Notes: generated by a model from the sequence alone, not told the origin. A DNA stretch of 64,000 nt from Prevotellaceae bacterium (GCA_029226205.1 JAQXXT010000007.1:3921-67920), one strand, 5' to 3'. Positions 1 to 64,000 are shown, counted from the stretch's first letter. Numbers and translations: made by a program.

Positions 1-477
1 GATGATCCCCTTCCGCCCAATGAGGAAAAATGGGAAGAAAAGACAGCCTATAACAATTTGATGGGCGACACGGAATGGAAGGAGGGTTTCATGGCAGCCA
101 CGGGCTGCAAGACGGATGAGCAGGTTCTGTATATCATCAATGCCTTCTACACGTACAACAAGGCCATAGGATTCCCTCCCCATAAGGATGTCTATGATTT
201 CAAGAGACATATTCTCAACTGGGCTCTGAAGAAGCCTTTGCAACAGAATAACAACTTGCCGCAAGGCGTAAAACAATCGAACAATGGAATACAAGGACCT
301 TTCAACGAGGACAACTGCCCGGACTTTGGACAGCTTACTAGAGCCCAACGGCTCAACCTCTATAATGCCTCCATGCAAAAATCCCTCCAAGACGGACTCG
401 AAGATCTCGAAGCCCAGAGACGTGGAGAGAAGACCGCAAGAATGCGATACAAGGAATATCTGGACTCGGTTCTCTGA
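1..477 (+). CDS. 5'-truncated hypothetical protein, probably the C-terminus of a phage-type replication initiator
   Basis: Frame open from base 1; DFKRHILNW-type helix followed by a Q/N-rich tail; lies upstream of a helicase-loader-like gene and the primase. Confidence 0.45.
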   Translation, partial: DDPLPPNEEKWEEKTAYNNLMGDTEWKEGFMAATGCKTDEQVLYIINAFYTYNKAIGFPPHKDVYDFKRHILNWALKKPLQQNNNLPQGVKQSNNGIQGPFNEDNCPDFGQLTRAQRLNLYNASMQKSLQDGLEDLEAQRRGEKTARMRYKEYLDSVL

Positions 478-1090
478 CATTTATTCGCCTGCCAACTTAG
501 CCTATTTCACACGTAATGAGGAAAGATGCCTGTTCGGCAAGGCTCCGACTCTGATATCCTTGAAGGATCAGAGTATCGCATCCGACGAGCTGCTTCTTAC
601 ATGGGTGCAGACGTTTGTGGCCAATGTCAACGAGTTCACGTCCGTCAGGCTGAAAATCACGCAGCAGCAATTACGGGAGATCAGCGAAATTTTGTATTAC
701 AATTACGCATATCTCAAGGCTTCCGAGATTATGCTGTTCTTCTCCAAGTTCAAGCGTGGCGACTACGGTAAACTCTACGGCTGCGTCGATCCTTTGGAGA
801 TTACCTCCTCGTTCCGCCAGTTCGTGATGGACCGCAACAACAAAGTCTACGAGCATGAGCGAAAGGAGACTCTGGAAAGGGAGCAGCGACGTGACGCTGC
901 AAAGAAAATCATCAACCCACTGGAGCACCCCGAGCTTTTTCCGAATATCTGCAAGAGTATACGGGAAGGCGGAGGACGGACCATGGAGAAAGGTCCCTCA
1001 TCATTCATCCATAAGCCCAAAATATCCAACACAAAACTTAAACTGGCCGCACAGATAATTGAGTTGGCCAATAAATGCAATCCCAAATGA
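284..1090 (+). CDS. Bacteroidales phage/ICE replication-associated protein (DUF6633-like); start uncertain
   Basis: Motif EIMLFFSKFKRGDYGKLYGCVDPLEIT is typical of this family. Confidence 0.5.
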   Translation: MEYKDLSTRTTARTLDSLLEPNGSTSIMPPCKNPSKTDSKISKPRDVERRPQECDTRNIWTRFSDIYSPANLAYFTRNEERCLFGKAPTLISLKDQSIASDELLLTWVQTFVANVNEFTSVRLKITQQQLREISEILYYNYAYLKASEIMLFFSKFKRGDYGKLYGCVDPLEITSSFRQFVMDRNNKVYEHERKETLEREQRRDAAKKIINPLEHPELFPNICKSIREGGGRTMEKGPSSFIHKPKISNTKLKLAAQIIELANKCNPK

Positions 1091-2121
1091 GCGTTAACTA
1101 CGTAGACAAGATACTTGACCGGACAAACAGGGGACTCGACGTATTTGTCCATTACCTCGGTGATGACTGCATGAAGAAGATCTTCCGCAATCCCTACAGG
1201 GAGGACGCCCGTCCGTCCTGCCATCTGTATGTCCATCGTGGCAGCAGCGGTGACCACTACTGGCTGCAGGACTTCGGGGACAGCTCATGGAGCGGTGACT
1301 GCTTCGACTTTGTTGCCCGTCTTGCAGGTATTAATGCCAAGACGGACTTCCGCAAGGTACTGGAGACCATTGACCGTGACCTCCGCCTCGGACTCATGGA
1401 CGGAGGCGACGACGAGACGGCATTGGGAGCGCCCAGACGGTACGATGTCCGAAAGATGGTCCGTGTCAGCAGACCGGTAATCATGTTCGTCCCCGTATTC
1501 AAGGACTTCACTCCCGCAGAGTTGAACTACTGGAGAACCTATGGCATAAGGAAGGACACGCTGGACCGCTTCCACGTACGCAGCCTGGCAAGATGTGACT
1601 TCGTACGTGACGACCGCTCACGCTACAGCGTCATTTCCTCCGTGTACACGCCGACCTTCGGCTACATGTTCGGCGACAAGGGCATCAAGATATACCGCCC
1701 GAGAAACAAGACCCGTTTTCTCTACGGCGGACAGCTCCCCAAGCCGTACATCTTCGGACTGGGTCAGCTCCCGCAAACAGGATCGAGAGTCTTCATTACC
1801 GGCGGGGAGAAGGATGTCATGACGCTTTCCGCCCATGGCTTCCCCGCAATAGCCTTCAACAGCGAGACGGCGGCAATCCCCGAGGATATAATCTTGGACC
1901 TCGCTTACCGCTTTGACCGTATTATCCTGCTCTACGACAGCGACGAGACGGGGATACGGGAGTCCGAGAAGGTTGCCAAGGAATACGGGGACCGATATCC
2001 GGTCAGAAGGCTTCAGCTTCCCTTGCCCGGGACAAAGCAAAGCAAGGACATCAGTGACTTTTTCAAGGAGGGGCATACCGGTTCCGAGCTGCTTCATCTG
2101 CTAAAGACGCAGGAAATGTAA
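1075..2121 (+). CDS. Toprim-domain DNA primase
   Basis: N-terminal NPYREDARPSC...DFGD..GDCFDFV zinc-binding-like domain; TOPRIM motifs ITGGEKD and YDSDETG; C-terminal KDISD. Confidence 0.85.
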   Translation: MQSQMSVNYVDKILDRTNRGLDVFVHYLGDDCMKKIFRNPYREDARPSCHLYVHRGSSGDHYWLQDFGDSSWSGDCFDFVARLAGINAKTDFRKVLETIDRDLRLGLMDGGDDETALGAPRRYDVRKMVRVSRPVIMFVPVFKDFTPAELNYWRTYGIRKDTLDRFHVRSLARCDFVRDDRSRYSVISSVYTPTFGYMFGDKGIKIYRPRNKTRFLYGGQLPKPYIFGLGQLPQTGSRVFITGGEKDVMTLSAHGFPAIAFNSETAAIPEDIILDLAYRFDRIILLYDSDETGIRESEKVAKEYGDRYPVRRLQLPLPGTKQSKDISDFFKEGHTGSELLHLLKTQEM

Positions 2122-2138
2122 CACCAAAAAGAACGAAC

Positions 2139-2759
2139 ATGATACAGAACACCAACGAAAAAACATGGACCCGCCGCTTCTCTGGTGACGTCCATATCTG
2201 CGCCCTAGGCCGAAGGGACCTCCGGCGGCTCCGCAAGGAGGGGCTTTGCTACAAGTCCGTCCCGGCCTGTCTTCTGAGGATATACGTCAATCACCTCGGG
2301 GAAATGCGCACGGGAATCGGCATCGTCAACCACCGTGGGGGATACGAGTTCTATCAGCGGGGCGCCGCAAGGCCCGTGACGCTGTACAAGGATGATATCC
2401 TCTTCTTCCCGTTCAGGGAGGGTAGCCGTTCCTCATGCTGCTGCGTCTTCGCAGACTTTCTTGACTACCTTGCCTACAAGGCCTGTCTGGACGCAGGAGA
2501 GAAGTTCACCGAGGACTGTGACTGCATCATAGTCAATGCGCCGAGGAATTTCCGCAAGGCCATGGTATGGAGCGACGTCTACAGTGATATTCACCTGTTC
2601 TTTCCCAACAACCAGTACGGACGGACAATGACAAAGACCATGGTGGCACGCAACCCACGCCACGCAAGGGACTATTCGCTCCGTTACAGAGGATACGGGA
2701 GTTTTCGTGAACTGGCAGGCGAGCTGCTTGCCGCAAAGAGGGAGGAGGACCGCCTGTGA
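2139..2759 (+). CDS. Degenerate toprim-like (TraP-like) protein
   Basis: GIVNHRGGYEF, CVFADFLDYLAY and HLFFPNNQYG resemble Bacteroides TraP primase with acidic residues lost. Confidence 0.6.
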   Translation: MIQNTNEKTWTRRFSGDVHICALGRRDLRRLRKEGLCYKSVPACLLRIYVNHLGEMRTGIGIVNHRGGYEFYQRGAARPVTLYKDDILFFPFREGSRSSCCCVFADFLDYLAYKACLDAGEKFTEDCDCIIVNAPRNFRKAMVWSDVYSDIHLFFPNNQYGRTMTKTMVARNPRHARDYSLRYRGYGSFRELAGELLAAKREEDRL

Positions 2760-2863
2760 GTGAATTCATCATCGTCCTTGCCGTGGTCGTCGTAGTCTTG
2801 CTGATCGCTTTTGTCTACGAGATCAAAGGAACATACCGGGATAAGGATTTATGGAAGAAATAG
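2756..2863 (+). CDS. 35-aa single-pass membrane peptide
   Basis: GTG start overlaps the upstream stop (GTGA); MSEFIIVLAVVVVVLLIAFVYEIKGTYRDKDLWKK. Confidence 0.5.
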   Translation: MSEFIIVLAVVVVVLLIAFVYEIKGTYRDKDLWKK

Positions 2864-2963
2864 CCGAGAAGGCTCGAAATTTGCGTTCTGAGACGTTTTT
2901 AGGCGTTGAACGTATAATTTATAGCCTCGGGCTAAAATAAACGATTCTAGAGCAAATATTCAA

Positions 2964-3533
2964 ATGAACGACGTTTTAATCATAGAAAAAGGGATCAATG
3001 ACCTTCCCGAGTCGCCTGAGAGATGGGTCGGTGAGCACTATGGGAGCCTGAAAGAAAGGATTGACAGGGAGACCTTAGCGGCGACCGGCTACGCACCCTT
3101 GAAGCATGCCAAGTTCATCCGTGTAATCACCTTCAAGGTCAAACTGTCAACCCATATCGACGCTATCCGCCGCATGATGGAGATAGTCCATAAGCGGTTC
3201 GGCATCGCCTGCTATCAGGCGGCTATCTACCGGCAGGACTCCACGGCCCGCCTGCTTTGCTCATGGTGGGACGAGAATACCAAGAGGGGAATAGCGCTCA
3301 GTTACTCTGACCAGACAAAGCTCGCAGTAACGATTCTCCGTCAGCTCCACCTTCCCCGTCCACGATCAACGGACGGATGGGTGAGGTACTTCCTCCGGGA
3401 AGCCTACGAGGAGAATCCCGACGTATTCAAGGAAGCCTTGGACTGGGTGGCAAGCTGCTCGCCGGGCAGTACGGACTTCGAGGTTATCCATGATGCCCTG
3501 CAACTGGCCTTGGATATCTGTAAGGAAAACTAA
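2964..3533 (+). CDS. Relaxase-like (Bacteroides MobA-type) protein with degenerate HUH motif
   Basis: KRFGIACYQAAIYR..STARLLCSWWD parallels the RFGI..xQIxIHRDE...HAHxxFDW pattern. Confidence 0.45.
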   Translation: MNDVLIIEKGINDLPESPERWVGEHYGSLKERIDRETLAATGYAPLKHAKFIRVITFKVKLSTHIDAIRRMMEIVHKRFGIACYQAAIYRQDSTARLLCSWWDENTKRGIALSYSDQTKLAVTILRQLHLPRPRSTDGWVRYFLREAYEENPDVFKEALDWVASCSPGSTDFEVIHDALQLALDICKEN

Positions 3534-3589
3534 AGCAAAGTAAAACAAATGTATATGTATAGACATATAAAATAAGTTAAACTTACTCC

Positions 3590-3630
3590 GATAATTTGTG
3601 TATGTAAATACATTTACTTAACTTTGCAAT
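3590..3630 (+). promoter_or_regulatory. Bacteroidetes sigma-A promoter of the par operon, with putative operator TATGTAAATAC
   Basis: TTTG (-33) and TAACTTTG (-7); the operator-like 11-mer recurs at 17768 and 24085. Confidence 0.65.
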
Positions 3631-3651
3631 AGAAACAGAAAAATGTAGTAT

Positions 3652-3954
3652 ATGAAAAAATCCGATATACTTGAAGCCGCAAGGCAGGGTGCCCGGGTGT
3701 TGGCAATAAATGTCTATCACCCTTTCTTCAACAGGAAGATCAATTCCGTATTTGTATATGGAGAAGTATGGTGCTCGGAGAAGCCTAGGAAGAGAAAAGG
3801 TGACGAGGTTGTTCCATGCGGGCCTTGGCTCCGTACAAACGTCTCACGTCTTTCTAGGGAGCTTGACTCCAACAGAGGAGAGAAGGTCACCGTGCAATTT
3901 GAAGACACGGATAAGGAAGTACCGGTAGAGTACGACACCAAAAATATAGATTGA
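3652..3954 (+). CDS. Hypothetical protein
   Basis: First ORF after the promoter. Confidence 0.6.
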   Translation: MKKSDILEAARQGARVLAINVYHPFFNRKINSVFVYGEVWCSEKPRKRKGDEVVPCGPWLRTNVSRLSRELDSNRGEKVTVQFEDTDKEVPVEYDTKNID

Positions 3955-3977
3955 AAATTATAAAAAAAAGAAAAGAT

Positions 3978-4757
3978 ATGAAGAAGAAAAATTATGTAAT
4001 CGCTTTTGCCAACCACAAGGGAGGCGTAGGAAAGACAACGACAACGGCAAGCGTGGGGACAGTGCTCTCCCAGATGGGATACAAGGTCCTGCTCGTGGAC
4101 CTCGACGCTCAGGCCAACCTTACGGGATCACTGGTCGCTAACCCTACAGCCGTCACATCGAACATCGCCGCTTCCATGCGCAACCAGTCGCTCGGCCTGC
4201 CCCTTTATCCCGTCAACAAAACGCTCGACCTTGTGCCGTCGGGTCTTGACCTTGCCAGTATGGATATCGAACTGGCATCCGCAATGGCACGGGAGCATAT
4301 CCTTAGAAAGCTCCTTACGCCGGTCCGTGACAACTACGACTTCATCCTCCTTGACTGTCCTCCGCATTTGGGGATGATGACACTCAACGCCCTCACCGCC
4401 GCCGACTATGTCATTGTCCCGCTGATCTCGGAAGTGCTTCCTTTTAACGGTCTGACGATGATGCTCAATTTCATCGACATGGTGCGTGAGAACCTTAACC
4501 CCTCGCTGACGATTCTTGGTATCCTGCTGACACGCTACGAGAAGACCAAGCTCAGTACGCAGATTGAGCAGGGCCTGCGCCAGCGGATGGGAAATCTTGT
4601 CTTCGACGAGCGTATCAGAAAGAATGTCACCGTCGCACAGGCGCCTCTGGAGGCCGAGAACATCGTCAACTATGACCCAAAGAGCAACGGCGCAAAGGAT
4701 TACCGCACGTTCACCGAGGCAATGGTCAACCGATTAAAGAATCTTGAAAAGGAATAA
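3978..4757 (+). CDS. parA: ParA/Soj family partition ATPase
   Basis: Deviant Walker A KGGVGKTTT, DLDAQANLT and DCPP motifs. Confidence 0.95.
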   Translation: MKKKNYVIAFANHKGGVGKTTTTASVGTVLSQMGYKVLLVDLDAQANLTGSLVANPTAVTSNIAASMRNQSLGLPLYPVNKTLDLVPSGLDLASMDIELASAMAREHILRKLLTPVRDNYDFILLDCPPHLGMMTLNALTAADYVIVPLISEVLPFNGLTMMLNFIDMVRENLNPSLTILGILLTRYEKTKLSTQIEQGLRQRMGNLVFDERIRKNVTVAQAPLEAENIVNYDPKSNGAKDYRTFTEAMVNRLKNLEKE

Positions 4758-4762
4758 GGCTT

Positions 4763-5155
4763 ATGTCAAAGGAAATCAAATCAAGCTCCATGGACCGTCT
4801 TTTCGGCCATCTTACCTCTACGGGCACGGAGCCCGTACAAGTGGAGGCAGCCATGACGGAAAGGGACGAGCAGCAAGCCGGTGACGCTCAAGAGAATACT
4901 GCCCCATCTGCGGCTACCGACGGAGAGAAGAAAAACCAGAAGCGCCGCAAAAGCTCCACGGAAAGACTTTGTACCTATATTGACTATGAAGTCATGGGAA
5001 AGATACGAAGTATTTCCGAAATCGAGAACGTATCCCTCAAGGATATCATAAACTACTCCCTCAAGATGTCCATCGCCAACTACGAGACTTACCATGGCAA
5101 GCTCCGTGTAAGACGACAGAAGAAGGGAGACATCGACAATGTCTTTCACAAATAA
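4763..5155 (+). CDS. ParG-like (ribbon-helix-helix) partner of ParA
   Basis: Disordered N-terminus, then ERLCTYID..VMGKIRSIS...SLKDIINYSL; directly follows parA. Confidence 0.65.
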   Translation: MSKEIKSSSMDRLFGHLTSTGTEPVQVEAAMTERDEQQAGDAQENTAPSAATDGEKKNQKRRKSSTERLCTYIDYEVMGKIRSISEIENVSLKDIINYSLKMSIANYETYHGKLRVRRQKKGDIDNVFHK

Positions 5156-5156
5156 G

Positions 5157-5291
5157 ATGTTGCCGGAGTTCGTAAAAAAGAAAGCCGCCTACCTTTCCGA
5201 TCATTTCGGTGACCCGGAGTGCAGGCGGCAGCTCAAGGACCTCATTCACGAGGTAATACAAAAGGAAAGGAAACAGCAAAGACAGAAATAA
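5157..5291 (+). CDS. 44-aa hypothetical protein
   Basis: MLPEFVKKKAAYLSDHF...; exactly fills the gap between neighbouring genes. Confidence 0.45.
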   Translation: MLPEFVKKKAAYLSDHFGDPECRRQLKDLIHEVIQKERKQQRQK

Positions 5292-5293
5292 CT

Positions 5294-5593
5294 ATGTTGA
5301 ATATTAGGAGTATAACGGTAATAGCGGAGCCCCGGAGGGCTAACATGCGCTTCATAGCTGAGAACCCTGATGACTTCACAAAGGCTTGGGCGAAGTTCTC
5401 TGCCATTGTCAAGGAATATTTAGGACGTGACGCCAAGCAGCCAAAGGATTTTTCGAAGGTTCCCGTGGCGACACAGCTTACCTTCGACTATGGGACAGAC
5501 GGAGACAACGTGTCCGTTGTTAACTGGGACCATTTCAAGACAGTCCTTGACAGTTTTTCGTCAGTTCTAAGGAAAGAGGAGGTCGCCAAATGA
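5294..5593 (+). CDS. Hypothetical protein
   Basis: ATG at 5294; stop overlaps the topB start. Confidence 0.6.
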   Translation: MLNIRSITVIAEPRRANMRFIAENPDDFTKAWAKFSAIVKEYLGRDAKQPKDFSKVPVATQLTFDYGTDGDNVSVVNWDHFKTVLDSFSSVLRKEEVAK

Positions 5594-7551
5594 TCGTATG
5601 TATTGCAGAAAAGCCCAGTGTGGCAGCCAGTATTGCCAAGGTGCTCGGCGCCTCGACACGGAAGAACGGATACTTCGAGGGACACGGATATCAGGTCACA
5701 TGGGCCTTCGGCCACCTCTGCGGCATCAAGGAACCCAAGGAGCAGAATCCCGCATGGGGCCCGTGGCAGCTTTCGCTGTTGCCGATGATACCCAAGCAAT
5801 ATAAGATCGGCGTATACCCCGAGAAGAGCATCCGTACCCAGTTCGGCATTATCAAGAAGCTCTATCACGACGCCTCGGAGATTGTCAACTGCGGTGACGC
5901 CGGACAGGAGGGTGAGGTTATCCAACGGTATATCATGGAACTTGCGGGCGTGCGCTGTCCCGTGAAGCGTTTGTGGATATCTTCCCTGACAGAAGAGTCC
6001 ATCCGTGAGGGATTTGCCCATCTTCATGAGCAGAGCGAGTATGACAGCCTTTATGAGGCAGGTCTGGCACGCTCCCGTGGTGACTGGCTTCTGGGAATGA
6101 ACTGCACAAGACTCTATACCTGCAAGTTCGGAGGTGGCTCGGTTCTGAGCATAGGACGGGTACAGACACCGACACTGGCGATGATCGTGTCCCGTGACCG
6201 TGAGATCAGCGATTTCAAGCCTTCTCCCTACTGGACCCTGCAAACGGTCTTCAAGGGAGCGACTTTCACCTCGGACCACGGGCGTATCACGGATAAGAGG
6301 AAGGCGCAGGAGCTGCTTGAGTCCGTAAAGGGGACGACGTTCGCCATTACCCATGTGGAGCAGAAGAAGGGACAGGAGCTGCCGCCGCAGCTTTATGACC
6401 TTACGGCCCTGCAGGTGGACTGCAACAAGAAGTTCGGCTTCTCCGCCGACACGACGCTGAAGACCTTGCAGAGTCTCTATGAGAAGAAGCTCACCACTTA
6501 CCCAAGAGTCGATACCCGTTATCTGACTCATGACATCTACGACAAATGTCCGGGAATACTGAGGACTCTCACTGATATCACCCCCCTAGTGACGGAGCTA
6601 GCCCCAAGGCCGCTAACTAAGAGCCCCAGAGTCTTCAATGACAACAAGGTTACCGACCACCACGCCCTTATGCCGACAGGCGAGAAGGCCGGCACTCTGA
6701 CGGAGTTTGAGCGCAAGGTCTATGCCCTTGTCTGCAAACGCTTCATCAGCGTCTTCATGCCTCCCTGCGTGTACGCACAGACCGTGGTCCAAGGAACGGC
6801 GGGGAATGAGAAGTTCAAGGTTACCGGCAAGACTATCCTAGATGCGGGATGGAAGAAGCTCCTCGGAGCCGATGCGGACGATGACGGTGAGAAAAACAAG
6901 ACACTGCCGGTCTTTCACGAGGGCGAGGAAGGTTCTCATACACCGTCTCTCCTTCGGAAGATGACAACGCCGCCGAAACCGTATACGGAAGCCTCGCTTC
7001 TTCAAGCGATGGAGACAGCCGGCAAGTTTGTCGAGGACGAGGCACTGAGAGACGCCCTGAAGGAGAATGGCATCGGACGCCCCGCAACCCGTGCCGCCAT
7101 CATCGAGACACTGCTTAAACGGAAATACATTGTCCGTGACCGGAAGAACCTCGTGTCAACCGCTACGGGGCGGCAACTGATAGACACTATTAAGGACAAA
7201 ATGCTTATCTCTCCGGAGACGACGGGACAGTGGGAGCGGAAGCTGCGGATGATTGAGAAGAAGCAGTTCACTCTCTCCCGGTTCATGGAAGAGCTAGGAG
7301 AGCAGGTAACGAGAATCTGTGCGGAGGTTAAGGGGGACACGACGGGAACCACTATCGGCGCCGCCTCCGTTAACAAGAATGCCGTCCCTGACGAAAGGAT
7401 GATGACGCCGTACAGAAGAAGCCTCCCCGGCGCAAAACTGCTCAATACGACATGTCCCGTATGTGGAATCGGGACTGTCAAAAGAGGAAGGTACAGTTAC
7501 TTCTGCACGAATCATAATAACGGATGTAATTTCAAGAAACCATTAGATTAA
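5590..7551 (+). CDS. topB: DNA topoisomerase III (type IA)
   Basis: AEKPSVA, DAGQEGE, SIGRVQTPTL, catalytic TTYPRVD, GIGRPATRA; C-terminal zinc ribbon. Confidence 0.95.
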   Translation: MIVCIAEKPSVAASIAKVLGASTRKNGYFEGHGYQVTWAFGHLCGIKEPKEQNPAWGPWQLSLLPMIPKQYKIGVYPEKSIRTQFGIIKKLYHDASEIVNCGDAGQEGEVIQRYIMELAGVRCPVKRLWISSLTEESIREGFAHLHEQSEYDSLYEAGLARSRGDWLLGMNCTRLYTCKFGGGSVLSIGRVQTPTLAMIVSRDREISDFKPSPYWTLQTVFKGATFTSDHGRITDKRKAQELLESVKGTTFAITHVEQKKGQELPPQLYDLTALQVDCNKKFGFSADTTLKTLQSLYEKKLTTYPRVDTRYLTHDIYDKCPGILRTLTDITPLVTELAPRPLTKSPRVFNDNKVTDHHALMPTGEKAGTLTEFERKVYALVCKRFISVFMPPCVYAQTVVQGTAGNEKFKVTGKTILDAGWKKLLGADADDDGEKNKTLPVFHEGEEGSHTPSLLRKMTTPPKPYTEASLLQAMETAGKFVEDEALRDALKENGIGRPATRAAIIETLLKRKYIVRDRKNLVSTATGRQLIDTIKDKMLISPETTGQWERKLRMIEKKQFTLSRFMEELGEQVTRICAEVKGDTTGTTIGAASVNKNAVPDERMMTPYRRSLPGAKLLNTTCPVCGIGTVKRGRYSYFCTNHNNGCNFKKPLD

Positions 7552-7558
7552 GAATAAT

Positions 7559-7873
7559 ATGGAAAAAGGAATCAAGATTATCATTGCGTTGATGGCAGCC
7601 AACCTACTCTGTCTGTTGGTTGTCATGTTCGGTGGAGTCATAGGCCGCAAGGGTGGCCCGAATTACTCCACTGAGGAGATATCGGGACATCGGTATATCG
7701 TCGTTGACGGAGGCCGGTGCATCGTTCACGACGCCGCTTGCGAGGACAGCGACCTCGTTCGTGACCTTACGAAGAAATACGAGCCGACAGACTCTGACAA
7801 AGTACTTATCAGGGCTCTTGTCAGAGGAAACCATCCGACGTATTCTTATAAGGCACTGGACACAATCAAGTAA
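7559..7873 (+). CDS. Membrane-anchored hypothetical protein
   Basis: N-terminal hydrophobic helix. Confidence 0.6.
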   Translation: MEKGIKIIIALMAANLLCLLVVMFGGVIGRKGGPNYSTEEISGHRYIVVDGGRCIVHDAACEDSDLVRDLTKKYEPTDSDKVLIRALVRGNHPTYSYKALDTIK

Positions 7874-7886
7874 TAAAAAATAAGAT

Positions 7887-7982
7887 ACGCTTTAACGTTA
7901 AGATATTATGATGTCTAACTGCTATAACGCTATGATGTTATGACGCTTTGATGTCAATATGTCTTGATGTTAAGACGTTAAA
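7887..7982. repeat. Phased array of 12 degenerate 8-bp units (consensus AYGYYWWR)
   Basis: acgcttta acgttaag atattatg atgtctaa ctgctata acgctatg atgttatg acgctttg atgtcaat atgtcttg atgttaag acgttaaa. Confidence 0.8.
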
Positions 7983-7993
7983 AATACGAAGCT

Positions 7994-8404
7994 ATGGATA
8001 AGAACAAAATGACAGCGCTTATAAAGAAGAAAGATGAGCTGAAGGATGAGATCCTAAATGAGATCCGTCAGTGTGTCAGCGAGCATGCCGCCGACACCGA
8101 ATTGGGCAAACAGTTGGACGTCTCTGATATCCTCACCCGTAACTACAGCGTCGTTAAGGAAGTAGGTCATGATACGGCCTTTTTTGACGGGAAGATCAGA
8201 ATGATTTCTCCCAGTGGCGAGTTCCTGCTAGACAAGGGATATGATGGCGATGACTGGTACTGGCAGGAGGAGTCCAAGCATGAGTCCACGGATAACTGGT
8301 ACGCAAACTCTGAGACATGCCGGTTGGATGGTCTTCTGATAGAGGATTTGTATGACATTTTATATGATCTTTATAAGCATTATGAAGGTAAGCAAATTGA
8401 TTAA
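7994..8404 (+). CDS. Acidic hypothetical protein
   Basis: ORF track; first gene of the small-gene cluster. Confidence 0.7.
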   Translation: MDKNKMTALIKKKDELKDEILNEIRQCVSEHAADTELGKQLDVSDILTRNYSVVKEVGHDTAFFDGKIRMISPSGEFLLDKGYDGDDWYWQEESKHESTDNWYANSETCRLDGLLIEDLYDILYDLYKHYEGKQID

Positions 8405-8606
8405 ACTCCTTCAACTGGAGATGGAGACGGAGGGTGACTTGGAGGTTGTCATCGAAAGCTCAGACAGCACCCAGTTTGGAGAACGGATGAAAGTCCTTCA
8501 AAGTGTCAAGGGCGTTTGGACCGGTTCCATGCGCCGTGATGAAAAGAGTTATGACACCCACGACGATAAGAAACCCGTCATTCGTTTAACAAGTAAGGAA
8601 AACTAA
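8382..8606 (+). CDS. Phage-like hypothetical protein
   Basis: MKVSKLIKLLQ...GDLEVVI N-terminus is common in phage small proteins. Confidence 0.6.
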   Translation: MKVSKLIKLLQLEMETEGDLEVVIESSDSTQFGERMKVLQSVKGVWTGSMRRDEKSYDTHDDKKPVIRLTSKEN

Positions 8607-8615
8607 AGAAAAACT

Positions 8616-8879
8616 ATGATAATTCTGAGTTGGGATAATTATCGTAAGAAGCATGTAGGAAGGAGAGTGAATGTGCAGCTCTATATGTATACTCACGAAT
8701 TCAAGAAAATCCGTGAGATGGACATCTCCGAAGACGACAGAAAGCCGAGAGAGATCGTTGATGAGTTTCTGCGTAATTTGGAGAGTCGGTCCGAATTGCC
8801 AGAATTCGGCATACTGGTGTTCCATTCCTATAGAGGTCTTACACCTGGATGGAAGAATCTCGACATTTACGTAAAGTAA
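8616..8879 (+). CDS. Hypothetical protein
   Basis: Operon-packed ORF. Confidence 0.6.
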   Translation: MIILSWDNYRKKHVGRRVNVQLYMYTHEFKKIREMDISEDDRKPREIVDEFLRNLESRSELPEFGILVFHSYRGLTPGWKNLDIYVK

Positions 8880-8885
8880 GTAAGC

Positions 8886-9245
8886 ATGAATAAGAAAAAA
8901 GCCATACAGTGGTTGTTCAGCGACCACACGGGAATAAGCTCCAAAACAATGTGCGCAGCCCTGCTCGGAGTCGAATACGAGGACAATGATGTTCCAAAAG
9001 ACACCGCTGACTTCAAACGTTGCTATGACTTCGCATTGGAATGCGAGCTTAGTCTCCATGATCTGATAATAATTCTGAAAAAATATCCGTACTGGGAGCC
9101 TATCATCAGAAATTGGGGACTGCTGACTGGGGATCTCGCCGTTGGACACGGTGTCAGTGACAGACTTGACAGCTTCCGGGATGAAATCATCGAGCTGAAA
9201 GGCTATATGAGAACTGGCAATGGACATTGGATAAAAAACAATTGA
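8886..9245 (+). CDS. Phage-like hypothetical protein
   Basis: W...TGISSKTM...P.D.ADF.RC motif seen in phage proteins. Confidence 0.65.
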   Translation: MNKKKAIQWLFSDHTGISSKTMCAALLGVEYEDNDVPKDTADFKRCYDFALECELSLHDLIIILKKYPYWEPIIRNWGLLTGDLAVGHGVSDRLDSFRDEIIELKGYMRTGNGHWIKNN

Positions 9246-9248
9246 ACT

Positions 9249-9500
9249 ATGGAAAAGAGTAAGAAACAACTGTGGCACCCAATGACAGAAGTGCCGCCAA
9301 GCGGATGTATTGTGTATGATGCTCATACAAACCGCTTCTATGACACGTCGGTTTGGATAGGTAAACAGATTGGTGACCAGTATTGTCTTGACATTAATGG
9401 TCTTTATGTGTCGGCAAAGTATTTCACATGTTGGATCGACCGACGAACCTTCTTCAAAGAGACAGGCTTATCGGAATATTTGGATAAGACTCAAGAGTAA
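9249..9500 (+). CDS. Hypothetical protein
   Basis: WHPMTEVPP N-terminus. Confidence 0.6.
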   Translation: MEKSKKQLWHPMTEVPPSGCIVYDAHTNRFYDTSVWIGKQIGDQYCLDINGLYVSAKYFTCWIDRRTFFKETGLSEYLDKTQE

Positions 9501-9732
9501 TGGCAATAGAAGAGGGTAAAGACATTATGGCGGCCCACACCATGGAACTTCGCAAAATTCTAAAAGAGCTTTATACATTGAAGTCAGATGGAATTTTCGA
9601 GTTTGATGACAAGTATGGCCGGATTATTTTTCTGCCGAAGAAATAATAATCAAGGGCTGCATGGAAACATACATACAGCCCCATAACTCCTTCAACATCA
9701 TGGTTGACGAGCAATCATACTTGCAAAAGTAA
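9500..9732 (+). pseudogene. Frameshifted small gene
   Basis: MAIEEGKDIM...DKYG continues as DYFSAEEIIIKG...YLQK in another frame near 9618. Confidence 0.4.
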
Positions 9733-9748
9733 TAAAAATGTTTGGAAT

Positions 9749-10006
9749 ATGAAACGAAAAGAAGAAATTTTGGATACGGCTGATCAAAGCCCATGGAAAG
9801 ATCCAAGTGCAGGTAATATACCTACAGATACTGATTTAGTCTTAAAGTTGATTGATGTGAACGATAAAACAACTGTAAATGTAATAGCCACATATAATGG
9901 GGAAATCGGTAAGTTCATCGTTCGTGGGTATCATATTGATTTCGCTAAAGAGCCTTATGCCTACATGGTTATTCCATCACTGCCAAAGAAAGGAGGCAGA
10001 ATATGA
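9749..10006 (+). CDS. Phage-like hypothetical protein
   Basis: MKRKEEIL N-terminus shared with paralogs. Confidence 0.6.
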   Translation: MKRKEEILDTADQSPWKDPSAGNIPTDTDLVLKLIDVNDKTTVNVIATYNGEIGKFIVRGYHIDFAKEPYAYMVIPSLPKKGGRI

Positions 10007-10383
10007 CAAGAAAAGAAGAAATATTCAATGCCGCTTGTAATCATATCAAGATAGACCTAGACGATGAAGAATTAAACGCAGACAGTTTCGTCATGGGTGC
10101 GGAATGGGCTGACTCTCACCCTCGGAATCCTTGGATCAGTGTAGACGATCTGCTTCCCGATTACAAAGAAGATGTTATTGTCGCATACGATAATTCCCGT
10201 TTTAGTCCGGGTCCAAACCAAAAGCTGCATATTGCCGTAGCTTGCCGTCTTAATCTCAATCACAAACCGGGTTTGAAAAGGAATCTTTCAAACTGTGACT
10301 TCTGGGTGAGTGGAAATTCGAAAGCGGTTGTCAAATACTGGATGCCCCTTTCGCAACTACCAAAGGAAGGAGGTGAAAGATGA
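10003..10383 (+). CDS. DUF551-like phage protein
   Basis: WISVDDLLP ... VKYWMPL. Confidence 0.75.
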   Translation: MTRKEEIFNAACNHIKIDLDDEELNADSFVMGAEWADSHPRNPWISVDDLLPDYKEDVIVAYDNSRFSPGPNQKLHIAVACRLNLNHKPGLKRNLSNCDFWVSGNSKAVVKYWMPLSQLPKEGGER

Positions 10384-10646
10384 CAGCAGGAATAAAGTCT
10401 TTCTTGAAAAAGACACTGGACGGGTGGAGAATCATGTTCGGCACCAATGCTATGAAGCATGAGCGTTTCTTTAATGAAGGAAGGAGATTAGACCGGACGG
10501 TAATTCTGTCCTGTGTTGACAATCTTTACAAGAAACATCATAAGCTGTACGAGGAGTCTTGTAGTTCATACGAGGAGGGATTCTGTGATGCCCTTGGTAC
10601 CGTAGAGAAAATTATAGAGAAAATGGAGGCTGAAAATGAAGATTGA
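10380..10646 (+). CDS. Hypothetical protein
   Basis: Overlapping stop/start codons with neighbours. Confidence 0.6.
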   Translation: MTAGIKSFLKKTLDGWRIMFGTNAMKHERFFNEGRRLDRTVILSCVDNLYKKHHKLYEESCSSYEEGFCDALGTVEKIIEKMEAENED

Positions 10647-10824
10647 CATAACCCTTACTGATAATCAAGGCAGAAAATATCAGTCTGCCTTGGATGATAT
10701 GGATCACGACTGTACAAACTGTGCCTTTTTCAGAAGCAGGCGTTGCAACCATGAGCTCTGCTCCGCCGCCAATCGTTATGTGTCAGACAGTAAAATTGTT
10801 ATTTTCAAGGAAATTAAATTATGA
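10636..10824 (+). CDS. Small Cys-rich protein
   Basis: CTNC...C....C, ending IFKEI. Confidence 0.6.
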   Translation: MKIDITLTDNQGRKYQSALDDMDHDCTNCAFFRSRRCNHELCSAANRYVSDSKIVIFKEIKL

Positions 10825-11129
10825 GCAATATCACTCTTCTTCACAAGTGGAACCTTCATGAGTTGGACTGCATAGTATGCGGCATCGATTTCAACGAGTT
10901 GTGCGGACGCTCTTTGAAAGATAAAAGTATAGACATTAATAAGGTTATCGACAAAGCTATCCGTGACAAGTTTGGGTGCAGCTATGAAGCGTTTGAAAAG
11001 ATTGCCTATACGCTTCTTGGATATACGCCGGTGATAGATGATTACGAGGGGCACAAGTACCATTTATTCGCCAAACAGGACCATAATGGAGTTAACCGTG
11101 TCATTATCCGCAAGGAGGTGGAGACATAG
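10821..11129 (+). CDS. Hypothetical protein
   Basis: Operon-packed ORF. Confidence 0.6.
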   Translation: MSNITLLHKWNLHELDCIVCGIDFNELCGRSLKDKSIDINKVIDKAIRDKFGCSYEAFEKIAYTLLGYTPVIDDYEGHKYHLFAKQDHNGVNRVIIRKEVET

Positions 11130-11134
11130 TATAC

Positions 11135-11265
11135 ATACAACATTCATCTGTATTAACCAGATTTACAAAAATATTTAAATGTATTAACATATTATATTTG
11201 CGCATTACAGATAAATGTTGTACCTTTGCATTGTCAGTAAGAAGGTAACGGTATGACCAACCGTC
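11135..11265 (+). promoter_or_regulatory. Self-complementary promoter plus AAGGTAAC-hairpin leader (same family as the 47.5-53.7 kb copies)
   Basis: tacaacattcatctgtatt / attacagataaatgttgta inverted repeat; TTTG..TACCTTTG; aaggtaacggt-atgacca-accgt. Confidence 0.75.
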
Positions 11266-11284
11266 AGTCAACAACGCCAAGAAT

Positions 11285-11545
11285 ATGGACGACAGGAAAG
11301 AAATCAATATAGCCTACGAACTCCGTGAGGTTCATATCAGCTCCTTAGTGCAAGGGGTACGGATGGAGCTGCTTGATCTTATCGACTATGCCAATAAACA
11401 TAATGGCATGGTTGAATTAAGTCACCTCTACGAGGAACTGAACGGACTCAGGAAGTTGTCGAACTATTATACCGCCAAGACGCTTGACGCCCTTGGCGAG
11501 AACTTCGAGGATAATGTAAATTTATGGAAAAATAAGAACAGGTAA
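11285..11545 (+). CDS. Hypothetical protein
   Basis: First ORF after the promoter. Confidence 0.65.
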   Translation: MDDRKEINIAYELREVHISSLVQGVRMELLDLIDYANKHNGMVELSHLYEELNGLRKLSNYYTAKTLDALGENFEDNVNLWKNKNR

Positions 11546-11547
11546 TT

Positions 11548-11832
11548 ATGAATCAGAAAGAAGTAAAAGAAGAAAATGTGAGACGAGTAACCCTCAATGC
11601 CGAGGAATGCCTGAAAGTAAAGGAAATTATAGATACTCTGAACGAGTATCTTGTTTCGCAGGATGCAACGGTCATAAAAGCGGGAGTAATCCTTTCTTCT
11701 ATTATTGCGATGGAAGCAGAAATGCTGCACTCCACTTACGGACTGGATAAGCAGCATTTCGTAAATTTTGTGGCCGACGGAGCACGTCACTCCAGCGTAT
11801 CCATTATCAGAACAAAAATGAAGGAGAATTAA
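11548..11832 (+). CDS. Hypothetical protein
   Basis: Operon-packed ORF. Confidence 0.6.
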   Translation: MNQKEVKEENVRRVTLNAEECLKVKEIIDTLNEYLVSQDATVIKAGVILSSIIAMEAEMLHSTYGLDKQHFVNFVADGARHSSVSIIRTKMKEN

Positions 11833-11834
11833 TT

Positions 11835-12296
11835 ATGAAAAAAATCATTGAGAAATTCCCAAGTGACAAGATCTTTGCTTGGGATGGAAGTGGTAACAGT
11901 ATCGGTGTGAAAGCGCCTGAATATATCATTCGCTATGAAAGTGATCATTCAAAAAATACATGGGACTATGCAGATGACTACAAGGAGGCGTTGAACATGG
12001 AGCCATATAAATCAGGGGCAGATAATACAATTCATATCCTGAATCTTCCGCTATCAGATTTCAATCTGGTACGTGCCCTCCGATTTGGCTGTAAAGACGG
12101 AGAAGTTTCAGCCACGGAGGCTATTGGTAATATTCTTGCTGTCTTGAATAAACGAAGTGGGGTCCTTTCAGACCAAGGATTAAAAATCTTTGCCCAAGCC
12201 GCATCCCTCTGCAATAACGATGAGGGTTACAACGACTTTGTAACTCTCATGTACAAACAGATGGAAGCCATGGAATCAACCGTGCAATGGATATAG
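11835..12296 (+). CDS. Hypothetical protein
   Basis: Operon-packed ORF. Confidence 0.65.
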   Translation: MKKIIEKFPSDKIFAWDGSGNSIGVKAPEYIIRYESDHSKNTWDYADDYKEALNMEPYKSGADNTIHILNLPLSDFNLVRALRFGCKDGEVSATEAIGNILAVLNKRSGVLSDQGLKIFAQAASLCNNDEGYNDFVTLMYKQMEAMESTVQWI

Positions 12297-12463
12297 TCAA
12301 ATGCTTTAACTGTAAGTGGTTTACCGGCTCACGTAAACAGTGTACGTGGGCGAAACACCACTGGGAGGGACGGAAGAACAGGGACGGAGGGCCGGTAAAG
12401 ACTCCGCACGCCGTTCCCATATACAGAATCAAAAATTGCAGTCATTATGAAAAAGATCAATGA
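12287..12463 (+). CDS. 58-aa 4-Cys protein
   Basis: MDIVKCFNCKWF...C...NCSHYEKDQ; fills the gap between neighbours. Confidence 0.5.
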   Translation: MDIVKCFNCKWFTGSRKQCTWAKHHWEGRKNRDGGPVKTPHAVPIYRIKNCSHYEKDQ

Positions 12464-13349
12464 AAAAGATGAATATCCTATTCGTAACCAAGATGAAGAC
12501 AAAACAGAGAGTTGTTGGGCCATGTACGGATATGCCATAAAGGACAATCATAAAGGCGTCCGGAAATACACGGACGAAACTTTTTCAAAGACAGAAGTAT
12601 ATTTCTGTAAGGACGACGTGTACCCGGATATAATAAAGGCAGGGAAGGTATTAAAACAGTTGTATGAACGTTCGATTCAAAAACGTAAAGAAGAAAAACT
12701 TGCCGAAGAACAGGCTATCCGTCGGGAAAAGGAAAATAAAATCCTCCAAAACAAAGATGAATGGAAGAAGTTTTTGCAGCAGAGCAAGAGAATTGTCGTC
12801 TTCGATACAGAAACTACCGGAGTTAATGTAAAAAATGATTATATTCTCTCCCTCTCATGGCAAGTTCTTGACAGTAATCTGGAAACAATCGACAGGCAAA
12901 CGAGATTCTTCAATAACCCGATCCCGGAAAACCTTTGCGCCCGGGCTCTCCGGATCAACGGACTGACAAATGACGCTTTGATGAAGCTGGGCATATCAGA
13001 AAAAAAACAAAGTCTGGAAGAGTTCATTGCAATAGATCCTGATTTGTTTATCGGCCATAACGTCCACTTTGACCAAAAGTTTGTCAAAAAGGAATGTCAG
13101 AGGGAAAATGTTGATTTCATATTCGACAAGTCCACAAAATGGTTTGACACGATGACGTCTATGATAGGGTTTTGTAATCTGCAATATTCATTTGGCTTCA
13201 AAAATCCAAAATTGTCTGAACTGGCAGATGCCCTTGACGTTGATACGTCAGATATAGACTGGCACCGATCAGACAGCGACGTAGAGGCAACAGTGCGCTG
13301 CTTCCGTAAAATCGTAGAAAGAGGATTATCAACACCATTTCCATTTTGA
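12447..13349 (+). CDS. DEDDh 3'-5' exonuclease (DnaQ-like)
   Basis: VFDTETTG, IGHNVHFD, WFDTM, HRSDSDV. Confidence 0.9.
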   Translation: MKKINEKDEYPIRNQDEDKTESCWAMYGYAIKDNHKGVRKYTDETFSKTEVYFCKDDVYPDIIKAGKVLKQLYERSIQKRKEEKLAEEQAIRREKENKILQNKDEWKKFLQQSKRIVVFDTETTGVNVKNDYILSLSWQVLDSNLETIDRQTRFFNNPIPENLCARALRINGLTNDALMKLGISEKKQSLEEFIAIDPDLFIGHNVHFDQKFVKKECQRENVDFIFDKSTKWFDTMTSMIGFCNLQYSFGFKNPKLSELADALDVDTSDIDWHRSDSDVEATVRCFRKIVERGLSTPFPF

Positions 13350-13353
13350 AGAT

Positions 13354-13862
13354 ATGAGTCAAACTTTAAATGCAGAATTCCTAGAAAAAACAGGAAAGGA
13401 AGCCTGTAACACGGCCCGAAAACGTGGGCAATACGCAGGCAAGCACAACACAGTAATGGACATTGCCTCGGAATTTTTGGAACTGTACAAGGCTGAACTC
13501 AAGGACCGACACTGTAGCCTTCCATTAGGAGATCTCGTGCGAATAGGTAACATACACAACGATCATCTGTTTTTGTAAAGCTAGAGGATACCGTCGAAGG
13601 AGAATGGGCTGACGTGGTTATCACCATGCTGTCTTCATTGGCCGATAAAGAAATTTCATGGCCAAAGAATGTAAATCTAAATAGTTGCTCCTTCAAGGCT
13701 TCAACTAAGGATACTGTCAATAAATGTCTTGAAGCAGTCGTTAGGTCCCGGATCAGTCTGCTGACGGCAAAATGTATCATTTCCTCCGCTTTGGAACAGT
13801 GTCCGTCGTTGGAGGAACATATTAAACTTAAAATGAGGTATAACAAAGTAAGAAACGATTGA
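13354..13862 (+). pseudogene. Split MazG-like nucleotide pyrophosphohydrolase
   Basis: SEFLELYKAE in the first frame and EDTVEGEWADVVI in the second; break near 13575. Confidence 0.55.
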
Positions 13863-13863
13863 T

Positions 13864-14226
13864 ATGACACGAGAAGAAGAAATCAAGGAAGCTGTTAGCA
13901 TTGACAATAATCTTAATACTAACGAGGCGGTGCGAGGGTTTGCGTATGGTGTCTTTTGGGCTGACGCACATCCTGCGAGCTTGTGGATCAGCGTTAAGGA
14001 TTCTCTTCCTCCTTTCGGCGTGGACGTGCTCTGTTGGCTCTGCAAGGATAATGACGGCGAACAGAGATATGCCATCATGCGAAGGGTAACGGAAAAGGTC
14101 ACGATGCTTATTGATGATAACGGATTCAGATTGCGTGCCATAGAGACTTCTCAGGGAAAATTCGAGGATGTGGGCCCGAAATACTGGATGCCCCTTCCTG
14201 CTCCACCAACTGAAAAGAATATTTAA
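13864..14226 (+). CDS. DUF551-like phage protein
   Basis: WISVKDSLP ... KYWMPLPAPP. Confidence 0.8.
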   Translation: MTREEEIKEAVSIDNNLNTNEAVRGFAYGVFWADAHPASLWISVKDSLPPFGVDVLCWLCKDNDGEQRYAIMRRVTEKVTMLIDDNGFRLRAIETSQGKFEDVGPKYWMPLPAPPTEKNI

Positions 14227-14228
14227 CT

Positions 14229-14522
14229 ATGGAAATCAAGGATTTGGATAATGAGCATGTGAGGATCATCCTTTGCAAGACAGACAGGGAGAATGTGATT
14301 AAGATCGTCAGACTCATAGCGAAAATCGCCGACGCACACGCTCCCTCCGCAGCCCGTTTTGCGGGGTACATAGCAGGTATCCTCTCCTTATACGGAGACG
14401 TTTTGGGAGATGCGTCCGAACGAAGTAAGGAGGAGATTATCGACGAGGTAGCCACGATGGCCAAGAACAGGCAAATCTTTAAAAAGAAAGAGGAGGATTC
14501 TGATTATGAAGAAGAAAAGTAG
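14229..14522 (+). CDS. Hypothetical protein
   Basis: Operon-packed ORF. Confidence 0.6.
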   Translation: MEIKDLDNEHVRIILCKTDRENVIKIVRLIAKIADAHAPSAARFAGYIAGILSLYGDVLGDASERSKEEIIDEVATMAKNRQIFKKKEEDSDYEEEK

Positions 14523-14835
14523 AGAAGAACTGATTGAAGCCGCCGCAATGGAATGTGAGTGGCCGACTATATTCAAGGCAGGAGTGGAATGGGCTGACGC
14601 CCATCCCGTGCCATTGGTTGTGACGGACGAGATGTGTGAAAAGCGCCCTGTTAATGCTTGCGCCTTGTCCACGTTCACGGATGTAATGGTGTTCTTGAAG
14701 AAAAAATTCAGAATGTCGGATGATGACCTGCGTTTTGCCTTTGAGGCGGCCTTACAACAGTGCGTCCCTAACGCATTAAAGGAACTACAGGAATACATGC
14801 TCATGGAGCAATCCAAAAATCAACAGAAATCTTAA
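14506..14835 (+). CDS. Phage-like hypothetical protein
   Basis: FKAGVEWADAHP module shared with 10003 and 13864. Confidence 0.65.
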   Translation: MKKKSREELIEAAAMECEWPTIFKAGVEWADAHPVPLVVTDEMCEKRPVNACALSTFTDVMVFLKKKFRMSDDDLRFAFEAALQQCVPNALKELQEYMLMEQSKNQQKS

Positions 14836-14839
14836 CGTT

Positions 14840-15088
14840 ATGATAGAAGCAGGTATGATAGCATCAGGACTAAAAGTAAAGACAATTATTGAATATAAAG
14901 GCAAGAAATACTATCCGGAACTGACGACCGTCAGGCCATGGAAGACCGATGTATGACGTGTGTGTGACCTTCGGAATATCTGCACTGTTGAACTAATGAA
15001 TTTGTGTCAGGCTTTGGATGTTATTGACAATAAGACGGATGATCATCACGATATCATCTTTAAGGAACTTAAAAAGCAACAACTATGA
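14840..15088 (+). pseudogene. Cys-rich small gene with in-frame TGA at 14954-14956
   Basis: ...KTDV*RVCDLRNIC...LC...IIFKEL; Cys pattern like 10636-10824. Confidence 0.55.
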
Positions 15089-15456
15089 AGGATCAAAACT
15101 CGGACACGCTTCACCTCGTGTTGAAGCACCAATGGTACGACATGATCGATAGCGGCGAGAAGAAGGAGGAGTATCGGGACTATAAATGGCTTAATCGGAT
15201 CATCAATCAAGAGAGTCCCGATGGCTTCCTCGGAGTAGACGACAATGACAATCTCGTTGTTTTCGGTGAGCTTATGCCGAGACATAAGTTCGTGACCTTT
15301 CATCGTGGATATACCAGTACGACTATGAGCTTTGAGATCGTCGGCGTAGATTATGGCAAGGGCCGCCCCGAATGGGGAGCCCCGGAAGATAAGGATGTCA
15401 TTATCATTATACTGGGTAAAAGGATGAAACGGGATGTCAACCAAAAGAAGAAGTAA
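15085..15456 (+). CDS. ASCH-domain protein
   Basis: LHLVLKHQWYDMIDSGEKKEEYR (GxKxxExR) and GRPEWGAP. Confidence 0.85.
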   Translation: MKDQNSDTLHLVLKHQWYDMIDSGEKKEEYRDYKWLNRIINQESPDGFLGVDDNDNLVVFGELMPRHKFVTFHRGYTSTTMSFEIVGVDYGKGRPEWGAPEDKDVIIIILGKRMKRDVNQKKK

Positions 15457-15457
15457 C

Positions 15458-16051
15458 ATGGAAACTATTGGGAAGAAGAATTTGCCAAAGGAGTGGTTTT
15501 CCGAATATCATATCCAACAGGTGTTAGGGCGGGACTATATGTCTCACCCTAAATACGTTCTATATAATCTGGAGATATTCGGTTGGGAGTCGGATTTCCT
15601 TGCCTGTACCCAGTCCGGTTACTGGTATGAGGTGGAGATCAAGATCAGTATGGCGGACTTTAGGAATGACTTCAAAAACAAGGTTAAGAAACATGTGACG
15701 CTTGAGAAGGCATCATCTGTTGTTGATACGCTCCGTCCCAACTATTTCTCATATTGCGTGCCTGAAAGCATGGTGAAAGAAGTAATGCGGACTCTCCCCT
15801 ACTATGCGGGCTTATATTGTGTAACCCGCACGGGCCGCCTTAAATGTACCGTCACGCCGCCAAAACTTCATAACGGCAAATACAGTTCGGATAATCTCAA
15901 CCTCCTTCAGAAATTCTATTTTGCCTATCATAGATGGTATTCAAAGAGTTCAGGATGGAGGGATGAGGAGATAAGCCTGCGGGCCCGGATCCAGTGGCTT
16001 AAGGCTGAGTTCAAGGCCGTGAGTGGATATAATATCAAGGAGGTTTTATGA
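15458..16051 (+). CDS. PD-(D/E)xK nuclease-fold protein (MmcB-like)
   Basis: ESDFL....G..YEVEIKISMADFRND ... PNYFSYCVP. Confidence 0.7.
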   Translation: METIGKKNLPKEWFSEYHIQQVLGRDYMSHPKYVLYNLEIFGWESDFLACTQSGYWYEVEIKISMADFRNDFKNKVKKHVTLEKASSVVDTLRPNYFSYCVPESMVKEVMRTLPYYAGLYCVTRTGRLKCTVTPPKLHNGKYSSDNLNLLQKFYFAYHRWYSKSSGWRDEEISLRARIQWLKAEFKAVSGYNIKEVL

Positions 16052-16587
16052 TGAAGTATTTAGAAGGGGATATCCTGTTCAGCAAATGTCAGACTATCGT
16101 CAACCCCGTGAACTGTGTCGGGGTGATGGGAAAGGGACTGGCCCTGCGTTTCAAGAGAAAATATCCCCGGATGTTCGAACGGTATAAATGGTATTGTGAC
16201 AACCACCAGTTGGCGCCGGGAAAGCTGTGGCTCTACCCTACCCGTGACAAGGGCTTTGTGATGTGCTTTCCGACAAAGACGGACTGGAAACTGCCCTCTA
16301 AAATAGAATATATCGAGGAAGGGTTACAGAAGTTCGTATCGACATACAAGGACAAGAAGATTACCTCTGTTGCCTTTCCCCTCCTTGGCGCAGGTCTGGG
16401 AGGCATCGATGAAAACGTTTCCATGGAACTGCTCAAGAAGTATCTCTCCCCTATAGATATTCCCGTGGAAATCTATACGAGATACGTGCCGCAGTCAGAG
16501 AAGATTATCCGCTGTATGGAGGAATTCTGTGGGGAGTTGGAGGAGAAGGATAAGGAAAGGATCAGAAAGGAGATATGCTATGAATAA
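16048..16587 (+). CDS. Macrodomain ADP-ribosyl hydrolase (DarG/Poa1p-like)
   Basis: GDIL, IVNPVNCVGVMGKGLALRFK, FPTK..W, SVAFPLLGAGLGG. Confidence 0.9.
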   Translation: MMKYLEGDILFSKCQTIVNPVNCVGVMGKGLALRFKRKYPRMFERYKWYCDNHQLAPGKLWLYPTRDKGFVMCFPTKTDWKLPSKIEYIEEGLQKFVSTYKDKKITSVAFPLLGAGLGGIDENVSMELLKKYLSPIDIPVEIYTRYVPQSEKIIRCMEEFCGELEEKDKERIRKEICYE

Positions 16588-16589
16588 GA

Positions 16590-16620
16590 AAAGCCGCCCG
16601 CAAACTGATGCGGACGGCTA
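16590..16620. terminator. Hairpin between convergent genes
   Basis: agccgcccgca...tgcggacggct. Confidence 0.6.
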
Positions 16621-16647
16621 AATTATCAACCTATATATCAAAGCTGT

Positions 16648-17223
16648 TTAAAACGTTTTAAAGATATCATAACTACCCTGCTTATCCATAGGGATAGAGC
16701 TAATCATCAGAGTTCCACCATGGCCTCCTTCCAGAGTGTATTCCTTAGAGAAAACTTCCTTTCCGTTCTTCTTGACCTTTACGTTAATCGTCAACTTATC
16801 AGCGTTTTCAGTCTTCGGATAGATAGTGTTCTCGTACATCAAATACACTGCGTTAGGGCCTGTGGTTACAGTAATATGCTTTACCGTTTCTTTTGGCGCA
16901 TACATTTTTCCTGCAACGCCGGAATTATCCTCACTGTTAAGCACAGTCCATTCGCCTGTATAATTATCTGAGGTAAGAGAGCAATCCTCTGCCTTGGCAC
17001 CAACAACTTCAAATGCGCCTACCCCACCCTCATACTGGTTAAAGGAGTCTGAGAAGGATAACTCCATACTATAGGTTGCTTTGGTGCTGGAATTGGTATT
17101 GCCACCATTGTTTTCCGTACCGTCGGTGATATTTCCGGGATCATCATCACCGCCACAGGAGGTCATACATACGGCCATGACGGCAAGGAGCGCAAGGCCG
17201 AGAATCTTTGTAAACTTCTTCAT
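16648..17223 (-). CDS. Lipoprotein
   Basis: Signal peptide II, MTSC-GGDDD lipobox with acidic export signal. Confidence 0.8.
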   Translation of the reverse strand: MKKFTKILGLALLAVMAVCMTSCGGDDDPGNITDGTENNGGNTNSSTKATYSMELSFSDSFNQYEGGVGAFEVVGAKAEDCSLTSDNYTGEWTVLNSEDNSGVAGKMYAPKETVKHITVTTGPNAVYLMYENTIYPKTENADKLTINVKVKKNGKEVFSKEYTLEGGHGGTLMISSIPMDKQGSYDIFKTF

Positions 17224-17314
17224 TTCTTTCTTCTTTGTTTGATTAATTAATACAGTAAACTGAGGGCAAAATTACGAAAAATATTTAGATAATCCGCCTC
17301 TTTGGTTATAAAAT

Positions 17315-17407
17315 TTATCGGTCGGGATGAAAATTATCACAGTCATGTCCCCAAGCCTGTAACGTTCCCTTGAAGATTAACAGGCAGCAAATAATCAGTA
17401 ATATCAT
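17315..17407 (-). CDS. 30-aa hydrophobic peptide
   Basis: MILLIICCLLIFKGTLQAWGHDCDNFHPDR downstream of the hairpin leader at 17441-17470. Confidence 0.35.
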   Translation of the reverse strand: MILLIICCLLIFKGTLQAWGHDCDNFHPDR

Positions 17408-17469
17408 ATTCTATCTATTTAAATTGTTATACTTATGTTTAGGGGGAGTGGTTAGCTCCCTCGTTACCT

Positions 17470-17703
17470 TTACTTCTTGTACTCGTCTTTTTCCTCGTCC
17501 CCGAAGACAATTCCCATGCAACCAAAGGAAATGACTCCCAATGCGATGGTTGTGACAATCAGCCAAGGACTGACAGTCCGGGTACATGGCATCTCGGCGA
17601 TTCTGAGAATTATCATTGTTGACAAGATCAGGACAACGGTGGCTATGGCCTTGATGTTGTCCGACGTGGACTCTTCCTGCTTCTGGTGAATATAAATCTT
17701 CAT
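17470..17703 (-). CDS. Small two-TM membrane protein
   Basis: Two hydrophobic helices; own promoter at ~17750-17790. Confidence 0.6.
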   Translation of the reverse strand: MKIYIHQKQEESTSDNIKAIATVVLILSTMIILRIAEMPCTRTVSPWLIVTTIALGVISFGCMGIVFGDEEKDEYKK

Positions 17704-17834
17704 ATCTTCAATGTTTAAATGTCGTCGTCAGAGTTATTTCTGATTTCTGCTACAAAGATACAAATAAGTATTGACATATACAAATTTTCGGCTATCATTT
17801 AACTATCTTTAAAGTATATACATACATGGTTTTA

Positions 17835-17910
17835 GAGCAAATTTAAGTGTTAAGAAAATTAGTATATATTCCAGACGGTGTTTTTCTCGTGGAAATTTCG
17901 TTACTTTGCA
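17835..17910 (+). promoter_or_regulatory. Conserved upstream box plus -7 element (copy 1 of 3)
   Basis: GCAAWTTWAAGTGTTAAGAAAATTASTATATATTCCA ends 32 nt before TTTGCA. Confidence 0.75.
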
Positions 17911-17946
17911 CAGATTATCAAAGACATAAGTAAAATTAAGAGCAAA

Positions 17947-18141
17947 ATGAAGAAAAGAACTTACACTCCACCCAAGATCCTCGAGGTCACCACGGAGCCC
18001 TTGATGCTTGGGATCAACAACTCGGGCGGCAAGACCAAACCCGAGCTCAGTGACTCGAAAGAGTACGAACCCACATTCGATGACATGCCGTCTAACGATG
18101 CTTCAAGTAATAACGGAGACGTATGGCAGGAAAATGAGTAA
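17947..18141 (+). CDS. 64-aa peptide with MKKRTYTPP (YxxP) N-terminus and acidic tail
   Basis: Paralog at 24274 with mainly synonymous differences in the N-terminal part. Confidence 0.75.
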   Translation: MKKRTYTPPKILEVTTEPLMLGINNSGGKTKPELSDSKEYEPTFDDMPSNDASSNNGDVWQENE

Positions 18142-18160
18142 CAACAAAAAACAATGTGAT

Positions 18161-20470
18161 ATGAAGAATTCTACATTTACAAATCAGGTACGTGCGCACC
18201 TCGCCGTCCTCTTCAAGAGCGTCATGATCCTCATGATGCTGGCTACCGTCGTGCCGTCCATGGCAGCAGTAGGTGACACTATTTTTATTGGTCAGGTTAA
18301 ATATATCGTACTCTCAGAGGATTTGCAAGCAAAACCTATGACAGGTACAGTATCTGCGTCTAGGGCTTATAATACCGATAAAATGCAGGGAAAATTAGAA
18401 ATTCTCCATAATTTCGGTCGTCGCTCTAATAATAGTCAAAATGGCATTATTATATACACTGTCACTTCTATTGACGATTATGCTTTCGGTGGTTGCGAAA
18501 ATCTCTCCTCTGTATCTATCCCTAGTAGTGTAGTGACCATTGGCAACGATGCTTTTGGCGGTTGCAAAGGCCTCACTGGCTCACTAATAATTCCCGACAA
18601 CGTAACCTCCATCGGATGGAACGCTTTTGGCGGTTGCGCCGGTCTCACCTCCCTCACCCTCGGTGAGGGATTGAAAACAATCGATTACTTAGCTTTCTCT
18701 GGTTGCGCCGGTCTCACCTCAGTGTCCATCCCCAATCACGTCACCTCTATCGGTGTCTCTGCTTTCAACGGCTGCACAGGTCTCACTTCACTCACTCTCG
18801 GCAACAGCGTGACCACGATTGGCAATTCCGCTTTCTCCGGCTGCACAGGTCTTACTGGCACGTTGACCATCCCTAACAGCGTAACGTCCATCGGCGCCTC
18901 CGCTTTCGAAAATTGCAGTAGCCTTACTTCTCTCATGATTCCCACAATGATTAAATTTACTGGCGACGTAGGTTTTATTGTAAAGCCAAGTCTCACAAGT
19001 ATTGGCAATTCCGCTTTCTCTGGCTGCAAAGGTCTCACAGGAACGTTAGTAATTCCCGATAGTGTGACCACGATTGGCAATTCCGCTTTCTCCGACTGCA
19101 CAAATCTCACCTCCGTCACTCTTGGTAGCAGAGTTAAGACCATCGGAGACTACGCTTTCAGCAGTTGCAAAGGTTTTATATCCCTTACCATTGGAAACAG
19201 CGTCACTACTATTGGTAAATTTGCTTTTGCTTTTTGCAAAGGTCTCACCTCCCTCACCATCGGCAATCACGTCACCTCTATCGGTGTCTCTGCTTTCAAC
19301 GGCTGCACAGGTCTCACAGGAACACTCACCATTCCCAACAGTGTCACAACAATCGGCAATACTGCTTTTAGTGCCGCTCATTTAACATCGGTTTTAATCC
19401 CAAACAGTGTAACGACGCTTGGCGTTGGCAACTTCACCGGCTTCACTAACACATCTCTCTATGTAAGTTATCCTTCTCATTTACAAAATTTTATAGGGGC
19501 AGGTAAGAGAGGTACTACCAGAATAGTCACGGTTCCATACGAATCTTGTAATGAAAATTTAGGAACAATGATAAATTCGACCATCTATTATATGGGCACG
19601 AACCTCTGGAACTCGGGAAACTTCACTAAGAGCACCCCGTACCTCCACACGTATGTCAAGCCCTCTGTCTACGAGGCCTGCAAGGACAGCGCAAAGTATG
19701 CCTCCCTCCTGCTGACTGACAAAATCCCCGTCACCTTCCCCACGGGGAAGAAGTATATCACGATGTGCCGTGACTTCGATGTTGATCTAAGCCATGCCAA
19801 CGACAACCTCCCAGCAGGCATCGAGCCACTAAAGGCATATGTCGTTGATAAAATGGACGATGATATGGAATCTATCTATATGAGTGAGATTAAGTACATC
19901 CCCTCCCGTTTGAAAGCCAATGTTGAAAACTATAAAGGTGTTGATGAATATGTCGGTGTCGTGCTGAAAGGTACGCCGGGATATACCTACTATGTCCAGA
20001 TGGGCGAGAATGACTATAGTAAAGGCGCAGATGGTCAGACTACCATTGCAATGGCACTTAGCGGCAGCAAGTCTACTAACAACGCCGCCAAGGCCAACGC
20101 CACGGAGTCCACCACTCCCCACGCCTACCTCGTCGGCGCTGCCTACCCTATGGACGTAAAGCCCGAGGAGACAGTGGATGGTGTAACTTACAAGACATAC
20201 GGACTGAAGGACAACGAGTTCAAGGAGTATGAGTCTGAGGGAGTTATCCCCTACAACAAGGCGTACCTCCGTGTCCCCGTTTCCACTACCACGGGCAGCG
20301 CAAAACCGGCGCTCACCATTGCTTTCCGTGACGATGACGGTACGACAAGCATTGAGCATGTCAGCATGGAGAAGAGCGATGACAATGCCACCTACAACAT
20401 GCAGGGCATGAAGGTTGGCGCAAGCTACCATGGACTTGTGATCCGTGGCGGGAAGAAGTTTATCCAGTAA
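18161..20470 (+). CDS. BspA-like leucine-rich repeat surface protein with T9SS C-terminal domain
   Basis: Many xIPNSVTTIGxxAFxGCTGLTS repeats; signal peptide; C-terminal YNMQGMKV...GLVIRGGKKFIQ. Confidence 0.9.
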   Translation: MKNSTFTNQVRAHLAVLFKSVMILMMLATVVPSMAAVGDTIFIGQVKYIVLSEDLQAKPMTGTVSASRAYNTDKMQGKLEILHNFGRRSNNSQNGIIIYTVTSIDDYAFGGCENLSSVSIPSSVVTIGNDAFGGCKGLTGSLIIPDNVTSIGWNAFGGCAGLTSLTLGEGLKTIDYLAFSGCAGLTSVSIPNHVTSIGVSAFNGCTGLTSLTLGNSVTTIGNSAFSGCTGLTGTLTIPNSVTSIGASAFENCSSLTSLMIPTMIKFTGDVGFIVKPSLTSIGNSAFSGCKGLTGTLVIPDSVTTIGNSAFSDCTNLTSVTLGSRVKTIGDYAFSSCKGFISLTIGNSVTTIGKFAFAFCKGLTSLTIGNHVTSIGVSAFNGCTGLTGTLTIPNSVTTIGNTAFSAAHLTSVLIPNSVTTLGVGNFTGFTNTSLYVSYPSHLQNFIGAGKRGTTRIVTVPYESCNENLGTMINSTIYYMGTNLWNSGNFTKSTPYLHTYVKPSVYEACKDSAKYASLLLTDKIPVTFPTGKKYITMCRDFDVDLSHANDNLPAGIEPLKAYVVDKMDDDMESIYMSEIKYIPSRLKANVENYKGVDEYVGVVLKGTPGYTYYVQMGENDYSKGADGQTTIAMALSGSKSTNNAAKANATESTTPHAYLVGAAYPMDVKPEETVDGVTYKTYGLKDNEFKEYESEGVIPYNKAYLRVPVSTTTGSAKPALTIAFRDDDGTTSIEHVSMEKSDDNATYNMQGMKVGASYHGLVIRGGKKFIQ

Positions 20471-20490
20471 GAATGTTAACATAGTGCAGT

Positions 20491-20991
20491 ATGATAGAAT
20501 CCAAGTTCTATTTCAGCAGGGTCTCCGCAATTGGAGCCCTGCTCCTTTCCTCTCTCGGGGCCCGTGCCGATGACGTCGGTATCAGTGCCTTCAATTCGAC
20601 TTCCAGCAGTATTTGGGGGTATGTCCCCACCGTTCAGCTTCTTATCTATGCTCTTGCGGGGATCATCGCTATAGTTGCCGCCATAGGTATCTATATTAAG
20701 ATGAATAACGAGGAGGGTAATACAAAGAAAGCTATCATATCGGCTGTAGGATCATGCGTGTTCCTTCTCGCCGCTGCCACAGGACTTCCCAAGTTCTTTG
20801 GTTATGACGGACAAACAGCCATTGCCAAACAAGGCTCGTTTGAAGGTTTCGCTGACTGGACAGCAGTCACCAAGGACGGTACAAAGCTCTTTGACTGGAA
20901 CGAGGTGAGCGACGAGATTTCATGGGCGCAAAACGACCCGTACCTCGACGGCAGCAAATGGAAGCCGGGATTCAACGGTTCCATATTATAA
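20491..20991 (+). CDS. DUF4134 / TraE-like pilin with C-terminal extension
   Basis: YVPTVQLLIYALAGIIAIVAAIGIYIKMNNEE...CVFLLAAA..LPKFFGY closely matches 27681-28067. Confidence 0.8.
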   Translation: MIESKFYFSRVSAIGALLLSSLGARADDVGISAFNSTSSSIWGYVPTVQLLIYALAGIIAIVAAIGIYIKMNNEEGNTKKAIISAVGSCVFLLAAATGLPKFFGYDGQTAIAKQGSFEGFADWTAVTKDGTKLFDWNEVSDEISWAQNDPYLDGSKWKPGFNGSIL

Positions 20992-21254
20992 TAAGGTATT
21001 AATTAATATTTAGGTGTCAAGCAATATATACTAGATTTAAAAGTAAAAAGGTTAGTCAAAAGGTTAGTTAAAGTAATTTCATTTAAAGTGTAGTTAATTC
21101 TCAAATTCTCTGATCCATGATTGACACTAACTGATGCGGCGGATAAATTCCCATTCATCTCGCCGTGTTTGTAAATCTCTCTAACTTTATTTTTTAAGGC
21201 CCACCCCAAGCTGTTTCTACTCTTGGTGGGCCTTATTTTTTAGAATTAAAAGTC

Positions 21255-21400
21255 TTGAAAACGAAACAACATATTATTGACAACAATACCCGTCTTGAAC
21301 AACGTCTCTACAAATCTTTGAAAGAGGTCAAGGAAGCGCAACAGGGTAAGTTGAAACTAAAAAAAAGGAGGATCTTCTTGATGAAATGGAAGACTGCTAA
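21255..21400 (+). pseudogene. Remnant resembling the C-terminus of a Bacteroidetes antitoxin
   Basis: KSLKEVKEAQQGKLKLKK / EDLLDEM, split at an A8 run. Confidence 0.3.
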
Positions 21401-21499
21401 ATGTGTTCTTGGCGGGAGAAAAGAAAGAAGCCCACCCGAGGATGTCGAAACATCTTCAAGCGGGCCGACGGCAGGAACTTCGCATTTTATCACAGCCGT

Positions 21500-23800
21500 T
21501 TATTTTAGGAATTCATACTCAAACAACGTAGGCAGGAGGTACTTATTATAATATCCCTTGAGTTTTACGGCGATGGTCTTCAAGTCTCCATTCAGCCCGG
21601 GATAATCATAAACAGTAGTACCATCATCATCCTTTCTTGAGGTATTCAGTTCTTTATCTATCTGGAAAATACCATACGTTTTGTTCGTATCATAGTTCGA
21701 TGTCTCCTTGGCTTCCTTGAGAATCTTATTCCACAAGTTAAGCAACTCCCTATCATCCTCATTAGGCATAAAAGCCTTCAAAGTCTCTGTAGCCAGTGTG
21801 TTTCCGTTGGAGTTGTCAAGACATAACTGATTGACATATTTCTTACCATCAAATCCCATGAAGATTCTCATGTGGTTCTGTTTCTCCAAACATGTAAAGA
21901 GCAGGCACCGTAAAAGGAAATCCCGCAACTTGCCGTTTCTAACATCCCTAGAGTACTTTTCAAACCCATCACCAGACTTGTTGATTCGTCCACGCATGGT
22001 CCACTCCCTGTTATTGGCATAGAAACGGGATGCGACGAACATGGGTAACTTTTCCAAGAAGTTATCCTTACGGAGATAAAAGCCGTGACCATCGTATCTC
22101 GTGGCAACTAGCAAAGAGGAGTCAAGATCGGGATTATCGAATCCCGAGCTATGGGCAACAAGATATCCAATAACATCACTGTCCGTTAAGGGCTTTACTG
22201 TACCAGTAGCCCGCTCTGTACCGTCGAGGGAACAATAAATACCTTTGCGTTCCTCTTCGGGATACACTGTTTTGTCATAATATTTCTGACTAAAGGTACT
22301 GTGAACCTTTCGTATAGGCAGATTCCCCTCTTTAAAGCATTTTCCATCAACAATGTTCCATGCTTCTACAATGAATTCGTCCGTATCAGCATCGTCAATA
22401 TTGGACCAATTGGCCACCATTATAGTAGCCTCTGTCTTACGATGGAAAAATTTGCGGTTAAAGGCATATCCGCCCAAGAATTTCTTCTCTACAAGGTGCT
22501 GCACCTTCCAATATTTGGGTGGTGAGAATACGATATAAGAATCTGTCGGTTGACGGAGATAGTATTGGAAAGCGCTCCAGATGAAGGCATTTCCTTTATC
22601 GTTTATAACACGTCCCAGTTTTGCTTTTTTCATCTCACGGACCACGAAACTGTCTTTCCAAGCAGAGCTGTCACGTCCTGCGCCACGACGTTGATGTTCA
22701 GCAGAAGTGGATTCAGTGAAGGGTGGATTCTCAAAAAGGATAACGGCGCAATCCGGATCGTCTATATATTGTCTGATAACTGGATTGTTCACGTAATCTT
22801 CTGACAAAGCGTCCGCTCCTCTGACCATTCCTTTATTAAAAGTATCATCTGCCTCGTATGGTGGAATAATTACCCTTGCCTTATCCCCGAAATTCTCAGA
22901 CAGAACCTTGTACTCGTAATATTCTACCGTAGAAACAATGACATGACTCAACTCCTCGTTTGTCATATCCTGTTCAAGATTGCCAGTGCCGGCGCAACGA
23001 TCGAGAATAATATAATCCTTCTTTCCTGCGTCTTCAACTCGTTTAATGGCAGCTCTTACCAGTTCTAGAGCCTTTCGTGCATACAGTCTGTCTGTATAGA
23101 ATGCTCCAAGATCTTTCTTGTTAAGATCTGCGTTGAGCATATCCATCAGATATCTGAAACGGTCATTATCCTTTCCCTCGTAAGGTAGAATATAATCTTT
23201 AAGGACATCAGGCTGTCTGATTTCTCCGACTATTTTTACTTTTCCTGTCTTGTCACCGATGAAAGATGCCTTGTCAGCCTTCGGACGCTTATGATAGAAA
23301 GTCGTAGCCCAGCCGACGATACAATTCTCATCGATATGAATCCGGGTATATTCCTCCTTACGGAGAATATTGATGATTTTCTCAGCATCCATTGGAGAAG
23401 TATAATCGTAGGTCGCAATAAGTTTACCTCCGTCCTCAAAATCATCATTACCTTGAGAAGACGGTCCAAAATAGACTTTTTCTATGTCATCAAGAAAATC
23501 CCCGGAATGATAAAGATAAGCCTTATGATCTGAGAAAGACACAAGAAGGATGTTTGAAGGTACAGGCTTCCCCTTTATTCTACGGGAAGAAAGGTACTTA
23601 ATAGCCTGTAAAAGCACTGCGTTCAAACTCTTGATGGATCTCTTGAACTCAAGGATCGTTCCTCTCACTATGCCATCGGAAAAATCACTGAGGACATTAC
23701 TGACATCGAGACTGGAATCAACACGAGGCAAGAAGGACTCATAGAACTCACGTCTGAGCTCATTCTCTTCCTTAACATCTATATGTTCAATACTAGGCAT
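21500..23800 (-). CDS. Fused restriction endonuclease / N6-adenine methyltransferase (Type IIG-like)
   Basis: N-terminal SDG.....LEFK nuclease motif; GAFYT, LDRCAGTGNL (motif I), ENPPF (motif IV); long C-terminal target-recognition region. Confidence 0.75.
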   Translation of the reverse strand: MPSIEHIDVKEENELRREFYESFLPRVDSSLDVSNVLSDFSDGIVRGTILEFKRSIKSLNAVLLQAIKYLSSRRIKGKPVPSNILLVSFSDHKAYLYHSGDFLDDIEKVYFGPSSQGNDDFEDGGKLIATYDYTSPMDAEKIINILRKEEYTRIHIDENCIVGWATTFYHKRPKADKASFIGDKTGKVKIVGEIRQPDVLKDYILPYEGKDNDRFRYLMDMLNADLNKKDLGAFYTDRLYARKALELVRAAIKRVEDAGKKDYIILDRCAGTGNLEQDMTNEELSHVIVSTVEYYEYKVLSENFGDKARVIIPPYEADDTFNKGMVRGADALSEDYVNNPVIRQYIDDPDCAVILFENPPFTESTSAEHQRRGAGRDSSAWKDSFVVREMKKAKLGRVINDKGNAFIWSAFQYYLRQPTDSYIVFSPPKYWKVQHLVEKKFLGGYAFNRKFFHRKTEATIMVANWSNIDDADTDEFIVEAWNIVDGKCFKEGNLPIRKVHSTFSQKYYDKTVYPEEERKGIYCSLDGTERATGTVKPLTDSDVIGYLVAHSSGFDNPDLDSSLLVATRYDGHGFYLRKDNFLEKLPMFVASRFYANNREWTMRGRINKSGDGFEKYSRDVRNGKLRDFLLRCLLFTCLEKQNHMRIFMGFDGKKYVNQLCLDNSNGNTLATETLKAFMPNEDDRELLNLWNKILKEAKETSNYDTNKTYGIFQIDKELNTSRKDDDGTTVYDYPGLNGDLKTIAVKLKGYYNKYLLPTLFEYEFLK

Positions 23801-23826
23801 AATATTGCTGTCTTTTAAATTCTTTA

Positions 23827-24045
23827 TTACTCGTCTGAGAGTCCCCAGTTTGTATCCCTGTCCTTTCGAATAAGTGTATTGATATAACGGCCCTTATTGC
23901 GTTTCGTTTTCAGATAAGGTAACAGATCCTCGTCGCAACGGAACGACATCAGCTTTTGCGTAACAATCCCCTTCTGACGCTTTTTTTTGTGCATCGGTTT
24001 GGGAGGTGAAGGCTGCTTGGCCTTGTTATCTTCTTTTTCTTCCAT
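23827..24045 (-). CDS. Small ribbon-helix-helix-like DNA-binding protein
   Basis: QKLMSFRCDEDLLPYL....NKGRYINTLIRKD beta-alpha-alpha pattern. Confidence 0.6.
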   Translation of the reverse strand: MEEKEDNKAKQPSPPKPMHKKKRQKGIVTQKLMSFRCDEDLLPYLKTKRNKGRYINTLIRKDRDTNWGLSDE

Positions 24046-24157
24046 GTTCTTTCGATTTTTGTTTTATTGCAAAGGTACAGAAATGTATTGACATAAGCAA
24101 AAATCGGGGTAAAACTTAACATAAATTGCGAGTTACAAGGCTGATAAGGCGGATCGA

Positions 24158-24232
24158 AGCAATTTAAAGTGTTAAGAAAATTACTATATATTCCAAGCGG
24201 TTATTATCTCGTGAAAAATCCGTTACTTTGCA
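24158..24232 (+). promoter_or_regulatory. Conserved upstream box plus -7 element (copy 2 of 3)
   Basis: Same box and spacing as 17835. Confidence 0.75.
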
Positions 24233-24273
24233 CAGATTTAGACATAAACATATAAAGTAAAATTAAGAGCAAA

Positions 24274-24456
24274 ATGAAGAAAAGAACTTACACCCCACCC
24301 AAGATTCACGAGGTCACCACAGAACCCCTGATGATTGGGATCAACACTTCCGGCGGCAAGACCAAGCCGGAGCTCAGTGACTCGAAAGAGTACGAACCCA
24401 CATTCGATGACGACTCCGAGGAAACGAGCGGAGACTTATGGAAAGAAAACGAGTAA
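24274..24456 (+). CDS. 60-aa YxxP peptide (paralog)
   Basis: MKKRTYTPPKIHEVTTEPLM...WKENE. Confidence 0.75.
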   Translation: MKKRTYTPPKIHEVTTEPLMIGINTSGGKTKPELSDSKEYEPTFDDDSEETSGDLWKENE

Positions 24457-24478
24457 CAACAACAAAAACAAATGTGAT

Positions 24479-26547
24479 ATGAAGAATTCTACATTTACAC
24501 ATCAGGTACGTGCTCATCTCGCCGTCCTCTTCAAGAGCGTCATGATTCTCATGATGCTGGCCACCGTCGTGCCGTCAATGGCAGCGGTGGGTGACACCTT
24601 CACGCAGGGTAAAATCAAATACACCGTCCTTAGTGAGAGCGGCAGTACTGGAACTGTCTCCGCCTCTAAAGCCGTAAAATTCATATACGGTGAACTGACC
24701 ATTCCTAAAAAAGTAGTTAATAATAATATAAGTTATGTTGTCACAACTATTCCAAAGTCTGCTTTTTTTTGTCTGGCATAAGAGGTTCCCTAGTTATCCC
24801 AAACAGCGTGACGACGATTGGCGATTTAGCTTTTGTTGGTAATGAACATATAACATCCCTCACTCTCGGTAGTAGTGTTGCGACTATCGGAGAATTCGCT
24901 TTCGATCATTGTTCTGGTCTCACTGGTACGTTGACAATTCCGAACAGCGTCACCAGAATCGGTTCTTACGCTTTCCGTGGTTGTACAGGCCTCACAGGCC
25001 ACCTAATAATTCCCAATAGTGTAGAAGATATAGAATACTTTTCTTTCCAAGGCTGCACTGGTCTTACTTCACTCACCATCGGCAATCACGTCATCCGCAT
25101 TGAGGAAAACGCTTTCCAAGGCTGCACTGGTCTCACTGGCGCCCTTATCATTCCAAATAATGTTACATATTTAGAGGCTGGTGTTTTTAGAGGCTTCACT
25201 GGTCTTACCTCCCTCACCATCGGCAATCACGTCACTGCCATAGGACCCTATGCTTTTGAGGGATGCACAGGCCTCACCGGTGCATTAACTATCCCCAACA
25301 GTGTAAAGACTATCAACTATTTAGCCTTTGATGATTGTACCGGCCTGACTGGTTCCCTCACAATTCCAGTTAGTGTAACAACCATAGGTTCAGATGCTTT
25401 CAATGGTTGCACAGGTCTCTCTTCTGTATCCATCCCGAACAGTGTTACCAATCTCGAGTATAATGCTTTTGGTACTAGAAATCCAGATTCGCCTTTCGTA
25501 GGTAGTAACAATATAAATTACCCTTCTCATATAAGATCTTTTGGAGGTATTTATACTGAAGGCATCACAACGATAAATTTGTCTAAACACTATGACGTCA
25601 CTGTCCCTTACGAGTCCTGCAATAAGAATCTCGGCTATTTTGAGAAGATGACCATCTACTACATGGGCACGAACCTCTGGAACTCGGGAAACTTCACTAA
25701 GAGCACCCCGTACCTCCACACGTATGTCAAGCCCTCTGTCTATGAGGCATGTAAGGACAGCGCAAAATACGCCTCTCTTCTGCTGACAGACAGCATCCCC
25801 GTCACTTTCCCCGCCGGGAAGAAGTATATCACGATGTGCCGTGACTTTGATGTCGATCTCCGCCATGCCAACGACAACCTTCCCGCAGGCATCGAGCCGT
25901 TGAAAGCATATATCGTAGATGACGTGGATGGAGACCTGAAGATGGTCTTCATGGACGAGATCAAGTACATCCCCTCCCGTCTGAAGGCCAATGTCGAGGG
26001 CTACAAGGGCTATGAGGAATATGTCGGTGTCGTCTTGAAGGGAACGCCGGGATATACCTACTATGTTCAGATGGGTGAGGACGACTACAGCAAGGGCGCC
26101 GACGGTCAGATGACGATCGCCAAGGCCAAGGCGCTCAGTGGCAATACCACCACAAGCAATGCCGCCAAAGCAAGCGCCATGGAATCAACCACTCCCCACG
26201 CCTACCTTGTGGGCGCTGCCTCCGCCATGGACGTAAAGCCCGAGGAGATAGTGGATGGAGTTACCTACAAGACCTACGGCTTGAAGGATAACGAGTTCAA
26301 GGAGTACGAGAGTGAAGGCGTAATCCCCTATAACAAGGCATACCTCCGTATCCCCATTTCCACGACCACGAGCAGTGCCAAGCCCGCAGTCACCCTCGCC
26401 TTCCGTGATGATGACGGCACGACAAGCATCGAGCATGTCAGCATGGAGAAGAACGATGACAATGCCACCTACAACATGCAGGGCATGAAGGTTGGCGCAA
26501 GCTACCATGGACTCGTGATCCGTGGCGGAAAGAAGTTTATCCAGTAA
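24479..26547 (+). pseudogene. Second BspA-like LRR T9SS protein, frameshifted at a T8 tract (24763-24770)
   Basis: Signal peptide nearly identical to copy 1; adding one T joins KSAFF to LSGIRGSLVIP. Confidence 0.8.
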
Positions 26548-26711
26548 TTTGGAGCTATATATATAATAAGGTGTAGAATGAGTGAAGCAGTACCGACCAC
26601 AGAGGCTGATACTGCTTCTTTTCATGTCTGCATCCACGTTCATCCATGTTTTACTATCATAGTGGAAATCTTAACAGAAATTGGGTATGAAACGCCCAGA
26701 TTTGCGCAAAT

Positions 26712-26787
26712 GAGCAATTTAAAGTGTTAAGAAAATTACTATATATTCCACAAGACTTATTTTTCAAAAAAATTGTTTTCCTTTGCA
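26712..26787 (+). promoter_or_regulatory. tra operon promoter with conserved upstream box (copy 3 of 3)
   Basis: gagcaatttaaagtgttaagaaaattactatatattcca ends 32 nt before TTTGCA. Confidence 0.75.
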
Positions 26788-26857
26788 GACAGAAACGGGC
26801 ACAGAACCTTTTCGAAGGGAGGAAGTGTCGGAGAATAACTAGATAATAAGTATTTAT

Positions 26858-27265
26858 ATGGGAACGTTTGGAATTTTCGCAATCATTGTCACGTTCATCC
26901 TCCTCGTCTACTATGCGGTGACGATAGCGGGAGACCTGACAAAGCTGAATAAGAAAAAGGAGGCCGAGGGCGCCGATATCATCCCCGCCGCCGAGATCCC
27001 CGAGGCCGAGGAGCCCGTCGCCGTCGTAGAGCATCAGGACGGTCAGTTCGGCATCAAGGAGCCGGGGAAGGACGAGGAGGTTGTTGATCCCGCCGAGACC
27101 ATCTCTCCCGAACAGAAGAAGAAGGTCGAGGAGGATATCAAGGCCGCCGAGGAAGAGTGTGAGCCGCAGGACTTCCACTATCAGGGTGAGCAGACAAAGG
27201 AGGAATTTGATGCCTTTTTGGAGGATTTGGCAAGTACGTTCGAGCCGCAAAGTGCGATTAAGTGA
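26858..27265 (+). CDS. Membrane-anchored acidic protein, first gene of the tra operon
   Basis: N-terminal TM helix (YYAVTI..DL) and acidic tail. Confidence 0.7.
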   Translation: MGTFGIFAIIVTFILLVYYAVTIAGDLTKLNKKKEAEGADIIPAAEIPEAEEPVAVVEHQDGQFGIKEPGKDEEVVDPAETISPEQKKKVEEDIKAAEEECEPQDFHYQGEQTKEEFDAFLEDLASTFEPQSAIK

Positions 27266-27266
27266 T

Positions 27267-27623
27267 ATGAGAAAGACAATTACTTTAAGATTGATGCTGA
27301 CAGTGGCGGGAGCTCTCGTGCCGCTGCTTGGAGCCACGGCGAAAGTTGGAGCCACGGATTACTCCGGAATCTCGGGATCGTTGGTCTCAATGAATACATG
27401 GGTCCTCGACTTCGCCTATTATGTTATCATGATGATCTATGCCATTGCCGTCCTCATGGGGCTATACAGTGCCACCAGTATCTATATTAAGATTCAGACT
27501 GGGGAGGAGGGATTCACAAGAAGCCTTATCATGCTTATCGGCGCTTGTATCTTCCTTGTTGCCGCAGTGCATATATTCCCGGCGTTCTTTGGACGTCTTC
27601 CGGTAGATATTTATACTAAATAG
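27267..27623 (+). CDS. DUF4134 / TraE-like pilin
   Basis: IYAIA....SATSIYIKIQTGE....IMLIGACIFL. Confidence 0.8.
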   Translation: MRKTITLRLMLTVAGALVPLLGATAKVGATDYSGISGSLVSMNTWVLDFAYYVIMMIYAIAVLMGLYSATSIYIKIQTGEEGFTRSLIMLIGACIFLVAAVHIFPAFFGRLPVDIYTK

Positions 27624-27680
27624 TTACATTAATATATTATTCAACGTTATTAAGTTTCATTTAAAAGTTTTCAAAACCGA

Positions 27681-28067
27681 ATGAAAAAGTTTTTTGTAAA
27701 GGCCAAGGCTTTCTGTAAGAATGCCGTCTCCAACACCGTGTACGTCTCCCGTGGCGCAGTTCTCGCAGCATTCATGTTCGCAAACATCGCTGCTATGTAC
27801 GCACAGAACGGTACTGTTTCTCAGGACACTGGTGTAGAGGCTCTTGGCAACACCACGACAAGCCTCTGGAAATACGTTCCCGCTGTCCAGAAGATCTGCT
27901 ATGCCATCGCAGGTGTCATCGCCATCGCAGGTGCCATCTCCGTCTACATCAAGATGAACAACGAGGAGCAGGATGTCAAGAAGAGCATTATGCTTATCGT
28001 AGGCGCTTGTATCTTCCTCGTTGCCGCCGCAACGTTCCTGCCCAAGTTCTTCGGCTATAACGGCTAA
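27681..28067 (+). CDS. traE: DUF4134 TraE (VirB2-like pilin)
   Basis: CYAIAGVIAIAGAISVYIKMNNEEQDVKKSIMLIVGACIFL. Confidence 0.85.
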   Translation: MKKFFVKAKAFCKNAVSNTVYVSRGAVLAAFMFANIAAMYAQNGTVSQDTGVEALGNTTTSLWKYVPAVQKICYAIAGVIAIAGAISVYIKMNNEEQDVKKSIMLIVGACIFLVAAATFLPKFFGYNG

Positions 28068-28070
28068 TCT

Positions 28071-28379
28071 ATGGCAGAGATCAGGGACAACCTGAACACG
28101 AGCGACCCGGAGTACCATGTCTACAGGGGCCTTCAGAAGCCCTTGGAGGCATTTGGTCTCCGTGGCCGCTACATCTATTGGGCAGCGGCGGCAGTCGGCT
28201 GTGCTTTGTTGAGCCTTCTGATTGGATATATCGCTTTCGGATTCCTTATTTCCCTTTGCCTTGCCCTCACGTTTCTTGCCGTTGGCGCCGGGTTCATCTT
28301 CTACAAGCAGCATAAGGGGCTGCACACGAAGAAGGTTCCCAAAGGCGTGTTCATTTTCTATAAATCACGAGACTTCTAA
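28071..28379 (+). CDS. traF: DUF4133 TraF (VirB3-like)
   Basis: VYRGLQKPLEAFGLRGRYI ... KGLHTKK. Confidence 0.85.
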   Translation: MAEIRDNLNTSDPEYHVYRGLQKPLEAFGLRGRYIYWAAAAVGCALLSLLIGYIAFGFLISLCLALTFLAVGAGFIFYKQHKGLHTKKVPKGVFIFYKSRDF

Positions 28380-28412
28380 AGTCAAACCCATTATTGTTCA
28401 ACCGTAATATAT

Positions 28413-31358
28413 ATGTTCGCTGTCGTCACCATCATAGCAGTCATCTGTCTTCTCCTCGGAATGGTCATCTCCGTGAAGGCGTTCGGCACGGGAGGAAAAC
28501 GTGCCAAGGTCTTCGAGGATATCTATTTCTCCTGTGAGGACGCTGAGGGCATGGGAGTCATCCTTACCAAGGAGGGGGATTATTCCTCGGTACTGAAGAT
28601 GGAGAACCCCGTGCGCAAATACAGCGCTGACAAGGAAGCCTACTATGACTACACCTCTCTGATGGCATCAGTGCTTCAGACCCTCGGCGAGGGTTATGCG
28701 CTTCACAAGCAGGACATATTCATACGAAAGAAATTCGATATGTCGAAAGTGGCGTCACGGTCAACCGACAAGGCCAAGCGTTTCCTTTCCGACAGCTATT
28801 TCCGTTTTTTCGATGGCCGTCCGTACACGGATACGGAGACCTATCTGATTATCACACAGAAGAACAAGAAAAGCAGTTTTTCTGCCTTTGACCGAGGCAA
28901 ATGGAACGACTTCCTTGTCAAGTCCAGTAAGGTCGCCGACCGGCTCCGCTCGGAGGAGGTGAAATGCCATTTCCTCAATGCCGAGGAGTGCCGTGAGTAT
29001 GCCGACCGTTACTATGCCATGGACTTTGCCGACAAACACTATGCCATGACCGACTTCAAGGTTGACAAGGAGGGTATCGGCATGGGAGACCGCAGGATGA
29101 AGATGTACAGTCTCCTTGATGTCGATGATGTCGGTCTTCCCGGTCAGCTCACGCCCTATCAGGATGTCACCATCAACTCCTCGACGATGAGCGAGGACCT
29201 GATGAGTGAGATAGACCGTATCGAGGGCCCGGACACCGTTGTCTACAACCAAGTCATCATCATTCCCTCACAGAAGAGGGAGATTGCCAAGTTGCAGAAG
29301 AAGCGCAACCGTCATGCCTCCCTTCCGAACCCGAACAACCAAGTTGCCGTCGAGGATATCAACGCCGTCCTCGACGATATCGCCCGCAACGGACGGCAGC
29401 TTGTCTATGCGCATTACAATCTCGCTATTACCGCTCCGTCTTCGATAGACTTTCAGAAAGTCACCAATCAACTGGAGAATATCCTTGCCCGCAATTCCAT
29501 CAGTATCTCCAAGCGGGCCTATAACCAGTTGGAACTCTTTACCGCCACGTTCCCCGGCAACTGTTTCCAGTTGAACGAGGACTACGACCGTTTCCTCACC
29601 CTCTCCGAGCCTGCCCTATGCCTGATGTACAAGGAGTGTCAGGCAAAGGGAGACCGTGGGGCAAAGGTCAAATGCTATTATACCGACCGGCAGGGCGTTC
29701 CCATGGCCATTGACACCACGGGAAAGGAGAATGCCGTCAAATATACCGACAACTCCAACTTCTTTGTCCTCGGTCCTTCGGGATCGGGAAAGTCCTTCTT
29801 TATGAATACGGTCATGCGACAGTATTACGAGCAGGACACGGATATCGTCATCGTTGATACCGGTGACTCCTACGAGGGACTGTGCTCCTATTTCGGGGGC
29901 ACGTATATATCTTACAGCAAGGAGCACCCCATCTCCATGAACCCCTTCAAAATCAGCAAGGAGGAGTATGAGGGCAACTTCGAGGAGAAGAAGAACTTCC
30001 TCAAATCCCTTATCTTCCTTATCTTCCGTGGTGCCGAGATGCCCACGAAGCTCGAGGACGTGCTCGTCAACGAGACCATCACCGAGTATTATGAGGAGTA
30101 TTTTCACCCGTTTACGGGCTTCACCGATGATGAGCGCAAGCAACTCCGCCAGACCCTTATGCTAGAGGACAAGAAAAACGGACGCTTCGAGGAGTTTGAG
30201 GGAGAGCTAGAGAAAAAATACGGTGACGAGTATAACATTGAGGAACTTGACAGGCAGAAGGAGAAGATGGCCGCCGAGTCACAGGAGCGCTACAACCGCC
30301 TGAAGCCGAAACTGGAAGCCCTGAAGAATGATGCCGCCGCCACCGAGGGTGAGCGTGAGGCCGCCGAGAGACAGCTTATGAAACTCACCCCTGAGCTTGT
30401 AGAGGTAAAGTACCTTCAGCGTCTGGACCATGAAATTGCCAAGATTGAGCATCAAAGAAAGAATCTCAAGGTTACCGATCTCAGTTTCAACAGTTACTAC
30501 GAGTTCGCTCTGGAGCGTCTGCCACAGCTTATGCGGCAGCAGAACGTGAAGTTCGACATCAATAACTTCGCTGCCATCCTGAAACCCTATTACAAGGGCG
30601 GAGAGCGTGAGAACACACTGAACTCGGACATGGACACGAGTCTCTTCGACGAGAAGTTCATCGTCTTCGAGATTGACAAGGTGAAGGATATCAAGGACCT
30701 CTTCCCGATCATCGTCCTTATCATCATGGATGTCTTCACGCAGAAGATGCGACTGAAGAAAGGCCGCAAGTGTCTTGTCATCGAGGAGGCGTGGAAGGCT
30801 ATCGCCACACCTGTCATGGCCGATTATATCAAGTACCTCTATAAGACGGCCCGCAAGCACTGGGCAATGGTAGGCGTGGTTACACAGGAGATTCAGGATA
30901 TCACCTCCTCCCCTATCGTCAAGGACGCCATCATCAATAATTCGGGAGTCTTCATGCTCTTGGATCAGAGTAAGTTCAAGGATAAGTTCGATGATATCAA
31001 GGCCACTCTTGCCCTCACGGATAATGACTGCAAGAAGATTTTCACCATTAACCGCCTTGACAATCATGACGGACGCAGCCCCTTCAAGGAGGTCTTCATC
31101 AAGCGTGGCATCGAGAGTGACGTCTATGGTGTCGAGGAGCCGCCGGAGTGTTATATGAACTATACCACAGAGAAGGCCGAGAAGGAGGCATTGAAGCTCT
31201 ACCGCCGCCTTCTCCATGGCACTCAGCAGGAGGCCATCGAGGCTTTTGTCCGTGACTGGAAGTTCTCGGGCATTACCAAGTCCTTGGATTTCGCCAAGCG
31301 TGTCCTTAAGGACGGCAAGATATACGATTTCCACAGCCCTCAGCACATGAAGGCATAA
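28413..31358 (+). CDS. traG: TraG conjugative ATPase (VirB4-like)
   Basis: NFFVLGPSGSGKSF Walker A; IEEAWKAI; KTARKH; VVTQEIQDI. Confidence 0.95.
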   Translation: MFAVVTIIAVICLLLGMVISVKAFGTGGKRAKVFEDIYFSCEDAEGMGVILTKEGDYSSVLKMENPVRKYSADKEAYYDYTSLMASVLQTLGEGYALHKQDIFIRKKFDMSKVASRSTDKAKRFLSDSYFRFFDGRPYTDTETYLIITQKNKKSSFSAFDRGKWNDFLVKSSKVADRLRSEEVKCHFLNAEECREYADRYYAMDFADKHYAMTDFKVDKEGIGMGDRRMKMYSLLDVDDVGLPGQLTPYQDVTINSSTMSEDLMSEIDRIEGPDTVVYNQVIIIPSQKREIAKLQKKRNRHASLPNPNNQVAVEDINAVLDDIARNGRQLVYAHYNLAITAPSSIDFQKVTNQLENILARNSISISKRAYNQLELFTATFPGNCFQLNEDYDRFLTLSEPALCLMYKECQAKGDRGAKVKCYYTDRQGVPMAIDTTGKENAVKYTDNSNFFVLGPSGSGKSFFMNTVMRQYYEQDTDIVIVDTGDSYEGLCSYFGGTYISYSKEHPISMNPFKISKEEYEGNFEEKKNFLKSLIFLIFRGAEMPTKLEDVLVNETITEYYEEYFHPFTGFTDDERKQLRQTLMLEDKKNGRFEEFEGELEKKYGDEYNIEELDRQKEKMAAESQERYNRLKPKLEALKNDAAATEGEREAAERQLMKLTPELVEVKYLQRLDHEIAKIEHQRKNLKVTDLSFNSYYEFALERLPQLMRQQNVKFDINNFAAILKPYYKGGERENTLNSDMDTSLFDEKFIVFEIDKVKDIKDLFPIIVLIIMDVFTQKMRLKKGRKCLVIEEAWKAIATPVMADYIKYLYKTARKHWAMVGVVTQEIQDITSSPIVKDAIINNSGVFMLLDQSKFKDKFDDIKATLALTDNDCKKIFTINRLDNHDGRSPFKEVFIKRGIESDVYGVEEPPECYMNYTTEKAEKEALKLYRRLLHGTQQEAIEAFVRDWKFSGITKSLDFAKRVLKDGKIYDFHSPQHMKA

Positions 31359-31377
31359 ACTGTTAACGATAAAAGAT

Positions 31378-34224
31378 ATGCGCAAGATACTCTTTCTTTT
31401 TTTCTTCTCCATAGTAGCTGTGAACATGCGTGCCAACATGTATCACTCTATTAACATAGACAAGTCCACGATTGCTACGATGAAAGGAATCTATTCGGCG
31501 GAGCTTGCTGAGGAGGCAAAGAATCAAAAAGAGCTCAATAATGTCTACGGAGACTACGAGAAGATAGGTGTCTCCGTAGCGGGTATCTTTGTCAGCAAGT
31601 GGTTCGACCGGAAGGCCCTCACGAATGTCAGACTCTTTACCGTAGAAGAGAAGATGGTATATCAGCGCATACTTTATCTCTTGCAACAGATTATGGTCCG
31701 TATCCCCACCGTCGGTGTGCATTTTCTCCGGAAACCCGAGAAGTGCCTGTACTGGGGACCGTATCTTCTCTCGACAACTCAGAGCGTCGAGAATCTTGCC
31801 AAACAGTTTCAGGTCCTTGTGACCAACAACGAGTTGACTTTTGACCAGATTGAGTTTTTGGTTGTCAACCGTGACCTTGTGAATCTCTTTGAATTTGCCA
31901 AAAATCATCAGGACAAGGATTACTGGAAGAATTTGTGGAAAAAAATCGCCAATATCGATGATGTTAAAGATGATCTCGGACGCACTGTCAAGGATGACAT
32001 CAAGAGTATCGGAGGAACCCTCGCCCAAGCCGGCATTGAGACGATAGAAGGTAATATGAGATATGGTGTCGATATTGCCAAGCAGACATCCGATACATGG
32101 AAGGATGTCACCAATGGCGGGGACTGGAGTGCCATCGGCTCTGCCATGACCAGCGGGAATATTCTCACAAGTGGTTATTGGACACGCCTCTTCGGCGCTG
32201 CCAAGGCTTTCCATTCCAAGGCTAAGGAGGTGTATGACCTCTACAACACCTTCAAGGGAGAGTACGACCGCTTCAAAGATGCCAAGAATATTAAGGATAT
32301 TCTTCTTCAAGTCGTGGATCCCGAAGGAACAGGTAATCCCATGAAAATGGTCTACAAGCTCTTTCAGATTGACCGTTACAGCACAACGGAGTTCATGAAG
32401 GACTACCTCAATGAGGTAGAGGATCAGTACTACCGTCAGCGTTGGTATATCGAGCGTGTAGACGATGGAAAGAAGGTTCTTTACAGCGATGAGGTGCCGG
32501 ATTTCGCAAAGAAATACGGCTCTGAATACAATTGGAGTCAGCATGATGATGTCCTTCATTATACAAGCTGGGGTGATATCTTTGGTGATTTAGGTCCAAG
32601 AAAGCATCAAGACCTAAGTAAACACTACATTCTGACATCATCAGACATACAGAAATTAAAGGACTTGGCAGATAATCGGTCTGGATGGAATTCATCCAAG
32701 ATTAGTCAATATGAATCTCAAAATGCGGGACATAATGTCACAGTAGAATATAGTTTAAGTCATCAGCATAGTTACATCAAATATAATACAGTTAATAGAT
32801 TTTGTTTCTATGGCTATGGCGTGACAGTCACGGACACATGGAGTATCCATAACCTCATTGAGGACCAGATATTTGACTCAAAGACGATGGATTATGACGC
32901 CTTCGTAAGTCAGATGGAGGCCAAACTGGAAGAGTATCAGGGTCAGGCCATGGATCAGTGGGAATCTGACACTCATAAGAACAATGGTATCCCTCCATAC
33001 CCTGAGCCTAAGTTTCGCCTGTCCCATGACGACAAGATTCCTTACTCGGAGACCGACGCAGCCAAGATTAAGGGCTCAAGCCTCGTAACCTACAAGGCTT
33101 CCTGTTCGGATGGAAACGAGCTTGTCAGTGGTAGCTTCTCTTGGAAGGTGAACCCGCATACGGAAGACAAACATATCACGGCTGCCGCCAAAGACTATGC
33201 AATGCAGGGGCAGAACACCTTCGAAGATGACCCTCTCTCGCAGTTGAACAAGAAACTCGAGAGTCTGAACAGTGAGATTGCCAGTCTTGAAAAGAAAATC
33301 AGTGCTCTCACTGACAAAATCAACAAACTTATCTCTGACATATCCACTGCAACACTTCAAGGGAAGGATGCAAGCGTCAAGAGTTTGAAGGAACAGAAAG
33401 AGCAGTTGGAGGCCGAGAAAGCGTCTTTGGAAAATCAGAAAGCCTATGATGAGCAGATGACGGATTCCGTTCAGTCTGGTATTACTGAGTGTCAGGAGGG
33501 TATCTTGGATGACGGCGACGGAAACCGTATTCCGAGCAACCTCAAATATATATCCGGTATCCTCAATATCACTTGGCAGCCCGGAGTATGGGTGGACGGT
33601 CACAACCAGTATATATATACCTGCATAGGATATTGTGAGATGGTAAAGAGTGATGTCACTTATACGGCTGTCCTTACAGAGTCCAGGCATGCAAAGAAAA
33701 TCCTCGGCATCCGTGTCCATCGTCCTATCCTTAATGTTGACTTCTCCGTCACGTCTGGTGGTACGTCGGACAATATTATAAAAACGATGCAACTAGATAC
33801 CGCTATGTCCGACGAGGCAAAGGCCGCCAAAGCCAATGAGGAGCTCCACAAACTCATGGATGACTATCCGAACTGCAAGATTACTATGGAGATGTCCAAT
33901 ATCTCCGCATCGGATTCAACAAGGAGTAATGATCCGTTCCATCTGCTCTGGGCTGATGACCGTCTGGCCGTTGCCTATAAAGTAGAGGCAGAACTTGCCA
34001 ATATCAACTCGCAGCTCTATCTGATTGACTACACGATGAGTCTCAATGAGTCTCTGACGGAATATCTCAAATACAGGGCATTGGATCTTGTATCCCGTAC
34101 GGGGCGTTCCTATATAGCACAGATGGCCCTTGGCCGGTGGCAGGCTTCTGCTGACAGTGCGGCAATAGACCAGAAATACGGAACAAGTGTCTCTGAAAGA
34201 ATCAACAATACGGAAGGAAAATGA
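31378..34224 (+). CDS. Large secreted conjugation-associated protein with coiled coil
   Basis: Signal peptide, position in the tra operon, coiled coil near 33240-33460. Confidence 0.7.
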   Translation: MRKILFLFFFSIVAVNMRANMYHSINIDKSTIATMKGIYSAELAEEAKNQKELNNVYGDYEKIGVSVAGIFVSKWFDRKALTNVRLFTVEEKMVYQRILYLLQQIMVRIPTVGVHFLRKPEKCLYWGPYLLSTTQSVENLAKQFQVLVTNNELTFDQIEFLVVNRDLVNLFEFAKNHQDKDYWKNLWKKIANIDDVKDDLGRTVKDDIKSIGGTLAQAGIETIEGNMRYGVDIAKQTSDTWKDVTNGGDWSAIGSAMTSGNILTSGYWTRLFGAAKAFHSKAKEVYDLYNTFKGEYDRFKDAKNIKDILLQVVDPEGTGNPMKMVYKLFQIDRYSTTEFMKDYLNEVEDQYYRQRWYIERVDDGKKVLYSDEVPDFAKKYGSEYNWSQHDDVLHYTSWGDIFGDLGPRKHQDLSKHYILTSSDIQKLKDLADNRSGWNSSKISQYESQNAGHNVTVEYSLSHQHSYIKYNTVNRFCFYGYGVTVTDTWSIHNLIEDQIFDSKTMDYDAFVSQMEAKLEEYQGQAMDQWESDTHKNNGIPPYPEPKFRLSHDDKIPYSETDAAKIKGSSLVTYKASCSDGNELVSGSFSWKVNPHTEDKHITAAAKDYAMQGQNTFEDDPLSQLNKKLESLNSEIASLEKKISALTDKINKLISDISTATLQGKDASVKSLKEQKEQLEAEKASLENQKAYDEQMTDSVQSGITECQEGILDDGDGNRIPSNLKYISGILNITWQPGVWVDGHNQYIYTCIGYCEMVKSDVTYTAVLTESRHAKKILGIRVHRPILNVDFSVTSGGTSDNIIKTMQLDTAMSDEAKAAKANEELHKLMDDYPNCKITMEMSNISASDSTRSNDPFHLLWADDRLAVAYKVEAELANINSQLYLIDYTMSLNESLTEYLKYRALDLVSRTGRSYIAQMALGRWQASADSAAIDQKYGTSVSERINNTEGK

Positions 34225-35030
34225 AAAGGATAGTTACAAAACTGATATTGGCATTTCTCACCCTTTGCTCGGCTACACCCATGTTGGCACAACCGGCAAC
34301 GGATGAGCTTACTGTGGAAGCCATGATGGACTACCATCGCAAGACCGGGCTTGCCCATAGGACAAGACGGGACATGGAGATATGCAATGAGCTTGCCCAC
34401 GCCAAGGAGGCTGACACCAACGGTGAGTATGAGGAGACCGCCAAGGAGCTTGACAAATACGGCGGTATCGCCAACTGGATGAGCTTTATCCTAAAGTCTG
34501 CCGCTACTGGTTATCATGCTTATATTGCCGCTTCCAACACTGCTGACAATATCTCCGGAACGGTAGAGCTGCTGCGGGCTTTCTCGGAGAAGGTCTATAA
34601 GGAGAAGAAGGTCTATGCCACGGATACCGTGGTCCTTAACTCGGCCAAGAGGTGTTGCAGTTATATAAAGGATGATATAAAAAGCATAAAGAAGGACATG
34701 AAATCCATCACCGGCATGATGGCAGCCCAGTCTTTGGGTGCCGCCTCCTTCCCCATATCAAAACTGTTGACCTCTCTTGACAACCTCAATACTGATCTGA
34801 GTGACATAGACAACAGTGTCCGCAATCTCCGGGGGACGCTCCTTGCCTATATGACTGTAAGGGGCTCGGTGATGGGTGCCTATATAACGGCACCACCAGA
34901 CCTGCAAAAGATATATCAGGCTGCCTATGACCGTTGGATGGGCTCGGCGATGGATGTCTTTTCCCATCTTGGACAAAGCGTGGAGCACAAGCCTCTCGGA
35001 CACGGGGCGCTTATCGGACATGAAGGTTAA
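34221..35030 (+). CDS. Secreted helical tra-associated protein
   Basis: Signal peptide; operon position. Confidence 0.65.
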   Translation: MKRIVTKLILAFLTLCSATPMLAQPATDELTVEAMMDYHRKTGLAHRTRRDMEICNELAHAKEADTNGEYEETAKELDKYGGIANWMSFILKSAATGYHAYIAASNTADNISGTVELLRAFSEKVYKEKKVYATDTVVLNSAKRCCSYIKDDIKSIKKDMKSITGMMAAQSLGAASFPISKLLTSLDNLNTDLSDIDNSVRNLRGTLLAYMTVRGSVMGAYITAPPDLQKIYQAAYDRWMGSAMDVFSHLGQSVEHKPLGHGALIGHEG

Positions 35031-35049
35031 TGACAAAAAATAACAAGAT

Positions 35050-35811
35050 ATGAGTTTGAACACAATGATAAAAGGATTCCTTTGTACAGTGATACTGTCT
35101 GCCATAGCCCTTTCCTCTCATGCGCAGAGCAGTGATGTTACATACTACCACTTCAATGATGTGGAGCAGCAGTTCATTGGTATGCATACTGGTAAAATCG
35201 GGCGAGTGGAAGAATACATATGGCACCCACACTATAAGAAGTTTGTCAAGGATCCGAACAATGCCAATTTGAATTCGATGAGCAAGACCTTCATCTTCCT
35301 TCAGAAAGAGTCCTCACACTCCGAGAAGAGCGAATCTGCCTTTCAAAAGCGTGCTGTCAAGGAAGGCTTGAATGTGTTGGACAGGCAGTCACTGTTCTCC
35401 CTCGGCATTCAAGCTGCCGCTGAGAAGTTCAAGAACAAGCAGGCGTTGTTCAAGCGTAATATCAACAAGATTCCCTACTACGGAGGTGACGGGAACGACC
35501 AGAGATATTGGACTACATGTTATAACGCCCTCTCTTCGGCATATAATATAACCATGAAGGCTTATATGCGCTCCGGCAGCCGGATGAATGAGCTTCAGAA
35601 GCTCTACCGTGACGTGGTGGAGTATAACAGCAACTTGGTAAGGTATATCACGACATTGGCCAACAAGAAAAAGGTCAGTCTGCTGCTTGCCAAGATTAAG
35701 AATCCAAACATCCCGTCACGTCAGCGCCGCAGGGCCGTTGCCCAAGAGTGCATGCTTTACTGGGGTGAAATGTGGGGCAGTGACACTGTTGCAAGAAACT
35801 ATAGAAAATAA
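35050..35811 (+). CDS. DUF5045-like secreted tra protein
   Basis: Signal peptide; FKRNINKIPYYGG and AYMRSGSR motifs; lies upstream of traJ. Confidence 0.6.
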   Translation: MSLNTMIKGFLCTVILSAIALSSHAQSSDVTYYHFNDVEQQFIGMHTGKIGRVEEYIWHPHYKKFVKDPNNANLNSMSKTFIFLQKESSHSEKSESAFQKRAVKEGLNVLDRQSLFSLGIQAAAEKFKNKQALFKRNINKIPYYGGDGNDQRYWTTCYNALSSAYNITMKAYMRSGSRMNELQKLYRDVVEYNSNLVRYITTLANKKKVSLLLAKIKNPNIPSRQRRRAVAQECMLYWGEMWGSDTVARNYRK

Positions 35812-35836
35812 AGGTAATAAGTAACTATATATTGAA

Positions 35837-37036
35837 ATGAATTTTATCCTACTCTCATCGGCAGCCGACACTGGTTCCTTGACTGACACGACATGGCAGG
35901 CATTTTCGGACATGTCATCGACCGTTGGCGTGGACCTCTTCGAGGAGGACATTGACAATGTCATCTTCTCGACGAATGAGTTCCTGTGCAATCAGAACTT
36001 TATTGGTCCGTCTGGCCCGTTCTTTATGATCTTGCAGTTTGCCATGTCGTTGGCCGTCGTCTTCTCACTCATCGTAGCAGGAAGCATGGCCTATAAGATG
36101 ATGGTGAAGGGCGAGCCGTTCGACCCGTTCAAAATCCTGCGTATCCTCGGTATCGCCCTCATTATGTGTTGGTGGTATCCGCCTGCATGGACTGGCTTGG
36201 CAGGCACGTCCAGTAAGACCTGTATGCTTGACATCCTTGCCTACGTCCCCAACTGTATCGGTTCCTATACCCATGACCTCTACGAGGAGGAGGCAGTACA
36301 GGTTAACGAGAAGTATGGGAAGATGATGGAACTGGTTAATAAAAGGGACTCTCTTTATAACGCTTATGATCCCCAATGGCAGTATACCAAGGACGCTATG
36401 TCCAATCAGGCGACAACAGAGGCTCTGAATAACACCGACAATCCGGAGGGAGCCATAAAGAGCGGCACCCAAGTACAGGAGAATGCCAAGAAGTCAACAT
36501 ACGCCGGCTTCATCATCGCCTTGGACAAGATTGTCATCTTCCTTGCCTTGGTCATCTACCGTATCGGATGGTGGTCAACAATCTTCTGTCAGCAGATCCT
36601 GCTAGGCATGCTGACGATATTCGGACCTATCATGTGGGCTTTCAGCATTCTGCCAAAATGGGAGGGGGCATGGGCCAAATGGCTCATCAGGTATCTGACG
36701 GTCCACTTCTACGGAGCCATGCTGTATTTTGTGGGATTCTATGTCCTGCTGCTCTTTGATATCGTACTCTCTGTACAGGTGGAGAACCTGACGGCCATTG
36801 CGGGCAACCTTCAGACGATTACCGGCTATGTGCAGAATGTCTTCATGACGGCAGGATATCTCCTTGCTGCAAGTGTCGTCTCCCTGAAGTGTCTTAACCT
36901 TGTCCCTGATCTCGCCGGTTGGATGATTCCGGAGGGTGAAAGTTCTTATTCGACCCGTAACTTCGGTGAGGGCGTGGCAGCCAGTGTCAAGGGCAGCGCC
37001 ATGAACTTGACAGGTATGGGAATGCGTGCTATCTAA
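35837..37036 (+). CDS. traJ: TraJ (VirB6-like) membrane protein
   Basis: Multi-TM; LGMLTIFGPIMWAFSILPKWEGAWAKW..RYL. Confidence 0.88.
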   Translation: MNFILLSSAADTGSLTDTTWQAFSDMSSTVGVDLFEEDIDNVIFSTNEFLCNQNFIGPSGPFFMILQFAMSLAVVFSLIVAGSMAYKMMVKGEPFDPFKILRILGIALIMCWWYPPAWTGLAGTSSKTCMLDILAYVPNCIGSYTHDLYEEEAVQVNEKYGKMMELVNKRDSLYNAYDPQWQYTKDAMSNQATTEALNNTDNPEGAIKSGTQVQENAKKSTYAGFIIALDKIVIFLALVIYRIGWWSTIFCQQILLGMLTIFGPIMWAFSILPKWEGAWAKWLIRYLTVHFYGAMLYFVGFYVLLLFDIVLSVQVENLTAIAGNLQTITGYVQNVFMTAGYLLAASVVSLKCLNLVPDLAGWMIPEGESSYSTRNFGEGVAASVKGSAMNLTGMGMRAI

Positions 37037-37052
37037 AAGAAAGGAGTGTTCC

Positions 37053-37670
37053 ATGCCAGTATTAAAGAATCTAGAGAATAAGATTAAGCTCACGCTTATC
37101 ATGAGTGTTGTCTTCATCACGGGCAGCCTTGTCATAGCCATCGGCAGTCTGATTGTTGCCGGCAACATGGTCAACGAGGCTCATAAGAAGATATACGTCC
37201 TCGACTCCAATGTCCCTATCCTCGTCCGCCGCACGGAGATGAGCGAGACTCTGGAGGTAGAGGCAAAGGCCGATATCGAGGCGTTCCATCAACTCTTCTT
37301 CACCCTCCCGCCTGATGACAAGTATATCCAGTATACAATGAAGAAAGCCCTGTACCTCGTGGATGCCACAGGTCTTGCACAGTACAATACTCTCAAGGAA
37401 AAAGGCTTCTTCTCACAGATAGTGGGTACTTCAACGATATGCTCCATCTTCTGTGACTCTATCAAGTTTGACCGTAAGACGATGGACTTCACCTATTACG
37501 GGCGTCAGCGTATAGAACGTCGTACGAGCATCCTCTACCGGCAGCTCATCACCGCAGGAAAGCTCCGTCGTATGCCTAGGACGGACAACAACCCTTACGG
37601 CTTCCTCATTACAAACTGGAGGACTCTTGTCAACAAGGACCTCGAGGAGCAGCCCAAGAGCGACTATTAA
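37053..37670 (+). CDS. traK: TraK (VirB8-like)
   Basis: KIYVLD, FHQLFFTLPPD, RTDNNPYGFLI. Confidence 0.93.
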   Translation: MPVLKNLENKIKLTLIMSVVFITGSLVIAIGSLIVAGNMVNEAHKKIYVLDSNVPILVRRTEMSETLEVEAKADIEAFHQLFFTLPPDDKYIQYTMKKALYLVDATGLAQYNTLKEKGFFSQIVGTSTICSIFCDSIKFDRKTMDFTYYGRQRIERRTSILYRQLITAGKLRRMPRTDNNPYGFLITNWRTLVNKDLEEQPKSDY

Positions 37671-37696
37671 GGATAGTGATTAATAAGTAATAGTAT

Positions 37697-38047
37697 ATGA
37701 AGTTAAAGAAAGTCATCTTCGGCGAGCCGATGCCCGACAAGAACGATCCCAAATACAAGGAGCGTTACGAGAAGGAGGTCGCCGCCGGAAAGAAATTCGG
37801 GGACAAAATCGGTCTGCCCGTTGTCGGTGCCTTTATCTATCGATGGGCGTCGGCACACAAGACGGCCTTCCTCGTCATCTCCTTCGGAACGGTTATCACA
37901 TGTTTTGCGTTGAATGTCGTAGCTGTCATCCGTGTCTATAACTCACAGCCAGCCGACGGACACCACACCACGGCGGTTGAGCAGGTGGATTCGGCATTGT
38001 ACAAACAGCAGCAGGCGCACAAAAACTCAAAGAACTATGGACATTAG
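37697..38047 (+). CDS. TraL-like protein
   Basis: GEPMPDKNDPKYKERYE motif plus TM; between traK and traM. Confidence 0.65.
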   Translation: MKLKKVIFGEPMPDKNDPKYKERYEKEVAAGKKFGDKIGLPVVGAFIYRWASAHKTAFLVISFGTVITCFALNVVAVIRVYNSQPADGHHTTAVEQVDSALYKQQQAHKNSKNYGH

Positions 38048-39452
38048 AAAGAAGATAAATTTCAAGCAGCCCAAATACATCATACCGCTCATTGCGTATG
38101 TCGGCGTACTTTTCGTGGGTTATATGGTTATCTCTATTTTCACTTCGGACAACGATGATAAGAATTCCCGTCTTAAGACTACCTCCTATCTCAACTCCGA
38201 CCTTCCCGATGCCAACGTGGACTCCACGCTGACGGATAAGATGACGGCCTCGGAGGATGAGTATGGTAACATCAGTGACGAGACTGCTGTGGGCGACCTT
38301 CAGGATGACAAGGACTCCGTAAACAAGAAAGCAAGCTATGAGTCCGGTTATAATGAGATGGAACGCCGCCATGTCGAGGCAGCTCAGGCACAGCGTGAGA
38401 TGCAGGAGCAGGAAGCTCGTGACCGCTCTCAAATGCTTCAGATGCGTAGGATGCAAAACCGTATCCGCTCCCGTAACTCAGGCGGTTCATCGTCGTCCGA
38501 CGACTCCTTCGTGGATCCTGTCTCTGACAATGTTATCGCACGGGAGCAGCGCCGCCGTCGTCAGAGGGAGATGGCAGCCATCAACCGTGACCTCACGGCT
38601 ACCTACGGCAACGCCTACTCGGGTGGCGACACATACAACGACTCTCCTCTTGCCCGTCGTGACCTGTCTTCCTCCAACAGGTATGCCAGTGCCTACGGAC
38701 AGCAGGGACAGAATGGTTATGGCAGCGCTCAGGACATGCAGAATGGCGGCTATGGTGGCGCTGACGGTTATGCCGGGGCTGACAACTACCAAAATGGGGG
38801 CTATCAGGGCCAAGGTGGCAATGGCTATAACGGCAATATAGGCGGCAACGGCAGTAATGCCGTGGCAGGCGACGGACACCCGATGACCGTTATCAAGAAG
38901 AATAACGAAACATCGTCCTACTTCAACACCATAACCGCCGAGAAGAAGAAATCCAAGCTCATCTCCGCCATTATCGACGAGAATGTCAAGGCTTATGACG
39001 GAAGCCGTGTCAGATTGCGTCTGCTTGATGACATTGAAATCGGCGGTATGACCGTGAAGAAAGGCACTTACCTCTATGCCACGATGTCGGGTTTCGGCTC
39101 TCAGCGTGTCAAGGGAACGGTAAGCAGCATCTTCTATGATGACGAGATCATGGATGTAAGCCTCTCCATCTATGACACCGACGGTCTTGAGGGCCTTTAT
39201 GTCCCCGTCAGCCAGTTCCGCCAGACAGCCAAGGATGTCGCCTCGGAGAGTATGTCGGGAGGAACGCAGATCATGGAGTCCACAGGATCCTCTACGGGTA
39301 TCAAGGGATGGGCATCGCAGACGGCCCAGAACGCAACGCAGAAGGTCATGAGTGCCTTCTCATCAGCCTTCAAGAAGAACCGTGCACGCCTGAAATACGG
39401 TACCCGTGTGTATCTCGTGGACCAGTCGATGAAACGGCAGGCAAGAAAGTAA
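38037..39452 (+). CDS. traM: TraM (VirB10-like)
   Basis: GSRVRLRLLDD and YDTDGLEGLYVP; G/Y/N/Q low-complexity linker. Confidence 0.92.
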   Translation: MDIRKKINFKQPKYIIPLIAYVGVLFVGYMVISIFTSDNDDKNSRLKTTSYLNSDLPDANVDSTLTDKMTASEDEYGNISDETAVGDLQDDKDSVNKKASYESGYNEMERRHVEAAQAQREMQEQEARDRSQMLQMRRMQNRIRSRNSGGSSSSDDSFVDPVSDNVIAREQRRRRQREMAAINRDLTATYGNAYSGGDTYNDSPLARRDLSSSNRYASAYGQQGQNGYGSAQDMQNGGYGGADGYAGADNYQNGGYQGQGGNGYNGNIGGNGSNAVAGDGHPMTVIKKNNETSSYFNTITAEKKKSKLISAIIDENVKAYDGSRVRLRLLDDIEIGGMTVKKGTYLYATMSGFGSQRVKGTVSSIFYDDEIMDVSLSIYDTDGLEGLYVPVSQFRQTAKDVASESMSGGTQIMESTGSSTGIKGWASQTAQNATQKVMSAFSSAFKKNRARLKYGTRVYLVDQSMKRQARK

Positions 39453-39468
39453 TAATAAGTAAGAATAT

Positions 39469-40323
39469 ATGATTATGAAAAAGACTTTAAGAAAAATGCT
39501 TTGTCTTCTCGCCCTCACGGCGTCCTTCACCGCTGCGTCGGCACAGAAGACCTTCAACGAGATGGAACAGCTCACCGTCAACGAGAATGTATCCACCATC
39601 ATCACCGCCTCGGAGCCTATCCGTATGGTGGATATCTCTACGGACAGCGTGGCTGGTGACAAGCCCATCGAGAATGTCGTGCGTATCAAACCCAAGAGCG
39701 GCCATCACCATGACGGCGAGGTACTGGGCATCGTGACGATTATCACCGAGCGTTACCGTACGCAGTACGCCCTCATCTATACCCACCGTATCGAGGAGGC
39801 GGTCAGTGACAAGGAGGTGGAGCTTGTGGAACGCAACGCCTTCCATAACCCCGAGGTGAGCATGTCCACCTCCGACATGGTGGGATACGCCATGAAAGTA
39901 TGGAACTCGCCGGCGCATTACCGCAGCACGTTTACCAAGAAGGATAAGATGACCATGCGTCTGAATAACATCTATGTTGTGGGCGAGTATTTCTTCATCG
40001 ACTTCTCCGTTGAGAACAAGACGAACCTTCCGTTCGACATCGACGAGCTCCGTGTGAAGCTACAGGACAAGAAGGTTGAGAAGTCCACCAACGTGCAGAC
40101 CATCGAGCTTAAGCCCGCCCTCGTTCTCGACCGCAGCGTCCGTTTCCGTAACGGATACCGTAACGTGATTGTCCTGAAGAAGATGACGTTCCCCAATGAC
40201 AAGGTGCTCACCATCGAGCTCTCCGAGAAGCAGATCTCGGGACGCACGATCTCGCTGAACCTCGACTATGAGGATGTCCTCTCTGCGGACTCCTTCGATA
40301 CCCTCTTGCTTCATGAGAACTAA
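39469..40323 (+). CDS. traN: TraN (VirB9-like, DUF4138)
   Basis: EPIRMVDIS, LNNIY, KMTFPNDKVLTIELSEKQISGR. Confidence 0.92.
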   Translation: MIMKKTLRKMLCLLALTASFTAASAQKTFNEMEQLTVNENVSTIITASEPIRMVDISTDSVAGDKPIENVVRIKPKSGHHHDGEVLGIVTIITERYRTQYALIYTHRIEEAVSDKEVELVERNAFHNPEVSMSTSDMVGYAMKVWNSPAHYRSTFTKKDKMTMRLNNIYVVGEYFFIDFSVENKTNLPFDIDELRVKLQDKKVEKSTNVQTIELKPALVLDRSVRFRNGYRNVIVLKKMTFPNDKVLTIELSEKQISGRTISLNLDYEDVLSADSFDTLLLHEN

Positions 40324-40343
40324 CCCATTTTCGATTTCTGACT

Positions 40344-40874
40344 ATGAGTATATTCAAGATTTCAAGTAAGTCAGCTTTGGCAGCGATGGCCCTCGTGGCC
40401 GCACTGCTTTTGCCTTCGGAGGCAGCGGCCCAGTCCCATGGTGACCATGTCATGATCGGCGTGGGGGCCTCCTACCCGCAGGGATTTGAGGGGACACTGT
40501 CCTATGAGCATGAAACGGACTACCACAGCGCATGGGAGTATTTCGGTACTTATTATATCAAGTACAAGAAGGACGAGACGGTAGGACATATCACCCATGA
40601 CTCCTTCTGGAAGAACTACCGCACATGGAGCGTCGGTATCGCCTATAAGCCGTGTGTCACCCGTGGCCGCAACCATCACGGCAACGTGCGTATCGGTGTC
40701 AGCGGCGGCAGCGACTTCGGCCACGCCATCGGTACTGCCACTCTGGGCTATGAGCATACCTATAACCTCTATAACGGATGGTCCCTCTTCTGGCAAGTCA
40801 AGGAGGATGTCGTTATCCGTGGTGAGGACCGTTTCAAGACCGGCGTCACCGTAGGCGTGAAGATTCCCTTGTAA
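40344..40874 (+). CDS. traO: TraO-like outer-membrane beta-barrel protein
   Basis: Signal peptide, amphipathic beta strands, terminal GVKIPL; follows traN. Confidence 0.7.
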   Translation: MSIFKISSKSALAAMALVAALLLPSEAAAQSHGDHVMIGVGASYPQGFEGTLSYEHETDYHSAWEYFGTYYIKYKKDETVGHITHDSFWKNYRTWSVGIAYKPCVTRGRNHHGNVRIGVSGGSDFGHAIGTATLGYEHTYNLYNGWSLFWQVKEDVVIRGEDRFKTGVTVGVKIPL

Positions 40875-40898
40875 AGAACCCTAAAGAAAGAATCAGCA

Positions 40899-41612
40899 AT
40901 GATGAAATTTCATAAATTCTCCGGAACATATCGTTTGTTACGTTTTACACTGTGTACCATGTTCGCTTTCGTCGCAGGTCTGTCTCTGACAGCCTGTGAC
41001 GATCACGAGGTGGCAGATATGTCCCCGCACATCGGCTATGTCCTGTGTGACGACAACAGCTACATGGACACCACAAGCTACCTGTCTCAGGACACGAAGA
41101 AGGCCGTCGGCGTCATCTTCGCTTTGAAGACGGACGATCACCCCGTCCTTGCCGTGAACCTCAATGAGATCAGCGGCATGTTCTGCGACTCCCTCGGCCT
41201 CTCCAACGGCACGAGTGGCAGCACTGCGGCCTATGACGGACGCAGCAACACAACGGCGATGATTGCCTCCTATGACAGCAATACGGGTCACGGCTCCCCT
41301 ATCGCCATGGCTACGGAGACCTTCCACAGCGACGGCCAGAGAGAGTACATCCCCTCCGTCGCCGAGATGCGCATGCTTATCAAGGCGGCGGGGACCATCA
41401 ACCCTGTCTTGAAACGTCTCGGCGGAACGGTCATCAAGACCACGAGCGCCGGCAATGCCGACGACACATGGTACTGGACATCCACCGAGGACTCCACGAG
41501 TAACGCCAAGGCGGCGTGGCTCTGCTCCGCAGCCAACGGCGGTATCCTCTCCACATTGAAGACTGGCGTCCATAAGGCCCGGGCCGTCGTGGAAGTCAAT
41601 AATCCTGAATGA
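40899..41612 (+). CDS. Lipoprotein (DUF1566-like C-terminus)
   Basis: LTAC-DD lipobox; YIPSVAEM and WYWTSTE. Confidence 0.75.
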   Translation: MMKFHKFSGTYRLLRFTLCTMFAFVAGLSLTACDDHEVADMSPHIGYVLCDDNSYMDTTSYLSQDTKKAVGVIFALKTDDHPVLAVNLNEISGMFCDSLGLSNGTSGSTAAYDGRSNTTAMIASYDSNTGHGSPIAMATETFHSDGQREYIPSVAEMRMLIKAAGTINPVLKRLGGTVIKTTSAGNADDTWYWTSTEDSTSNAKAAWLCSAANGGILSTLKTGVHKARAVVEVNNPE

Positions 41613-41651
41613 GCTAACGTTATTATGTGATACTAAAAATCTTATGTTATT

Positions 41652-43862
41652 ATGTCAGTATGGAGTTCGGGATTGAAAGCTCTTAAGGAGCTTGCCAAGC
41701 CGGAAACAATGAGATCAGCGGCTAAGGCTGCAAAGGAAGTGTTTAAGGGCGCAAAGGAAAGCCGTGGCATCCTTCGGGAAGTTGCGGAACGGGCTAAGAA
41801 TGCCAAGCCCATAGTTGAAGACACCGCTAAGAATATCGGTAAGCACGGTAAAGAGGCGGGAAAGGCTGCGGGAAAGGCCGCCGAGGAGACCGTTAAGTCC
41901 GGAAAGAGAGTCGTCGGCGCCGCTATGGGTAAAGGCGGGAAGGTGCGTTTGGTTACGGAAGACGTGGCAGAACGCTTTTACAGATCAAAATTAAGTGTAG
42001 AAAAAGTAAAAGAATTTTATGGAGTAGGCTCTGGGAAAGCTAAACAATTTTTACGTATAGATCCAGCCTCTGGTATCTACTCGGACATTTTCGGGAAAAA
42101 TCCATTACGTGTCTCCCGTCAGCTCCAATTCCGTGCGTTCCTTGGACAGTATCGTCAGATGATGAACGCTTTCTTCAAGGAGTTCTTCGGCGTTGTTCCG
42201 AAAACATTCAGGGCAGCACAAGAGGCAGCCGCTCCTGCAGCAAAAAAAGCAGCAGAGGATCTTGCCAAAGGATGGAAGAATATTGCCGGTAAGGACCTTA
42301 AGGTCGGTGACAAGATTCGTCTTTTGGATAAGAATGGCAATTTCATCAAGGGAACCGAGGTGGAAATCAGAGGTATCAAGGACGGTAAGCTGTTGGTTGA
42401 GGATGCCGCAAAGGGTAGGTTCTTTGAATTCAGGCCAACTGAAAAGATGAACTTCCAGCGATTCATGAAATCCGCAGAAAAAGCGGCTGAAGAGGGCACT
42501 AATAGTATTGCCAAGACATGGAAGGATGTTGCCAGTAAGGACCTCAAGGTCGGTGACAAGATTCGTCTTATGGATGACAGCGGCAATTTCATCAAGGGTA
42601 CCGAGTTGGAAATCCGAGGTATCAAGGACGGCAAACTGTTGGTCGAGGACGCCGCTAAGAAAGGCAAGTTCGCCGAGATCATGCCGACTGAGAAAATGAA
42701 CTTCCAACGTCTGGAGAAAGCCGCCGAGGAAACTGCCAAGGATGGCAAGAAGGCTGCTGAGGAGATGGTAGGAAACGGCGAATATCAAATCGCCAAGAAG
42801 TTCTACGACAAGATGACTCCGCAGCAGCGAAAGACGTTTGATTATCTCAACGCCTCCCTTAAACGACTCGGCGAGAGACAGCAGCGTATCATCAAGGCGC
42901 AGGAGGATCTTGCCAAGAGTGGCATGAAGGACGGCAAGCGTTTGCGTCTCAACGAGATGTTTGAAAACAAACTTGACAAGATCGAGGAGGAGATCGCCAA
43001 GAAGTCAAGTAAGATGGATGACCTTATGGGACAGGCCCAGAAAGGAAACCTCCGCAAGTTTGCCGAGCATATAAATGCCATGGGTCCAAAGAAACTTGCC
43101 GGTTGGGCGGGTGTCATGTACGGCGCAGCATCACTCGGTTATGGAGCGTTAAACCCTGACAAGGGCGCACTGCATCCTACTATGAGAATTCTGTTTGGAA
43201 ATAACGGCCTCGTTGGTTCTGGCTCTGAAGTCCTTACAGGCCAGAATGTCAGCACAAAGCAGATGGCCCAAGCAGTAGGTCAAGCCGCAGGTCAGGCTGA
43301 AAGTTATGTGGCAGGCAAGCTTGGACAGGCAGGACAGACCACAGAGGAGGCCGCAAAGAAGGCCGCACTTTATGCAGCTGAAAAAGGAGAGCTACTGAAA
43401 GAGAATATTAGAAACGCATGGGCAGCGTCTACTTCTGCCAATGGCTATTCGGGGAATGGAATGGTAGACCCGGGTTCCGGAGACTATGGTGACCCTACGA
43501 CGCAGGGATATCCCTCATACGGATACCAGAACGGCAATCCTACAATGGCAGGAGGAGCAAATCAGTTTGTCACAGCTGCTGCGGATAAATTCACTGCCGG
43601 ATCTAAGGTTGATTTATTCTCGTCTCTGATGTCTGCCTTTATGTTATTTTCACCGGGAGGATGGCTCAAAAAAGCAGCCGGCTTTGCTCTTGGCGGTGTA
43701 ACGGCCTCCAATGTCCAGCAGCGCAAGAACGCACAGGCACAGGAGTACGCCCGACAGCAGGCCGCTGCACAGCAGTCTCAGCAGACATACTCGCAGTCCG
43801 GTCAGCTTCCACAGATGCAGGACTCCTCACACACTCAGGAGGTTACCTATCGTGCCCGCTAG
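41652..43862 (+). CDS. Large basic tra-linked protein with internal tandem domain duplication
   Basis: Two ~65-aa WK....KDLKVGDKIRL repeats; C-terminal hydrophobic hairpin. Confidence 0.75.
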   Translation: MSVWSSGLKALKELAKPETMRSAAKAAKEVFKGAKESRGILREVAERAKNAKPIVEDTAKNIGKHGKEAGKAAGKAAEETVKSGKRVVGAAMGKGGKVRLVTEDVAERFYRSKLSVEKVKEFYGVGSGKAKQFLRIDPASGIYSDIFGKNPLRVSRQLQFRAFLGQYRQMMNAFFKEFFGVVPKTFRAAQEAAAPAAKKAAEDLAKGWKNIAGKDLKVGDKIRLLDKNGNFIKGTEVEIRGIKDGKLLVEDAAKGRFFEFRPTEKMNFQRFMKSAEKAAEEGTNSIAKTWKDVASKDLKVGDKIRLMDDSGNFIKGTELEIRGIKDGKLLVEDAAKKGKFAEIMPTEKMNFQRLEKAAEETAKDGKKAAEEMVGNGEYQIAKKFYDKMTPQQRKTFDYLNASLKRLGERQQRIIKAQEDLAKSGMKDGKRLRLNEMFENKLDKIEEEIAKKSSKMDDLMGQAQKGNLRKFAEHINAMGPKKLAGWAGVMYGAASLGYGALNPDKGALHPTMRILFGNNGLVGSGSEVLTGQNVSTKQMAQAVGQAAGQAESYVAGKLGQAGQTTEEAAKKAALYAAEKGELLKENIRNAWAASTSANGYSGNGMVDPGSGDYGDPTTQGYPSYGYQNGNPTMAGGANQFVTAAADKFTAGSKVDLFSSLMSAFMLFSPGGWLKKAAGFALGGVTASNVQQRKNAQAQEYARQQAAAQQSQQTYSQSGQLPQMQDSSHTQEVTYRAR

Positions 43863-43897
43863 AGAATCAATTATGGTAATATATTATTGTTGAAAAA

Positions 43898-44752
43898 ATG
43901 GATCAGAAAAAGAAAAAGTACAACTACAAAGACATGATGCTTGAGTCAGCGAACGGCTATATGATGCCGTTCGCCCTCGGCGATGAGGAGGAGTTACAGG
44001 AAACCCTCGGTTACGGACAGCAGACGCACCCGCAGACAGGGCAGCCGTTCTTTCACCATGGTGTCGACTATGCCGTGAACGGTAAGGATCTCTATGCCCT
44101 TGCCGACGGGCTTGTCATCGGCGCCGGTAATGACTCCATCCACGAGAACTATATCATCACCAAATACGGCAAGTATGAGGTTACATACGGTCATGTAGCG
44201 GAGGCATATACCCCTTACGGCACGCCCGTGAAGCCCGGACAGGTCATCGCCAAGGCAGGAAACTTCCTCCATCTCGGTGTACGTTTCGACGGTCAGGACC
44301 TTGACCCGCAGGAGCTTCTGGCCGTTGTCTGGGCGAATATACAGCAGCTCGCCGCCATGGGTATCCAGCAGGACCCGAAAGACAAGCTCTTCGACGGCAA
44401 GGAGGTGAAGACAAAGTATGACGCTGATGCCAACGAAATCATGCTCATGATGCTTCGCTTTCTCCCCGTCTATCTCAACGAGATTCGCACAGGTGAGTAT
44501 GTCCCCTCCCGTCATACCGAGGATGATCTCCGTGACATCTATACCAGTGCCTCGGCAAAGAACTATTATTACGAGACTATCCCGACACTGAGCAATCCAC
44601 TCGGCATGACTTCCCGTGCCTTGCCGCTCATCGAGAAAGTGCAGAACCTGCTCATCGGGGACTTCCTGAACTATATGGCTCTCCGCCATGGACGTTATGT
44701 CTCCACATGGAGTGAGGATCAAAAAAAAAACTTCCTGATGACGCAACAGTAG
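43898..44752 (+). CDS. M23 family peptidase
   Basis: HHGVDY (HxxxD), YGHV, FLHLGV. Confidence 0.85.
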   Translation: MDQKKKKYNYKDMMLESANGYMMPFALGDEEELQETLGYGQQTHPQTGQPFFHHGVDYAVNGKDLYALADGLVIGAGNDSIHENYIITKYGKYEVTYGHVAEAYTPYGTPVKPGQVIAKAGNFLHLGVRFDGQDLDPQELLAVVWANIQQLAAMGIQQDPKDKLFDGKEVKTKYDADANEIMLMMLRFLPVYLNEIRTGEYVPSRHTEDDLRDIYTSASAKNYYYETIPTLSNPLGMTSRALPLIEKVQNLLIGDFLNYMALRHGRYVSTWSEDQKKNFLMTQQ

Positions 44753-44757
44753 CGGCT

Positions 44758-45045
44758 ATGACCGTCGATCCGCTTGCCGATATCCACATGACGGTGGAGA
44801 ATTTCGACGTGGAACGTACGGCTACGGCATACTATAACAACCTCGGTACGATGGCATGGACCACGGCCTATTTTAACGGCCGGGAGAAAGCGGAACCGGC
44901 AGTACAGGTCCCCGTTCCCATGGTCCTGAAACTTTTACAGGGTATTATCTCCCGTGACGAGTGGCTGTCCCGCTTTTTCCCCAAGCAGATGGCAGCTTAT
45001 CACAAGGCTATCGAGGAGTCAAGACGAATGTTGTTGGGGATGTAA
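44758..45045 (+). CDS. Hypothetical protein, probably the -1-frame extension of the M23 peptidase
   Basis: Frame open from 44716, across the A10 tract. Confidence 0.65.
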   Translation: MTVDPLADIHMTVENFDVERTATAYYNNLGTMAWTTAYFNGREKAEPAVQVPVPMVLKLLQGIISRDEWLSRFFPKQMAAYHKAIEESRRMLLGM

Positions 45046-45061
45046 CTAAAACTCATACACT

Positions 45062-47212
45062 ATGTCAGAAGCAACAAATCCAAAATACGGGTATCTACCA
45101 CAGATAGATGCCTGTATTCAGCAATATTATAACAAGTATCTCAGACCGGCGATTATCAAGGAGGTGGATGAGGTAAACAAGAAGAAGAGCCAAGAATATC
45201 TTAAATACAAAAAACAAACTAGTTCTGTGATTAGTGGTCTTGGCGCTGAAATTGCGTCTCCCGGGTCTCAGGTGGACATTCAGGATTACAACGCAATGTC
45301 CAAAGCTATGGACGAAGGCACATGGAATAAAAAAACAACTGAATCCATTGTCAAAAATGTTCATCAGCGTTGGAGTAAAAGCAAACAAACTGGTGCCGAT
45401 CTTAGAATGCTCAAGAATGAACTTCACAAGGAGCTTATTCGCCAGTGTGGCGGCAAGGATTCCAAAGAAATAAGAGAGCTTACTGAAAAGTATTGGAAAC
45501 ATCGGATGTATACGCTCTCTGTCAATGCCTTAGCTTCAAGGAAAGCTCCTCATAATTATATTGATTATATGGTCAGAGAATTATTAGGCACTGGCACAGA
45601 TGTAAATACAACAATAGTAGGAGGGTTATTAAGCGCCAAAAATAATAACTTTATAACATCAAAAGGAATGGTTAAAGTTACAAGTGAATATGATGATGAC
45701 GTTAATAAATCTTCTGTATACGATTATTATAAGCCAAACGCTGCTGAAAAAATTTCAGCAACCGCAGCTTCCGCAGTAATAGATTATTATACATTACGGA
45801 GCTTAGGCGGACTTGGCAAAGTAGGTAAGTTTATAGGTGGGAAATATGGTAAAGCAAGTGCAGCTGTAGATTTAGGAGCTCGAGGATTTGTGTATTGTAA
45901 ATTCGACAAACCTGAATGGGAGAACAAGAAATACAATAAGGATAATTCAAAATTATATTTCGGTAATGAGAACGCAATTAAAGAAATTACGCTCCGCAGT
46001 AATTACTGGAACCATCATGGAACAGAGTTTATCTCACACATTAATGATAAACTGAGCAAGAATCATAAGATTAAAGTTCATCAATACAATTTCCATGAGA
46101 CGGTACGGGCCAATTCTAATTACTTGCTCCGCAACATGCGTGGCAACTCCGTCCGGCTGATGAAATCCATTCAGAAGGATTTGTCGCAAAGGGCTTTGGA
46201 TGTTAAGAATACCAAGGTGCCTGCGTGGATGTTCGCCAAGACTGCCAAGCAATGCCGTGCCTTCGCAGCCTCATTCCATGCTATAGCGGTTGAGATGTCC
46301 CGTTCACGCCAAGAGATATGGGGACCTAAGAATGCGAAATTAAGATTGATACAAGTTGCCCAGAGATCCTATGACTATGCCCGTGCGGCTGTCATGATTG
46401 ACGAGGCAAATGCCAAGGCAAGACTTGAGCAGGCAGAGAAGCAGCGTGCAGCAAGGGAACGTGTAGCCGAGCGACGAGCTAACCGGGAAAGCAGAGCCGA
46501 GAATCAGCGACATTCTCCTACGCAGCAATCACAAGGACAGTCATCTACGAATACTCAACAACCTCAGAGTTCCGGGACTCCATCCTCTTCAAACGGACAA
46601 GCCACAGACCAAACCGACAATATGAGTAATCAGCAGCAGTTAGGAGGGTGGAACAACGCATTGGATGCCATGGGGCTCGGTGATTTCGGGACCACGGGAA
46701 AAAATCTCGGTTATGTCCTCGCAACCCTGCCCGACATGCTCATTGCTATGATGACCGGCAAGACAAGCCAGTTCAAACTGGAGAATAACATGCTCCCACT
46801 AGCCGCCATTCTCATGGGTATGTTCACTAAGAATAAGTTCATGAAGCTCATGCTTATGGGATTGGGCGGCGCAGGACTGTTGAACAGCGCAGGTCATGAG
46901 GCGTTATCAGATAAGGATAGGGAGGCTCTGAAAAAGAAGAATTTCAAGACTTATTCCGACGAACCTCTTAATCCCCGTATCAAGAACCCCGAGATAAAAG
47001 GCAGGTCCCTTGTAGCAAACATTGACGGACGGCCACTTGTAATCACCATCAACAGTGACGAGCCCCTGTACTGCTACGAGAAGGGAATTCTTCCTTTAAA
47101 CGTTCTCGCCAACTCCATTCTCCAGAAGTACGACGAGATGCAGAATGCCGCTTCCATCAGCTATGAGCAGCGAATACAGGCGGAACAAAGTCGGAACATA
47201 GGCATCAAGTAG
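45062..47212 (+). CDS. Large hypothetical protein, last gene of the tra-oriented block
   Basis: 716-aa ORF; C-terminal GILPLNVLANSILQKYD. Confidence 0.75.
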   Translation: MSEATNPKYGYLPQIDACIQQYYNKYLRPAIIKEVDEVNKKKSQEYLKYKKQTSSVISGLGAEIASPGSQVDIQDYNAMSKAMDEGTWNKKTTESIVKNVHQRWSKSKQTGADLRMLKNELHKELIRQCGGKDSKEIRELTEKYWKHRMYTLSVNALASRKAPHNYIDYMVRELLGTGTDVNTTIVGGLLSAKNNNFITSKGMVKVTSEYDDDVNKSSVYDYYKPNAAEKISATAASAVIDYYTLRSLGGLGKVGKFIGGKYGKASAAVDLGARGFVYCKFDKPEWENKKYNKDNSKLYFGNENAIKEITLRSNYWNHHGTEFISHINDKLSKNHKIKVHQYNFHETVRANSNYLLRNMRGNSVRLMKSIQKDLSQRALDVKNTKVPAWMFAKTAKQCRAFAASFHAIAVEMSRSRQEIWGPKNAKLRLIQVAQRSYDYARAAVMIDEANAKARLEQAEKQRAARERVAERRANRESRAENQRHSPTQQSQGQSSTNTQQPQSSGTPSSSNGQATDQTDNMSNQQQLGGWNNALDAMGLGDFGTTGKNLGYVLATLPDMLIAMMTGKTSQFKLENNMLPLAAILMGMFTKNKFMKLMLMGLGGAGLLNSAGHEALSDKDREALKKKNFKTYSDEPLNPRIKNPEIKGRSLVANIDGRPLVITINSDEPLYCYEKGILPLNVLANSILQKYDEMQNAASISYEQRIQAEQSRNIGIK

Positions 47213-47247
47213 ACACCCCTATTTCAACATATATATTACTTATTATC

Positions 47248-47285
47248 GGCCCCACTGGTTATGCTTGTCATAATCGGTGGGGCTA
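47248..47285. terminator. Hairpin between convergent transcription units
   Basis: ggccccactggttatg..cataatcggtggggct. Confidence 0.6.
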
Positions 47286-47294
47286 TTAGTCTCT

Positions 47295-47519
47295 TTATTT
47301 ATTTCTTACGAGCTTTGCCTTCTCATGTCTTTCGAAGTATTCAAGGATCTCAACCAAACCTTCCAAATTATTACCCTCAGAAGGCATTACAAAGTGATTA
47401 TCTTTTACTAATGTAAAAGACTTGTTTCCCGGGAACCATTCGTCTACACGAAGCCAAAACCCATACATGTTCAAGTAGGATTGAACTTTGTTAAGATCAG
47501 ATATGCTATTTACCTTCAT
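47295..47519 (-). CDS. Hypothetical protein (cassette array)
   Basis: Preceded by the hairpin leader and a promoter repeat. Confidence 0.7.
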   Translation of the reverse strand: MKVNSISDLNKVQSYLNMYGFWLRVDEWFPGNKSFTLVKDNHFVMPSEGNNLEGLVEILEYFERHEKAKLVRNK

Positions 47520-47800
47520 ACACTCAATGTTTAAATTGTGGGGAGTCGGTTAGGCCCTCCGTTTCCTTTTATCTATTGCAAAGGTACAACAATTATCTGT
47601 AACTGCAAAACGTTTGATGTTAATTACATATAAACGTAATGTTAAAGAATATTACAGATAAATATAACCCCTACAACTGGGATCACTGGGTAATCTATCA
47701 GCTACAAAACAACTTCAAACCTTTAACTTTACAACCGAAAAATCCGCACTACCCTTACGGACGGTACGGATCAATAACAACCTATACATTTTACTTGTAA

Positions 47801-48100
47801 TTAAATTTCAACGAATTTGATACCTACATGTCTATCTAAACATGTAGCGTCAACTATGTCTCCTTGCATGAGATTATTGATATTATCCATATAGGGGTCA
47901 GTTGGAACAATTCGTAACCCACCATCCGCCATAATTACATACCTCTCATTCTGCTCATCACCTTCACAATCTATAAAGAAGAAATCGATTTTTACATCTT
48001 GATATTTATCCAAAATTATGTCCCCGTCATGGCCTTCTTTATAGACACGAATGAACCTGCCTTTTAATCTGACATTATAATATTCTTCCTCGTTATACAT
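47801..48100 (-). CDS. Acidic hypothetical protein (cassette array)
   Basis: ORF track; perfect GC-rich hairpin upstream at 48115-48146. Confidence 0.7.
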   Translation of the reverse strand: MYNEEEYYNVRLKGRFIRVYKEGHDGDIILDKYQDVKIDFFFIDCEGDEQNERYVIMADGGLRIVPTDPYMDNINNLMQGDIVDATCLDRHVGIKFVEI

Positions 48101-48149
48101 ATAACATCGCTTTGTTTTCCTGCCCCTAGGATAGGGGCAGGAAAATCAT

Positions 48150-48479
48150 TTACCAATAAAGTTTTTTATCATCAACCTTGAAACTCACCTTACGTCTGCC
48201 ATAGCACTCCGTCTCATACATAATAGAATCGTCGGTATCTATATCATCATCGAAATAGAGTTTGATACGACTACCCTTTGCTGACTTGAGTAGTTGCAAG
48301 AGATAGGCGCAAGCCTTTGGAAGATAGCAGAGATAAGTCTTGTCCCCACTCTCGTCATAATATCCTCGTTTACCGAAGAGACGTACCCGATAGAGATCTT
48401 TTTGCTGAATCTTAAACGAGAATCGTTCAAGAAGATACTTCTTCAGCTCCACAAACTCAGTACAAATTTGTTCTGTCAT
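48150..48479 (-). CDS. Hypothetical protein (cassette array)
   Basis: Preceded by the hairpin leader. Confidence 0.7.
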   Translation of the reverse strand: MTEQICTEFVELKKYLLERFSFKIQQKDLYRVRLFGKRGYYDESGDKTYLCYLPKACAYLLQLLKSAKGSRIKLYFDDDIDTDDSIMYETECYGRRKVSFKVDDKKLYW

Positions 48480-48550
48480 ACACTGAATGTTTAAATGTTA
48501 TGGAGAGCTGGTTAGGCTCTCCGTTTCCTTTATATACTACACTTAGAATG

Positions 48551-49048
48551 TTATCCAATATCCACTATTACAGGTTCTCCATTAACTCTAACCTTTACAC
48601 AGGCAAACTCCATAGATCCATAGTCACTTGACCCTTCATCTTGAATCAATACCCCTTCTTCGTCAGATATTGATTCTGTGTTGACATCGGAAAGGTTAAA
48701 TTCATAATAATCATTATTATACTTAACCATACCATTATAATCTGCAAGCGCCTCCTCTTTGCTTAACGCACACCCGTGAATATAACAACCCGCTCCTTTA
48801 CGATCCAACACATTAGCAACTGTTACATACACATACTCTACACGTTCTGGAATAGAAAGAATCTCCTTATCCAAGCCGCTCTCTTCACCGCTTTCTCCTT
48901 TATCATAACGCTCATTAGCTTCATCCACTTCTTTTACAATCTTTGAAAAAAGATTGTCTGCCTCCTCTCTGTTATCCAAAGCCATGATTTTTAAAATTTC
49001 TCCATCATGGTTAAGGCACACACCATGTAAGAAAATTTGTATATCCAT
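48551..49048 (-). CDS. Strongly acidic hypothetical protein (cassette array)
   Basis: About 36 D/E vs 14 K/R by hand count. Confidence 0.75.
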   Translation of the reverse strand: MDIQIFLHGVCLNHDGEILKIMALDNREEADNLFSKIVKEVDEANERYDKGESGEESGLDKEILSIPERVEYVYVTVANVLDRKGAGCYIHGCALSKEEALADYNGMVKYNNDYYEFNLSDVNTESISDEEGVLIQDEGSSDYGSMEFACVKVRVNGEPVIVDIG

Positions 49049-49263
49049 AATCTACAATATTTAAATGTTGTGGAGGGTTGGTTAGACCCTCCGTTTCCTT
49101 TATCTATTGCAAAGGTACAACAATTATCTGTAATTGCAAAAACATTTAGTGTTAATTACATATAAATGTAATGTTAAAGAAAATTACAGATAAATGTATC
49201 TTCTGCAACTGGAATCCCCGTGCAGCCATCGATGCCCCAACCCATCTTCAAGTCTTCAATTTG

Positions 49264-49367
49264 ATGTTGTAGCGTTATGACATCCTAACATCATAACGCA
49301 ATAACATTACAACATCAATATGTTATAATGTCAGAACGCTATAACATCATAGTGTTCAGACGCCAAA
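49264..49367. repeat. Phased array of 13 degenerate 8-bp units
   Basis: atgttgta gcgttatg acatccta acatcata acgcaata acattaca acatcaat atgttata atgtcaga acgctata acatcata gtgttcag acgccaaa. Confidence 0.8.
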
Positions 49368-49420
49368 AGGGCAGCCACCACGGCTGCCCCCCAAAGGAAA
49401 CTTATCTAAACATCTAGTAT

Positions 49421-49711
49421 TTATGAATCACGAAAAATCACTGTCTTATATAACTGGAAAATCTCCTCAACAATGAGTTTATTGACAAGGCTGTCCTTGT
49501 ATGTAGGGATAATCGCACCATCATCATAAATGTATGCCACAGTTGTCCCATTCTCATCATCCATCCCGAATACGTCTATGCACCACGCCTGCTCCTCTGT
49601 ATCGTAATAGTCTGACCGTATTTCTGTAACCTCAAAAGGTATGGGCAAATTAATCGTCTCAAAATAAAGAAGTGTGTTCCGCACAGATCTCGGATATATC
49701 TTCTTTTCCAT
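49421..49711 (-). CDS. Acidic hypothetical protein (cassette array)
   Basis: Preceded by the hairpin leader; terminator at ~49365-49392. Confidence 0.7.
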   Translation of the reverse strand: MEKKIYPRSVRNTLLYFETINLPIPFEVTEIRSDYYDTEEQAWCIDVFGMDDENGTTVAYIYDDGAIIPTYKDSLVNKLIVEEIFQLYKTVIFRDS

Positions 49712-49780
49712 ATCTTCCAGAATTATGAGGGAGTGGTTAGCTCCCCCGTTACCTTCTATTCAAGAATACAACTTGTCGGG

Positions 49781-50071
49781 TTAATCCAACCGTTTTTTAT
49801 TCAGTACTTCGACACTTGCTATATTTTCAATATCAATATAATACGATCGTGTTTCTTCCACCACGCCACCCGATTTAGGCTCGTCCAAGTAAATATCCTG
49901 AAAGAACAGGACTCCATCCATAATCCGATGATTGGCAAATCCAATATTCGGAGTTTGATAATCTTCATCGTTGTCAATCTGAATTAACCTATCATTAGAT
50001 TTCAATCGGATATTCATTACGTCTCCGTACTTCATATTGTTTAACGCATGCTCAAAAACTCTTACGTTCAT
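49781..50071 (-). CDS. Hypothetical protein, possibly Sm/Hfq-like fold (cassette array)
   Basis: C-terminal YYIDIENIASVEV strand pattern. Confidence 0.65.
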   Translation of the reverse strand: MNVRVFEHALNNMKYGDVMNIRLKSNDRLIQIDNDEDYQTPNIGFANHRIMDGVLFFQDIYLDEPKSGGVVEETRSYYIDIENIASVEVLNKKRLD

Positions 50072-50195
50072 ACACTGAATGTTTAAATGTTTATGGAGGG
50101 TTGGTTAGGCCCTCCGTTTCCTTTATCTATTGCAACTGAGGCAACCACACAGATCCCTCAGACAGAGGGCAGCCTGCACTGCCCTCTATTTTAAA

Positions 50196-50720
50196 CTAAG
50201 CAGGAATCTTTGTTGGGATATAATATGTCTCATTCTCCTCGTCCCAAAGGTATTCGCCAAAAGCGTTATATCTCAACTCGTCTATATAATCGCCAGACTT
50301 CTCACCTACATAGCCACGGTACAACTCCATGGAACAGTCCTCCACCCAATTTATAATGGACTGGATTTCATCCTCGAAATATCGTTTACAGAGCTTTTTG
50401 ACATAAAAGCCAAAGAGATTAGTACCTCTCATCTTTTCAGTATAACTCAGCAGCTTTTCACAATCCTCACTCAGGCCATAATTAGCTTCGGAATTACGTA
50501 CCCCCTCCAAGAACAACTCATCGTCCAAAACACTTATACGACTAGGTTCAAAGAACCCGATGGAATAATCTATCGAGTCGTTTTCAAAGCATCTTATCTT
50601 ATCACTAATATACCGAAACTCAATATCCTGAATCAGATTGTCAAGCAACTCTCGAAGAGATTTACTCTCGTCAAGAATATTGATGATTTTCTCATCATCC
50701 AAATCTTTGATTTTTTTCAT
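50196..50720 (-). CDS. Acidic hypothetical protein (cassette array)
   Basis: D/E-rich; preceded by promoter and hairpin leader. Confidence 0.75.
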   Translation of the reverse strand: MKKIKDLDDEKIINILDESKSLRELLDNLIQDIEFRYISDKIRCFENDSIDYSIGFFEPSRISVLDDELFLEGVRNSEANYGLSEDCEKLLSYTEKMRGTNLFGFYVKKLCKRYFEDEIQSIINWVEDCSMELYRGYVGEKSGDYIDELRYNAFGEYLWDEENETYYIPTKIPA

Positions 50721-50923
50721 ACACTGAATGTTTAAATGTTGTGGAGGGTTGGTTAGGCTCTCCGTTTCCTTTTATCTATTGCAAAGATACAACAATTATC
50801 TGTAATATCAAAACATTTTGTGTTAACTACCTATAAATGTAATGTTAAGAAATATTACAGATAAATGTATCTCCTGCAACTGGGATCAACTGGCAGTCCC
50901 CGCCAAAATCTCTCTTCAATTTG

Positions 50924-51003
50924 ACTTTATAGCGTTATGATGTCTTGACATCATAACGATATAGCGTCTGGACGCTACAACATCAAAGCATCCAGACGCA
51001 AAA
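50924..51003. repeat. Phased array of 10 degenerate 8-bp units
   Basis: actttata gcgttatg atgtcttg acatcata acgatata gcgtctgg acgctaca acatcaaa gcatccag acgcaaaa. Confidence 0.75.
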
Positions 51004-51040
51004 CAAATGGGCTGCTATGGCAGCCCATTTGTCAAATAGC

Positions 51041-51190
51041 CTAGTAAATTCTGTACTCCATATCAATATGATAATCAATCATCCAGCCATGACCATAATG
51101 ATCCTCGTATTCATGGGGATCAACATCCAATTTTAAATCGGCGAATTCTTGAATATGTTTCCAAAATGTCTTCTTGCTTACTTCTTTCAT
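51041..51190 (-). CDS. 49-aa acidic/His-rich protein
   Basis: MKEVSKKTFWKHIQEFADLKLDVDPHEYEDHYGHGWMIDYHIDMEYRIY; terminator at 51003-51032. Confidence 0.5.
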   Translation of the reverse strand: MKEVSKKTFWKHIQEFADLKLDVDPHEYEDHYGHGWMIDYHIDMEYRIY

Positions 51191-51250
51191 AACTATTCCT
51201 TTTTATTGCCAAAGAAATCCATGTCTGTTTCCCAACATGGATTTCTTTAT

Positions 51251-51445
51251 TTAGTCTTCATCCGAACACTTCATACATCCACCCATCAACTGAAGATAGA
51301 TGTCTGTATACGTTTCCTTCTCACTTCCCTCACAAGCAATCATACCCTCAAGGAATTCTTCCTCAGCTTTGTCTCTTCGCATAATCCGTGTTCTGCCATA
51401 GCATGTGATCTCCACCATGTCACTGGCCTTACCTTTACTCCTCAT
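51251..51445 (-). CDS. Hypothetical protein (cassette array)
   Basis: ITCYG...FLEGMIACEGSE motif; hairpin leader. Confidence 0.7.
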   Translation of the reverse strand: MRSKGKASDMVEITCYGRTRIMRRDKAEEEFLEGMIACEGSEKETYTDIYLQLMGGCMKCSDED

Positions 51446-51492
51446 ATTGTCTTCTAGAATTGTGAGGGAGTGGTTAGCTCCCTCGTTACCTT

Positions 51493-51747
51493 TTATAGAA
51501 TGGTCAATCTTCCATTTATGACCGCCTTATCGTAGCCTTCTTTCTTGAGTGCTGCCTTTGCTCTGACAGAGTAGATCCGTGACTCGTACTCCGAAAGGTT
51601 ACTTCTGCTCTGCATTGGTCTGTTAGGTCTCATAACCTGCACCTTGTAGCTCTCCGCATAACAGATCCCCGTCTTCATGTAGTTTTGGACGGCTGCCCGA
51701 CTACTGAATGATCGTGACTTTACTACTTCGATTCTTGGATATTTCAT
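51493..51747 (-). CDS. Basic hypothetical protein (cassette array)
   Basis: Promoter and hairpin leader upstream. Confidence 0.7.
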   Translation of the reverse strand: MKYPRIEVVKSRSFSSRAAVQNYMKTGICYAESYKVQVMRPNRPMQSRSNLSEYESRIYSVRAKAALKKEGYDKAVINGRLTIL

Positions 51748-51952
51748 ACACTTAATGTTTAAATGTTATGGAGGGTTGATTAGGCCCTCCGTTTTCTTTT
51801 ATCTATTGCAAAGGTACAACAATTATCTGTAATAACAAAACATTTAGTGTTAATTACATATAAATGTAATGTTAAAGAATATTGCAGATAGATGTACCCC
51901 TTTGTACAAGAGCATAATTAATCTCGTACAAATCATCAAGTGACAAGTCATT

Positions 51953-52219
51953 CTAATCACAATGCCACATCTCTCCATCATTCGTATCAAGAACAAATCC
52001 GCCCTGATTGGTAAGAGTGCAAACACTTCCCTTTGCTTGTGTGCCATCTTCAAAATTTACAAGTACATCACGAAACCAAAATCCGGTTACCTCTAACATT
52101 TTTAAATCTTCATCGACCTCGGAGTAATGGTCAGCAACATAAGTATTAATTGCTTTTACCAACATTGTTCTAAAATTAGAAAGTTTACATCCTAAATCTA
52201 ACAAATCTGTATTTGTCAT
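51953..52219 (-). CDS. Hypothetical protein (cassette array), possibly prematurely stopped
   Basis: ATG ~10 nt after the hairpin; frame continues past the TAG. Confidence 0.6.
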   Translation of the reverse strand: MTNTDLLDLGCKLSNFRTMLVKAINTYVADHYSEVDEDLKMLEVTGFWFRDVLVNFEDGTQAKGSVCTLTNQGGFVLDTNDGEMWHCD

Positions 52220-52257
52220 TGTTTCCTGTGGAGGGGTGGTCAGCCCCTCCGTTACCA

Positions 52258-52548
52258 TTATTCATTTAACGCAAAATTCAAAACCTCTGTTTCGGTAGCA
52301 CTGCCTTCGTGATAACGCTTGGCAATATCACTATAGATATCAACAATTATGTCAATGCCCTCCGCTTCCTTGTCTTTCGGATAGTCGCAATATTCGTCTT
52401 TATTAAAAGCGTCCTCCCACAAAGCGTTCTCAGCTACAATTTTAAGAGTTGGCATACCATCTTCAATGCCATCTTCCTTACTCAGAAGTATATCCAATGC
52501 CTTATACGGCTTACCCTTATACCAATACGATGTCTTAACAATATTCAT
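52258..52548 (-). CDS. Acidic hypothetical protein (cassette array)
   Basis: Hairpin leader at 52563. Confidence 0.7.
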   Translation of the reverse strand: MNIVKTSYWYKGKPYKALDILLSKEDGIEDGMPTLKIVAENALWEDAFNKDEYCDYPKDKEAEGIDIIVDIYSDIAKRYHEGSATETEVLNFALNE

Positions 52549-52595
52549 TATATCAAGTATTATGGGGAGTCGGTTACACTCCCCGTTACCTATTT

Positions 52596-52790
52596 CTAAA
52601 AGCGTTCTATCTCATTCCGACAAACCTCGGCTTCGCCAAAGTCATCTGAGATATGTATGATGGAGTCTTCATTATCACCATCAATTTTGTCGATTGTCCA
52701 TATACGGCTTAAATCCCTGCTCTCCTGCTCGGGATCATACCATATCACGCAATCACCCTCCCGAATATCGTTTCCTAACTTATCTGTCAT
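52596..52790 (-). CDS. Small acidic SH3-like protein
   Basis: DKLGNDIREGDCVIW pattern. Confidence 0.65.
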   Translation of the reverse strand: MTDKLGNDIREGDCVIWYDPEQESRDLSRIWTIDKIDGDNEDSIIHISDDFGEAEVCRNEIERF

Positions 52791-52836
52791 AGTCGTATTT
52801 ATAAAGCAAGGGAGGGGATTCCCTCCCTTGTAATTA

Positions 52837-53592
52837 CTAAAGTTCTACAAGTCTTGTTGTAGCCTTAATGATAAGGTCTTTAAGCTGCTCCTTATCCAGC
52901 TCTGGCAACAAGTCAATCACCATAAAATTCTCGGTATCCTCGATGTCAATACCTTTCTTGGAAAGGATCGTCTTGATGTCAAGCGTTGAGAAGTCATTAT
53001 AACTTCTTCCCTTGTCTGCGTGACTTGGCTGACTGCTTGATGAGTTGGAGTTCTCCGAGCCATAGAACTCTCTTTCTCTCATCATTTCATCAATCTCCTC
53101 CGGTTCTCCGATACCGAGGATAGAGTCAATACGGAACTTTCTCTCTTCATTCTTGTCGGTATCGAAATAGATGAAATATTTTCCAGTTTCATCCACATTG
53201 TCTGAAATGAATCCGTGTGCATGGCGGATAGTCCCGTCAACCTTGCGGTACGTGAAAGATGTCGGCTCTCCAATCTTCCCATTCTCTTTCATGGTCTGCT
53301 TGAGCTTGACTACAAGAGCAAGACAAATATTGTGATGCTCGTCAACCGATTCCTTACGGACTTCTCCGACCTCTACAAGATTGTCGATGATGAAACATCT
53401 CCACCCCTTGCAGTCCACATCATAATACTTAAGTGTGTAGCTGCACTGGTTTCTGTTCGTGCCTTTGATCGTGTGACCTACTCCGTAGAGTGTACCCTCT
53501 GCGTGACGGATTGATCCGTCCTTCTTGCGGTACGTGAAGGACACAATACCCTTGTGAAGTTTCTCAACCAATGTTTTAAGCAAATTTTCCAT
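52837..53592 (-). CDS. Tandem WYL_2/DUF2693-like SH3 beta-barrel protein
   Basis: Two copies of SFTYRKxDGxIRHAxG...YxDxD....RxF. Confidence 0.8.
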   Translation of the reverse strand: MENLLKTLVEKLHKGIVSFTYRKKDGSIRHAEGTLYGVGHTIKGTNRNQCSYTLKYYDVDCKGWRCFIIDNLVEVGEVRKESVDEHHNICLALVVKLKQTMKENGKIGEPTSFTYRKVDGTIRHAHGFISDNVDETGKYFIYFDTDKNEERKFRIDSILGIGEPEEIDEMMREREFYGSENSNSSSSQPSHADKGRSYNDFSTLDIKTILSKKGIDIEDTENFMVIDLLPELDKEQLKDLIIKATTRLVEL

Positions 53593-54002
53593 ACAATGTT
53601 TATATGTTATGGGGAGTTGGTTAGGCTCTCCGTTTCCTTTATCTATTGCAAATATACAACAATTATCTGTAATTGCAAAACATTTAGTGTTAATTACATA
53701 TAAATGTAATGTTAAGAAATATTACAGATAAATGTAACCCCTGCAACATGATTAACGTGCAGATAATAAACTAAAAATATTCTTCAAGTCTTCAAGAGAA
53801 AACACACGCTGCCATCACGTTTAGTATGGATCACTTAGTTTGTCTTTACGTAAATGAGACTAACTCCAACAGGGTCTTGTTGAATGATACAATCCAGACA
53901 TGATAGAAGACTATTGTAACATGGCCAAAATATATGCCTACCCAGTAAAATCGAATGGAAAAATTTGGAAGATTCCCCAAAATATCCTACCTTTGCAAAC
54001 AC

Positions 54003-54148
54003 GTTTTATCAATTTATCAATGCCACCAGTCGTGAGACTCGTGGCGAAGGTATAATCCGTGAGGACGAAAAACCTTCATCCTAAAGAAATTTTTTAAATA
54101 AAAGCATTGAAGAGGGGCAGCCAGTTAGCTGCCTTCCTTCTTTTTTTT
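54003..54148 (+). ncRNA. Candidate ~145-nt structured small RNA
   Basis: Own -33/-7 promoter (53964-53995), two GUGA-tetraloop hairpins, U-tailed terminator, no ORF over 11 aa. Confidence 0.5.
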
Positions 54149-54159
54149 CTCAAAAAAAA

Positions 54160-54195
54160 TTTGGCCAGTCAACATATTCTTTCTAACTTTGCAAA
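54160..54195 (+). promoter_or_regulatory. Outward-facing promoter near the ICE end
   Basis: TTTG ... TAACTTTG with no substantial downstream ORF before the boundary. Confidence 0.55.
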
Positions 54196-54357
54196 AGTTA
54201 GAAAGAAAGTAAGCAATATAAAAAGAAACCCTGCGGGCGTTAGGTTTGTACCAAATTTGTCCCACACAGTTGATACAATAATGATAAAATATTAATAAAC
54301 AACAAATTACAGAACAAGCGGATATAGTGTACGATAATTTCGGATAAACATAATACG

Positions 54358-54397
54358 AAGAAAAGTCATTGACAACAAATTGTCAATGACTTTTCTT
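54358..54397 (+). terminator. Perfect 18-bp stem terminator, probably of the gene targeted by integration
   Basis: aagaaaagtcattgacaa-caaa-ttgtcaatgacttttctt. Confidence 0.75.
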
Positions 54398-54488
54398 TGT
54401 TATCCTCATTCATATTTTTTAATACTTCTTTTTTCTCCACTTCCTAAGAATTCTTTATCTTTGCGATGTAATCAAACCAAACAAGCCT

Positions 54489-55166
54489 ATGGAACCTATC
54501 ACATTGGAAAATTTCGAAAATACGTATATTGATCCCATTGAGCAGGCAGAGATTGACAAATTTGTCTGCAAGGAGATGGATCGTCAGATACACCGGTATA
54601 TCAAGGCCATGCACGGAACCAAAGGATATATGGAACGCTTCATCAAACGCCTTGATACGATGTCGCTGGAAGAGAAAGAACAAGCCATTGCCCGCTATAT
54701 CGATCTGAACCGTAAAGTCCTCGATGGCCTTGACTTCAAGATTGTTCTCGCCAGAGCCGTAGCCAACTACTGCGACACGTTCTCTTACATGCTCACGCTC
54801 ATCAACAACAAGCGGAAGATGGTCTACTATCTCCATCGCATCAAGGACACATATGTACAATTCCATGAAGTCTTTGAGGAGAATGGAAAATTTGGTATCC
54901 GTGACCATCATGGCAACGTCATCGTCAGACCCGTCTATGACTTCCTCCGTACACCTTATATATATGTAGACGATCTCATCAACGTCCCCATCATTGCAGA
55001 AAAGAATGGTAAGTTGGGCCTCATCCTCGCTGATGGAAAGGATACAGTTGTGGCCGATTTCGTCTTCGACGATATCTCTCTTCGTGATGAGCCACCCTAT
55101 TTCGAAGCCCGGAAAGGGAAGATGAAGGGTACGCTCGACTTCAACGGACAATTTGAGGAAATGTGA
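54489..55166 (+). CDS. Conserved hypothetical protein (WG-repeat-like C-terminus)
   Basis: NGKFGIRD..G, NGKLGLI, KGTLDFNG repeats. Confidence 0.75.
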   Translation: MEPITLENFENTYIDPIEQAEIDKFVCKEMDRQIHRYIKAMHGTKGYMERFIKRLDTMSLEEKEQAIARYIDLNRKVLDGLDFKIVLARAVANYCDTFSYMLTLINNKRKMVYYLHRIKDTYVQFHEVFEENGKFGIRDHHGNVIVRPVYDFLRTPYIYVDDLINVPIIAEKNGKLGLILADGKDTVVADFVFDDISLRDEPPYFEARKGKMKGTLDFNGQFEEM

Positions 55167-55260
55167 AAAAGTAAAGAAGTAAAAGAGTAAAAAAGTAAAA
55201 GAGTAAAAAAGGCGAACATCCAACGTTTAATTTTTTACTTTTTCACTTTTTTACTTTTAG
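55165..55260. repeat. Intergenic inverted array of 8-bp AAAGTAAA-type units
   Basis: (aaagtaaa/agagtaaa)n followed by (tttttact)n. Confidence 0.6.
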
Positions 55261-55341
55261 ATTTTCTTGTTTTTCTGCCGAAAAATGTTTAACTTTGCAA
55301 CTGCAAACATTTTAACCAATAAAAGTAAATAGATTTTGTCA

Positions 55342-56676
55342 ATGAAAGCAACTGAAGTCGTAGAGAATCTCAAGCGCAGATTCCCCAACGAGCCGGAGTA
55401 CATCCAGGCCGTCAGCCAGGTCCTCGGTACTATCGAGGATGTCTACAACCAGCATCCAGAATTTGAGAAGTACAACCTTATCGAGCGTCTCTGCATCCCC
55501 GATCGCATCATCTCTTTCCGTGTCACATGGGTAGACGACAAGGGAAAGGTACAGACGAACATGGGTTACCGCATTCAGCACAACAACGCTATCGGTCCTT
55601 ACAAGGGCGGTATCCGTTTCCATAAATCCGTGAACCTCTCCATTCTGAAGTTCCTCGCCTTCGAACAGACCTTCAAGAACTCTCTGACGACACTCCCGAT
55701 GGGTGGCGCCAAAGGTGGTTCCGACTTCTCTCCCCGTGGAAAGAGCGATGCCGAGGTCATGCGCTTCTGCCAGGCTTTCATGTCTGAGCTCTACCGCCAT
55801 ATCGGTCCCGACGAGGATGTTCCTGCCGGTGATATCGGTGTCGGTGGTCGTGAGGTAGGCTACATGTTCGGCATGTACAAGAAACTCACCCATCAGTTCC
55901 AGGGTATTCTTACCGGTAAGGGCCAGGAATTCGGCGGTTCTCTCATCCGTCCCGAGGCTACTGGTTATGGTAATGTTTATTTCCTGCAGAACATGCTCGC
56001 TACGCGCGGCATTGATCTCAAGGGAAAGACGGTTCTCGTCTCTGGTGCCGGTAACGTTGCTCAGTACACCATAGAGAAACTCATCCAGCTCGGTGCTAAG
56101 CCGGTCACCTGCTCTGACTCCGACGGTTATATCTATGATCCCGATGGTATCGATGCCGAGAAACTGGCATATATCATGGAGCTGAAGAATGTGGAGCGTG
56201 GACGTATCCGCGAGTACGCTGAGAAATATGGCGTGAAATATGTAGAGGGTGCTAAGCCCTGGTTTGAGAAGGCCGATATCGCTACACCTTGCGCCACACA
56301 GAACGAGATCAACGAAGAAGCAGCCAAAGCGCTCGTCGCTAACGGCGTCATCGCGGTCAGCGAAGGTGCCAACATGCCGACAGTACCGGCTGCCATCAAA
56401 GTATTCCAGGATGCCAAGATTCTCTACTGCCCGGGTAAGGCCAGCAATGCCGGTGGTGTCGCTGTCTCCGGTCTGGAGATGACACAGAACTCTGAGCGTC
56501 TGCGCTGGTCTCGTGAGGAGGTAGACAATAAACTCCATCAGATCATGAATGAGATCCACGACTCGTGTGTCAAATACGGTACGCAGGAAGACGGATACAT
56601 CAACTATGTTAAAGGCGCCAATGTCGCCGGCTTCCTGAAAGTTGCTAAGGCAATGATGGCACAGGGTATCCTCTAA
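55342..56676 (+). CDS. gdhA: Glutamate dehydrogenase
   Basis: GPYKGGIRFH, GGAKGGSDF, VPAGDIGVG, RPEATGYG, EGANMP, KASNAGGV. Confidence 0.97.
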   Translation: MKATEVVENLKRRFPNEPEYIQAVSQVLGTIEDVYNQHPEFEKYNLIERLCIPDRIISFRVTWVDDKGKVQTNMGYRIQHNNAIGPYKGGIRFHKSVNLSILKFLAFEQTFKNSLTTLPMGGAKGGSDFSPRGKSDAEVMRFCQAFMSELYRHIGPDEDVPAGDIGVGGREVGYMFGMYKKLTHQFQGILTGKGQEFGGSLIRPEATGYGNVYFLQNMLATRGIDLKGKTVLVSGAGNVAQYTIEKLIQLGAKPVTCSDSDGYIYDPDGIDAEKLAYIMELKNVERGRIREYAEKYGVKYVEGAKPWFEKADIATPCATQNEINEEAAKALVANGVIAVSEGANMPTVPAAIKVFQDAKILYCPGKASNAGGVAVSGLEMTQNSERLRWSREEVDNKLHQIMNEIHDSCVKYGTQEDGYINYVKGANVAGFLKVAKAMMAQGIL

Positions 56677-56847
56677 TCAGTTGAAAATAAACGGATAGAG
56701 AGCAATTGCGCCTATCCATGAATCCTATAGCGGAACTTTTTTGTAAGAAAATTGCAAAAAAGTTCCGTTTTTATTTGGTGGTTTAAAAGAAAGTTTGTAC
56801 CTTTGCACTCGCATTTGAGAAGCAAGCCTCCCAATGAGGTTTCAAAA

Positions 56848-56921
56848 GGTGCGTTAGTTCAGCTGGTTAGAATGCCTGCCTGTCACGCAGGAGGTCATGA
56901 GTCCGAGTCTCATACGCACCG
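56848..56921 (+). tRNA. tRNA-Asp (GTC)
   Basis: Cloverleaf: acceptor GGTGCGT/ACGCACC, anticodon loop CTGTCAC. Confidence 0.95.
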
Positions 56922-56944
56922 CTCTTCTTCTCAAAATGTAAACT

Positions 56945-57018
56945 GGTGCGTTAGTTCAGCTGGTTAGAATGCCTGCCTGTCACGCAGGAGGTCATGAGTC
57001 CGAGTCTCATACGCACCG
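56945..57018 (+). tRNA. tRNA-Asp (GTC), identical tandem copy
   Basis: Same 74-nt sequence; terminator at 57022-57053. Confidence 0.95.
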
Positions 57019-57113
57019 CTGAAACCTTCAGAAGCAATTCTGAAGGTTTTTTTATTATTATCCGACATATCCTTTTATCGGTAGCCGCTACGTTGCGGCC
57101 ACGCAAGGAGAGA

Positions 57114-57560
57114 TCATTTTATTTTAAACTTGAAATATCGTTTCCGAATAATCCACAACCTCAACAGCCAGATTGCAAAGAATCCATTACTGACGATTTC
57201 ATAGATTGTATCCCATGGCTCGGGAATGGTAAAGAAGAATTTCAAAACCCACAAGATAAGATCGATATTAAACAGCCAATTCCACCACCGTTCCCGATCA
57301 GAGAAAGAGATATGAGTCACAGCGCCGTCATGAACATCCACAACCGTGCTACCTTCTATAAACCGGTACATACTTCTAATTGTAACCTTCCACTCCCCTT
57401 CCGGCAACCGGATATCTACAGGCTTATCCTTGATGATCCCAAGTACCTCGTCATTGATAGCAAGGTAATGTGGAAGAGGCAATATCTGTTTCTTTGTGGT
57501 GATAATCAATTCTGACATTCTATTCTCAAATGATAATGAGACATGACCTTTCATGTCCAT
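57114..57560 (-). CDS. Hypothetical membrane protein
   Basis: Two C-terminal TM helices. Confidence 0.65.
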   Translation of the reverse strand: MDMKGHVSLSFENRMSELIITTKKQILPLPHYLAINDEVLGIIKDKPVDIRLPEGEWKVTIRSMYRFIEGSTVVDVHDGAVTHISFSDRERWWNWLFNIDLILWVLKFFFTIPEPWDTIYEIVSNGFFAIWLLRLWIIRKRYFKFKIK

Positions 57561-57686
57561 GCGGCAAAGGTACAAAGATTTGATGAAAAAGCAAAAGATG
57601 TAAAGATCTGATTTATCATTTTTCAAAACTCTTGCATAAAACAAGAAGATTTTGTATTTTTGCAACCGAACTAAAAAATAATATCT

Positions 57687-58397
57687 ATGAAGAAAGTGTT
57701 AGTAACTGGTGCCAACAAAGGCATCGGATATGAGATTGCACGACATCTCGGGAAAAAAGACTGGCAAGTGATTATCGGTGCCAGAAACGAGCAACGGGCT
57801 CAAAAGGCCATGCAGACGTTGAAAGCTGACGGCGTTAACGTCCTGGACTGGCAGTATGTCAATCTCTCTGACTTGAAGAGTATAGAAGTATCCATCAAGG
57901 AAATCAAGGAAAAATATCCTGACCTCGCACTCCTCGTCAACAATGCCGGCATCCCAGGCGATATGGCGATACCAAGTTATAAGTCAGAGCTGAAGGATGT
58001 GATGGAAACCATACAGGTGAATTATTTCGGCACGTTCGCACTTACCAAAGGCCTCATCCCTTTACTCGCCAACAACCATGGTCGTATCTGCAACATCACT
58101 GTTCCTTCTACCTTCAGCCCTTACTGGCATCCGATGGCTTATGTCGCCAGCAAGGCCGCACAAAACACGATGACTACAATCATGGCTGCAGACTTCGAAC
58201 ACGATAAAGTTCCTGTTGAAATCTTCGACATCCATCCCGGCGCCACTTCAACAGATCTCAACAACCACTATTCCGGTCCTGGCTCTCACCAGCCCGACGT
58301 GATTGGCGAGAAAGTGGAAGAGATTATCGATGATGGTAAGAAGCACAATGGAGAATTCATCGAACTCTATCCCATCGTCGACGAAGGGAACTATTAA
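57687..58397 (+). CDS. SDR family oxidoreductase
   Basis: TGANKGIG, NNAGI, YVASK. Confidence 0.93.
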   Translation: MKKVLVTGANKGIGYEIARHLGKKDWQVIIGARNEQRAQKAMQTLKADGVNVLDWQYVNLSDLKSIEVSIKEIKEKYPDLALLVNNAGIPGDMAIPSYKSELKDVMETIQVNYFGTFALTKGLIPLLANNHGRICNITVPSTFSPYWHPMAYVASKAAQNTMTTIMAADFEHDKVPVEIFDIHPGATSTDLNNHYSGPGSHQPDVIGEKVEEIIDDGKKHNGEFIELYPIVDEGNY

Positions 58398-58422
58398 AAC
58401 GGGATTTCGTAAAGAACTGTCC

Positions 58423-60474
58423 CTACTTCAGCTCCAACTGTTTCTGTAACCGAAGGATCTCGTCACGGTATTGGGCTGCCTGGATAAAGTCAAGTTTCTT
58501 GGCAGCCTCTTTCATCAATGCCGTAGTATCTGCGATACTCTTCTCCAACTGCTGCCGCGTCATACGAGCTACGATTGGATCTGCAGCAAAGGCACCCTCA
58601 TCAGGCTCAAGATAGGCCTGTTGGGCCTTGATGTTCGCTGACTGTATCGTACCGAGTGATGTCGAAGTCTCTTCTGTATTTCCAATAGGCAGATCGGTAT
58701 GGATGGCTTTGACGATCTGTTTCGGCGTGATATGATGGTCTGCATTATATTTCATCTGAATACTCCGGCGACGGGCTGTCTCATCAATGGTCTTCTGCAT
58801 ACTCTCCGTGATGGTATCAGCATACATGATCACTTTTCCATTGACATTACGGGCTGCACGACCGGCTGTCTGCGTAAGACTGCGATGCGAGCGTAGGAAA
58901 CCCTCCTTGTCTGCATCAAGGATAGCGACAAGAGATACTTCCGGGAGATCCAGACCCTCACGGAGCAAGTTGACACCGACGAGCACGTCATAGACACCGG
59001 CGCGAAGGTCATTCATGATCTTTACACGGTCAAGCGTCGCTACATCACTATGGATATATGCGGCTTTTATCTCGTGATTCAACAAGAATTCCGTCAGCTC
59101 CTCTGCCATCCGCTTCGTCAAGGTCGTCACAAGCACACGCTCATTACGATGAATTCGCGTGAGGATCTCATCCATCAAATCATCTATCTGATTCTCACTA
59201 GGCCGTACCTCTATCTCCGGATCCAAGAGTCCCGTAGGACGGATGATTTGTTCGACAACGACGCCCTCACTCTCACGCAACTCATAATCGGCGGGCGTAG
59301 CACTAACATAGATAACCTGATGAATCAGACTATGGAACTCATCAAATGTCAACGGACGGTTGTCAAAGGCAGCAGGTAGACGGAATCCATACTCCACAAG
59401 ATTCTTCTTTCGAGCCCGGTCACCACCGTACATCGCTGAAATCTGCGGTACACTGACATGACTCTCGTCAATAACCATCAGATAATCTTTCGGGAAGAAG
59501 TCCAGCAAGCAGTACGGGCGCTCTCCCGGCTGACGGCCATCGAAATAACGGCTGTAGTTCTCAATGCCCGAACAGTGGCCTAACTCCTTGATCATCTCCA
59601 TATCATATTCCACACGCTCCTTGATACGCTGTGCTTTCACCGTATCACCGATGCTATTGAAATAATCCACCTGTTTCACCAGATCATCCTGGATCATTCT
59701 GATGGCCTGTTCTGTCTGATCCTTCGTTGTCACGAAGAGGTTGGCTGGATAGATTTCATAAGTCTCAAACGACGTGAGACGATGGAAGGAGACGGCATCA
59801 ACTTCTTCTATGGAATCTATTTCATCATCCCACCACGTCACGCGCAATACATGATCACTGTAGGCCATCGCTACATCAACGGTGTCACCCTTGACACGGA
59901 AATTACCACGCTGCAAATCAAGGTCATTGCGCACATAAAGGGCATCGACAAGTTTGCGAAGAAACTCCTGACGGTCGAGATGCTGCCCTTTCTTCAACTT
60001 GATGACACTCTGTTGCATGGCAACAGGGCCTCCCATACCATAGATGCAAGAGACAGATGAGACGACGATGACATCCTTTCTTCCCGAGAGTAGAGCAGAA
60101 ACGGCACCAAGGCGTAACTTGTCAATATCCTCATTGATAGCCAGATCTTTCTCAATATAGGTATCCGTCGTAGGCAAATATGCCTCTGGCTGGTAATAGT
60201 CATAATAACTTACGTAATATTCCACGGCATTATCAGGAAAGAAACCTTTCATTTCCTGATAGAGCTGAGCAGCCAACGTCTTGTTATGTGATAAAACAAG
60301 TGTTGGCTTATTAACCTGCGCAATGACATTGGCCACCGTGAAGGTCTTGCCCGACCCCGTGACACCCAGCAATACCTGTGCAGGGTCTCCCTCGCGGATT
60401 CCCTCTGTGAGTTGGGCGATAGCCTCAGGCTGATCTCCCGTAGGCTTATATTTGGAAGTAAGTTTAAAATCCAT
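58423..60474 (-). CDS. uvrB: Excinuclease ABC subunit B
   Basis: PTGDQP, GVTGSGKT, YYDYYQPEAY, DESH, QTAGRAARN, C-terminal UVR domain. Confidence 0.98.
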   Translation of the reverse strand: MDFKLTSKYKPTGDQPEAIAQLTEGIREGDPAQVLLGVTGSGKTFTVANVIAQVNKPTLVLSHNKTLAAQLYQEMKGFFPDNAVEYYVSYYDYYQPEAYLPTTDTYIEKDLAINEDIDKLRLGAVSALLSGRKDVIVVSSVSCIYGMGGPVAMQQSVIKLKKGQHLDRQEFLRKLVDALYVRNDLDLQRGNFRVKGDTVDVAMAYSDHVLRVTWWDDEIDSIEEVDAVSFHRLTSFETYEIYPANLFVTTKDQTEQAIRMIQDDLVKQVDYFNSIGDTVKAQRIKERVEYDMEMIKELGHCSGIENYSRYFDGRQPGERPYCLLDFFPKDYLMVIDESHVSVPQISAMYGGDRARKKNLVEYGFRLPAAFDNRPLTFDEFHSLIHQVIYVSATPADYELRESEGVVVEQIIRPTGLLDPEIEVRPSENQIDDLMDEILTRIHRNERVLVTTLTKRMAEELTEFLLNHEIKAAYIHSDVATLDRVKIMNDLRAGVYDVLVGVNLLREGLDLPEVSLVAILDADKEGFLRSHRSLTQTAGRAARNVNGKVIMYADTITESMQKTIDETARRRSIQMKYNADHHITPKQIVKAIHTDLPIGNTEETSTSLGTIQSANIKAQQAYLEPDEGAFAADPIVARMTRQQLEKSIADTTALMKEAAKKLDFIQAAQYRDEILRLQKQLELK

Positions 60475-60620
60475 TTCTCGTATTTCTCCTTCGTGTATAA
60501 TTGCAAAATTATCATATTTTCCCCATTCCAACAAATTTTAAGAGTAAAAAATAGGTACTTCCCAACATTTTTTAGTATCTTTGCGAATTGATAGATAAGA
60601 AAGACTAAGAAACTACCGAT

Positions 60621-61643
60621 ATGAAAAAATTCATGATCTCTTTGTCCTTGCTTTTCGCCATGGGCGTCACGGGGGCATTCGCACAGAACACGCTCACACC
60701 GGAAGAACAAGTCAAGCAGGCCCAAAAGCAACTGCAGGAGGCCCAGGCTGCCCTTGCCAAAGCTCAGGAAGAGGCGAAGAAAGCCGCTGAACAGGCGAAG
60801 ATTGCCCAGGAGCAAGCCCAGAAAGCTGCGAAGGCTGCACAAGAGAAAGCTGCCCAGCAACAGCTGAAGGAGATTCAGGAACAGACGCGGGCTATCCAGG
60901 AGCAGACGAAAGCTGCCCAGCAGCAGGCCGCCGAAGCCCGCAGGCAGGCAGAGGAGGCTCAGCAGCAAGCTCAAGAGGCTGACCGTCAGTCACAGGTCAT
61001 TGCCCCTCAAGCTCAGCCTCAAGCTGTAGATACCCAAAAGGAAGTTCATCAAGGTTGGACGGCACCAACAACCTCCACGACAACGCCACAGCGCAAGTCA
61101 ACGCAGCAGAAGCAGGCCGATTATGATCCGAAGTCTGATCCGAAATACCTCGCCGGTGCTGTCACGACAGATGCTGACGGAAAGATTGTCTTCCGCCGTC
61201 ATATCAACATGCCGGGAAAGAGTAAGGCTGAACTCTATCAGGCCATTCAGGATGAACTTACCCAACTGACGACCGGCGAACAAGAGATCACAGGCAGCCG
61301 TATCTCCTTACTCAATCCTACGGAAGGAACTGTCGTTGCCAGTGTTAAGGAATGGCTGACATTTCAGGCTACCTTCCTCTCCCTCGACCGTTCGGAAGTG
61401 GATTATAACCTCATCGTCAATTGCCATGACGGTAGCGTGGATGCTGAGATCCGCAATATCGTATTCCGCTATGAGCAGGACCGTTCCACCGGTTTCGTAT
61501 CCTCTGCTGAGGATGTCATCTCCGACAAACTGGCATTGAACAAGAAAGGTACAAAACTCAGTCGCGGCTATGGCAAGTTCCGCAAGGGAATGATCGATCG
61601 TAAAAATCAGATATTCGATGAGATACAGAATTTATTTAAATAA
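60621..61643 (+). CDS. DUF4468 domain protein with Q/A/K coiled-coil N-terminus
   Basis: Signal peptide; KYLAGAV...GKIVF; KFRKGMIDRK. Confidence 0.8.
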   Translation: MKKFMISLSLLFAMGVTGAFAQNTLTPEEQVKQAQKQLQEAQAALAKAQEEAKKAAEQAKIAQEQAQKAAKAAQEKAAQQQLKEIQEQTRAIQEQTKAAQQQAAEARRQAEEAQQQAQEADRQSQVIAPQAQPQAVDTQKEVHQGWTAPTTSTTTPQRKSTQQKQADYDPKSDPKYLAGAVTTDADGKIVFRRHINMPGKSKAELYQAIQDELTQLTTGEQEITGSRISLLNPTEGTVVASVKEWLTFQATFLSLDRSEVDYNLIVNCHDGSVDAEIRNIVFRYEQDRSTGFVSSAEDVISDKLALNKKGTKLSRGYGKFRKGMIDRKNQIFDEIQNLFK

Positions 61644-61654
61644 TATTTGACATT

Positions 61655-61957
61655 TTGGAAAATCAGAATCAGAACACTACACCCCAGGATAATCCCTCCA
61701 CCGCTTCAACCGTAAAAGGCGGAGGACAACAGGAATCGGTGGCTGTTAAGCCCCACCACCGGATGGAGAAGATCACGGATCATACACCGATGTTGCGCGT
61801 ACGTAACTACCTCAATATCGCGTTCATGATCCTCGCCCTCATCGGCGTCGCCATCTTCTTTATCCAGCCCCTCTGGCGGCAAGGGGCTATGATCATCATG
61901 CTCATCGCCGTCGTGATAAAAATCATTGAAGTATCCCTTCGCTTATTCCATCATTGA
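61655..61957 (+). CDS. Small two-TM membrane protein
   Basis: RNYLNIAFMILALIGV...KIIEVSLR. Confidence 0.7.
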   Translation: MENQNQNTTPQDNPSTASTVKGGGQQESVAVKPHHRMEKITDHTPMLRVRNYLNIAFMILALIGVAIFFIQPLWRQGAMIIMLIAVVIKIIEVSLRLFHH

Positions 61958-61973
61958 TCCGCTTCTTTCCTTC

Positions 61974-64000
61974 ATGAAAAAGCTATTCCTCTTTTCCCTG
62001 GCCTTCACCGCCATGCTCTCCGCACAGGCACAGACCAGGTTAACAACGACAGACGCTTTCGGACAACAGGACAACACCACGCTGAATAACAACAGAAATA
62101 CCAACCGGCGGGACACCCTCGGCAGTGAGAAAGTGATTCCAAAAGGACTGAAAGTGTGGACTGTCGACGAACGTTTCGGAGATATCAGACCGGCAGAGCC
62201 TGATACCCTGCCCCATCTTTATTCTAACGATCATTTTACATCAGGACGTTATACGGAATATAATACTACGGGAAACCTTGGCTCTCCGCGTATCGCCCGA
62301 CTCTTCATTGACAGACTCCCCGACAGCCATTTCCTCTTCACGGATCCTTACGATTATTTTGTTTCACCCGTTGACCAGCATCATTTCACGAATACCTATT
62401 CTCCGATCACGAACGTATCGTTCAACACTTGTGGTAATCGTACGAATGGTGAGGATGCCCTGAAAGCCTTCTTCGCTGTCAACGCCGGAAAGCGCCTCGG
62501 CGTCGGTTTCCAGTTTGACTACCTCTATGGCCGTGGCTATTATAACAGCCAGAGTACTTCCCATTTCGGATATAAGATGTGGGGGGCCTATCTCGGTGAC
62601 CGGTATCAGGCTCATCTGCTCTTCTCAACGAATCATGAGAAGATGACGGAGAACGGCGGTATCACAAATGACAACTATATCACTCATCCGGAGATGTTCA
62701 GTGAGAACTATGCAACGGATGAGATACCTACTGTCTTCGAACAAAACTGGAATCGTGAAGACAACCAGCGTGTCTTCTTCTCCCAGCGATACAATATCGG
62801 CTTCAACCGAAAGGTGCCGATGACACCGGAAGAAATCAAGGCTAAGAAATTTGCGATGGCCTCCAAGAAGGAGAATGCCGCCGCAAAAGCCAAAGAGGAC
62901 GCGATGAAAGCTGCCCGGAAGGAAGGGAAAAAATTCGACGAGGAAGCCTATGACAAACAGCAAGCCTTCAATGGCCGTCCTGACGACGCGAAGATTGCCG
63001 GTAATGAGCCCGCCGCCAATGATAAGCAACATGAGCGTATCAGCGTCCACGGCACGGCCGCTGCCGACTCGCTCCTCGCTGCCGCTACAAAGGAGAAAGA
63101 AGATACTTCCTGGTTGAAGAATGAATATGTCCCGGTGACGAGTTTCATACATACCCTCGAATTCAAAAACTTCCGAAGAATTTACGAGGCCTATCAGACT
63201 CCGGCAGATTACTACCAAGACACCTATTATAATATAGGGCGGTTACGCAATGACTCCATCTATGATCAGACGAAGCATTTCGAACTGAAGAACACCTTCG
63301 CTATTGCCATGCTTGAAGGTTTCAACAAATGGGCGAAGGCCGGACTGAAGATCTTTGCTTCTCATGACCTGCGCCATTATGAGTTGCCCGATAGTATTGG
63401 AGGTACAAATAAGTATACGGAGAATAACCTCTCTGTCGGCGGCCAGCTCATCAAGACCCAGGGCACACTCTTTCATTATAATGTGACCGGTGAGGTCGGT
63501 GTCGTCGGAAAAGATGCCGGGAACCTTCTCCTTGACGGACATGGAGACTTGAACTTCAAACTCTTCGGTGATACGGTAAGACTGGCGGCAACGGCTTTCT
63601 TCCACCGTACGACCCCGTCGTTCTACTACCGCCACTATCATGCCCGCCATTACTGGTGGGATAATGATGACCTCGACAAGGAGATCCATTCCCGCCTCAT
63701 GGGTGAGTTCTCACTCGACCGTACAGAGACAAAACTCCGTGTGGCCTACGACAACTTACAGAACTACACATATCTCATCCAGAGCTATGATATCGTAGAC
63801 GGTACGACAAGTCGGCGCGCCAACAATCATGTAGAGGTGGCACAGAGCAAGAGCAATATCAGTGTCATCACGGCACAACTGCTGCAGAATCTGCGCTACG
63901 GCATCGTCAACTGGGAGAATATCCTGACTTTCCAGAAGTCCTCCGACGACGATGTGCTGCCCTTGCCGACATTTAATATCTATACGAATCTCTATCTGAA
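61974..64000 (+). CDS. Putative porin (3'-truncated)
   Basis: Signal peptide; GNLGSPR, ENGGITND and beta-strand pattern of Bacteroidetes putative porins; frame runs off the window end. Confidence 0.8.
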   Translation, partial: MKKLFLFSLAFTAMLSAQAQTRLTTTDAFGQQDNTTLNNNRNTNRRDTLGSEKVIPKGLKVWTVDERFGDIRPAEPDTLPHLYSNDHFTSGRYTEYNTTGNLGSPRIARLFIDRLPDSHFLFTDPYDYFVSPVDQHHFTNTYSPITNVSFNTCGNRTNGEDALKAFFAVNAGKRLGVGFQFDYLYGRGYYNSQSTSHFGYKMWGAYLGDRYQAHLLFSTNHEKMTENGGITNDNYITHPEMFSENYATDEIPTVFEQNWNREDNQRVFFSQRYNIGFNRKVPMTPEEIKAKKFAMASKKENAAAKAKEDAMKAARKEGKKFDEEAYDKQQAFNGRPDDAKIAGNEPAANDKQHERISVHGTAAADSLLAAATKEKEDTSWLKNEYVPVTSFIHTLEFKNFRRIYEAYQTPADYYQDTYYNIGRLRNDSIYDQTKHFELKNTFAIAMLEGFNKWAKAGLKIFASHDLRHYELPDSIGGTNKYTENNLSVGGQLIKTQGTLFHYNVTGEVGVVGKDAGNLLLDGHGDLNFKLFGDTVRLAATAFFHRTTPSFYYRHYHARHYWWDNDDLDKEIHSRLMGEFSLDRTETKLRVAYDNLQNYTYLIQSYDIVDGTTSRRANNHVEVAQSKSNISVITAQLLQNLRYGIVNWENILTFQKSSDDDVLPLPTFNIYTNLYL

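Follow-up and report, generated by a model that had tools for sequence, protein, structure and literature searches.

The repeat units found in the 64,000-nucleotide stretch of Prevotellaceae DNA analysed here (hereafter the window) look, on the evidence of sequence, like ordinary double-strand Bacteroidota promoters with three probable repressor-binding boxes each. The best explanation, which we hold with about even confidence, is that they are conventional double-strand sigma-A promoter cassettes whose boxes are putative operators of one shared DNA-binding protein. The original prediction had proposed fold-back promoters of the Frpo type, used on the single strand that enters a recipient cell, and had mentioned the inverted boxes as repressor operators by way of alternative; that alternative fits better.

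The five near-identical units of ~100 bp that had been predicted between 47576 and 53746 were all present there. They form a 155-nt direct-repeat family (70-91% identity), in which the repeat spans the leader hairpin down to the ATG and the unit edge is the end of a palindrome. The proposed cassette would comprise a -33 TTTG, a spacer of 19-20 nt, a -7 TAnnTTTG and, up to the ATG, a leader with a hairpin. One quasi-palindromic box of 15-18 bp, ATTACAKATAAWTGT, with the core TACA-N6-TGT, occurs in three copies per unit. The P box takes up the spacer that separates -33 from -7, lies directly against the TA of the -7 element and overlaps the core promoter; the inner or I box, inverted and a perfect ATTACA-N6-TGTAAT palindrome, lies 34 bp upstream of P; and the D box, also inverted, lies 62 bp upstream of P, so that box centres are 34 and 28 bp apart.

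All array units are on the minus strand. Unit 5 (53608..53755), the outermost, stands ahead of the tandem WYL_2 gene with its -33 at 53676-53679, its -7 at 53649-53656, boxes P, I and D at 53659-53673, 53693-53707 and 53721-53735, and the leader hairpin at 53608-53647. Unit 4 (51767..51915) has the -33 at 51836-51839, the -7 at 51809-51816, P at 51819-51833, I at 51853-51867, D at 51881-51895 (ATTGCAGATAGATGT) and the hairpin at 51767-51806. Unit 3 (50740..50888; -33 at 50809-50812, -7 reading TATCTTTG at 50782-50789, hairpin at 50740-50779) keeps P at 50792-50806 and D at 50854-50868, its inner box being degraded (>2 mismatches). Unit 2 occupies 49069..49216 (-33 at 49137-49140, -7 at 49110-49117, P at 49120-49134, I at 49155-49169, D at 49183-49197, hairpin at 49069-49108) and unit 1 occupies 47537..47685 (-33 at 47606-47609, -7 at 47579-47586, P at 47589-47603, I at 47623-47637, D at 47651-47665, hairpin at 47537-47576). 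Three further units bring the total in this pig-gut Prevotella-like MAG to eight. One, C7:404-569(-), lies to the left of the window. The second, C88:48007-48115(+), is located at a contig end, where the upstream (distal) arm is absent, P and I being kept and D missing. The third is in the window at 11125..11284, on the plus strand and thus opposite to the array, with D (inverted) at 11140-11154, the -33 at 11197-11200, P at 11204-11218 and the -7 at 11221-11228, followed by a small leader hairpin; an ORF (11285-11545) starts with the ATG at 11285 and is succeeded by more plus-strand genes.

Our analysis agreed with the predicted -33 TTG/TTTG and -7 TAnnTTTG in the sense direction, as all five array units read TTTG-N19-TA(cc/tc/ta)TTTG and score 10/10 against the consensus. 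The pattern TTTG-N19/20-TAnnTTTG is perfect on the sense strand, facing the genes, in 11/11 copies examined, with best promoter scores on the antisense strand of only 6-8 of 10. Both Bacteroidota sigma-A motifs were found upstream of a same-strand gene at a spacing inside the 17-21 nt criterion, and the unit core aligns to and resembles housekeeping promoters of relatives, e.g., tRNA promoters. A consensus promoter on the sense strand that points into genes is what a normal dsDNA promoter looks like, and the duplex form should therefore be active.

The boxes are concentrated in the units to an extent far beyond chance. The window contains 16 matches to ATTACAGATAAATGT, every one inside a unit, against 0.19 expected (<=2 mismatches), and 21 of the 26 genome-wide matches (15-mer, <=2 mismatches) are on the two ICE contigs, where the boxed promoters recur on both strands. 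I and D are identical at 14/15 positions in the same orientation, which is predicted if they are operators and not needed by a hairpin. The TACA-N6-TGT core is kept in 8/9 box types (P, I and D of the array, the 11-kb unit and the sister lineage L046), the sole exception being the inner box of the 11-kb unit, which reads TAT; flanking positions drift independently of the core. As the units occur in only two lineages, such conservation arguments rest on few independent sequences. The predicted inner TTACAT/ATGTAA hairpin is present as the palindrome ATTACAT-TTAT-ATGTAAT, although this element is better described as the third copy of the box. Likewise, the inverted ATTACAGATAA / TTATCTGTAAT boxes are present in the array units, and because P is inverted relative to D and I, the units become self-complementary over a long range. 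Having one box in triplicate accounts for most of the self-complementarity.

It had further been proposed that a mirrored upstream arm would rebuild a duplex over the spacer in a folded single strand. The pairing of boxes over 11-15 nt is robust, but the complementarity between the outer arm and the -7 is at best marginal, with p 0.01-0.06 in 6 units and no significance in 4 more, among them the three L046 copies. Folding of each unit as single-stranded DNA gave energies better than those of shuffled sequences but modest: -12.9 to -17.5 kcal/mol for the plus strand of the array units (z -2.9 to -5.4), -12.5 to -16.0 kcal/mol for their minus strand, and -12.9 to -19.5 kcal/mol for the window copies overall (z -2.9 to -6.2). 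The L046 copies are near chance, with energies of -8.6 to -11.1 kcal/mol and z of -0.7 to -2.5. For the G000 copies, folding favours the template over the sense strand by 0-2.9 kcal/mol. In no fold does the -33 fall inside a stem. On the folded template strand the would-be non-template arm reads TATCTTCTG, TAACCCCTG and similar, with no -33; TTTG occurs in the distal arm only in the 51806 copy, shifted by a 2-nt insertion (TACC(CC)TTTG antisense).

These data bear directly on the Frpo-like reading of the window's units, according to which D and P would pair on the incoming plus strand, the -7 bubble would be closed by TTGCA:TGCAA, and transcription would start ahead of complementary-strand synthesis. 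In favour of this reading, the G000 copies do form real hairpins, the template strand folds equally well or slightly better than the sense strand, mismatches are concentrated at the -7 box, and the array genes are small orphans beside the element end that resemble establishment genes. Nevertheless, the reading fails on geometry: a promoter of the Frpo type must have its boxes on the strand that is transferred (the template), but here the consensus lies on the sense strand. The duplex should work, whereas known ssDNA promoters show no activity in duplex form (PMC9849209, PMC12672017). The would-be non-template arm also lacks a rebuilt -33, the C88 copy has no distal arm, and changes between copies are one-sided and run in both strand directions. 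Since units are located on both plus and minus strands, their templates cannot all sit on one transferred strand. Together with energies of -9 to -19.5 kcal/mol, near-chance folding in the sister lineage and an origin of the self-complementarity in the boxes, this makes a single-strand promoter function of the window's units distinctly unlikely.

The same idea fares differently in relatives. Homologous WYL_2-led arrays in other Prevotella elements (L049 type) carry ~200-nt covarying hairpins of -42 to -68 kcal/mol in the same position, in which a perfect promoter stands back-to-front in the arm away from the genes, on the wrong strand, with a relaxase adjacent. Judged by these sequence features, they are strong Frpo-like candidates, and the single-strand promoter idea is supported for them and not for the window's own units; shuffled sequences show about the same strand bias of 2 kcal/mol, so that fold energy by itself is weak evidence for the relatives' folding strand.

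The layout of the window's units mirrors that of the relatives' units, with the -7 at the base and the -33 further in, and differs in which arm is perfect. The window's units may be relics of a fold-back hairpin promoter whose proximal arm is now a perfect duplex promoter and whose distal arm decays; the inverted repeat would now be functionless, and the units would have multiplied through duplications inside the array. The distal outer arm is variable, marginally complementary, lost in C88 and near chance in L046, and the 51806 copy still reads TACC(CC)TTTG in antisense. Beyond the promoter consensus, however, the two unit types share no sequence homology, the sequences of D and I are well conserved both inside each lineage and across lineages, the boundary of the unit is the palindrome end, and three copies of one box would not be expected from hairpin decay. 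We consider such a relic rather unlikely. A dual-mode element, in which RNA polymerase would first use a D:P stem on the incoming strand, its -7 bubble open, ahead of complementary-strand synthesis, and the same DNA would later act as a repressible duplex promoter, derived by a flip from a fold-back unit like those of the homologous Prevotella arrays, has only a slim chance of being correct; if true, it would represent a natural interconversion of single-strand and double-strand promoters in Bacteroidota. The extra complementarity between the D arm and the -7 and the better template-strand fold in G000 are not explained by the operator model.

Other structural roles would be an ssi priming site on a transferred sense strand, a read-through RNA hairpin for processing or termination, or an attC-like recombination site. 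The earliest description of Frpo was as a primer-RNA site (Masai and Arai 1997, as cited in PMC12672017), and the perfect promoter would be the non-template arm were the sense strand transferred. The units mark cassette-like boundaries, and assemblies are interrupted at the repeats, as are Logan contigs from four pig-gut DNA runs, whose joints are short-sided and uninformative on structure or transfer. Against these roles, the folds are weak with no consistent strand bias, only 5 units serve about 16 genes, and the third box and the plus-strand unit would be left unexplained; altogether they appear very improbable. The integron attC-like variant was set aside, as no integrase was found beside the array within the window and the units are too few per gene.

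The preferred operator reading receives further weight from the C88 copy, which retains P and I without D, and from the same box architecture on the plus strand at 11.1 kb. The boxes would be operators for one ICE-encoded DNA-binding protein, which would co-regulate at least 8 promoters across both strands of the element. Repression is the likely mode, with the core promoter occluded at P and with I and D helping cooperatively. Zygotic induction might follow: the accessory genes would be expressed in a burst on arrival in a cell free of the protein and would then be shut down. An XRE/HTH_3 protein with a C-terminal coiled coil (C7:903-1346), whose gene adjoins the unit at C7:404, is a candidate binder by proximity only. 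An 86% homologue with an identical recognition helix occupies the same place in L046, the sole other lineage with units. Against this candidate, the gene is placed like a cI-type repressor of the divergent operon, and its own promoter region holds no box and contains a different palindrome, AAATCAA-N7-TTGATTT; no TTACA-N6-TGTAA sites were seen near more distant XRE homologues.

The genes under units 1-5 (47295..53592, all minus strand) comprise about 16 small ORFs, most of which follow a leader hairpin, GGAGGG-N9-CCCTCC, present in 11 copies. A family match was obtained for a single array protein, the tandem WYL_2 protein of 251 aa (52837-53592); Pfam, NCBIfam and PHROGs revealed nothing else among the array proteins except one uncharacterised PHROG, a search for relatives of the 174-aa protein found none, and a family search with the large unannotated ORFs gave no match. 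Iteron-like repeats (ATAACGCTATAAC / ATGATGTTAT) are located directly upstream of unit 2 (49253..49354, no strand assigned), with further copies ahead of unit 3 at 50913-50968, at C7:600-760 and in both L046 and L073. The array may be the ICE leading region, with the plus strand transferred and oriT on its left, as the original prediction had it; searches of the MAG assembly (87% complete) with PF03432 and by tblastn with the relatives' relaxase, Rep3 and MobC detected neither a relaxase nor an oriT, and the coupling protein is encoded on a different contig from the window. Searches for the unit itself in 400 genomes from the family and in 400 from the genus returned only generic promoter or leader-hairpin matches, the two-box pattern gave one chance match among genome contigs (in a Burkholderiales MAG), one metagenome scan yielded nothing and another three unrelated single-box promoters, and the units match no Rfam family. 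A look-up of RNA runs containing the region returned none.

Regulons in which one repressor acts at several operators are well known, e.g., lambda OR1-3, ICEBs1 ImmR, SXT SetR, RP4 KorA/KorB and pKM101 ArdK/ArdR, the last controlling anti-restriction genes. The window resembles them in having box copies at fixed positions, one of which overlaps the core promoter, recurring at many promoters of the element on both strands, and in the presence of an XRE-type gene in the element; by analogy, an expression burst on entry into a naive cell would be expected. Unlike those regulons, the window combines putative operators with a Bacteroidota -33/-7 promoter, and the box triplet belongs to an eightfold-duplicated 155-nt cassette with a leader hairpin.

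The second comparison is with Frpo1 and Frpo2 of F and with ssi1-3 and the class 2/3 ssDNA promoters of IncI1 pESBL/ColIb-P9 (PMC9849209, PMC12672017, PMC11541004). Like these, the window's units are repeated, non-coding and self-complementary, stand ahead of small establishment-type genes of a conjugative element, and have mismatches at the downstream box. The T-strand of F folds more stably than its sense strand, and the leading genes of F run toward oriT; a simple -35/-10 scan (<=3 mismatches) of the F Frpo regions detected no box, so that this control supports only the T-strand fold advantage and the gene direction to oriT. The literature searched contained no paper on single-strand promoters of the Frpo type in Bacteroidota. 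That a promoter region is self-complementary does not suffice to call it Frpo-type; the useful test asks on which strand the consensus boxes lie and whether the stem restores them both. Judged in this way, the units of the window are ordinary promoters of the duplex kind with operator-like boxes, and the homologous Prevotella arrays pass. With both unit types heading the same WYL_2-led array, they offer a matched pair for studying the timing of arrival genes in gut Bacteroidales elements. The F and IncI1 elements are large stem-loops (-112 to -121 kcal/mol for the F Frpo regions) with both boxes rebuilt, whereas the window's units have a perfect gene-facing duplex promoter, a -33 that is not rebuilt, weak folds and copies on both strands; it is the L049-type units of the relatives that match the F/IncI1 layout.

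The promoter units of the minus-strand gene array (window 47295-53592) and their further copies are real and non-random. The five near-identical units of the original prediction were recovered as a 155-nt repeat family, each with the expected sense-direction boxes, TTTG (-33) and TAnnTTTG (-7). The array genes all lie on the minus strand, and read along it a unit consists of an outer arm TTGCAG-RRG-WTACA, TTTATCTGTAAT, the palindrome ATTACAT-TTAT-ATGTAAT, TTTG (-33), ATTACAGATAATTGTTG, TAnnTTTG (-7) and a leader with a GGAGGG-N9-CCCTCC hairpin, followed by ATG. Three further units are present in the genome. A complete one on the minus strand of the window's own contig, C7 (C7:404-569), precedes a DUF2958 gene; another, on the plus strand of the second contig of the element, C88 (C88:48007-48115), begins directly after a DnaJ gene and is without the distal arm. 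The third, on the plus strand at window 11125-11284, comes with a distal inverted box, -33, proximal box, -7 and small leader hairpin of its own, and faces plus-strand genes as their promoter. The hairpin leader occurs in 11 copies at window 47537-53647, and some genes carry the leader without a promoter unit.

In the form GGAAAC-GGAGGG-N9-CCCTCC-ACAA, the leader hairpin lies 20-25 nt upstream of most array start codons and is also found in L046, a sister lineage with window-type units, and in L049, a homologous array of another Prevotella element. Its stem covaries among copies, and assembly breaks coincide with it. In three same-genus genomes (L065-L067) this leader hairpin belongs to another promoter, which is divergent from a P-loop (ParA-like) gene and has its -33 region overlapped by the near-palindrome AATATTTTTAAGCTTAAATATTT. 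Iteron-like arrays of partly inverted ATAACGYTATAAC / ATGATGTTAT repeats lie just upstream of some units, past the terminator of the preceding operon (window 49253-49354 and 50913-50968; C7:600-760; L046:11150-11200; and L073:10660-10850, in the same sister lineage).

With at most two mismatches allowed, the ATTACAGATAAATGT box turns up 16 times in the window, where 0.19 would be expected; every site is within a unit, three per unit, and genome-wide 21 of the 26 matches fall on the two ICE contigs. The proximal box (P) occupies the -33/-7 spacer. The inner hairpin that had been proposed is present as a palindrome, a perfect ATTACA-N6-TGTAAT, but it is the inner box (I), a third copy of the same box. 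The distal box (D) points the same way as I and is identical to it at 14 of 15 positions; the centre-to-centre spacings of the boxes are 34 and 28 bp. A hairpin requires that D match P and that I match itself, not that I resemble D, whereas repeated binding sites predict the observed likeness of I and D. Of the 9 box types, which come from the array, from the unit at 11 kb and from the L046 lineage, 8 retain the TACA-N6-TGT core; the sole exception is the inner box of the 11-kb unit, with TAT at its end. Outer positions of the boxes vary independently (ATTACA in the window; GTTACA, AATACA and AGTACA in L046). The best reading, to which we give about an even chance, is that the units are conventional promoters with three operator-like boxes.

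The units had been put forward as possible single-strand promoters of the type known from the F plasmid leading region (Frpo). The ssDNA promoters described in the literature form large stem-loops in which -35 and -10 are rebuilt, and are inactive as duplex DNA (PMC9849209, PMC12672017). Such a geometry requires the consensus boxes to be on the transferred strand and in the gene-distal arm, so that the duplex form points away from the genes. The layout of the window's units is the opposite, and the proposal was not borne out for them: the -33/-7 consensus score is 10/10 on the sense strand in all 11 copies and at best 6-8 on the antisense strand, the would-be non-template arm reads TATCTTCTG, TATCTCCTG, TAACCCCTG, TAACCCCTA or TACCCCTTTG, and no rebuilt -33 was found in their folds. 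Since a conjugative element transfers one strand, that strand cannot supply the template for every unit when the units are spread over both strands. Folded as ssDNA, the plus strand of the array units reached -12.9 to -17.5 kcal/mol (z -2.9 to -5.4), so the predicted fold exists but beats shuffles only modestly; the minus strand folds slightly more poorly, and the L046 copies fold near chance (z -0.7 to -2.5). Substitutions among unit copies are one-sided, with neither strand consistently favoured. That the units work as single-strand promoters is improbable.

The claimed upstream mirror arm stood as far as the boxes pair, but past them the outer arm complements the -7 segment only marginally, with p 0.01-0.06 in six units and no significance in four, among them all three L046 copies. 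When the 307 consensus promoters of this genome are ranked by how well each complements its own upstream DNA, the units take places 3 to 91; high upstream complementarity is enriched in units but not unique to them, and back-to-back divergent promoters equal them. Second in rank, and doubtful, is the reading of the units as the decayed relic of a fold-back promoter.

The units belong to a Bacteroidota-type conjugative element at window 1 to ~54,200, with genes for TraM, TraN/DUF4138, a TraG-type VirB4, DUF4134/4133 pilins, ParA, topoisomerase III and a Toprim primase-like protein; chromosomal gdh, two tRNAs and uvrB lie to its right. The 48-kb contig C88 (L011, L013, L015) of the same element encodes a coupling protein, an M48 enzyme, an M23/glucosaminidase enzyme and Dam, and ends with Fic, DnaJ and then the promoter unit. 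It also encodes four giant polyvalent proteins of 1334-3435 aa, among which ArdC-N, MPTase, N6 methylase, ART and MutS_I domains are found. The MAG holding the window (C7:3921-67920) comprises 2.5 Mb in 124 contigs, and neither a relaxase nor oriT was found in this 87%-complete assembly. The DNA runs containing the region come from pig gut, and the nearest protein relatives belong to Prevotella. Near the right ICE end (window 54185-54216), TTTCTTTCTAACTTT-N-GCAAAG is present as the inverted repeat TTTCTTTCTAACTTTTGCAAAGTTAGAAAGAA; it recurs in the XRE/early-operon intergenic region left of the window (L014:1440-1475) and in L046 and L073. Just before gdh (window 55155-55274), 8-bp tandem repeats that are A-rich and GTAAAAGA-like are opposed by an inverted T-rich copy; the very high contig depth there in pig-gut runs marks this as a widespread repeat.

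A candidate binder of the boxes is an XRE/HTH_3 protein of 147 aa with a C-terminal coiled coil, encoded 2.6-3 kb left of the window on the minus strand (C7:903-1346) and adjoining the unit at C7:404. Its sole close homologue, in the L046 lineage (86% identity, identical recognition helix), has the same location, again with a unit after it; near more distant XRE homologues no similar boxes were seen. The gene is positioned like a cI-type repressor of a divergent operon, here comprising a 69-aa gene, an HTH_17 gene, DUF7833, DUF6633 and a primase-like gene, and the intergenic region holds another palindrome, the 21-bp AAATCAA-N7-TTGATTT, at the XRE gene's own promoter region. In its layout the locus is like a lysogeny-type switch carried by an ICE.

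Among the array proteins searched, the tandem WYL_2 protein heading the array is the only one with many relatives, all of them in Prevotella; the homologue search with the 174-aa array protein found none. The L046/L073 lineage has WYL_2 at 81% identity and window-type units. More distant lineages (L049-L064) carry a small-gene array of this kind at an element end, reading inward to Rep3_N, a MobC/NikA-like gene and a PF03432 relaxase. Their repeated unit differs from the window's: it is a ~200-nt imperfect palindrome with a self-match on the reverse strand (L049:7546-7843, 9305-9602, 11609-11906 and 14233-14564, with equivalents in L050-L064), folding at -42 to -68 kcal/mol. RNAalifold predicted 34 pairs, 21 with compensatory changes; the paired share of cells is 93.2%, compared with 80.3 ± 0.8 for shuffles (0/500), and pairing drops to 37-50% when the partner is slid. 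The apical arms differ among the copies of one element with complementarity retained.

A canonical sense promoter was found in none of the 31 distinct copies of this hairpin unit, and the antisense score is 10/10 in 19 of them and 9/10 in 11. In most copies (17 of those scoring 10/10) the antisense site lies at one fixed position of the gene-distal arm, where a TA[CA]CTTTG box is the most conserved block of the unit, and the arm facing the -7 box always leaves a 1-3-nt bulge within it. Two caveats apply: some copies have a weak sense candidate, TTTG-N21-TACACTTG, just outside the hairpin, and the template strand folds better in 30/31 copies, roughly what base composition alone yields. A literature search found no paper on such back-to-front promoter hairpins in Bacteroidota. 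In plasmid F, taken as a control, the leading genes face oriT, and the T-strand has the better fold by 7-9 kcal/mol. The L049-type units match the Frpo layout and are strong candidates for fold-back (Frpo-like) promoters, and the single-strand idea suits the window far less well than it suits these homologous arrays in other Prevotella elements.
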